Notes under the pieces: model-generated
Database searches by the model: none
Seen by the model: only the letters and a program-made list of their open reading frames with translations
Told to the model about the DNA's origin: nothing
Translations under genes and position numbers: made by a program
Shown: positions 1 to 22,367 of the stretch, one piece after another
Numbering within the stretch: the first letter of the stretch is position 1
How the letters are laid out: each line of letters opens with the position of its first letter
Assembly: GCA_005882335.1 (NCBI GenBank)
Contig: VBAP01000005.1
Span: 53,217-75,583 of the forward strand
Reading direction: 5' to 3'
DNA: 22,367 bases
Source of the DNA: Candidatus Segetimicrobium genomatis
GTDB lineage: Bacteria; Sysuimicrobiota; Sysuimicrobiia; Sysuimicrobiales; Kaftiobacteriaceae

Positions 1-1147
1 GGAAAACCACCCGGCCCCGCCGAGTGCTCATGCGGCCCTCGGGAAGCGGGATGAGTCCGAAATCCACGTGGATGTAGTCCACGTCGCCGAACCCGAGCTT
101 GCGGAGGGTGGCAAACAACTGCTGGAAGTGCAGCCGCTGGTCGGAGCCGACGACGTAAAGGATCTTGGCAGGATGGAATGTCTGGATCCGGTAGATCGCT
201 GTGGCCAGATCACGCGTGTGATAGAGGGTCGCCCCGTCGCTGCGGCGCAGGATCAGCGGGGTCTTGATCCCCACGTCCTCCAGCCGGACGATCAAGGCGC
301 CCTGATCTTCCACCGCAATGCCCAGACGGAGCGCGGTGTCAATCACCTCGCCCATCTTGTCTTCGTAAAAGCTCTCCCCCAGCGTGTAATCGAATCGTAC
401 CTCGAGCAGATCGTAGATCTTCTGAAACGCGGCCAGGCTGTGACGGACAAACTCCTGCCACAGGCGGCGGGCATCGGGGTCTCCCCGCTCCAGCCGCAGG
501 TGCCACTGCCGGGCCTGGTCCCGCAGCGATGGATCGCGGCGGGCTTCCGCATCGAACTTCACGTACAGACGCAGCAGTTCGCCGACCGGGTCACGCTCGT
601 AGGCCTCGCGATCCAGCTAGGTGTGGTACGCATACAGCAGCGTCCCGAACTGCGTGCCCCAGTCGCCGAGATGATTGTCGCCGATCGGCCGGTAGTCTGC
701 GAACTTGTGGAGCCCGTACAACGCCGCGCCGATGATGGTGGAGCGCAGGTGCCCTACCGACATCTGCCGGGCCACGTTAGGCGCGGAGAAGTCGATCACC
801 ACCGTGCGCCCGCCGCCGGTATCGTTGCTCCCGTAGCGGTCGCCCAGCCGCCGCAGGTCGCCCATCACCCCTGCCGCAAACGCCGCGCGCGCAAAGGTCA
901 CATTGAGGTAGCCGCCGCTGGCGTGCGCCGACTCGAGGAGCGGACCCAGCTTCATGGCACCCGCCAGTCGAGTGGCGATCTCCTGAGGAGCCGCGCGCAG
1001 CGTTGCGGCCAGCGGGAAGCACGGGATGGCGAGGTCGGCGGCGACACCGGCCGGCGGGATCGCCAGTGAGAGGCCGACCTCTGCGCCTGCGGCCCGGCGC
1101 GTCGCTTCCAGCGCCTCGCGCTTGGCGGCCTCATACGTGTAGACCAT
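1..1147 (-). CDS. argS: Arginyl-tRNA synthetase, N-terminal ~380 aa. The 3' end runs off the window edge. An in-frame TAG at 617-619 interrupts the reading frame (...[35 protein letters not shown]...). The likely start is ATG at 1145-1147 ([15 protein letters not shown]...), not the upstream Met given in the ORF track.
   Basis: ORF 617..1198 (-) carries ArgRS hallmarks: an Add-1 N-terminal domain and the class-I motif [22 protein letters not shown] translated the minus strand below 616 by hand and it continues in the same frame with ArgRS-like sequence and no start codon, so the TAG is inside the gene and does not end it. Confidence 0.85.
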
Positions 1148-1153
1148 GCCAGC

Positions 1154-1159
1154 ATTATA
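1154..1159 (-). promoter_or_regulatory. Perfect TATAAT -10 box on the minus strand. It sits 6 nt upstream of the argS ATG, so the argS transcript is probably leaderless. No convincing -35 box.
   Basis: The plus strand reads 'attata' at 1154-1159 and 'cat' at 1145-1147. There is no Shine-Dalgarno sequence between them. Confidence 0.4.
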
Positions 1160-1266
1160 CGCGGGGGCGCGAACTACCGGGAACGGGGGAACCCCCACGC
1201 TCGCCTAGCGAGCTCGGGGCGGTGCGCGGGAACGCGAGAACAACCCCCCACGAGAGGATTAGGTCG

Positions 1267-1306
1267 CGTTCCCGTGTTCCCGCGATCCCGTGTTCCCGTC
1301 TGTTTG
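1267..1306. repeat. Tandem octamer repeat: four good units of YGTTCCCG plus one degenerate unit. It lies between the anmK stop and the argS promoter. Further GGGAAC/GTTCCC copies occur at ~1180-1195 and ~1227-1240.
   Basis: Direct reading of the sequence: cgttcccg tgttcccg cgatcccg tgttcccg tctgtttg. Confidence 0.6.
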
Positions 1307-1313
1307 AGGCAGT

Positions 1314-2495
1314 TCAAGCAGGAACGAGTTTGCCCAGGACCACGGGATGCGCGGCGCCGGTCGCCGAGGGGACGTTACCGGGGTTGCCGGCCACCGCTTC
1401 GTTGGCGAGGATCGCGAACGCCACCGCCTCTTTGGCCAGGCTTGCGATCCCCCACTCGTCTGTCGTGCGCACCTGTGCCGGCCGGAGGGAGCGGGCCAGC
1501 CATTGCCGCAACACGGGATTATGGCTGCCTCCTCCACCGATGATCACGTCGTCGAGAGGGCCCCGGGGGAGCAGGAACGCCCGGTACGCGCGGGCGATGG
1601 ACTCCACCGTCAGCAGCGTGGCTGTGGCTACGACGTCGACGTCCGACAAACCGCGCTGCCGGGCTGAGGCCAGCAATCCTGCCGCATACCCATGACCGAA
1701 CTTTTCGCGCCCGGTCGTCTTGGGCGGCGGCGACGCGAAATACGGATCCGCCAGCAGCGTTTCCACCAGCGCCTCATCTGGCCTGCCGGCGGCGGCCAGC
1801 CCGCCGTCGCGATCAAACTCCTTCGCCCCGCCGCTGATCAGCTCAACCACACCGTTGATCACCATGTTGCCGGGACCCGTGTCGAAAGCCAGAACGGCGT
1901 CGATGCCGCCGCCAGGGGGCAGATAGCTGACGTTGCCGATGCCCCCCAGGTTCTGCACGGCGCGTCCCCGGCGTGCGTCGCGGAACAACAGGTAGTCGGC
2001 GTAGGTAACCAGGGGCGCCCCCTGCCCGCCCGCGGCCATGTCCCGGACGCGAAAGTCACTCACCACCGGAATGCCGAGGCGTTCAGCGATCACGGCCGCC
2101 TCTCCAATCTGCAGAGTCGATCCAGCGCCGGCGGATTGGGGTGGAATGTGATAGATGGTCTGGCCGTGCGAGCCGATCAGGTGCACCTGGTCTGGCCGCA
2201 GCTTCGCGGCGGCGATGGCCTCCGCGGCGGCCTGCGCCAGCAACCCCCCGAGGCGGAAGTTGAACACACAGATTCGCTCCACCGTCCCCGTGTACGGGGA
2301 GAACAGCGCGAACAGCTCCCGGCGATCCTGTGATGGATAGGGGACGGTGACAGACGCGATCATCTCGACCCGGGTCTGCACGCCGGATCCATGCACGCGC
2401 GCCACGGCCCCGTCGATCCCGTCCGCCGATGTGCCGGACATCAACCCCACAATGATCTTGGGATCCGCGGCTCGGAGAGCCGCCCAGTCCGTCAC
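1314..2495 (-). CDS. anmK: Anhydro-N-acetylmuramic acid kinase.
   Basis: 393-aa ORF with an AnmK-like N-terminus (IIVGLMSGTSADGIDGAV) and an ASKHA-fold kinase pattern. Its start codon overlaps the upstream murQ stop by 4 nt. Confidence 0.85.
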   Translation of the reverse strand: MTDWAALRAADPKIIVGLMSGTSADGIDGAVARVHGSGVQTRVEMIASVTVPYPSQDRRELFALFSPYTGTVERICVFNFRLGGLLAQAAAEAIAAAKLRPDQVHLIGSHGQTIYHIPPQSAGAGSTLQIGEAAVIAERLGIPVVSDFRVRDMAAGGQGAPLVTYADYLLFRDARRGRAVQNLGGIGNVSYLPPGGGIDAVLAFDTGPGNMVINGVVELISGGAKEFDRDGGLAAAGRPDEALVETLLADPYFASPPPKTTGREKFGHGYAAGLLASARQRGLSDVDVVATATLLTVESIARAYRAFLLPRGPLDDVIIGGGGSHNPVLRQWLARSLRPAQVRTTDEWGIASLAKEAVAFAILANEAVAGNPGNVPSATGAAHPVVLGKLVPA

Positions 2496-3418
2496 GATCG
2501 CATCTCCGGGCCGCCGGACGCGTGCTGCAACGCGACGCGGACGGCCCCGTCCGCTTGGACCAGAAGCGCCCGCGCACGTTCGCGGCTCACGCCGGTACGG
2601 GCCATGACGATCGCCGTTTTCACGTCTCCGCCGGCCCGGCCCAGCCAGGCCCGCGCGTCCTCAGGTGAACAGTCCACAGCCTGGGCAATCATCCACACCG
2701 CCCTCACGGCGAGCTTCGCGTTGCGCGGCTGCACTTCAACCATCAGATTGCTGTACACCTTGTCCAACCGGACCATCGTCGCCGTGGTCAGCATGTTGCA
2801 GACCAACTTCTGCGCGGTCCCCGCCTTCATCCGCGTGGAACCGGTCAGCACCTCCGGCCCCACCAGCGGCGTGATGGCAATGCCGGCCGCCTGGGCGAGC
2901 GGCGATCCCGGCACGCAGGTGATGGCCACCGTCATCGCACCGCGGCGGTGCGCCTCGCGCAAGGCGCCAAGCGTAAAGGGCGTGGTGCCGCTGGCGGCCA
3001 GCCCCACGACGATGTCGCGTGAGCCCACGGATTGCTGCGCAATCAGATCCGCCCCCAGCGCCGGATCATCCTCCAGTTCCGCAGCGGAACCCGCCTCCGC
3101 CGCGCCGCCGCCGGCGACGATGGCCTGGACCATCTCAGGAGCGACGCCGAACGTCGGCGGGCACTCCAGCGCGTCCAACAGGCCAATCCGGCCGCTGCTG
3201 CCTGCCCCCACATAGATCAGCCGGCCTCCCCCCCGCAGCGCGCCAGCCGCCGCTTCTACCGCCTTGGCGATCTGCGGAATCTGCGCGGCGACGGCGTCGG
3301 CCACCGTGCGGTCCTCAGCATTGATCACCTGAAGCATCTGCTCGCTGGACAAGAGGTCAAGATCCATGGACCGGGGATTCCGCATCTCAGTGACCGGCAG
3401 CGCCTTCTCGTCATTCAT
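2492..3418 (-). CDS. murQ: N-acetylmuramic acid 6-phosphate etherase (SIS domain).
   Basis: 308-aa ORF. The N-terminus TEMRNPRSMDLDLLS matches MurQ. A SIS-domain glycine-rich segment (VGAGSSGRIGLLDA) is present. It is translationally coupled to anmK. Confidence 0.85.
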   Translation of the reverse strand: MNDEKALPVTEMRNPRSMDLDLLSSEQMLQVINAEDRTVADAVAAQIPQIAKAVEAAAGALRGGGRLIYVGAGSSGRIGLLDALECPPTFGVAPEMVQAIVAGGGAAEAGSAAELEDDPALGADLIAQQSVGSRDIVVGLAASGTTPFTLGALREAHRRGAMTVAITCVPGSPLAQAAGIAITPLVGPEVLTGSTRMKAGTAQKLVCNMLTTATMVRLDKVYSNLMVEVQPRNAKLAVRAVWMIAQAVDCSPEDARAWLGRAGGDVKTAIVMARTGVSRERARALLVQADGAVRVALQHASGGPEMRS

Positions 3419-4563
3419 CGCTCCATCGCCTCGATCACGGCGTCGTGGAACTGTGCTCGAAATGATTCGATGGCCGTGGTGGTGGCGCGGGGGTGCACGC
3501 GGTTCGTCAGCAGGACCACCACCAATGCCCGCGGCGGGTCGACCAGCAGTGAGGTGCCGGTGAACCCCGTATGTCCGAATGCGGCGGGGGAGGCGCGAAC
3601 TCCCATGAAGGCGCTACCGCGCCGGCAGCGCCAGCCCAGCCCCCGGGCGTCCTCGAGCCCCCCAGTATGATCCCGGGTCGCTTCGGCCACGGTGGTCTGG
3701 GCCAACACCGCGCCGTGTGGTGCGGCCCCGCCATCCAACATCACCTGCCCGAAGCGGCCGACGTCCTCAGCAGTGGAAAAGAGTCCGGCATGCCCTGCGA
3801 CGCCGTGATACAGATAGTAACTGTTCCCGTCGTGCACCTCACCGCAGATGACGCGGGTGCGCCAGCGGAAACCGACGCCTTCCTCGCCGGCCGCGGCGCG
3901 CTCGAATTCGTTGCCTGCTTCCGTGGCCACACAACGCGACCGCCAGGCCGCCGGCGGCCGGAACCGCGTGCGCCGCCATCCCACCAGTGGCGCGATCCGG
4001 GCATCGAGATGGTCGTCGAGCGGCAGTCCTCCGCGGGCGCGGACGAGTTCACCCAGCACGATGAATCCCAGATCGCTGTACTCCACACGCGCTCCCGGCG
4101 GAGATTGCGGCGGAAACGCGCCGATGTGCCGCAGCGCGTCGGCCGGGGTGTGCGCATGCAGGTACAACCGGATCCACGCGGGCAGCCCGGACGTGTGTGT
4201 GAGCAGATGCCGCACCGTCACCGCCTGCTTGCCTGCGGCGCCAAAGACCGGCAGGTAGTCCGCCACCGGGCGATCGAGATCGAGAGCTTTCTGCTCCCAC
4301 AGCTGCAGTACTGCGGTGGCCGTGGCGATGGGTTTGGTCAGCGATGCGAGGTCAAACACGGCATCCGGCCGCATTGCGCGCCGCCTCGGAGTGACGGCCG
4401 CCCATCCGAAGGCCTGCTGCCACTCGATGCGATGTTCACGGCGGACGTGCACGACCGCCCCAGGAAATATCCCGGCCGCCAGGGCCTGCTCCACGAGCCG
4501 CCGGACCGGCGCGAGCTGCGCCGAGTGAAACGGCACGCGCGCGGCCGACGGCATAGGCCTCAT
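3415..4563 (-). CDS. Beta-lactamase/transpeptidase-fold serine hydrolase (AmpH/esterase-like). The likely start is ATG at 4561-4563 (MRPMPSAARV...). The long N-terminal extension in the track ORF, up to 5052, overlaps htrA and is probably not translated.
   Basis: It has the S-x-x-K active-site motif (ASLTKP) and class-C/AmpH-like downstream motifs. Its stop overlaps the murQ start by 4 nt. Confidence 0.7.
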   Translation of the reverse strand: MRPMPSAARVPFHSAQLAPVRRLVEQALAAGIFPGAVVHVRREHRIEWQQAFGWAAVTPRRRAMRPDAVFDLASLTKPIATATAVLQLWEQKALDLDRPVADYLPVFGAAGKQAVTVRHLLTHTSGLPAWIRLYLHAHTPADALRHIGAFPPQSPPGARVEYSDLGFIVLGELVRARGGLPLDDHLDARIAPLVGWRRTRFRPPAAWRSRCVATEAGNEFERAAAGEEGVGFRWRTRVICGEVHDGNSYYLYHGVAGHAGLFSTAEDVGRFGQVMLDGGAAPHGAVLAQTTVAEATRDHTGGLEDARGLGWRCRRGSAFMGVRASPAAFGHTGFTGTSLLVDPPRALVVVLLTNRVHPRATTTAIESFRAQFHDAVIEAMER

Positions 4564-4571
4564 GCCAGAAT

Positions 4572-4596
4572 GGTCAGGCAGCGGGACCGCCTGACC
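4572..4596. other. Perfect 8-bp inverted repeat (GGTCAGGC-9 nt-GCCTGACC). It lies between the htrA stop and the hydrolase start and may be an intra-operon attenuator or RNA-processing hairpin.
   Basis: Direct reading of the sequence. Confidence 0.35.
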
Positions 4597-4609
4597 GGGC
4601 GACCGCCCT

Positions 4610-5734
4610 TCACTGCGTGCGCTGGGCGAGCGTAACGACGAAGGTGCGACGGCCGCCGTCGCGGATGACCTCGAGGCGCACGCGATCCCCCGGCCGGCGG
4701 GTAAACAGCTCGCGGATGAATTCGTTCCAATTGGCCACCGGCTTGCCATCCACGGCCACGATGATATCGCCGGCCAGCAGACCCGCCGTGGCGGCGGGGC
4801 CATTCGCGTCCACTTCGCGCACGATGATCCCATGGTCCACCGGCAGACTGTACTGGCTGGCGATGCTGCGATCCACATCGCCGCCCCACACCACGCCGAC
4901 GTAGGGGCGGACCACGCGGCCACCACGGATGAGCTGATCCATAATGGCCCGCGCACTGTCGATGGGGATGGCAAACCCGATTCCCTGGGCGTTGGGGACG
5001 ATCGCGGTATTGATGCCGACGACCGACCCCGCGCTGTCGGCCAGTGCCCCACCGCTGTTGCCGGGGTTAATGGCGGCGTCGGTCTGGATCAGGTTCTCGA
5101 TAATCAATCCGGGCACCTGAATACTTCGGTTGAGCGCACTGACCACACCCACCGTCACCGTGTGACCCAGCCCAAAGGGGTTGCCGATCGCCACCGCCAG
5201 CTGGCCGACCCGCAGCGTACCGGATGTGCCGAGGTCGGCGGCGGGCAGCCGCTCGGCGGTCGCGACTTTCACGACCGCGATGTCGGAGAATCGGTCGGCG
5301 CCGACCAGGCGCGCCGAGTAGGATTTCCCGGAGAGCAATGTGACTTTGATCTGCTGGGCGCCCTCCACCACGTGGTTGTTGGTGAGGATGTAGCCGTCCG
5401 GGCTGACGATCACCCCGGAACCTGCACCCTCCTGCGGGAAGACGCCGAGGACCGTCTGCACTTGCGCCACCGTGTTGATGTTGACCACGGATGGCCGCAC
5501 GCGCTCCACCACGCTGATGATCGCCGACTCTTCGGACACCAGCGGGCGCGGAGCCGGCGACGGGGCCGGCACCTGTGCTTGCGGCGGGGGCAGGGTCGCC
5601 GCCGGGGCGGTCTCGGCCAGTTGCGGCCCGCCGCCGAAGAACCGTGGAAGCACCGCGGTCCCCAGCGCGCTGCCGACCAGGGCGGCCGCGACCAGCAGGA
5701 TCAGTAATCCACCGGGCGTTGACTTCAGACGCAT
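4610..5734 (-). CDS. htrA: HtrA/DegP-family trypsin-like serine protease. It has an N-terminal membrane anchor or signal sequence and one C-terminal PDZ domain. The likely start is ATG at 5732-5734 (MRLKSTPGGLLILLVAAALVG...).
   Basis: Catalytic triad context: NNHVVEGA (His), DIAVVKV (Asp), GNSGGAL (Ser). A strong CAGGAGGG Shine-Dalgarno sequence sits 7 nt upstream of the 5734 ATG on the minus strand. The track start at 5848 adds 38 unlikely residues. Confidence 0.8.
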   Translation of the reverse strand: MRLKSTPGGLLILLVAAALVGSALGTAVLPRFFGGGPQLAETAPAATLPPPQAQVPAPSPAPRPLVSEESAIISVVERVRPSVVNINTVAQVQTVLGVFPQEGAGSGVIVSPDGYILTNNHVVEGAQQIKVTLLSGKSYSARLVGADRFSDIAVVKVATAERLPAADLGTSGTLRVGQLAVAIGNPFGLGHTVTVGVVSALNRSIQVPGLIIENLIQTDAAINPGNSGGALADSAGSVVGINTAIVPNAQGIGFAIPIDSARAIMDQLIRGGRVVRPYVGVVWGGDVDRSIASQYSLPVDHGIIVREVDANGPAATAGLLAGDIIVAVDGKPVANWNEFIRELFTRRPGDRVRLEVIRDGGRRTFVVTLAQRTQ

Positions 5735-5876
5735 GAGCGAATCCCTCCTGACGAAGACGTTCCTATTATAACAACGGTTATCACAACGGCGAACAGCGAA
5801 CAGGGAACAAGTAGAAAAGACAGACTCGAACTTCGCATTGATGGGCAAGGCATTTGTTATGATTCGCCGTCGTCGT

Positions 5877-5906
5877 TTGCCGGGCAGGGCATCCGTGGGC
5901 TATAAT
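5877..5906 (+). promoter_or_regulatory. Candidate sigma-70 promoter for accD: TTGCCG -35, an ~18-nt spacer and a perfect TATAAT -10 at 5901-5906. A second TATAAT lies on the minus strand at ~5765-5770, about 30 nt upstream of htrA, in the same AT-rich divergent intergenic region.
   Basis: Direct reading. This ~220-bp intergenic region is clearly more AT-rich than its flanks. Confidence 0.4.
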
Positions 5907-5956
5907 CTAAGAACTTCTAACAGAATCCATCCCTCATCCATCCAGGCGGGTGCGAC

Positions 5957-6832
5957 GTGCTGAATTGGCTGCGCCGCCCCAAATACGGATCCTTGGAGCG
6001 CCGGGAGATGCCCGCGGGCATCTGGGCGAAGTGCCCGCGGTGCCGGAACCTCATCTACCGCAAGGAGCTGGAGCGGAACCTGAAGGTGTGCCCGAAATGC
6101 GCCTACCATCACCGGCTGACCGCCGTGGAACGTCTCGAGATCACCCTGGACGAAAATAGCTTCCGAGAATACGACCCCGGTCTCACGTCCACCGATCCCC
6201 TGGGATTTGAGAACTACCCTGCGAAACTGTCCGAAGCCCGGGCCAAGACCGACCAGGCTGAAGCGGTGATCACCGGTGAGGGCACCATCGATGGGTGGCA
6301 GACGATCATCGGAGCCCTCGACTTCAACTTCATGGGCGGCTCGATGGGCTCGGCGGTCGGGGAGAAGGTGGCACGAGCCGCCGAACGATCGTACGAGCAG
6401 CGCCTCCCGCTGGTGATTTTCTCCGCATCGGGGGGCGCGCGGATGCAGGAGGGCGTCCTCTCCCTGATGCAACTGGCAAAAACGAGCGCGGCCATCGGGC
6501 GGATCCACGATGCCGGGCTCCCCTATCTCTCCGTGATGTGCGATCCCACCACCGGAGGCGTCACGGCGAGCTTTGCATTCCTCGGCGATGTGATCCTGGC
6601 CGAGCCCGGCGCCCTGATTGGGTTCGCCGGTCGCCGCGTGATCGAGCAAACCATCCGCCGTAAGCTGCCCGATGATTTCCAGACCGCGGAGTTCTGCCTG
6701 CAGAAGGGCTTGATCGACATGGTGGTGCCGCGCACCGAGATGCGCAGCGCCTTGGCCCGGCTGCTGGCGTTTGTCGGCGCCCCGCGGGTCTTGCCTGCGC
6801 CGATCGAGCCGGCACCCGCCGCGCAGCCATGA
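5957..6832 (+). CDS. accD: Acetyl-CoA carboxylase carboxyltransferase subunit beta (GTG start).
   Basis: N-terminal C4 zinc ribbon (CPRCRNLIY...CPKCAYH) followed by the carboxyltransferase domain (VIFSASGGARMQEG). Confidence 0.9.
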   Translation: MLNWLRRPKYGSLERREMPAGIWAKCPRCRNLIYRKELERNLKVCPKCAYHHRLTAVERLEITLDENSFREYDPGLTSTDPLGFENYPAKLSEARAKTDQAEAVITGEGTIDGWQTIIGALDFNFMGGSMGSAVGEKVARAAERSYEQRLPLVIFSASGGARMQEGVLSLMQLAKTSAAIGRIHDAGLPYLSVMCDPTTGGVTASFAFLGDVILAEPGALIGFAGRRVIEQTIRRKLPDDFQTAEFCLQKGLIDMVVPRTEMRSALARLLAFVGAPRVLPAPIEPAPAAQP

Positions 6833-7854
6833 CGGAGCGGACCTCCTCCCCCGCCGCGGACTTAGACCGCCAGCTGGCCGACTTGGAGCAAGAGATCGAG
6901 CGTCTGCGGAAGCGAGCCCGGGAGCAGTCCGTCTCTGTCGATGCGGAGCTCGGGCCGCTGCTGGAACGCGCCGACCACCTGCGCGTGCAGATTTATACGA
7001 ATCCGTCCCCCTGGCATATCGTCCAGCTGGCCCGGCAGAGCCAGCGGCCGCGCCTGCTGGATTTCGTGGGCTCCCTCTGCTCAGATGTGATGGAGTTACA
7101 CGGCGACCGGCTGTACCGGGACGATCCTGCCCTGCTGGCGGCTCTGGCGCGGTTTGACGGCCGGCCGGTGGTGGTGATCGGCCATAATAAAGGGAAGGAC
7201 ACCAAGGAAAACATCGCCCGGAACTTCGGGATGCCCTACCCCGAGGGGTACCGCAAGGCGCTACGGGCGATGCGGCTGGCCGAAAAGTTCCGCTATCCGG
7301 TAATCTCCTTCGTCGACACCCCCGGTGCCTATCCCGGAGATGAAGCCGAAGAGCGGGGCCAGGCCGAAGCCATCGCCCGCAACATCCAGGAGATGAGCCG
7401 TTTGCGTGTGCCGCTGGTCGTCGTGATCACCGGCGAAGGGGGCAGCGGCGGCGCGTTGGCCATCGCGGTAGGCGACGTGGTGCTGATGCTGCAGTACGCC
7501 GTCTACACTGTGATCTCGCCGGAAGGCTGCGCCGCCATCCTGTGGCACGATGCATCGCGGGCCCGTGACGCGGCGGAGGCGCTCAAACTGACGGCGCAGG
7601 ATCTACAGACTTTAGGCGTGGTCGATGAGGTACTGCCCGAGCCATTCGGAGGCGCTCACCGCGATCCCGACGCAACATTTGCCGCGGTGCGCGAGGCGCT
7701 CGGGCGGCACCTGCAGGCATTGCGTGAGGTGCCCATCGAAGTCCTCCTTGACCGGCGCTACAAGAAGTACCGGCGCATGGGCCGCATTCTTGAAGAATCA
7801 ACGCAATCTGCGCAATCTTCTCAATCTACGCGATCGCCGGCACAGGACGGGTGA
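6829..7854 (+). CDS. accA: Acetyl-CoA carboxylase carboxyltransferase subunit alpha. It has a low-complexity Q/S-rich C-terminal tail.
   Basis: AccA motifs (the FGMPYPEGYRKALR region, ITGEGGSGGALAI). Its start overlaps the accD stop by 4 nt (ATGA). Confidence 0.9.
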   Translation: MTERTSSPAADLDRQLADLEQEIERLRKRAREQSVSVDAELGPLLERADHLRVQIYTNPSPWHIVQLARQSQRPRLLDFVGSLCSDVMELHGDRLYRDDPALLAALARFDGRPVVVIGHNKGKDTKENIARNFGMPYPEGYRKALRAMRLAEKFRYPVISFVDTPGAYPGDEAEERGQAEAIARNIQEMSRLRVPLVVVITGEGGSGGALAIAVGDVVLMLQYAVYTVISPEGCAAILWHDASRARDAAEALKLTAQDLQTLGVVDEVLPEPFGGAHRDPDATFAAVREALGRHLQALREVPIEVLLDRRYKKYRRMGRILEESTQSAQSSQSTRSPAQDG

Positions 7855-7895
7855 AGGTCGCGCAGACCTGGATTGGGTAGATTCGGGAGGCCGTA

Positions 7896-8372
7896 GTGGC
7901 TGAGCAGAAGCTCGACCTTGACGAGATCCGCGCGGTGATCCGGATTGCCAGCGAGTCGCCCGACGTCGCCGAATTGGAAGTCGAGTCGCCCACGCTGAAG
8001 ATTTCCGTGAAGAAAGTCCCTGGCGGGGTACGCGCGGTCATTTCGCAGCCCGCCGGGAACCCGGTCGCGGTCCACTCTCCGCCGGCCCATCCGGCCCCGG
8101 CCGCACCCGCCGTGACCGGTGACCATCTGGTCCCCGTCACCGCCCCGATGGTCGGTACGTTCTTTCGCGCGGCCAAGCCCGACGCGCCGCCGTTTGTCAG
8201 CGAGGGCGACATGGTCGAGACCGGCCAGACGGTGTGCATCATCGAGGCGATGAAATTGTTCAACGAGATTCAAAGCGAGGTCCGCGGCCGCATCGTCCGC
8301 ATACTGGTCGAAAATGCCTCCCCGGTCGAATACGGGCAATCTTTGATGCTCGTCGATACGACGGCCCCCTAA
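7896..8372 (+). CDS. accB: Biotin carboxyl carrier protein (GTG start).
   Basis: C-terminal biotinyl domain with the EAMKLFNEI biotinylation motif and a Pro/Ala-rich linker. A GGGAGG Shine-Dalgarno sequence lies upstream. Confidence 0.9.
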   Translation: MAEQKLDLDEIRAVIRIASESPDVAELEVESPTLKISVKKVPGGVRAVISQPAGNPVAVHSPPAHPAPAAPAVTGDHLVPVTAPMVGTFFRAAKPDAPPFVSEGDMVETGQTVCIIEAMKLFNEIQSEVRGRIVRILVENASPVEYGQSLMLVDTTAP

Positions 8373-8382
8373 ACAACGAAAA

Positions 8383-8500
8383 GGCGTCTACCAGGTCTAC
8401 AAGGTCTGCCAGGTCTACCAGGTCTACTGACGTACTCCTCGGCGCAGTCCAAGGAGGGAGACTTGGTAGACCTAGAAGACGTGGTAGACCTAGTAGACGC
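8383..8500. repeat. Large imperfect palindrome between accB and accC. The left arm (8383-8427) is five tandem 9-mers, GGCGTCTAC CAGGTCTAC AAGGTCTGC CAGGTCTAC CAGGTCTAC. The right arm (8462-8500) is its near reverse complement. The 34-nt loop between them (8428-8461) contains an AAGGAGGG Shine-Dalgarno-like sequence.
   Basis: Direct reading. The arms match at roughly 32 of 39 positions, with perfect 8-10-bp blocks. Confidence 0.7.
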
Positions 8501-8523
8501 AGTTCGTTGAAAGCAAATCGACG

Positions 8524-9894
<1,371 letters not shown>

Positions 9895-9967
9895 TCAAAC
9901 CCGACAGAATAGCCCGTTTCCCCATTACTCATACGCAAAGTTGGGAAAAATCGAATGAGGGGCTTGC

Positions 9968-11116
9968 ATGCCAGCGACCCAGACCGACGCACGCCAGCGC
10001 GATAGCACAGTTCCAGCCGTCACTCGCCGCCGGGGCAATTCCGTCATTCGCGAGCTGGTGGCGCATCTCCGTGAGCACCGCACCCGCCTGCGGATGGAGT
10101 GGGCACAACGGATCATCGAGGCCCGCCTGCTTACCGCGATGAACCGGAAGGAGGTCGCCGCTGAGGTGGCCTCCATTTACGACAACTATGTGAAGGCGCT
10201 GCAGACCGGGACGTTCGAAGTGCTACAGGCGTATGCGCAAGACCTCTCCGAGCGTATTATCCCGCGGGGCGTGCAAACTCACGAGGTCGTCGGGATCGTC
10301 TTGCTGCTGCGCGACGTACTGGCGCGCTCATTGTTTGCAAAGTACCAGGCCGACCCGGCGCGACTCGATCGCGTGCTGAACGCCTACGAACCGGCGGCCA
10401 ACCGCATTGCCACGACGGTGGCCGTCAGCTTCGTGGAAGAGCGCGAGCGGATCATCCGCCGCCAGCGCGAGACTGAAGAGGTGCTGCGCCGCCTGAACGA
10501 GGCGCTGGAGGAGGAGGCGAAGCGGATCGCCCTCGCCCTCCACGATGAAGCGGGACAGATGCTCGCCGCCGTCCATCTCGCCGTGGCAGAGATCGCTCAC
10601 GACCTTCCGGCACCCGCCGCAGACCGGCTGGACAAGGTCCAGCAACTGCTGAAAGAAGTGGAGTCGCAGTTGCGCCGACTGAGCCACGAGCTGCGCGCGC
10701 CGATGTTGGACACGCATGGCCTTGTGCCGGCCCTGGAGTTTCTGGCCGAAGGCGTTCACCAGCGTACCAGGCTGCGCATCAGCGTGGGCGGGTCGACGGG
10801 GGGGCAGGTGCCGCCACTCGTCGAGACGGCGATCTATCGCAGTGTGCAGGAAGCGCTGAACAACGTGGCCCGGCACGCGCACGCCACTAAGGTGAAGGTG
10901 GACATACACCGCACCAACAACACGGTCCGGTGCGTGGTGACAGACGACGGTGTAGGGTTCGACGTCGAGGCCGTCACCGGCCGCAATGGGCGCCGCGGGC
11001 TCGGGCTGCTGGGGATCCGCGAGCGGGTGGAAGTGCTCGGTGGGCAGGCGCAGATTCTCTCTGCCCCTGGGCGAGGGACGAAATTGACGATGGCACTGCC
11101 TGTGGGCGTCTCATGA
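9968..11116 (+). CDS. Cytoplasmic sensor histidine kinase, NarL/DesK-type (HisKA_3 + HATPase_c). It has an ~180-aa N-terminal helical sensory domain of unclear type and no transmembrane segments.
   Basis: H-box IALALHDEAGQML. ATPase N, G1 and G2 boxes (ALNNVARHA, DDGVGFD, GLGLLGIRERV). A GAGGGG Shine-Dalgarno sequence lies 6 nt upstream of the ATG. Confidence 0.85.
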   Translation: MPATQTDARQRDSTVPAVTRRRGNSVIRELVAHLREHRTRLRMEWAQRIIEARLLTAMNRKEVAAEVASIYDNYVKALQTGTFEVLQAYAQDLSERIIPRGVQTHEVVGIVLLLRDVLARSLFAKYQADPARLDRVLNAYEPAANRIATTVAVSFVEERERIIRRQRETEEVLRRLNEALEEEAKRIALALHDEAGQMLAAVHLAVAEIAHDLPAPAADRLDKVQQLLKEVESQLRRLSHELRAPMLDTHGLVPALEFLAEGVHQRTRLRISVGGSTGGQVPPLVETAIYRSVQEALNNVARHAHATKVKVDIHRTNNTVRCVVTDDGVGFDVEAVTGRNGRRGLGLLGIRERVEVLGGQAQILSAPGRGTKLTMALPVGVS

Positions 11117-11745
11117 CGCAACGGATCCTACTGGCCGACGATCATCAAATCGTACGTCAGGGGCTGCGGTCGCTACTGGAGCGGGAAGGTTACGAGATCG
11201 TCGCTGAAGCCAGCAACGGGCCGGAGGCGATTCAACTGGCCAGGGACACGCGGCCCGATATCGTGGTGCTGGACCTGGCGATGCCGCTCATGAATGGTCT
11301 GGATGCCGCGCGGGAGATCCGCAAGAACTCGACGCAGACCAAGGTCATCCTCCTCACGATGTACGCGGAAGACCACTACGTCCTGGAGGCGCTGCAGGGA
11401 GGTATCTCAGGGTACGTGCTGAAGACGCAGGCGGCGCCAGACCTGGCGCAGGCCCTCGGGGAAGTCGCCCGCGGCTCCATCTATCTGAGTCCCGGGGTAT
11501 CCCGTACGGTCGTGGATGCGTTCCTGACCAAGAGCGACGTGATGCCTGACCCGCTCACCCCGCGGGAACGGCAGATTTTGCAACTTGTCGCAGAGGGGAA
11601 GACCACCAAGGAGATCGCGGGGCTGCTGGGCATCCGGGTAAAGACCGCGGAATCGCACCGCACCCGCATTATGAAAAAGCTGGACATCCACCAGACCGCC
11701 GGCCTGGTCCGGTATGCCATCCGCCGCGGGTTGATCCAGACCTAG
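11113..11745 (+). CDS. NarL/FixJ-family response regulator (REC + LuxR-type HTH). The true start is the ATG at 11113, which overlaps the kinase stop (ATGA). The track ORF starting at 10930 is over-extended.
   Basis: Receiver-domain motifs (LLADDH, VVLDLAMP) and the C-terminal LuxR HTH (LTPRERQILQLVAEGKTTKEIAGLLGIRVKTAESHR). Confidence 0.85.
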   Translation: MTQRILLADDHQIVRQGLRSLLEREGYEIVAEASNGPEAIQLARDTRPDIVVLDLAMPLMNGLDAAREIRKNSTQTKVILLTMYAEDHYVLEALQGGISGYVLKTQAAPDLAQALGEVARGSIYLSPGVSRTVVDAFLTKSDVMPDPLTPRERQILQLVAEGKTTKEIAGLLGIRVKTAESHRTRIMKKLDIHQTAGLVRYAIRRGLIQT

Positions 11746-11765
11746 CTTCCAAGGAAGAGGGACAA

Positions 11766-11811
11766 GGGAAGAAGGAAGAGGGGTCAGGGCAGTTCCCTCT
11801 TCCTTCTTCCC
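11766..11811 (+). terminator. Intrinsic-terminator-like hairpin after the response regulator gene: an 18-bp stem (GGGAAGAAGGAAGAGGGG / CCCTCTTCCTTCTTCCC) with an 11-nt loop and no U-tract.
   Basis: Direct reading. Perfect complementarity. Confidence 0.6.
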
Positions 11812-11887
11812 TCTTCCCTAGAAAGATAGGAATCCCCCGCCGCCACCAGGAAGACTAAGTATTGGGCGTTTGTGAGGAGGTGTGGGC

Positions 11888-12763
11888 ATGCCCGCGCTGT
11901 TGGGCTTAGGGTATCTTGTTGCCGGGGTCATCGTCGGTATCTCGTTGTTAAGCTCGGCAATCAAGATCGTGCGGGAGTACCAGCGGCTGGTGGTGTTCCG
12001 GCTGGGCCGATCGGTGGGGAAGAAGGGCCCCGGCGTGGTCTTCCTGTGGCCCGTGATCGACCGGGCGGTTTGGGTGGACCTGCGAGAGTTCTTCCTGGAA
12101 ATCCCTTCCCAGACGTGTATCACCAAGGATAACGCGCCGATCAACATCGACTTCCTGATCTACTTCAAGGTCTTCGAGCCGGACCTGTCGGTTATCCAGG
12201 TGACCGACTTCGCCGGCGCCGCGAGAGGCATCGCCACCACCACCCTGCGCGCCGTCGTCGGAGACATCAGCCTCGATGATGTGCTGGCCAAACGCGAGCA
12301 AATCAACCAGGTGCTGCGGACCAAGCTCGACGAGGTCACCGAGCGCTGGGGCGTCAAGGTGACGACGGTGGAAATCCGCGAAATCCTCCCGCCGCGGGAG
12401 GTGCAAGAGGCGATGACCAGGCAGATGTCCGCCGAGCGCAGCCGCCGCGCCGTGGTCACCGAGGCCCTGGGCAATAGGGAAGCGGCCGTGACCGTCGCCG
12501 AGGGCCAGAAGCAGGCGGCGATTCTGAAAGCGGAAGGTGATCGTCAGGCTGCGATTCTGCGGGCCGAGGGCTTCTCACTGGCGCTGGACAAGATCTTTAG
12601 CGTGGCCAAGAACATCGACAGCAAGACCCTGACGCTGCAGTACCTCGAGGCATTGAAGGCGCTGGGCGAAGGCGCGGCCACCAAATTCATCTTCCCGCTG
12701 GAGTTTACGAAACTGCTGCAGCCCATCACAGATTTCGCGAAAGACGCTGGGGAACAGAAGTAA
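11888..12763 (+). CDS. SPFH/band-7 (stomatin/prohibitin-like) membrane protein. The likely start is ATG at 11888, 7 nt after a GAGGAGG Shine-Dalgarno sequence. The track's GTG at 11882 is 2 codons upstream.
   Basis: N-terminal transmembrane helix, then an SPFH domain (IKIVREYQRLVVFRLGR...ITKDNAPINIDFLIYFKV) and a coiled-coil A/E/Q-rich C-terminal region. Confidence 0.8.
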   Translation: MPALLGLGYLVAGVIVGISLLSSAIKIVREYQRLVVFRLGRSVGKKGPGVVFLWPVIDRAVWVDLREFFLEIPSQTCITKDNAPINIDFLIYFKVFEPDLSVIQVTDFAGAARGIATTTLRAVVGDISLDDVLAKREQINQVLRTKLDEVTERWGVKVTTVEIREILPPREVQEAMTRQMSAERSRRAVVTEALGNREAAVTVAEGQKQAAILKAEGDRQAAILRAEGFSLALDKIFSVAKNIDSKTLTLQYLEALKALGEGAATKFIFPLEFTKLLQPITDFAKDAGEQK

Positions 12764-12765
12764 CA

Positions 12766-12799
12766 CGTTGAAACGTTGGAACGCTTCAACGTTTCAACG
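12766..12799. terminator. Bidirectional terminator hairpin between the convergent SPFH gene and ABC ATPase gene: a perfect 13-bp stem (CGTTGAAACGTTG-8 nt-CAACGTTTCAACG).
   Basis: Direct reading. Confidence 0.6.
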
Positions 12800-12806
12800 C
12801 ACTTCC

Positions 12807-13907
12807 TCAGAGAATCGCCTGCTGCGTCTCCGGATTGAAGAGATGCATCTTCCGCATGTTGAAGATGACCTCGACGCTGTCCCCCATCCGGGCCTGGGTG
12901 CGGGCATCGACGCGGGCGACGATAGAGTGCGCGCCGGCGGTGAGATAGAGGATGGAGTCTGACCCCAGCGGCTCGTGCACATCGACGGTGGCCTTGATGG
13001 TCCACGCCGGCTGCGCGCCGTTGGCCATCGCCCGGTCTGCAATGTCTTCCGGCCGCACGCCGAAGACGACGCGCCGGCCGGCCCACGGCCTGGCCTGGGA
13101 CACCAGGTCGGGCGGCACCTCCAGCCGGAAGCTTCCCGCGTCAATGAGCAACTTCCCGCCGGCATCGGCGAGCGCGGAGTCGATGAAGTTCATCGCCGGG
13201 CTGCCGATGAACCCTGCCACGAACAGGTTGGCGGGCCGGTCATAGAGGTTGAGGGGCGTATCGACCTGCTGGACCAGGCCATCTTTCATCACCACAATGC
13301 GGTCCCCCATCGTCATCGCCTCGACCTGGTCGTGGGTGACATAGATCGTGGTGGTTTGCAGCCGGGCGTGCAGCTTCTTGATTTCGGCCCGCGTCTGCAC
13401 CCGCAGCTTCGCGTCCAGATTACTCAGCGGCTCGTCCATCAGGAAGACCTGGGGCTCGCGAACGATAGCCCGGCCCAGCGCCACGCGCTGCCGCTGGCCG
13501 CCGGATAGCTGCTTGGGTTTGCGGTCCAGCAGCCTCTCAATCCCCAGCATCTCGGCCGCTTCCTTGACCCGCCGGTCGATCTCCGTCTTGGGATATTTGC
13601 GCAGCCGCAGCCCGAACGCCATGTTGTCGTACACCGTCATGTGCGGGTACAGCGCATAGTTTTGGAATACCATGGCGATGTCTCGGTCCTTGGGTGGGAC
13701 GTCATTTACCCGGCGTTCGCCGATGAAGATATCGCCGGCAGTCGCCTCCTCGAGCCCGGCGATGAGGCGCAGCGCCGTCGTCTTGCCGCAACCCGATGGA
13801 CCGACCAGCACGGTAAACTGCTTGTCAGGAATCTCCAGCGTGATCTCGTTCACCGCGGTCACGGCGCCGAATTTCTTGGTCACACCCGCTAGCTGAACCC
13901 TCGCCAC
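12807..13907 (-). CDS. Sugar ABC transporter ATP-binding protein of the MalK/MsiK/UgpC type, with a C-terminal TOBE/regulatory domain (GTG start). No permease or binding-protein genes are adjacent.
   Basis: Walker A (GPSGCGKTT), Q-loop, ABC signature (LSGGQRQRVALGRA), Walker B (LMDEPLSNLD), H-loop. A GGAGGGG Shine-Dalgarno sequence lies 6 nt upstream of the GTG. Confidence 0.9.
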   Translation of the reverse strand: MARVQLAGVTKKFGAVTAVNEITLEIPDKQFTVLVGPSGCGKTTALRLIAGLEEATAGDIFIGERRVNDVPPKDRDIAMVFQNYALYPHMTVYDNMAFGLRLRKYPKTEIDRRVKEAAEMLGIERLLDRKPKQLSGGQRQRVALGRAIVREPQVFLMDEPLSNLDAKLRVQTRAEIKKLHARLQTTTIYVTHDQVEAMTMGDRIVVMKDGLVQQVDTPLNLYDRPANLFVAGFIGSPAMNFIDSALADAGGKLLIDAGSFRLEVPPDLVSQARPWAGRRVVFGVRPEDIADRAMANGAQPAWTIKATVDVHEPLGSDSILYLTAGAHSIVARVDARTQARMGDSVEVIFNMRKMHLFNPETQQAIL

Positions 13908-13932
13908 CTGAACCCCTCCAGTAACGACTCAG

Positions 13933-13945
13933 GGGAAAATTTCCC
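13933..13945. promoter_or_regulatory. Near-perfect palindrome GGGAAA-a-TTTCCC, 25-40 nt upstream of the ABC ATPase start. Candidate operator.
   Basis: Direct reading. It lies in the 84-bp gap between the isomerase stop and the ATPase start. Confidence 0.25.
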
Positions 13946-13957
13946 GTTCCATTCGCT

Positions 13958-13980
13958 GTATCCCTCTATCCCCTATCCCT
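13958..13980. repeat. Three tandem TATCCC(Y) units (GGGATA on the minus strand) just downstream of the PGI/PMI stop and upstream of the ATPase gene. Candidate direct-repeat regulator binding site.
   Basis: Direct reading: tatccctc tatcccc tatccct. Confidence 0.3.
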
Positions 13981-13991
13981 TTAAACCGCCG

Positions 13992-15047
13992 TTATCCTTT
14001 GGCAAGCCGTTTCTTAAGTTCATCAATCACCGGAACAGGAGTGGGGTCCACGCCTCGCAGCAGGGCCAGGTACCAGCTGACAAAATCGCCGATCAGAATA
14101 GCCGACAGCAGCCGGGCCAGCTTCCCCGTCCCGATCGCGTGCGCCTCGTCGACCCCTCCTGCCCGCGAAAATGCCAGCTCCCTCGTGATCGCCGCGCGCA
14201 ACGCCAGCCGCGGCGGCTCGACCGCGTCGCGCAGGATGATCACATGCAGCATCCGCGCCAGGGCGTCATCCAGGCCCCAGCCCACCGTTTCATTGTGGTT
14301 CAGTTCCGGGAACGTATTCCAAACCGCGAACGTCTTGGCGTTTTCGTTAAACTGGTCCTTCCACCGCTCCGCCGCCGGCTCCAGGAACGGGACGGCGCTG
14401 TATATCACCGGAACCCGCCCCACCAGCGTTTCCGCCAGGCGCCGTGCGGAACTGTCGGGCCGATCCGGGCCGTGTTCGTCTGTGACACGCTGCAGCGCCT
14501 GCACCGCCTCCCGCAGATCTGCGTCGAACGCTCGCACCACGCCGATCCTGCTGAGCATCGCCAGCATCGGCAGGAAGAGATACGGGAGCGCGGCGCGCGG
14601 CGGGAGCCCCTTGGGCACGACAATGGCCGTATGCCGGCGCACCTGCGCGCGCCGGAGCAGTTCGCCGCCAGAGGTAATCACCACGCACGGCGCCTCGCGC
14701 TGCACGGCCTCGTCATACGCCGCCAGCGTCTCTTCGGTCTCCCCGGAGTAGCTGCAGGCGAACACCAGCGTCTGGGGGCCCACAAACGCGGGCGCACGGT
14801 ACTCTTTGATCGAGGCGACCGGGACTGTCGCCTCGTCGAACACCACGGCGCGCAACAGATCCCCGCCGATCCCCGACCCACCCATCCCCAAGGCCACGAC
14901 GGCCTGCGGCGATTTTATGCTCCCCGCGAGCGGCGCCAGCGCCCAGGCCTCCTCGCACATCAGGGGAAAGCGCATGATCAGGTCCATCATGCGCTGAGGA
15001 TCGCGGGACGCGAGGGCAGTAGGATCAAACCTCATGGCGGTGCACAC
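13992..15047 (-). CDS. Bifunctional phosphoglucose/phosphomannose isomerase-type SIS-domain protein. The start may be GTG at 15047 or ATG at 15035.
   Basis: Tandem SIS-like segments (VVALGMGGSGIGGDL, VFACSYSGETEET) and the overall length and architecture match the archaeal-type PGI/PMI family. Confidence 0.7.
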   Translation of the reverse strand: MCTAMRFDPTALASRDPQRMMDLIMRFPLMCEEAWALAPLAGSIKSPQAVVALGMGGSGIGGDLLRAVVFDEATVPVASIKEYRAPAFVGPQTLVFACSYSGETEETLAAYDEAVQREAPCVVITSGGELLRRAQVRRHTAIVVPKGLPPRAALPYLFLPMLAMLSRIGVVRAFDADLREAVQALQRVTDEHGPDRPDSSARRLAETLVGRVPVIYSAVPFLEPAAERWKDQFNENAKTFAVWNTFPELNHNETVGWGLDDALARMLHVIILRDAVEPPRLALRAAITRELAFSRAGGVDEAHAIGTGKLARLLSAILIGDFVSWYLALLRGVDPTPVPVIDELKKRLAKG

Positions 15048-15147
15048 TTTTCGGCGGCGTTGGCGCGAACCCTGCCGCCGACAGGCGGTCGGGCGGTGGC
15101 GGAACTACTGCCGCGATTTCGCGACGGCGCGACCGCTTGACCGCGCG

Positions 15148-15552
15148 ATGAAGGGGACTCTCTATGCCCCCGCGCGAATTTGGCGAGTGATGAGTGAACT
15201 TCCGTTCGCCGGGAGTCTGCGGCTGTCGGGCTCGGACGTCAGGAAGCTCCGCGAGCTGCGGGAACAGGTCAAGATCGCGTCGCTGCAGCTTCCCATGCCG
15301 CTGCAGCGGAAGCTGCTGGAGCTGATGGAGCAGGCGCGGCCCTGGAGCGTCTCGCCCCGGCCCGTTCCGGAGATGACGCGCGGGGAAGTAATCCGTGCCA
15401 TCCGCTGGCGGTTGGGCACGCTGCCGCTCAATGGCGTCATTGCGGCGGCCAAGTTCGTCGTGCAACACAGGCGACGGGGTCGCCCCGCCGCATCCGCTGC
15501 GCCGCAGAGAGCCGGCGAGCCGTCACGGTCCCGCCGGCTGAGGTCGTTATGA
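15148..15552 (+). CDS. Hypothetical small protein, predicted helical and K/E/L-rich in the middle with an R-rich C-terminus. The start is uncertain: 15034, 15148 or 15190.
   Basis: Only the plus frame gives a protein-like translation in the divergent gap between the isomerase and the glycoside hydrolase. There is no good Shine-Dalgarno sequence. Minus-strand ORFs here are R/S/P-rich junk. Confidence 0.35.
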   Translation: MKGTLYAPARIWRVMSELPFAGSLRLSGSDVRKLRELREQVKIASLQLPMPLQRKLLELMEQARPWSVSPRPVPEMTRGEVIRAIRWRLGTLPLNGVIAAAKFVVQHRRRGRPAASAAPQRAGEPSRSRRLRSL

Positions 15553-15592
15553 GCTGTACGTACGGGATGCGCCGCGTGGAGGCGGGCGCGCG

Positions 15593-17392
15593 GTGACGGC
15601 ACGGAAGCCTGCCGCGCCGCCGGACAACGAGGAGCGTCCAGACTACTTCGCATTGCTGCGCGACCGCTACGATCTCACCGCGGTCCCCTTTACCGACCGC
15701 GCCAGCCGGTTGTTGCTGTTTCTGGATCCAGATCGAAAAGCGTTCCACGTCCGCGTCTCCGAACGATGGCCGCGGCTGGACTACGTGGAAGGCGACTACC
15801 GTACCCGCCGGCCGATCGTGCGCGATCTGCGTCCCACCGACGGCGACGGCCGGCCGCTGCCCTTCACCCTGACCAGCTTTCCGCACCGCGTCGAATTGGT
15901 CACCGAGCACGGGCCGTTTGCGATGGTCTTCGCCGACCCCGAGGTGTTGCTGATCACCGTGCCTCCAGGCCGTGTGGGGGTGCAGTGTCTGGTCCGCGCC
16001 GAACACGGCGCCGCGGACCGGCGAGGGGCGCACTTCCGAGGGGTGCGCAACGTGGCCCTGACTACGAATGCGCGCCTGCTCAGCAACGCAGTTGAACCGC
16101 AGGGCGTGCACTATCGTGTCGACCTGCGTGTGGACGCCGGGACGGACGCGGCGGTCTCGCTGAACATCACCCCGCGGCTGGGATTCAATCGCGGCCTGCA
16201 CCCGCAGGCGGCGCTCGCTGAGAGCGAGCACCAATGGCGGCGCTGGTTCGAGGCGGCCCCGCCGGTCCATTCCAGGTACCACCTCCCCTACTACTATGCC
16301 TGGTGGATCATGCGCGCCGGCCTGGTCAGCTCGCGATATTACCTAACCCGCGAAGCGATGGTCCCGTCCAAGGTCCGCTACGTGGGCGTGTGGCAGTGGG
16401 ACGCATTCTTTCACGCGCTGGCCTACCGCTACGTCGACCTCAGACTCGCCAGCGACCAGTTTCGCATCTTCATCGACCATCAACGCCCCGACGGGATGCT
16501 GCCCGACGCCGTCTACGATGAGGGGGTAATTGACCACCTGGCGTATCCCGTGGACGCGCCGGTCACCAAGCCGCCGATGGCGGCCTGGGCCGCATGGAAG
16601 GTCTACCAGACCACCGGGGATCTGGACTTCCTGGCGGAGATCTACGCCCCGCTGGTGCGGTGGAACGAGTGGTGGTTCACACACGCCGACGACGACCGCG
16701 ACGGCATCGCCCAGTATTCGCATCCCTTCTCGTCCGGTTTCGACGACAGCCCGCTGTGGGACGCCGGGATGCCGGTGGAGTCACCGGATCTCTCGACGTA
16801 CCTGTGCCTGCACATGGAGGCGCTGGCCGGGATGGCCGAGGCGCTCGGGGAAACCGAGGACGCTGTGAGATTCCGCGCCCGCGCCGACGACCTGGTCCCG
16901 CGGATGATCGAGCATTTCTATGATCCGCAGGCCGGGGTGTTTTGGGCCATGCGGCCGACCGACCAGGGGCACCGCCGCGTGGAGGTGCTCACCTCACTCA
17001 ACCTGTTCCCGCTGTGGACCGGCCGCCTGCCGCCCGCCGTGGCCCAGCGACTGGTGGATCATCTCACGAATCCGGAGGCGTTTTGGACGCGCTTTCCGAT
17101 CCCCAGCGTGGCCCGCAGTGATCCCGCGTTCAACCCCACCCAGATGTGGAGGGGCCCGGTCTGGGTCAACATCAATTACCTGTTTGTGGAGGCGTTGCAG
17201 CGGGCTGGATTTCCCGACCTGGCGCGGCAACTGTGTGACTCCACCCTGGACCTCGTCGCCGGGTCCGCCGACATGCGGGAATACTACCATCCCGAAACGG
17301 GACAGCCACCACCGCAGGCCGCACCCTGCCAGGGGTGGACCGCGGCCTGCTTTATCGATCTGGCGATCCGCCGCTCACGGGGGGAGGTGTAG
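15593..17392 (+). CDS. (alpha/alpha)6-barrel glycoside hydrolase, GH63-like. Candidate mannosylglycerate/glucosylglycerate-hydrolase-type enzyme (GTG start).
   Basis: 599 aa. The central region (GVWQWDAFFHALAY..., AWKVYQTTGDLDFLAEIYAPLVRWNEWW, SGFDDSPLWD) is typical of six-hairpin glycosidases. The exact family cannot be fixed without a search. Confidence 0.75.
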   Translation: MTARKPAAPPDNEERPDYFALLRDRYDLTAVPFTDRASRLLLFLDPDRKAFHVRVSERWPRLDYVEGDYRTRRPIVRDLRPTDGDGRPLPFTLTSFPHRVELVTEHGPFAMVFADPEVLLITVPPGRVGVQCLVRAEHGAADRRGAHFRGVRNVALTTNARLLSNAVEPQGVHYRVDLRVDAGTDAAVSLNITPRLGFNRGLHPQAALAESEHQWRRWFEAAPPVHSRYHLPYYYAWWIMRAGLVSSRYYLTREAMVPSKVRYVGVWQWDAFFHALAYRYVDLRLASDQFRIFIDHQRPDGMLPDAVYDEGVIDHLAYPVDAPVTKPPMAAWAAWKVYQTTGDLDFLAEIYAPLVRWNEWWFTHADDDRDGIAQYSHPFSSGFDDSPLWDAGMPVESPDLSTYLCLHMEALAGMAEALGETEDAVRFRARADDLVPRMIEHFYDPQAGVFWAMRPTDQGHRRVEVLTSLNLFPLWTGRLPPAVAQRLVDHLTNPEAFWTRFPIPSVARSDPAFNPTQMWRGPVWVNINYLFVEALQRAGFPDLARQLCDSTLDLVAGSADMREYYHPETGQPPPQAAPCQGWTAACFIDLAIRRSRGEV

Positions 17393-17395
17393 GCC

Positions 17396-17935
17396 GTGAG
17401 CTCCGATCAACTCGCGCGCCTGCGCGAGGCCGTGCAGGGGCTGGAGAATATCATCGCCATCGTGCTGATTCTCCTCGGCGCCGCCGTGGTGCTCCGGCTG
17501 TCGGTGTTGCTCATTCGCCGGACGCTCCTGGCCCGCACCGACCGGCTGCTAGACGAGACCCGGCGCCGTACGCTGCAGCCGCTCCTGGAGAGCCTGGTGA
17601 AGTACGTCGTGTACTTCATCGCCCTGGTCATGATTTTGCGCGAGTTGAACGTCGATGCTACCGCGATCCTGGCCAGCGCGGGCGCCGTGGGCCTGGCGGT
17701 GGGCCTTGGGGCCCAGAGCCTGATGCGGGACGTCATCGCCGGCTTCTTCCTCATCACCGAAGGCCTCATCCACGTCGGCGATGTTATTACGTTCGACGGT
17801 CACACCGGCACCGTCGAGCGCATCAGCATCCGCAAGACGCAAATCCGCACGGCCGGCGGAGAACTCTGGACGATCCCCAACGGGAAACTCGAGGTGTTCG
17901 GGAACAAAGGTCCAACCTCAGGAGCGTCTCGGTGA
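17396..17935 (+). CDS. MscS-family mechanosensitive channel homologue, C-terminally truncated at 179 aa (GTG start, 3 nt after the hydrolase stop).
   Basis: Three transmembrane helices followed by the conserved MscS core (LMRDVIAGFFLITEGLIHVGDVITFDGHTGTVERISIRKTQIRTAGGELWTIPNGK). The ORF stops ~20 aa later. The ~80-100-aa cytoplasmic vestibule domain is absent in all frames. Confidence 0.7.
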   Translation: MSSDQLARLREAVQGLENIIAIVLILLGAAVVLRLSVLLIRRTLLARTDRLLDETRRRTLQPLLESLVKYVVYFIALVMILRELNVDATAILASAGAVGLAVGLGAQSLMRDVIAGFFLITEGLIHVGDVITFDGHTGTVERISIRKTQIRTAGGELWTIPNGKLEVFGNKGPTSGASR

Positions 17936-18012
17936 AGGCTTCGGGTAAGACGAACGCGTGGAGAAGGGGAGCAAATCAGCTGGTCGAACCAGACTGCGTA
18001 GCAGGTCAGCTC

Positions 18013-18958
18013 ATGAGAATCCGCAACCTTAAACATTTCTATCCGGCGCTGAGTCTGCTGTTATTCTTAGTCGTGTTCACAACGGCGTGCGACATAGTTT
18101 CGTCGCCTGGGGCTTTCGACTCTCCGTTGTACGTGGCCAACTCCGGCGGCGACAGCATCACCATCTACGCCCCCTTCTCTAATGGCCCCGCCGCTCCTAT
18201 CCGCACTATCAGCGGGCTCACGAGTCCGTCCGGTGTGGCCGTGAACGCCGCGGGGGAAACCTTTGTCGCCAACTCCAGCACTAACAGCATCACAGTGTAC
18301 AGCCTTGGCGCCAACGGCAACGCCGCGCCCATCCGCACAATCAGCGGGCTTCTCACCCAGCTCGACAACCCCCAGGGGATCGCTCTGGATGCCGCCGGCA
18401 ACCTGTATGTCGCCAACGTCGGAACCACCACGCCCCCCACTCCCACCCCCAGTAGCATCACTGTCTACGGCCCTACCGCTACGAACAACGCCGCCCCTAT
18501 CAACAAGATCAGCGGAGCCAGTACCGGGCTCGACCACCCCCAGGGAGTACAGCATCACTGTCTACGGTCCAACCGCGACAGGCAACGCTCCCCCCATCCG
18601 AACCATCAGCGGGGCCAGTACCGGGCTCGCCAACCCTATTGGCGTGGGCCTGGATACCACCGTCAACCTCTATGTCGCTAATGCCGGCGGTACCACCAGC
18701 AGCATCACTGTCTACGCCCCTGGGATCAACGGCGACATGCCCCCTACCCGCACAATCAGTGGAACACTAACCGGGCTCGCCAGCCCACAGGGCGTGGTCC
18801 TCGATCCCACCGGGAGGCTCTACGTCGCTAACAACGGCACCCCACCCAGCATCACCGTGTACACCCCAGGCGCCATGAACAATGCTATCCCCATCCGCAC
18901 CATTACCGGGAGCGCCACTGGGCTCAGTCAGCCACTTTTCATTGCCCTCCGCCCTTAG
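18013..18958 (+). pseudogene. Beta-propeller-repeat lipoprotein (YVTN/NHL-like '...LYVAN.G..SITVY...PIRTISG' blades) with a lipoprotein-type signal peptide (MRIRNLKHFYPALSLLLFLVVFTTAC). The reading frame shifts by +1 at ~18544-18547, in a C5/G3 homopolymer context. The repeat blade at the junction is also about half-length.
   Basis: N-terminal 177 codons are in the frame of track ORF 17335..18681. C-terminal ~137 codons are in the frame of ORF 18263..18958. Both read as the same ~46-aa repeat family. 18013..18958 is 946 nt, which is 3n+1. Confidence 0.6.
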
Positions 18959-19011
18959 AGGACCAGCAACGTGGAGCGCAGCAGGGTCTGGCCGAGTCCA
19001 AGGGCGCAGCA

Positions 19012-19929
19012 GTGAAGATCCTGGTCACCGGCGGCGCCGGATTCATCGGTTCCCATGTGGTCGATGCCTATGTGGGCGCCGGGCACCAGATCGTGGTTGT
19101 CGACAATCTGACCACCGGCCGCCGGGAGCGCGTCAATCCCGCCGCGCAATTGTACGCAATCGACATCCGCAGTCCGGAGTTGCGCGACGTGTTCGAGCGC
19201 GAGCGCCCGGAAGTAGTCAATCACCACGCGGCGCAGGCGTCCGTGACGGCCTCGGTGGCCGATCCCCGCGTTGATGCCGAGATCAACGTGATGGGCACAC
19301 TGCATCTGCTGACGCTGTGTGCCCAATCTCGCGTCCGTCGCTTCGTCTTCGCCTCCACAGGCGGGGCGATCTATGGCAACCCGCAGCGCATCCCCGCAGA
19401 TGAGCAGCATCCCACGACGCCATTATCGCCGTATGGCATCCACAAGCTGGTCGGGGAGCACTATGTCCGCTACTTCGGATCAACGGGGATGACCTGGGCC
19501 ATCCTCCGCTACGCCAATGTGTACGGACCGCGGCAGGATCCGTTCGGCGAGGCCGGCGTGGTCGCCATCTTTACCCGGGCCATGCTGGACGGCAAAGCAC
19601 CGACCATCTTCGGGGACGGCAAGCAGACGCGGGACTTCGTGTACGTTGAGGACGTCGCCCGCGCCAATCTCCTGGCGACGGACGCAACGACGTCCGACCT
19701 GGCCAACATCGGCACCGGCGTGGAGACCTCGGTGAACGACATTGCCCGCCATCTCGCTTCCCTCACCGGCTTCCGGGGCGAACCCTTGCGCGTGGCCCCC
19801 CGCCTCGGTGAGGTGTATCGCATCGCACTAGACGCGTCGAAGGCGAAGCGCTGGCTGAGCTGGGGCCCGCAGACGTCCCTGATGGACGGTCTGCGAAAGA
19901 CCGCAGAGTGGTTCCAGAGTACTCGCTGA
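19012..19929 (+). CDS. NAD-dependent epimerase/dehydratase, extended SDR, UDP-glucose 4-epimerase-like (GTG start).
   Basis: Rossmann motif GGAGFIGSH and active-site YGIHK (Y-x3-K). 305 aa. Confidence 0.88.
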   Translation: MKILVTGGAGFIGSHVVDAYVGAGHQIVVVDNLTTGRRERVNPAAQLYAIDIRSPELRDVFERERPEVVNHHAAQASVTASVADPRVDAEINVMGTLHLLTLCAQSRVRRFVFASTGGAIYGNPQRIPADEQHPTTPLSPYGIHKLVGEHYVRYFGSTGMTWAILRYANVYGPRQDPFGEAGVVAIFTRAMLDGKAPTIFGDGKQTRDFVYVEDVARANLLATDATTSDLANIGTGVETSVNDIARHLASLTGFRGEPLRVAPRLGEVYRIALDASKAKRWLSWGPQTSLMDGLRKTAEWFQSTR

Positions 19930-19932
19930 GCC

Positions 19933-19960
19933 GTGATAAAGTCTGACTTGATACTATAAT
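19933..19960 (+). promoter_or_regulatory. AT-rich sigma-70-like promoter: GTGATA (-35), a 16-nt spacer and a perfect TATAAT at 19955-19960. The TATAAT is 6 nt upstream of the GTG at 19967, so the transcript is likely leaderless.
   Basis: Direct reading. The sequence 'ccgtgataaagtctgacttgatactataatcgaggc gtg' stands out in a high-GC background. Confidence 0.45.
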
Positions 19961-19966
19961 CGAGGC

Positions 19967-20239
19967 GTGGAAAGCAAACTGCTGCCAGGGCAGAATCTGA
20001 TCGAAACGGGTTTGCGGGACCTGGAGCGCGGCCGGGAGTCTGTCCCCGCACTGCTGGTTTCCGTTGGCGCGCCCCGCCTGCGGCGGTTGGGTTTTCGCAT
20101 CCCCCACGCCATCGTGTCCCCTGAGCGCCGCCTGTATGATTTCCTCGCCCGTGACGACTCTGACGCCGCGCACTCACGGTACAACGCGCTGATCCGGCGA
20201 CTCGTGAGCTTCGAACGGGCGGCGGAATGCGCGAGATAG
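19967..20239 (+). CDS. Small hypothetical protein (90 aa), the first gene of a two-gene cassette. It overlaps the downstream gene by 13 nt. It contains an R-x6-H segment (RLGFRIPH) and has no recognisable domain.
   Basis: ORF with GC-rich third positions starting right after the promoter. Its overlap with the next ORF is typical of coupled toxin-antitoxin-like pairs. Confidence 0.45.
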   Translation: MESKLLPGQNLIETGLRDLERGRESVPALLVSVGAPRLRRLGFRIPHAIVSPERRLYDFLARDDSDAAHSRYNALIRRLVSFERAAECAR

Positions 20240-20748
20240 CCGACTCGGATCGCATCCGCCGCTTTATGACTCACCTCGGTGCAGAAGCCGACGCCGAGAC
20301 CCGAGTGTACTTCACAGGAGGGGCGACCGCCGTCCTGCTCGGCTGGCGCCAGAGCACGATTGACGTCGACATCCTCATTGTTCCAGAGAACGATCGCTTG
20401 CTTCGGGCGATCCCGCGGCTGAAGGAAGAGCTCCGAATCAACGTCGAGCTGGCCTCGCCCCAAGACTTCATCCCGGTGCCGCCGGGCTGGGAAAGCCGGA
20501 GCCTGTTCATCGGCAGCGCGGGCAAGATCGCATTCTATCATTTTGACCCGTACGCACAGGCGGTGGCAAAGATCGAGCGCAGCCACGAGCAGGACCTGGA
20601 AGACGTCCAGGCGCTGATCCGGACCGGTTTGGTTGATCGGCGGCGCGCTCTGGAATACTTCCAGCGAATCGAACCGGAACTATATCGTTATCCTGCAATT
20701 GACCCGCGCTCATTCCGGCGGGCGGTGGAAGAAACCTTCCGAGTATGA
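20227..20748 (+). CDS. Minimal nucleotidyltransferase-fold protein (Pol-beta superfamily) with a C-terminal ~80-aa helical extension. 173 aa.
   Basis: Signature FTGGATAVLLGWRQSTIDVDILIV, that is, hG[GS]...x9-13...[ST]xDhDhhh. Followed by a beta-strand/helix segment (RINVELASPQD) typical of NTase cores. Confidence 0.65.
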   Translation: MREIADSDRIRRFMTHLGAEADAETRVYFTGGATAVLLGWRQSTIDVDILIVPENDRLLRAIPRLKEELRINVELASPQDFIPVPPGWESRSLFIGSAGKIAFYHFDPYAQAVAKIERSHEQDLEDVQALIRTGLVDRRRALEYFQRIEPELYRYPAIDPRSFRRAVEETFRV

Positions 20749-20983
20749 TTCCACAAGGCGTCGCGTTGATACGGCTGCTCTATGCAACCGGAAGGGAGGC
20801 GACCCGAATACCGCTACCCACGGGCAGTTCCCGACTAAGAACTGAAGCCACCTGAACCTCCCCAGAACCTGAAAGACCTCCTCGAAGGATCTTCGTTGAC
20901 AGGCTCGGATCGCCATTGCGAGATCCGGCATTCGCGCATTCGTGCGAATACGCGAATGGACTAGGAGTTTACTGTTTGGACGC

Positions 20984-21349
20984 AGCGGGCCATGCTGGAC
21001 GGCAAGGCGCCGACCATTTTCGGGGATGGGAAGCAAACGCGGGACTTCGTGTATGTCGAGGACGTCGCCCGCGCCAACCTGCTGGCGACGACAGCTCCAA
21101 CCTCCGATATGGCAAATATCGGCACCGGAACCGAGACGGCAATCAATGATCTGTACCGACACCTCGCCCAGTTGACCGGATTTGGCGCACAACCCGTATA
21201 TGCGTCCAAGCGGCCCGGTGAAGTCGACCGGATTGCGCTGGATCCCACGCGGGCCGCACGCTGGTTGCAGTGGAAGCCCGCAGACACCTCTGCTCGAAGG
21301 TCTACGCCGAACCGTTCAGGCATTTCAGCGCACGCAATCCCCACGGTAA
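20984..21349 (+). pseudogene. 5'-truncated, frameshifted remnant of a paralogue of the epimerase gene at 19012-19929. It matches the epimerase from codon ~189 to the end. The translation MLDGKAPTIFGDGKQTRDFVYVEDVARANLLAT is identical, and DNA identity is about 90%, with differences mostly at third positions. A 1-nt insertion near 21285 shifts the frame; the alternative frame then reads QTPLLEGLRRTVQAFQ, which parallels QTSLMDGLRKTAEWFQ.
   Basis: Direct comparison of 19574-19929 with 20984-21349. There is no homologous 5' half upstream of 20984. Confidence 0.8.
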
Positions 21350-21479
21350 CGCGCGCCATTGTCTCCCGATCCTCTCCCCGCTGCTGACTCCTCAAACCGA
21401 TCGATCTGCCGGAGAGGGGGTTCGGGGATCGCGATTGAACAGATAAATGGCTCTGTACTTTCAGATCGGGGGGCGTGAC

Positions 21480-21992
21480 ATGAAAGCGTTGCGTCTTCTC
21501 CTCGCAATTGCCTTCATCGTGACAGGAGCCACCCAGTCGTCTGAAGCGGTCGCTCGCCTGAAGCTCATGTCCTGCAAGGACATTGAGTCCGCCGACCTTG
21601 GTTCACAAGGACGTGGGCTCGTCCCTATTTCGTGCGCGAAGGAGTTCTCGGCCACCGATCCTTACGTCGTTTTGATTATTGACGTGCAAAATATCGACTT
21701 CGAAACAGGTGTGATCACAGAGATTCTGGATCCGGGGAGTATCGTCATTCACGCGCATTCATTTGCGATCAAGCCGCCACCGGGAAGTACATGGGCTCAC
21801 TACTGGCGGTGGTTTGTCTTGCCTCTGTCGGCCACTACGGAGCAGCTGGCGAATAAAGGCCCGTCGTTCCTATTCTCGACCGTCGCCGCGAAAGCAACAC
21901 CGCCGATCGCCGAGCGCCTGGGCGAATGGTCATTCGTGGCAACGCTCACATCTGGATCACCCGTGACCCACAAGTTCACATTGCGCCCGTAG
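21480..21992 (+). CDS. Hypothetical secreted protein with a signal peptide (MKALRLLLAIAFIVTGATQSSEA). Lower GC than the core genome.
   Basis: ORF 21447..21992. The internal ATG at 21480 is preceded by a G-rich Shine-Dalgarno-like stretch and gives a canonical n-h-c signal peptide. Confidence 0.5.
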   Translation: MKALRLLLAIAFIVTGATQSSEAVARLKLMSCKDIESADLGSQGRGLVPISCAKEFSATDPYVVLIIDVQNIDFETGVITEILDPGSIVIHAHSFAIKPPPGSTWAHYWRWFVLPLSATTEQLANKGPSFLFSTVAAKATPPIAERLGEWSFVATLTSGSPVTHKFTLRP

Positions 21993-22012
21993 GAGACCCG
22001 CCGGAATTCTGT

Positions 22013-22367
22013 CTAGGGTGCGATGGTCACGTTCACGCTGGTCGTCGCGCCAGCGGAAACTACAAATTGCGCAGGAGTCGTGCCTTTCTTTGCAGTCGGA
22101 ATGATCTTGGAGGCTGTGGCGCAGTAACTTCCGGCGGGCACAGCCGCAAAAATCGCCACGCCCACATTTGGGGGGGTGGGGCTGGTCTGAGCGGTCTGGA
22201 CGACTTGCGTGAGACCTGTGCAGGACGTTGTCCCTAACCACACGATAGCATCGGCCCCGCTGACAGGAAGATTTGTGACGTTGTCGAGAACGGTGACCCG
22301 GATCTGCCCGTAGCTGCTGGCCACCGTTGCGCCAACGGCGGACGCAGCATTGACCACGCCCCAGCCT
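22013..22367 (-). CDS. C-terminal fragment of a beta-rich, probably secreted or cell-surface protein. It is T/S/V/A-rich and Ig-like. Its start lies beyond the window end.
   Basis: Open minus-strand frame running to the window edge, with protein-like composition. Convergent with the preceding gene. Confidence 0.4.
   Translation of the reverse strand, partial: GWGVVNAASAVGATVASSYGQIRVTVLDNVTNLPVSGADAIVWLGTTSCTGLTQVVQTAQTSPTPPNVGVAIFAAVPAGSYCATASKIIPTAKKGTTPAQFVVSAGATTSVNVTIAP

Follow-up and report, generated by a model that had tools for sequence, protein, structure and literature searches.

An in-frame TAG within a conserved enzyme gene is a hallmark of pyrrolysine-containing and TAG-reassigned genetic codes, in which the codon is conserved or recurrent across genes and is depleted as a terminator. 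Where UAG keeps its ordinary meaning, a real UAG codon in an essential gene would need rescue of the kind known from supE/supF-type amber suppression in Escherichia coli; the classical suppressors insert Gln, Tyr, and the like. Near-cognate decoding of UAG is known to insert Gln, Tyr, or Lys rather than Trp. Metagenome-assembled genomes (MAGs), for their part, are known to contain ordinary amber lesions and consensus errors. The argS gene described here is a standard gene for a canonical bacterial class I arginyl-tRNA synthetase (ArgRS), its protein being 96% identical to the ArgRS of Candidatus Segetimicrobium genomatis, except that it is interrupted by TAG at codon 177 and also carries the substitution Q367P. 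It resembles the pyrrolysine and reassigned systems in having an in-frame TAG within a conserved enzyme gene, but its relatives have TGG at this codon, no second case occurs in the window, and at least four genes use TAG as their stop. It is unlike supE/supF-type suppression in that no tRNA lies in the window, the neighboring genes terminate with TAG, and codon 177 calls for an invariant Trp. What it shares with ordinary MAG lesions is a single private transition (TGG to TAG) in one assembly, a second private gene-breaking lesion on the same contig, and a contig break close by. On sequence comparison, we consider that the argS TAG belongs with the routine, already known nonsense changes and consensus errors of MAGs. 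We put the probability at about 0.8 that it is an assembly or consensus artifact, or else a minority harmful allele captured by the assembly.

The window, by which we mean the whole 22,367-nucleotide stretch of DNA that was analyzed, begins inside argS (Table 1). The minus-strand triplet 619..617 reads TAG and is codon 177 of argS when counted from the ATG at 1147..1145; the translation from this ATG opens MVYTY. Beyond the TAG, the argS frame stays open for 205 more codons, up to the window start. A read-through translation of all 382 codons, with X placed at the stop, matched 7,937 proteins in a phmmer search, and the best match (E = 7.7e-222) covered 100% of the query, running across the stop. 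The best matches are 570-residue proteins with the Pfam domains PF03485, PF00750, and PF05746. Solved ArgRS structures (1bs2, 6ao8, and 4oby) also align across the TAG, with PDB chains covering residues 37-382. The equivalent of the class I HIGH motif, SVGH (residues 130-133), lies before the stop in a region that aligns to HIGH-type PDB ArgRS chains, and the equivalent of KMSKS, MSTR (residues 372-375), lies past the stop in the same frame and is conserved in the homologue alignment. GC3 in the argS frame is 0.89 before the TAG and 0.78 after it. Judged by these similarities, the TAG is a true in-frame stop inside a real gene rather than a chance junction of open reading frames (ORFs). The original prediction, which had reported an in-frame amber codon in a minus-strand argS and an ArgRS-like frame continuing for at least 200 codons past it, was confirmed in place, frame, gene identity, and flanking peptide, and homologues match the frame over its whole length.

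Table 1. Coordinates of argS, of the variants in and near it, and of the other genes and stop codons considered in the window
Feature	Position	Strand	Remarks
argS (arginyl-tRNA synthetase)	2..1147	-	first 382 of ~570 codons; gene runs off the window start
Q367P, codon 367 CAG>CCG	48..48	-	immediately precedes the MSTR loop; the other private change in argS that alters the protein
Two synonymous variants next to the TAG (codon 193 CGT, codon 183 TAC)	569..599	-	differ from L001 and the 96% group
In-frame TAG, codon 177, in place of invariant Trp codon TGG	617..619	-	from homologue and DNA-locus comparison
TATAAT hexamer	1154..1159	-	6 nt upstream of the argS ATG; read from sequence
accC stop TAG	9892-9894		terminator
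Response regulator stop TAG	11743-11745		terminator; TAG-C context identical to that of the argS codon
GH63-like hydrolase stop TAG	17390-17392		terminator
MscS-like ORF, 179 aa	17396-17935	+	starts 4 nt after the GH63-like TAG, in the same frame
NHL-repeat lipoprotein gene	18013-18681	+	rest in another frame to ~18958; 53 nt missing at 18548/18549
Signal-peptide (secreted-protein) ORF	21447-21992		stop TAG at 21990-21992

Read literally, the ArgRS ends after 176 of ~570 residues. Over two thirds of the protein is then lost, including the MSTR loop, the anticodon-binding domain, and the greater part of the catalytic core. The anticodon-binding domain, a C-terminal DALR domain, is present in all full-length relatives; the argS described here leaves the window at codon 382. 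Exact look-ups of the truncated products (176 aa, or 193 aa from an alternative start) returned no record anywhere, while the exact products of two neighboring genes do recur elsewhere, AnmK on 2 contigs and the MscS-like protein on 8. Could the truncated product nevertheless be part of a working enzyme? The 176-residue N-terminal fragment and a re-initiated C-terminal fragment would then have to associate non-covalently to give a functional enzyme. Reconstitution is sometimes possible for split aminoacyl-tRNA synthetases, and this precedent, with the intact frame past the TAG, speaks for such an arrangement. However, the first ATG, GTG, or TTG in frame after the stop is a GTG at codon 196 (562-560) with no purine-rich ribosome-binding site ahead of it, the Rossmann-fold residues 177-195 would be missing, and the arrangement is found in no relative (120 homologues and 13 cluster members). 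We regard a split ArgRS as next to impossible.

The window lies on a soil metagenome contig from an uncultured bacterium, a close relative of Candidatus Segetimicrobium genomatis. Among named genomes, the closest is VBAL01, "Bacillati bacterium ANGP1," which corresponds to Candidatus Segetimicrobium genomatis of the Ca. Sysuimicrobiota and has ~96% DNA identity to the window; a second group of ANGP1 genomes is ~83% identical. The literature found on ANGP1 or Segetimicrobium consisted of unrelated papers only. Two much closer contigs, L001 and L002, both from other assemblies, were retrieved by exact look-up of the neighboring AnmK protein. In a gapless alignment of 12,233 bp, L001 (ERZ27315255, k141_2176527) is 99.845% identical to the window; the figure for L002 is 99.911% over 11,200 bp. 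The 19 differences between L001 and the window comprise 13 synonymous changes, 5 missense changes, and 1 nonsense change. By this pattern of substitution, the window and the near-identical contigs are strains of one population under purifying selection. Because its differences from relatives are mostly synonymous, the window contig is largely a faithful strain haplotype and is not generally error-ridden. About 2.8% of random substitutions in argS yield a stop, so a single nonsense change among a few unfiltered changes is unremarkable.

We then identified the residue that the stop replaces. When the 120 listed homologues were aligned with MAFFT, W stood opposite the stop in 120/120, and the 13 additional proteins of the nearest 90% clusters whose sequence spans codon 177 also have W, a residue already among the candidates first proposed for this position (Q, E, Y, K, and W). 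The codon itself is TGG in 10/10 related DNA loci fetched (L001, L003, L083, L084, L171, L172, L173, L004, L085, and L086). L001, which spans argS codons 1-370, is the closest of the contigs to show TGG there. The nucleotide change is at position 618, where the plus strand has T in the window and C in all relatives. In light of these alignments, the TAG is a private G-to-A transition on the coding strand (TGG>TAG), neither a conserved stop nor a reassigned codon.

This result bears directly on the idea that the TAG is decoded by design, whether through codon reassignment, pyrrolysine-type recoding, or context-dependent read-through, so that full-length ArgRS is made. The one point in favor of the idea is that an essential gene contains the codon, with 205 in-frame codons beyond it. 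The presence of TGG in every relative, up to 99.85% identity, leaves the stop unconserved and effectively refutes it, and near-cognate decoding of UAG would be expected to supply Gln, Tyr, or Lys rather than the Trp found at this position. Moreover, TAG serves as the true terminator of accC, the response regulator gene, the GH63-like gene, and the secreted-protein ORF. The GH63-like domain is complete ahead of its TAG, an end that independent gene calls share. For accC, the 83% relatives have TAA 3 nt downstream of the window's TAG, although a 1-nt gap upstream makes the frame of this comparison uncertain. Codon reassignment had been thought unlikely from the outset on the ground that TAG terminates accC, the response regulator gene, the glycoside hydrolase gene, and a lipoprotein gene; the first three of these terminators stand, but the NHL-repeat lipoprotein gene, the sole ORF in the window with a lipobox (FTTAC), ends in TAA.

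Apart from the boundary between the glycoside hydrolase and MscS-like genes, a six-frame scan of the window for stops with at least 100 open codons on each flank turned up no further stop inside a coding frame of high GC3. At that boundary, we considered the GH63-like TAG (17390-17392), which is followed in the same frame by 180 open high-GC3 codons, as a second case of read-through and rejected it, the sequence beyond being a separate MscS-like gene. The MscS-like ORF encodes TM2/3 and most of the beta-domain, without the C-terminal domain. Gene calls on 8 contigs, from 7 samples in all, give an identical 179-aa product. The ORF is therefore a short but stable gene and represents neither an error nor an extension by read-through.

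The searches for a recoding apparatus in the window were likewise negative. No tRNA genes and no Rfam families were detected in its 22 kb, and the 120 nt after the argS TAG fold no better than shuffled sequences (z = +0.52; 133/200 shuffles at least as stable). A reassigned TAG would be expected to recur within coding frames and to be avoided as a terminator; in the window, TAG ends four genes, and a single TAG stands in frame within a coding frame. We rejected codon reassignment on stop-codon usage and the ends of orthologues. Pyrrolysine insertion or programmed recoding of UAG calls for a stop that is conserved in orthologues, and the orthologues have TGG in 10/10 loci and W in 120/120 homologues and the 13 cluster members. 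As regards pylT/pylS or a downstream recoding structure, the window yielded no tRNA, Rfam match, or stable fold. Programmed read-through, which the original prediction had kept as an option, is accordingly refuted by the absence of the stop from all relatives, including the 99.85%-identical contig, and by the lack of a downstream structure or Rfam match. Taken as a whole, decoding by design is extremely unlikely.

Another explanation is a genuine amber allele that has become fixed in a viable strain, with rescue by a second argS or by a suppressor tRNA with a CUA anticodon that provides a low level of full-length protein. In its favor, the rest of the contig reads as one coherent haplotype whose differences are mostly synonymous, and the additional change Q367P in argS could mean relaxed selection on a redundant copy. 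Yet argS is an essential gene that appears to be single-copy: among the 80 loci kept of 538 matches in a genome scan, there was one argS locus for each of the two related ANGP1 genomes. The 22-kb window contains no tRNA that could act as a suppressor, and the intact codon in a 99.85%-identical contig means that the amber state would have to be extremely recent. An efficient suppressor would also be costly, given that TAG ends at least four other genes, one of them in the same TAG-C context. On balance, we consider a fixed amber allele unlikely. Its more specific form, a viable Sysuimicrobiota strain with the amber codon fixed in its only argS and kept alive by a suppressor tRNA or an unrecognized second ArgRS, is very improbable. 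A fixed allele would be of modest interest as natural nonsense suppression or aminoacyl-tRNA synthetase redundancy in a poorly known phylum; were the amber codon fixed in the only argS, it would represent natural suppression of an essential-gene nonsense mutation in a wild soil population.

We therefore return to an artifact or a minority allele as the preferred reading. Under it, the consensus base at 618 would be wrong for the living population, whose cells would carry TGG, and the TAG would have no function. The base could be a mistake of sequencing or assembly made where support is poor, close to the contig break, or it could come from a rare harmful allele that was picked up by chance during assembly. 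We infer that the base is an artifact or a minority variant, not fixed in a viable strain, because the Trp is invariant (120/120 homologues and the 13 cluster members) and the codon is TGG in 10/10 loci, including L001; because other private defects (Q367P and a 53-nt frameshift) lie on the same contig; because L001 and the window break at nearly the same point in argS; and because the truncated products are on record nowhere while those of the neighbors recur. Among the explanations first offered for the stop, sequencing or assembly error is thus the best supported, provided that it is taken to cover a minority allele picked up in assembly as well.

The condition of the rest of the contig supplies two of these arguments. 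The first concerns the NHL-repeat lipoprotein gene. The 53 nt absent from it are present in L166 and L168, near-identical contigs of other assemblies, and the deletion causes a frameshift that leaves a product of 222 aa with a nonsense tail, compared with the intact 332 aa in L166 and L168. The second concerns the contig ends. With L001 ending at position 38 of the window and the window starting at 1, two assemblies stop at nearly one point in argS (codons ~370-382). These near-coincident ends suggest an assembly-graph break inside the gene. In the protein clusters examined, there is no full-length ArgRS of the window strain, the closest being 96.6% identical, which together with the coincident breaks suggests strain heterogeneity or a tangle in the graph. 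Several observations count against an artifact. Most of the other differences from near-identical relatives are synonymous; a TGG>TAG transition is equally expected of a genuine spontaneous mutation; and the murQ change at 2763 (G219D), which is private to the window, is reproduced in a Logan assembly of the public run SRR5439720, so that private changes in the window need not all be errors.

Within argS, the window and L001 differ at four positions (48, 569, 599, and 618), of which only 618 (the amber codon) and 48 (Q367P) are private to the window. Codon 367 is CAG in 10/10 related loci, and the residue-367 column of the 120 homologues contains T, R, Q, S, N, A, I, or V (with one gap) and never P. 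With regard to decay into a pseudogene, argS shows no frameshift and two private changes that alter the protein (W177* and Q367P), counts that are too small to gauge constraint. The states at 569 and 599 co-occur in L172, which represents a 92%-identical lineage and has TGG at codon 177. Because L172 has both variants with TGG, the 569/599 haplotype is real, and the TAG alone on it is private. Going by this co-occurrence, the two synonymous changes are standing variation or a small recombined tract.

Some apparent signs of error in argS did not hold up. The cluster of single-nucleotide variants at 569, 599, and 618 might be taken as a mark of bad reads, but this argument is weakened by L172, in which the first two are seen to be standing variants. 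An apparent excess of private changes in argS (4/5 inside the gene, P = 0.00045) is undercut by the same locus and is not to be relied on. Changes at positions 5 and 23, considered as contig-tip errors, are synonymous third-position changes outside the L001 coverage and are uninformative.

The amber codon carries little biological weight, and its practical value is as a quality flag for a contig in which at least two genes are broken by private lesions, argS by the amber codon and the NHL-repeat lipoprotein gene by the 53-nt frameshift. Because of such a private lesion, annotation pipelines would report argS as a pseudogene or as two separate fragments and might wrongly score the genome as having no ArgRS.

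Outside argS, the window departs from L001 and from L002 at four sites within a 31-bp segment of murQ (2756-2786), and two of these changes are missense. The window agrees with more distant relatives at three of the sites; the fourth is the private G219D site at 2763. From the distribution of these states, the segment looks like a small recombination tract.

Upstream of argS, the TATAAT-N6-ATG arrangement is kept in both the 96% and the 83% relatives despite replacement of the spacer upstream of it. A consensus scan found no -35 element to match the TATAAT, which is probably the promoter of a leaderless transcript. The spacer between anmK and argS (1160-1313) contains direct and inverted repeats of the GGGAACACGGGA type. 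It is nearly identical in the 83%-ANI group, but in the 96%-ANI group its place is taken by a repeat of unrelated sequence (CAGTCTGCAGT...). L002 ends within this spacer, at window position 1296. The spacer could represent a terminator cassette or a small repeat element that is mobile or recombining. Farther along the window, between the convergent band-7 and ABC ATPase genes, an 8-nt indel relative to L164 (12779-12787) sits in a palindromic intergenic hairpin, AACGTTGAAACGTT...AACGTTTCAACG, which is probably a bidirectional terminator.

Follow-up and report, generated by a model that had tools for sequence, protein, structure and literature searches.

Small non-coding elements with inverted ends are found in bacteria as MITEs, among them Correia and Nezha, and in eukaryotes the Foldback elements carry inverted arms that are built from short tandem repeats. 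The REP unit is an imperfect palindrome of 20–40 bp, one end of which carries an unpaired tag, GTAG or CGTC, and REPs reside mostly between unidirectional and convergent ORFs near the 3' end of the upstream gene (PMC3733652). Inside an operon, REP325 acts both as a partial terminator and as a stabiliser of mRNA (bioRxiv 10.64898/2026.03.23.713779). The STRR hairpins of cyanobacteria, situated for example between hupS and hupL, are made up of tandem short units, usually of 7 bp, and roles in transcript stability and translational coupling have been proposed for them (PMC2670836). Direct TAACTGA heptamers in Beggiatoaceae, Cyanobacteria and Bacteroidetes are abundant, tandem and intergenic, lie near start codons and were proposed to be post-transcriptional binding sites (PMC4679880).

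The locus described here is the 151 nt gap between accB and accC in the window, that is, the whole 22,367-nucleotide stretch of DNA that was analysed. An imperfect hairpin of 125 nt at positions 8380–8504 starts 7 nt past the accB stop codon and ends 19 nt before the accC ATG (Table 1). The original prediction had described a palindrome of tandem 9-mers, a Shine-Dalgarno sequence and a TTG-initiated ORF between the two genes, and all three were found where it had placed them; it was also correct in that accC has no good Shine-Dalgarno sequence of its own, the GGAGG type being absent. The Shine-Dalgarno-like run of purines is in part a by-product of the GGAGAC unit. In the 5' arm the units start at 8386, 8395, 8404, 8413 and 8422 and read GTCTAC-CAG, GTCTAC-AAG, GTCTGC-CAG, GTCTAC-CAG and GTCTAC-TGA, respectively. 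An inverted-repeat search delimited two arms of 42 nt each (8384–8425 and 8459–8500) that are 86% complementary and 33 nt apart, and TRF counted 4.7 and 3.7 copies of the 9-mer. AGGTCTAC occurs 7 times in the window where 0.11 occurrences are expected. The RNA fold of the element amounts to −77.6 kcal/mol, as compared to −44.1 ± 4.0 kcal/mol for shuffled sequences (z = −8.5; 0 of 200 shuffles as stable), and the DNA fold to −38.6 kcal/mol (z = −6.9). At gathering thresholds no Rfam family was matched in the whole window. An NCBI protein from 'Bacillati bacterium ANGP1' matches AccC with 100% identity, and the nearest AccC homologues are from Armatimonadota MAGs.

Table 1. Coordinates of the accB–accC element, the adjoining genes and related repeats in the window.
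Feature	Position	Strand	Evidence or remark
Probable decayed palindrome of AATCTNCGC nonamers, spanning the accA stop and the accA–accB spacer	7796..7890	+	TRF; weak fold, z −1.45
accB (biotin carboxyl carrier protein)	7896..8372	+	Pfam Biotin_lipoyl, E 4e-20; stop codon TAA at 8370–8372
Stop-proximal flank ACAACGA, 7 nt	8373..8379	+	In the MFE structure CAACGAA (8374–8380) pairs with TTCGTTG (8503–8509), lengthening the stem
Left terminus, type B (AAAGGC)	8380..8385	+	Sharp conservation edge 6 nt outside the first hexamer
5' arm, five 9-nt units (GTCTNC + 3-nt spacer)	8386..8430	+	Sequence, inverted-repeat search, TRF
Loop	8431..8456	+	Small CUCCU/AGGAG inner stem and start of the Shine-Dalgarno-like AAGGAGGG (8451–8458)
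3' arm, inverse units GGAGAC TTG GTAGAC CTA GAAGAC GTG GTAGAC CTA GTAGAC	8457..8498	+	Sequence, inverted-repeat search, TRF
TTG...TGA mini-ORF, 16 codons	8463..8510	+	Translation (M)VDLEDVVDLVDAVR, then stop; not regarded as a gene
Right terminus, type A (GCAGTT, reverse complement of AACTGC)	8499..8504	+	Same terminus in L153, L032 and L117
A/U-rich unstructured spacer ahead of the accC ATG, 19 nt, without GGAGG	8505..8523	+	Sequence and fold
accC (biotin carboxylase)	8524..9894	+	Pfam Biotin_carb_N/CPSase_L_D2/Biotin_carb_C
Sister palindrome of GGAAGAG-type heptamers and their inverse, right after a stop codon	11752..11819	+	TRF; RNA fold −49.3 kcal/mol, z −4.2
Sister palindrome of ACGTTGAA-type octamers, between convergent genes	12765..12799	.	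Fold −23.4 kcal/mol, z −5.4

The first genome-wide pattern utilized, consisting of three GTCTRC-NAG units, was too permissive, most of its 112 matches being tandem repeats within coding sequence of Streptomyces and further unrelated genomes; only loci of the MAG VBAL01 and L054 resembled the element. Over roughly 8 kb, VBAL01 shares 96% identity with the window; within 31 kb it contains at least 6 elements of this kind, among them those at L023:6815–6946, L081:2470–2554 and 5089–5177, and L085:253–384 and 2091–2183. A pattern scan of soil metagenomes returned at least 120 loci. Scripted analysis of loci from these scans resulted in at least 113 elements at no fewer than 41 flank-distinct sites, all built on one common plan, namely [AACTGC or AAAGGC]-(GTCTNC NNN)x3–9-variable loop-(NNN GNAGAC)x3–9-[GCAGTT or GCCTTT], at 85–150 bp per copy. 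Hexamer positions 1–4 and 6 are 93–100% conserved family-wide, spacers match at 36% between copies, and the loops, which span 7–63 nt, are not conserved in sequence. Among 41 sites, 39 ends were of type A and 18 of type B with a sharp boundary at −6; the ends are inverted (AACTGC...GCAGTT) at many copies and asymmetric (AACTGC...GCCTTT) at many others. An ACGAA-type flank like that following accB was also found at some other copies.

With respect to genes, 0 of 41 elements were located inside one. At the 38 sites that could be classified with a heuristic gene caller the flanking genes were co-directional in 29 cases, convergent in 8 and divergent in 1, and with the same caller the median gap to the upstream stop was 4 nt and that to the downstream start 18 nt. 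In non-redundant DNA the density was about 20 GTCTNC copies per Mb beyond seed matches, in addition to about 76 other periodic hairpins per Mb. These many intergenic copies therefore support the third option of the original prediction, that of a miniature inverted-repeat or REP-like element having inserted in the operon, and the dozens of intergenic copies by which it had proposed to recognise a selfish repeat were indeed found. Viral contigs scanned with the family pattern gave 0 matches. No target-site duplication was seen: direct repeats are not conserved outside −6, and comparison of the occupied site in L189 with its empty counterpart in L129 revealed no duplication. A tblastn search with an approximate E. 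coli RAYT query against 0.87 Mb of genome fragments gave no match below E = 1. ORFs between closely spaced copies read, by inspection only, as ordinary dehydrogenases/oxidoreductases and not as transposases. ORF callers were observed to run genes on through the arms of elements.

The accD-accA-accB-accC gene order of the window is also found in L233–L236. The element is present at the same accB–accC junction in L117, L032, L153 and L233, while the spacer is shorter and element-free in L234 (60 nt) and in the more distant relatives L235 (10 nt) and L236 (3 nt). Among the window, L153 and L233, no difference is seen at any of the 40 core positions in the 8 aligned hexamers, whereas 4-fold sites in accC are only 0.48–0.67 identical. 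Among these three, both members of five spacer pairs changed, the loops of the orthologues L153 and L233 are unrelated in sequence, and at this site the NAG type of spacer triplet gave way throughout to the TTR type, which is the commonest elsewhere. At the level of sequence, this comparison shows that the copy entered an ancestrally contiguous accB–accC junction and that it was kept across a clade in which synonymous sites are near saturation, its GTCT-C core remaining intact in every unit amid turnover of the spacer triplets, the loop and the number of units. Turnover was also observed elsewhere, with a deletion remnant in L115 and L225 as opposed to a full copy in L210, and at the site that is empty in L129 and occupied in L189.

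The same contigs hold many sister families made from other 7–9-nt units, examples of which are included in Table 1. The heptamer hairpin at 11752–11819 is missing from the orthologous spacer of L153. The octamer palindrome at 12765–12799 has a longer orthologous copy in L233, at 13556–13649, and at this same site L153 holds a different unit family. An intact member of the AATCTNCGC unit family was located at L182:562–648. Of 70 ends belonging to families other than GTCTNC, 11 carried AACTR, as compared to a background of 1.7%. It is conceivable, if rather doubtful, that periodic palindromes form an entire system in the soil lineage, comprising dozens of intergenic hairpin families of tandem 7–9-nt units; this would imply novel sequence-specific machinery that makes, spreads or uses the arrays. 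The terminal motif common to some families, the replacement of one family by another at the same intergenic site and the GTCT-C core held invariant at saturating divergence fit this reading. If true, the putative machinery could consist of a mobilising enzyme other than a RAYT or of a multi-site protein that binds nucleic acids, and the system would represent a new kind of repeat-host partnership and offer a tractable model in which to study cyanobacterial STRRs, which have long lacked an explanation.

Pairing between the arms and differences between the strands were evaluated across the family. Counted in the mRNA sense, 71 G·U pairs versus 55 A·C pairs gave no signal of an RNA-strand bias, and the mean fold energies of the two strands, −57.9 and −58.6 kcal/mol, gave no strand signal. 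The orientation of the termini relative to transcription (12 versus 4, p ~0.08) was suggestive only. Paired units matched no better than units shifted by one register, with usually 2 of 9 positions mismatched between paired units. Because of this, the complementarity of the arms is attributed to two homogeneous inverse arrays and not to compensatory evolution of a helix, and no classical covariation support is therefore claimed despite the five double-changed pairs.

The reading that we favour, with a probability of roughly 0.6, is that positions 8380–8504 are a resident copy of a lineage-specific, multi-copy intergenic family of periodic palindromes of REP/STRR-like character, which would be co-transcribed in the acc operon and likely acts on mRNA decay or read-through. 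The 19 nt that separate the element from accC are too few to accommodate a promoter, so that co-transcription within accDABC is presumed. In the mRNA the element would form a very stable hairpin with periodic mismatches. By analogy to the REPs of E. coli operons, this hairpin probably serves as a barrier to 3'-exonucleases, as a partial limit on read-through, or as both. A further probable effect is to uncouple translation of accC from that of accB, accC then starting on the unstructured A/U-rich 19 nt, and the net outcome would be a shifted accB:accC ratio. We infer all of these RNA-level steps. The effect could run in the other direction, as a hairpin 7 nt past the stop codon could lower accB expression instead of stabilising it; work by Liang, Rudd and Deutscher from 2015 on stop-proximal REPs reportedly points to such a lowering of upstream gene expression.

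A regulator dedicated to accBC is very improbable and, as a reading, largely refuted. It would take the form of an attenuator, a thermometer or a leader-peptide device, the latter consisting of the loop Shine-Dalgarno and the 16-codon ORF, that sets the accB:accC ratio, or of a fatty-acid operator array. The location between accB and accC, the retention of the element at this junction in three diverged lineages, the TTG ORF that comes after the Shine-Dalgarno-like AAGGAGGG in the window and the missing strong Shine-Dalgarno sequence at accC are what such a device would lead one to expect, but the same element type is present at 41 or more unrelated sites and relatives with contiguous accB and accC are element-free. 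The transcriptional attenuator of the original prediction, or an intrinsic terminator, was rejected, there being no U-tract, no terminator-like site in 7800–9000 and no conservation of the mini-ORF. An RNA thermometer fared no better, as a stem of −77.6 kcal/mol is far too stable to melt at physiological temperatures; the accC start is not sequestered, its AUG region lying outside the hairpin in the RNA fold. The mini-ORF and its Shine-Dalgarno sequence exist in the window as described, but neither is conserved in the orthologues: the same frame has two TAA codons in L153, while in L233 it has no defined start or stop, runs unterminated before accC and is without an upstream Shine-Dalgarno sequence, which is also missing from the L233 loop. 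An operator for a fatty-acid regulator is at odds with arrays that follow the stops of unrelated genes (e.g. apparent dehydrogenases), recur between dozens of unrelated gene pairs and lie between divergent genes at only 1 of the 38 classified sites. The element is not a specific fatty-acid sensor; the resident hairpin may incidentally alter the accB:accC ratio. For the acc operon this removes a tempting reading of the hairpin as a lipid-specific riboregulator.

The remaining alternatives concern the level at which the arrays act, if they act at all. BIMEs, which bind IHF and gyrase, are the model for an improbable reading in which the hexamers, repeated every 9 bp in two inverse arrays, would be putative sites on double-stranded or cruciform DNA for a nucleoid-associated or topological protein, the hairpin potential being secondary. 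The core hexamer is invariant where bases needed only for pairing vary, the register comparison and the equivalence of the strands are compatible with sites of this kind, and similar 9-mer arrays (GTAGACCTT, GCAGACCTY) occur in promoter- or origin-like settings of unrelated bacteria. However, the post-stop preference and the avoidance of divergent promoter regions fit elements that are selected against in promoters or that act in transcripts, and no candidate protein was identified. The sister families moreover have quite different units, so that many different binding specificities would be needed. It is also possible, though on balance unlikely, that the copy is a neutral or selfish passenger, i.e. 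a mobile or recombinationally spread repeat that is tolerated in the accB–accC spacer with no effect on acc expression and whose core is kept by gene conversion or element-level selection and not by host function. The many copies between unrelated genes, their gain, loss or truncation between relatives and the absent RNA-strand signal are consistent with this, as is the wholesale NAG to TTR switch at accB–accC, which looks like conversion or replacement. On the other hand, with a stop 7 nt upstream and a start 19 nt downstream, a hairpin of −77 kcal/mol is unlikely to leave ribosomes and RNases physically unaffected, and the accB–accC copy persisted with an intact core through near-saturating synonymous divergence while other sites show deletions.

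The invariance of the hexamers across the array implies that a sequence-specific partner acts on it in trans, putatively a mobilising enzyme or a binding protein. The invariance of the core at saturation of neutral sites, the mismatches at fixed unit positions and the swaps of unit families at the same spacer together point to such a specific putative protein partner, as these three results exceed what hairpin formation alone explains. Since a very stable RNA structure is inserted at many operon junctions, the elements are likely to shape differential expression within operons of the lineage. They will confound the prediction of terminators, sRNAs and ORFs in these MAGs.

In comparison to known systems, the family resembles REP/BIME/REPIN sequences (PMC3733652, PMC3116915) in being dispersed in many copies outside genes, in occupying co-directional or convergent spacers close to the upstream stop, in folding of inverse halves into a larger hairpin, in the presence of several families per genome, in persistence at orthologous sites and in plausible roles in mRNA decay or read-through. 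GTAG is found in the 3'-arm units, the outermost unit being GCGTCTAC / GTAGACGC. The unit itself is, however, a non-palindromic 9-mer (GTCTNC+NNN), only the whole element of 85–150 bp being palindromic, and the arms are tandem arrays of variable unit number that end in AACTGC / AAAGGC. The high-copy, dispersed, extragenic distribution and the gene-orientation niche of REPs are thus shared, while a tagged palindromic unit of 20–40 bp is not. With cyanobacterial STRRs the family shares intergenic tandem units of 7–9 nt, inverse arrays that give hairpins within operons and several unit types per genome. It differs from these in its host, an Armatimonadota-like soil lineage of another phylum in place of a cyanobacterium, in 9-mers with an invariant 5-of-6 core in place of the STRR1–3 units, in defined 6-nt termini common to copies and to some sister families, and in a regular two-arm build with periodic mismatches.

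The likeness to MITEs and Foldback elements lies in small size, lack of coding capacity, inverted ends and presence/absence polymorphism between relatives, Foldback elements also having tandem-repeat arms; in contrast to MITEs the terminal inverted repeats are not accompanied by a target-site duplication, and the ends are often non-identical (AACTGC versus AAAGGC). TAACTGA heptamers are likewise short tandem intergenic repeats and contain the AACTG motif of the element terminus, which may be coincidence, but they consist of a single heptamer in direct repeats only, with no inverse arm or hairpin. The GTCTNC family and its sister families in this uncultured Armatimonadota-like soil lineage appear to be undescribed so far, and the family joins the genomic behaviour of REPs to the tandem-unit build of STRRs and the defined ends of MITEs.

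Inverted-repeat search of the accB-accC spacer, which is 151 nt long in the window, returned two arms of 42 nt with 86% complementarity, and TRF resolved a 9-mer in them at 4.7 and 3.7 copies. The loop measures roughly 26–33 nt, according to how the innermost GGAGAC unit is assigned (arm or loop). The sequence AGGTCTAC occurs 7 times in the window as compared to 0.11 expected. Folding gave -77.6 kcal/mol (z -8.5) for the RNA and -38.6 kcal/mol (z -6.9) for the DNA, and either strand of the element is able to form a very stable hairpin. The original prediction of palindromic 9-mer arrays between accB and accC was thus correct as described and the folding energy is remarkable; the Shine-Dalgarno motif and the TTG-initiated frame that it had pointed out are both present.

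Coordinates of the acc genes and of the features in the accB-accC spacer (window positions, + strand)
Feature	Position	Basis or content
accD	5957-6832	Pfam
accA	6829-7854	Pfam
accB	7896-8372	Pfam
Hairpin (the element)	8380-8504	
5' arm	8386-8430	five 9-nt units GTCTNC+NNN
AAGGAGGG motif	8451-8458	
Inverse array (3' arm)	8457-8498	
Mini-ORF	8463-8510	TTG-initiated, 16 codons
accC	8524-9894	Pfam
Histidine kinase gene	after accC	Pfam

The element is one copy of a dispersed family. A first scan of species-representative genomes with a pattern of three GTCTRC-NAG units matched mainly unrelated coding repeats, together with four loci of a single MAG, Bacillati bacterium ANGP1 NP_4 (VBAL01). One of these (L032) is orthologous to the window, with ~96% identity over ~8 kb and the same element at accB-accC, and the others (L023, L081 and L085) carry more hairpins of like construction between other genes, which brings the copies in 31 kb of VBAL01 to at least six. 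As all VBAL01 copies open with AACTGC-GTCTAC, metagenome contigs were scanned with ACTGCGTCTACNNNGTCTNCNNNGTCTNC. This returned at least 120 loci, chiefly from JGI soil samples, in which scripted detection found at least 113 elements at 41 or more distinct sites as told apart by their flanks. The option of a repeat element, one of three originally put forward, was therefore right. Family members consist of a 6-nt terminus, 3–9 units, a loop of 7–63 nt that is not conserved in sequence, 3–9 inverse units and the inverse terminus, with a sharp edge of conservation 6 nt outside the first hexamer. Among the matches listed, 39 ends were of type A (AACTGC) and 18 of type B (AAAGGC); many copies combine the two, and in the window copy the order on the + strand is B...A. 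The non-redundant set of matches listed held 45 copies in 0.46 Mb, of which 9 were extra to the seed match of their locus, corresponding to ~20 per Mb. A two-arm element of GTCTNC type was also seen in a separately sampled Armatimonadetes groundwater MAG (L054:2571-2662), and given this copy the range of the family may be wider than the soil lineage.

The history of the accB-accC copy was traced in related contigs, including four (L233–L236) obtained by an AccC homologue search. The element in L117 (97–98% nucleotide identity to the window) is identical to the window copy and that in L032 (96%) differs by one loop base; it is also present in L153 (84–88%) and in L233, where AccC is 90% identical and the spacer is 166 nt. 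In L234 (AccC 88% identical) the spacer is 60 nt, GC-rich and without the element, and it is 10 nt in L235 (84%) and 3 nt in L236 (77%). It follows from this series that the element was inserted into an ancestrally contiguous accB-accC junction. Among the window, L153 and L233, accC identity at 4-fold sites is only 0.48–0.67, and 40 out of 40 core positions in eight aligned hexamers are invariant. As the neutral chance of this is ~0.48^40, some process, whether selection or conversion from other copies, actively maintains the core. Across that divergence the unit number altered, the loops became unrelated and 5 spacer pairs changed on both sides, the spacer triplets of the two arms having changed together (NAG/CTN in the window, TTR/YAA in L153).

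Conservation within units was evaluated by orienting the two arms alike and comparing paired units. Hexamer positions 1–4 and 6 agreed in 93–100% of cases within and between copies, while spacer positions 1–2 agreed in 57–72% within a copy and in only 36% between copies. Paired units agreed in 39% of cases at hexamer position 5 and in 32% at spacer position 3, which is no better than after a shift of register by 1–2 units or in comparison between copies. Each copy is therefore made up of two homogeneous inverse arrays of a single unit subtype (NAG, TTR or CCR by spacer), with about two arm mismatches per nine positions; it is not a helix held by position-specific compensation. No strand asymmetry was found by pair type (71 G·U vs 55 A·C, mRNA sense) or by mean fold energy (-57.9 vs -58.6 kcal/mol), and the orientation of termini relative to transcription (12 B-to-A vs 4 A-to-B, p ~0.08) established none.

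The genomic niche of the family was counted heuristically with a simple GC3-based gene caller. Among the matches listed, no element lay inside a gene; of the flanking gene pairs, 29 were co-directional, 8 convergent and 1 divergent. For the co-directional sites, the median distance is 4 nt from the upstream stop to the element and 18 nt from its end to the first start possible downstream; with 7 nt after the stop and 19 nt before the start, the window copy is typical. Since a promoter would have no room, the elements must be transcribed within operons, and the accB-accC element is placed where co-transcription must occur. The same distribution relative to genes has been described for REPs (PMC3733652). 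At L023:5198-6862 (minus strand), mechanical ORF calling runs the downstream gene, which by sequence inspection looks like a NAD(P)H-hydrate repair enzyme, through an element arm and adds a false N-terminus (MLVDLVDLGDMVDFVDAV...); similar artefacts probably exist in annotations of these MAGs.

The regulatory interpretations offered originally were mostly wrong. An operator array for a fatty-acid-synthesis regulator is contradicted by the distribution of copies, with only one site among the matches listed lying between divergent genes. An attenuator or thermometer setting the accB:accC ratio is not supported either, as no terminator-like site was found at the element region and the accC start lies outside the hairpin structure. 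The mini-ORF is not conserved, and its reading as a leader peptide is not supported: the matching frame contains two TAA codons in L153, and in L233 it has no Shine-Dalgarno sequence upstream and continues open beyond the ATG of accC in a different frame. The L233 loop contains CCCCTCCC and is likewise without a Shine-Dalgarno sequence. In the window the purine-rich Shine-Dalgarno-like run overlaps the innermost GGAGAC unit, and GGAGAC and GAAGAC variants are common family-wide.

The hairpin would behave in accDABC mRNA like an intra-operon REP, acting as a 3'-exonuclease barrier, a partial block to read-through, or both. The two activities are combined in REP325 of the E. coli yjdMN operon (bioRxiv 10.64898/2026.03.23.713779), and comparable roles have been suggested for the STRR hairpins between hupS and hupL (PMC2670836). 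With the element in place, accC initiation would also no longer be coupled to accB termination. We infer that the periodic mismatches may shield the stem from RNase III as RNA or from palindrome-directed cleavage as DNA. It is uncertain in which direction accB would be affected: the stem begins only 7 nt past the stop, and stop-proximal REPs can lower upstream expression, as reportedly described by Liang et al. 2015. The invariant hexamers would presumably need a sequence-specific partner. Neither tblastn of 0.87 Mb with an approximate E. coli RAYT query nor inspection of between-copy genes turned up a RAYT-like gene.

Relatives differ by gains, losses and replacements of copies. A full copy in L210 corresponds to a 44-nt deletion remnant at the same site in L115 and L225, and L189 carries a copy at a site where L129 has none. 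The same contigs hold sister families, that is, periodic palindromes of other units, at 35 distinct sites in the sample (~76 per Mb); examples among many are CTACAC-AAN 9-mers, AGTTGGAA, CGTTGAAA and CGCGGAAA 8-mers, and CAGTCAG, GTGATTA and GGGACTN 7-mers. In the window, a GGAAGAG heptamer hairpin directly after a stop codon (11752-11819; -49.3 kcal/mol, z -4.2) is absent from the orthologous L153 spacer. Orthologous spacers were occupied by different unit families in two cases. The ACGTTGAA octamer palindrome between convergent genes at 12765-12799 is kept and longer in L233, and L153 has GATCCTGG-type hairpin units instead. At the other site, just downstream of a canonical terminator (GC stem and T-tract), L129:5082-5190 has GTCTNC 9-mers and L189:7070-7164 a CCAGTCA 7-mer hairpin, which suggests site-specific replacement or targeting. 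Enrichment of AACTR at sister-family ends (11/70 vs 1.7% background, p = 2e-8) hints at a common terminus or a common target.

In the region 7796-7890, tandem AATCTNCGC nonamers form the last ~12 codons of accA, which encodes 341 aa in the window vs 329 aa in L233, and a degenerate inverse arm (GCGCAGA.., GGGTAGATT) follows in the accA-accB spacer. The region folds weakly (z -1.45) and is probably what is left of a periodic palindrome, built from other units and now decayed, that lengthened the accA frame. An intact member of the AATCTNCGC family lies at L182:562-648. A 97-bp unit is repeated 1.9 times at 18454-18636 (80% matches, TRF score 245).

Outward-facing arrays, the opposite configuration to the hairpin family, were observed in a Hyphomonas MAG (L048:4373-4589) and a Planctomycetaceae MAG (L110:1504-1599), where GTAGACCTT arrays are followed 70–100 bp on by GGTCTAC arrays. 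Those of L110 adjoin a gene start and for this reason resemble operators or iterons more closely than hairpin-family members. At L024:5330-5655, nested inverted GCAGACCTY nonamer arrays of ~300 bp immediately precede an ORF with a P-loop (motif GNKPGVGKTTLA). Homologous stretches with 78–90% identity occur in L079, L025 and L053, all four contigs being binned into quite different taxa, and these arrays may correspond to the origin or the iterons of a mobile replicon.

As a feature of the acc operon the finding is ordinary; its wider meaning is the view it gives of a system of periodic palindromes that spans the lineage and whose conserved core calls for an explanation. A repeat family of this kind was not found described in the searched literature. 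Its ends are MITE-like, but the family shows no target-site duplication. The element behaves like REP/BIME/REPIN sequences but falls outside their structural definition, as its units are non-palindromic 9-mers and REP units are tagged hairpins of 20–40 bp (PMC3733652, PMC3116915). In construction it resembles the cyanobacterial STRR hairpins, from which it differs in belonging to another phylum and in having defined termini and an invariant core.

Follow-up and report, generated by a model that had tools for sequence, protein, structure and literature searches.

How does a gene for a sugar-nucleotide epimerase come to be followed, about a kilobase downstream, by a second and broken copy of its own 3' end? 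The question is raised by a stretch of 22,367 nucleotides (the window) from Candidatus Segetimicrobium genomatis, positions 53,217 to 75,583 of contig VBAP01000005.1 in assembly GCA_005882335.1. A reading made from the letters alone (the sequence-only reading) had described an intact gene, a stretch of unrelated DNA and a degenerate repeat of the gene's end, and had proposed that an element had inserted and brought a replacement gene end with it. The structural elements it listed are all present, each no more than 2 nt from where it had placed them. Which of the two gene ends is the original, and by what route did the other arrive?

The two gene ends and their parentage

The gene at 19012-19929, on the forward (+) strand like all the features described below, encodes an SDR sugar-nucleotide epimerase/dehydratase of 305 aa with full-length matches to the Pfam families Epimerase (E 5e-63) and GDP_Man_Dehyd, as befits a gene that had been called intact. 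The second copy, offset from the first by 1410 nt, runs from 20986 (rather than ~20984, as first placed) to 21349 and still matches both families (E ~2e-9). This pseudogene, the remnant, lacks the 5' part and, in the restored frame, comprises only the last ~118 codons, ending with TAA at 21347-21349. The 1-nt frameshift previously noticed is there too: it is a +1 shift due to one extra C in the run at 21275-21277, where the window and contig L009 read GGAAGCCCGCAG, while L001 and L010, without the extra C, read GGAAGCCGCAG. The frameshift is strain-specific, the remnant being an open ORF of 118 aa in the sister contig L001.

The two copies can be aligned at the DNA level (BLASTN, E 1e-44), so their resemblance is not due to chance. 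The identity of about 90% initially attributed to the whole repeat holds only for the conserved block of 105 bp that opens the remnant (95/105 identical, with all 10 differences synonymous); identity falls to 58% over the following 186 nt and is 68% for the entire repeat. By the Nei-Gojobori method, pS is 0.37 and pN 0 in the first block, while in the rest pS is 0.77 (saturated) and pN 0.29. Because of this divergence, the copies are to be seen as alleles that parted long ago, which excludes a recent duplication in place.

Parentage was judged by comparison with related loci, which are short metagenome contigs from soils that make linkage visible over 1-4 kb. The sequence-only reading had suggested looking among relatives for empty sites, and these were found in L010, L142/143 and L144-146. 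It had also reasoned that two full tandem paralogues in relatives would argue for simple decay, and there were none: the gene is single in L010, L142/143, L144-146 and L151/152. The upstream order ABC ATPase-PGI-MscS-epimerase is kept in L142/143, L144-146 and L151/152. A search of genome contigs with the epimerase protein gave a closest match of 71% identity (Ca. Calidihabitans), useless for the analysis of empty sites.

The remnant is 94.5% identical to positions 1314-1657 of L010, the 3' end of an uninterrupted gene (dN/dS = 0.024/0.185), compared with ~58-62% identity to the window's own functional 3' end. Over the variable 3' part of the gene (gene nt 670-915), the remnant is 91% identical to L010 and 58% identical to the functional end, called X' (19596-19929). 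Over the same interval, the X' sequences of the window, L011 and L117 are 97-98% identical to one another and 58-67% identical to cassette-free alleles, a figure that holds generally between the two allele classes in this part of the gene; in the 5' part (gene nt 1-540), lineages agree at 74-88% of positions. X' is linked to the cassette in every case. From 19576 onward, the functional 3' end and the cassette are 95-100% identical in L011, L117 and L121, whose genes share only 75-85% identity with the window's in their 5' halves.

The 5' two-thirds of the window's epimerase gene (19012-19575) belong with L010: identity is 93-98% over 19020-19320 and again over 19500-19590, the patch between them (19320-19500) being divergent. 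To L011, the identity of this segment is only 75-80% in 19012-19400 and ~87% in 19400-19575. Just before 19576, the diagnostic bases are of the L010 type, and in sliding-window comparisons with L010 and L011 parentage changes at 19576-19595: the last host-type base of the first copy is 19575 and the first foreign-type base 19596, and the second copy is host-type from 21006. A second pair of contigs behaves similarly. L117 is 96-100% identical to the empty site L142 through the same 20 nt and 55-85% identical directly after them, and identity returns to 93% starting 54 nt ahead of the stop codon.

How the event was laid out, and which way it ran, is very probably as follows: the remnant is the host's original 3' end, and the functional 3' end came with the cassette. 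That much of the sequence-only reading, an insertion with a replacement gene end that displaced the host's own, is borne out by the match of the remnant to the L010 allele and by the sharing of X' plus cassette across hosts. The comparisons indicate that the epimerase gene of a soil bacterium, from candidate phylum ANGP1 / Armatimonadota-like, contains a foreign module of 1,410 bp (the 20-nt core, X', promoter, ORF90, the DUF6036 gene and a spacer), which came in by reciprocal crossover inside the opening 20 nt of the conserved 105-bp block. The outcome, on this evidence, is a full-length chimeric gene with a host 5' part and a foreign 3' part, then a cargo operon, then a decaying host 3' end that starts at the crossover point. 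GC content and GC3 do not distinguish module from host.

The core and its junctions

The crossover interval is an exact direct repeat of 20 nt, CGGGCCATGCTGGACGGCAA, at 19576-19595 in the intact gene and at 20986-21005 at the start of the displaced fragment, of the kind that the sequence-only reading had thought worth seeking at the junctions. The same 20-mer core is common to all close alleles, including those at empty sites. The left, attL-like junction reads ...ATCTTTACC-core-AGCACCGACC, the right, attR-like junction ...TTTGGACGCAG-core-GGCGCCGACC, and a restored attB would read ...ATCTTTACC-core-GGCGCCGACCATTTTCGGGGAT. The junction of a circle or tandem (attP type), which would read ...TTTGGACGCAG-core-AGCACCGACC, occurs in none of ~160 fetched loci and in no viral contig. 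When viral contigs were searched for the exact core, three matches turned up, none with similarity to the epimerase or cassette, and these are therefore taken as chance matches. The only dyad symmetry of the recombinase type seen by eye in the core is a weak CGGGCCA-TGC-TGGACGG (5/7), not counted as evidence.

The junction between spacer and core is identical in 9/9 contigs that span it. It is found with at least three different 5' alleles (the window type, the L001 type and the L142-like L156) and with at least three remnant alleles: the L010 type, the L150 type in L157 (240/240 identical) and a variant in L156. Past the core, the L157 remnant is host-type as soon as a base is informative. 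At least two backgrounds, the window/L010 type and the L117/L142 type, have their switch from host to module inside this core of 20-23 nt; in L001, the switch falls at ~19672-19680, beyond the core but within the conserved block, where mosaics are common, L004 and L150 among them. Since every one of the longest exact runs shared by divergent alleles falls within gene nt 562-660, homologous crossovers must concentrate there. The core (20-23 nt) is among the three longest of these runs, and the window allele had two others, of 17-20 nt, available in the block.

Domains of integrases or transposases were sought with Pfam in the cargo ORFs and in every large ORF of the 22-kb window, and none was found, in agreement, as far as the cargo goes, with the sequence-only reading. 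Nor does any related contig, occupied or empty, carry an integrase-bearing element at the epimerase site. With no recombinase, no attP-type junction and no such element in relatives, a mobile element driven by its own integrase, as the initial proposal might have had it, is not supported.

The cargo operon

Between the two copies lie 1,056 bp (19930-20985) that fit closely the earlier description of ~1054 bp with a promoter, two overlapping small genes and a spacer of lower GC. The predicted promoter, GTGATA-16-TATAAT at 19933-19960, matches 10/12 consensus positions, and in L094-L097, where the surroundings are unrelated, the cassette's left edge keeps the -10 element. ORF90 (19967-20239) encodes a small five-helix protein of 90 aa. 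It overlaps by 13 nt, in the same orientation, the gene at 20227-20748 for a 173-aa nucleotidyltransferase of the DUF6036 family (Pfam PF19502, E 1.7e-9). Pfam is the sole source of the nucleotidyltransferase fold, the single-sequence AF2 model being unusable (pLDDT 45); homologues on Leptolyngbya plasmids are annotated in RefSeq as DUF6036 family nucleotidyltransferases. The spacer (20749-20985, GC 0.565 against 0.65 for the whole window) forms the right-hand part of the module and folds to give an imperfect palindrome at 20929-20958. It is confined to contigs with the window's architecture, absent from other contexts of the cassette and without similarity elsewhere in the window or the fetched loci.

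ORF90 is the constant partner of DUF6036: wherever a related locus is long enough to include both genes, they occur as a pair. The family of ORF90 is uncharacterised and very large, with more than 6,900 homologues. In roughly 40 of 50 related loci, the operon has no adjacent epimerase. Thirty other cassette loci were checked for duplication of a gene end at their flanks, 26 of them comparable on both sides, and only the tandem duplication of L110 was seen, so the cassette family as such is not a gene-end-replacing element.

DUF6036 is broken in a number of loci. It is cut at aa 118 in L011, L105 and L112, at aa 105 in L117, L118 and L121, and at aa ~48 in L155; in L152, a deletion has removed an internal piece of it, and copy 1 of L110 is cut at aa ~85. 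ORF90 is intact in all of these. DUF6036 has thus undergone independent truncation at least five times, with ORF90 kept each time, and from this we infer that the cargo may act like a pair of the toxin-antitoxin or addiction type. The arrangement recalls the MNT-HEPN (type VII) and AbiE (type IV) pairs, which likewise consist of two small overlapping genes, one with a nucleotidyltransferase fold, found in patchy and unrelated contexts with one partner repeatedly lost. Unlike the partners in those systems, however, ORF90 resembles no known family, HEPN and AbiEi included, in sequence or in fold, and PADLOC and NCBIfam return nothing. PADLOC, NCBIfam and PDB sequence searches with the cargo proteins and the 181-aa protein encoded downstream gave no matches, and Rfam gave none over 19000-22367. 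Among plasmids, DUF6036 was found on four Leptolyngbya megaplasmids only, at 48% identity, and ORF90 on none. Viral contigs held no relative of DUF6036 or the cassette and no match to the 22-mer at the end of the spacer.

Routes by which the module may have entered

The best reading, to which we give about an even chance, is an integrase-free homologous integration of the Campbell type, in which no dedicated recombinase would take part. The module would come from a stretch of chromosome in a related lineage where ORF90 and DUF6036 lie natively downstream of an epimerase of the X' class. A fragment extending from the middle of the gene to just past the operon would have circularised (an assumed step), and the circle would have integrated by a RecA-type single crossover in the conserved part of the gene's 3' third, the only part that could pair. 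Its later spread, and the reshuffling of its flanks among co-occurring strains, would reflect more homologous exchanges in the same block.

As expected of a Campbell-type event, the locus has a full-length chimeric gene, an insert and a 5'-truncated copy, with reciprocal parentage across the crossover, and the crossover falls in a stretch with enough exact identity for pairing, the 20-23-nt run of the core. The kind of source proposed is illustrated by L151/L152, where the epimerase, ORF90 and a decayed DUF6036 are collinear with window positions 19009-20259 at a uniform 76.7% identity and no remnant follows. The link between the X'-class allele and the cassette must therefore be old and chromosomal, and the arrangement points to a chromosomal segment that recombined in rather than to a dedicated element. 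No native donor, with X', cassette and spacer followed by something other than the remnant, was found at high identity among the fetched contigs.

A laboratory precedent exists in E. coli lacZ, where linear DNA with only the 3' end recircularised and integrated by a recA-dependent single crossover, duplicating part of the lacZ end in 56/60 clones (PMC3240628). As in the present case, the results were a restored gene, foreign DNA and a 5'-truncated duplicate of the gene's end, and no site-specific recombinase was needed. The lacZ case was a construct with ~1 kb of identical homology, however, whereas here the event is natural, the homology is a block of ~105 bp at 90% between alleles otherwise ~60% identical, and the product went on to spread among strains in the wild. 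That the core was used repeatedly is also mildly unexpected under pure homologous recombination, because two other exact runs of 17-20 nt were available to the window allele; a rough estimate of the joint probability is 0.1-0.2.

The module's presence in at least three different alleles is an observation that sits uneasily with homologous exchange and resembles the behavior of a discrete mobile unit.

Perhaps it is one. In that case, the core would be the att site of a mini site-specific integrative element, decayed or similar to a CIME, with an attP that bears the gene's 3' end and an integrase supplied in trans or since lost. We regard this possibility as tentative, second to homologous integration. 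The e14 element and phage 21, both in icd of E. coli, are textbook elements that restore their target gene with a fragment carried by attP. As a rule, integrative elements restore the gene with a fragment of their own and leave the native fragment at their far end (PMC7192596), and the window shares with them the intact recombinant gene, the cargo, the displaced native 3' fragment, the short exact direct repeat at both junctions and the empty sites in relatives. The idea would account for crossovers in the core in two or three host backgrounds and for the same module, with identical junctions, ahead of at least three remnant alleles. Elsewhere, the L150-type remnant allele itself precedes a cassette, as would fit a tandem array.

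Other features are less accommodating. Unlike known integrative elements, the module is only 1.4 kb long, has no integrase gene (nor is one found in the window or beside the site in related contigs) and has no excised form that could be found: the attP-type junction is missing from the fetched loci, and viral contigs lack both the spacer end and any relative of the cassette, their three core matches being chance. The core doubles as the longest or joint-longest exact run for homologous pairing, and is the best stretch for it. The L001 switch lies outside the core, the cassette of L152 is native and lacks a remnant, and the comparable cassette loci, L110 excepted, show no duplicated gene end. 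Unlike the cargo of integrative elements, moreover, this operon is also native beside the same gene in a distant relative.

The mobilizable version of this idea has a model in CIMEs, att-flanked segments that lack an integrase and depend for their mobilisation on a related integrative conjugative element, as with ICESt1/CIME of Streptococcus thermophilus. Like them, the module has direct-repeat flanks, lacks a recombinase of its own and occurs in several host backgrounds. Unlike them, it has no cognate integrase-bearing element at the site in the occupied or empty loci found, all on short contigs, and membership cannot be claimed. A bolder possibility, which we think unlikely, is that the 1.41-kb unit is an active mini integrative cassette without an integrase, which would excise as a circle and re-insert at the 20-bp site, always repairing the gene with its own 3' end, driven by a trans-acting recombinase or by its own nucleotidyltransferase-fold cargo. 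If true, it would represent a new route for small operons like those of toxin-antitoxin or defence systems to move between genomes.

It is also conceivable that events ran in the opposite direction. Suppose the epimerase with X', the cassette and the spacer were native, and the remnant were the leading end of DNA received from a strain without the cassette, anchored by homology in the downstream genes and joined on the left by illegitimate recombination. Homology-facilitated illegitimate recombination accounted for 4/60 clones in the lacZ experiments, where the single crossover was much the commoner route (PMC3240628), and a native cassette without a remnant does exist in L152. Moreover, three deletion variants have different, illegitimate-looking right junctions, none derivable from another: in type B (L011, L105, L112), the cut at aa 118 comes with the filler TAGAGGT; in type C (L117, L118, L121), aa 105 of DUF6036 is fused to a point 54 nt before the epimerase stop codon, with 2-nt microhomology; and in type D (L155), aa ~48 is fused 165 nt before the stop. 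This history nevertheless seems quite improbable. The host-type 5' part of the window ends (19575-19595) exactly at the point of the gene where the host-type remnant begins (equivalent to 19576), and both halves match L010, so that a single insertion suffices where the reverse history needs two independent events at the same coordinate. L117 compared with L142 shows the same pattern on both flanks, and no contig has the spacer followed by anything other than the remnant.

A tandem paralogue that decayed, or a 3' end duplicated in place, with the cassette then inserted between the copies, would be compatible with the raw pattern of the window by itself, but such a history is very improbable and already contradicted by the single genes of the relatives, by the saturated synonymous divergence (pS 0.77) outside the conserved block and by the counterpart, 91-98% identical, that each copy has as the single 3' end in another strain. 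A chimeric assembly of two co-existing strains, a concern with metagenomic data from a visibly mixed population, is hardly credible, given that the spacer-core junction is unique, that only 20 nt are shared across it, far below an assembly k-mer, and that 9 contigs, drawn from different samples of JGI, ENA and Logan, as well as the window itself, each show it in an independent assembly.

To our knowledge, it is poorly understood how small toxin-antitoxin-like or defence-like operons spread without mobility genes. This locus is a case from nature, visible at the level of a population, with all its junctions legible: among soil strains that occur together are found the gene end of the donor type, the host end that it displaced, unoccupied sites and no fewer than three deletion variants that arose secondarily. 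Displacement of a gene end has, so far as we know, been described mainly for polymorphic toxin loci; here it is seen in an ordinary enzyme gene.

The toxin loci provide an instructive comparison. C-terminal displacement is described for rhs, CDI and T6SS effector-immunity loci (PMC5361080, citing Jackson 2009 and Koskiniemi 2014). As in those loci, the epimerase gene has a conserved 5' anchor, its new 3' end arrives with linked downstream genes, and the old end is orphaned but keeps a piece of the conserved region. Set against them, the gene here is an ordinary SDR sugar-nucleotide epimerase, and its 3' end is (by Pfam) its C-terminal domain and not a toxin; what follows is ORF90-DUF6036 and no cognate immunity gene, and each contig has a single remnant and no array of orphans. 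The exchange of the epimerase's substrate-binding C-terminal third for an allele ~60% identical to it might have altered the specificity for sugar nucleotides.

The locus also draws attention to the ORF90 family found beside DUF6036, and it carries a lesson for annotation pipelines: a short ORF that is called an epimerase and follows a full-length one can be a gene end that was displaced. With the remnant as query, many fragments of the epimerase C-terminus, ~115-130 aa in length, were found and considered as possible recurrent remnants elsewhere; the two on long contigs that were checked (P0021 and P0025) proved to be frameshift-split genes in long-read assemblies.

The duplicated gene end and the origin of each copy

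The intact gene at 19012-19929 encodes a 305-aa SDR sugar-nucleotide epimerase/dehydratase, and both the ORF and its full-length Pfam match bear out the completeness claimed for it in the sequence-only reading. A second copy begins at 20986, at an offset of exactly 1,410 nt from the matching point of the first, and comprises only the last ~118 codons, the 5' part being absent as reported (the start, previously given as ~20984 with ~115 codons, shifts slightly). This remnant, at 20986-21349, still matches the Pfam Epimerase and GDP_Man_Dehyd models (E ~2e-9). Its 1-nt frameshift is real: a single extra C at 21275-21277, found in the window and in the related contig L009. The sister contig L001 does not have the extra C, and there the remnant ORF is open over 118 aa. 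The copies are readily aligned (BLASTN, E 1e-44), but the ~90% identity first attributed to them is confined to the initial 105 nt (95/105; each of the ten differences is synonymous), a stretch called here the block. Over the next 186 nt identity is 58%, and across the whole repeat it is 68%. Outside the block, pS is 0.77 and pN 0.29, so synonymous sites are saturated, and the copies are therefore old alleles rather than the products of a recent duplication in place.

Which of the two ends is the host's own? In a related soil contig, L010, the epimerase gene (protein P0124) is uninterrupted. It shares 93-98% identity with the window's gene across most of the 5' part, and its 3' end agrees at 94.5% with the remnant but at only ~62% with the functional 3' end in the window (19596-19929, called X'). 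Conversely, L011 and L117/L121, which carry the cassette of ORF90 and a DUF6036 gene, are only 75-85% identical to the window in the 5' half of the epimerase gene but 95-100% identical from 19576 on, a stretch that takes in the 3' end, ORF90, and the greater part of the DUF6036 gene. Within gene nt 670-915, the X' sequences of the window, L011, and L117 are 97-98% identical among themselves, the remnant is 91% identical to L010, and the two classes share only 58-61%. These reciprocal identities show that the remnant is the displaced native gene end and that X' travels with the cassette, much as had been proposed from the layout. Between the remnant and L010, dN/dS is 0.024/0.185, with differences mainly at third codon positions, so nearly all of their divergence arose while both genes were functional; on that scale, the displacement is recent.

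The C-terminal, substrate-binding third (nt 670-915) falls into deeply diverged allele classes in L010, L142, L144, L152, and X' (58-67% nucleotide identity), while identity between these lineages is 74-88% over the 5' two-thirds of the gene. Diversifying selection could account for this, as could allele classes of long standing. The C-terminal swap might alter epimerase specificity.

Junctions, empty sites, and variants

Window bases just upstream of 19576 are L010-type, those from 19596 onward are L011-type, and the second copy is L010-type from 21006. A search of both junctions for direct repeats found, heading each copy, an exact 20-mer (the core, at 19576-19595 and 20986-21005), and the change of type on either side of it places the crossover within the core. 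The inserted unit is thus 1,410 bp, made up in order of the core, X', a 24-bp gap, the operon, and a spacer.

An empty site is seen in L142/L143 (protein P0130), where the genes run ABC ATPase, PGI, MscS, epimerase, BsuPI (minus strand), and S8 peptidase (minus strand), with no cassette. The occupied L117 is 96-100% identical to L142 through CGGGCCATGCTGGACGGCAA inclusive, 55-85% identical straight after it, and 93% identical again from 54 nt upstream of the L142 stop codon onward, a cleaner empty/occupied pair than L010 and the window. The comparison called for earlier therefore yields a single, uninterrupted epimerase gene without cassette in both L010 and L142/143. The gene is also single in L144-146 and L151/152, and tandem paralogues, which would have pointed to paralogue decay instead of insertion, were found in none of L010, L142/143, L144-146, and L151/152.

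The window's architecture (type A: full cassette, spacer, and remnant starting at the core) is found with three or more 5' alleles (that of the window, that of L001, and that of the L142-like L156) and at least three remnant alleles (the L010-type; the L150-type in L157, 240/240 identical; and a variant in L156), and the spacer/core junction is invariant across all of them. L001 has 45 mismatches to the window in 338 nt upstream and none across 825 nt of the cassette. Types B, C, and D have all lost the end of the DUF6036 gene, the spacer, and part of the remnant; the new junction has the filler TAGAGGT in type B, a 2-nt microhomology 54 nt before the stop in type C, and lies 165 nt before the stop in type D. 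Since types C and D both occur in an L142-like background and neither is derivable from the other, a fuller ancestor was once present there too. Taken together, the variants show that the module (core, X', cassette, and spacer) has come to lie ahead of several distinct host 3' ends.

NCBI assigns the remnant protein to 'Bacillati bacterium ANGP1', and the nearest epimerases belong to Armatimonadetes-like metagenome-assembled genomes from soil. Exact matches to the DUF6036 and ORF90 proteins lie on ~20 short contigs of independent soil assemblies (JGI, ENA, and Logan); these contigs share the window's layout and are 96-99% identical to it. The unique spacer/core junction was assembled independently in nine of these, which excludes an assembly chimera. 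The contigs used for comparison all come from metagenomes and measure 1-15 kb, and linkage is readable only within them.

Possible routes of integration

A circle that carries a 5'-truncated copy of the gene end and recombines with the chromosome by one reciprocal crossover yields just this layout: a full-length chimeric gene, the insert, and then a copy truncated where the homology of the circle began. Two enzymatic routes would fit, site-specific integration and homologous (RecA-type) Campbell integration. We favor the homologous route, acting on a recircularised chromosomal fragment, and would give it an even chance. When divergent alleles are compared, every one of the longest exact runs falls within gene nt 562-660, and the core is by far the longest exact run in the block between L142 and X'. 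Breakpoints within the block vary (19672-19680 in L001, with further mosaics in L004 and L150), which counts for homology. L151/L152 have no remnant; their epimerase gene, ORF90, and decayed DUF6036 gene align collinearly with window 19009-20259 at an even 76.7% identity, and their epimerase 3' end is 74% identical to the X' class versus 58-67% to the others; the linkage of X' to the cassette is thus old and chromosomal. There is a precedent in E. coli, where linear DNA bearing only the 3' end of lacZ recircularised and entered the chromosome through one recA-dependent crossover, leaving the lacZ end partly duplicated in 56/60 clones, as against 4/60 with true homology-facilitated illegitimate recombination (PMC3240628).

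Site-specific integration, in the manner of integrative genetic elements that restore their target gene by an attP-borne fragment (PMC7192596), is a lesser but real possibility. It would account for the exact 20-nt repeat at the junctions, for a crossover that maps to this repeat in two or three backgrounds, and for the repeated entry of the module into different alleles. However, an integrase is absent from the module, the window, and all related loci, no attP-type junction was found among the fetched loci, and viral contigs yielded nothing. Pfam domain scans of the cargo ORFs and of all large ORFs across the 22-kb window found neither integrase nor transposase, extending what had been said of the cargo. 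It is very improbable that a cassette-free allele came in from the right by illegitimate joining and left its tip as the remnant, as host-type halves would have to abut at one gene coordinate by coincidence, in two backgrounds.

Integrative elements do insert into coding genes, as e14 does in icd, and the layout here is identical, except that the locus has no integrase. The layout also matches C-terminal displacement in rhs, CDI, and T6SS effector-immunity loci, where a new 3' end and its linked genes are gained at a conserved 5' anchor and the old 3' end is left as a downstream orphan (PMC5361080), but here a toxin domain and a cognate immunity gene are both lacking. The locus fits best as the displacement of a gene end in an ordinary enzyme gene, accompanied by a DUF6036 operon; its host belongs to an uncultivated soil lineage, and homologous recombination alone probably produced the arrangement.

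The operon and the neighboring genes

The promoter, two overlapping small genes, and lower-GC spacer described between the copies are all present: a promoter-like GTGATA-16-TATAAT (19933-19960), ORF90 (90 aa; 19967-20239), a DUF6036 nucleotidyltransferase ORF (173 aa; 20227-20748; PF19502, E 1.7e-9) overlapping it by 13 nt, and a 237-bp spacer (20749-20985; GC 0.565 versus 0.65 for the window). A 30-nt imperfect palindrome, CATTCGCGCATTCG-TGCG-AATACGCGAATG, lies at 20929-20958, 27 nt upstream of the spacer/core junction, with a fold z-score of just -2.1. At the start of the spacer (20757-20829), one and the same cluster of 12 substitutions and small indels sets the window apart from all other contigs of the same architecture, in which the flanking cassette and remnant are nearly identical to the window's.

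A metagenome scan with DUF6036 gave 50 loci (44-100% identity), and ORF90 adjoins DUF6036 in every locus long enough for both genes, in reversed order in four. In L094-L097 (85% identity), homology to the window spans only 19954-20754, from the -10 element to just beyond the stop codon, and the flanks are unrelated. Flanks could be compared at 26 cassette loci away from the epimerase, and gene-end duplications are missing from them all, save for a tandem duplication in L110. From this distribution, the operon is a widespread, patchily distributed pair, and its organisation resembles that of a toxin-antitoxin module. DUF6036 is truncated at aa 118 in L011 (2216-2572), L105, and L112, at aa 105 in L117, L118 (93-470), and L121, at aa ~48 in L155 (1321-1473), and at aa ~85 in the first copy of L110 (774-1022), and it has an internal deletion in L151/152 (L152 ~8228-8330); ORF90 is intact in each case. 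Such independent losses in five lineages suggest that DUF6036 may be the costly or toxic partner.

L110 (1-3995) carries two ORF90-DUF6036 copies, the first truncated, flanking a SLOG/YpsA-like gene and a VapBC-like pair, with a 484-bp repeat (93% identical) after each cassette copy, a different duplicative rearrangement. The ORF90 family (window 19967-20239; homologues P0241-P0360) has >6,900 homologues and no Pfam model. Its invariant residues are H69, N73, R77-R78, and E83-R84, and AF2 confidently models it as a five-helix fold, for which the PDB holds no match.

Elsewhere in the window the genes are housekeeping ones: AnmK, a SIS-domain protein, a beta-lactamase-fold protein, an HtrA-like protease, AccD/A/B/C, a two-component system, an SPFH protein, an ABC ATPase, PGI, a GH63-like hydrolase, MscS, and an NHL-repeat protein. 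Downstream of the remnant, 21447-21992 encodes a 181-aa protein (GC 0.564) with a predicted signal peptide and no match in Pfam, NCBIfam, or PADLOC, and the S8 peptidase C-terminus follows at 22013-22357 on the minus strand. In place of the 181-aa gene, L010 and L142 show either no gene or a BsuPI gene, which makes this a second variable islet between epimerase and S8 peptidase. Upstream, the NHL-repeat lipoprotein gene (17335-18958) is split into overlapping ORFs (17335-18681 and 18263-18958) and has internal repeats of ~147-150 nt; the split, near 18560, could be a frameshift or a repeat collapse. In the window and L144, MscS has the GH63-like hydrolase and NHL-repeat genes (15593-18958) as neighbors on the upstream side of the epimerase; both genes are missing from L142/143 and L151/152, so the region upstream of the epimerase is also variable in the clade.
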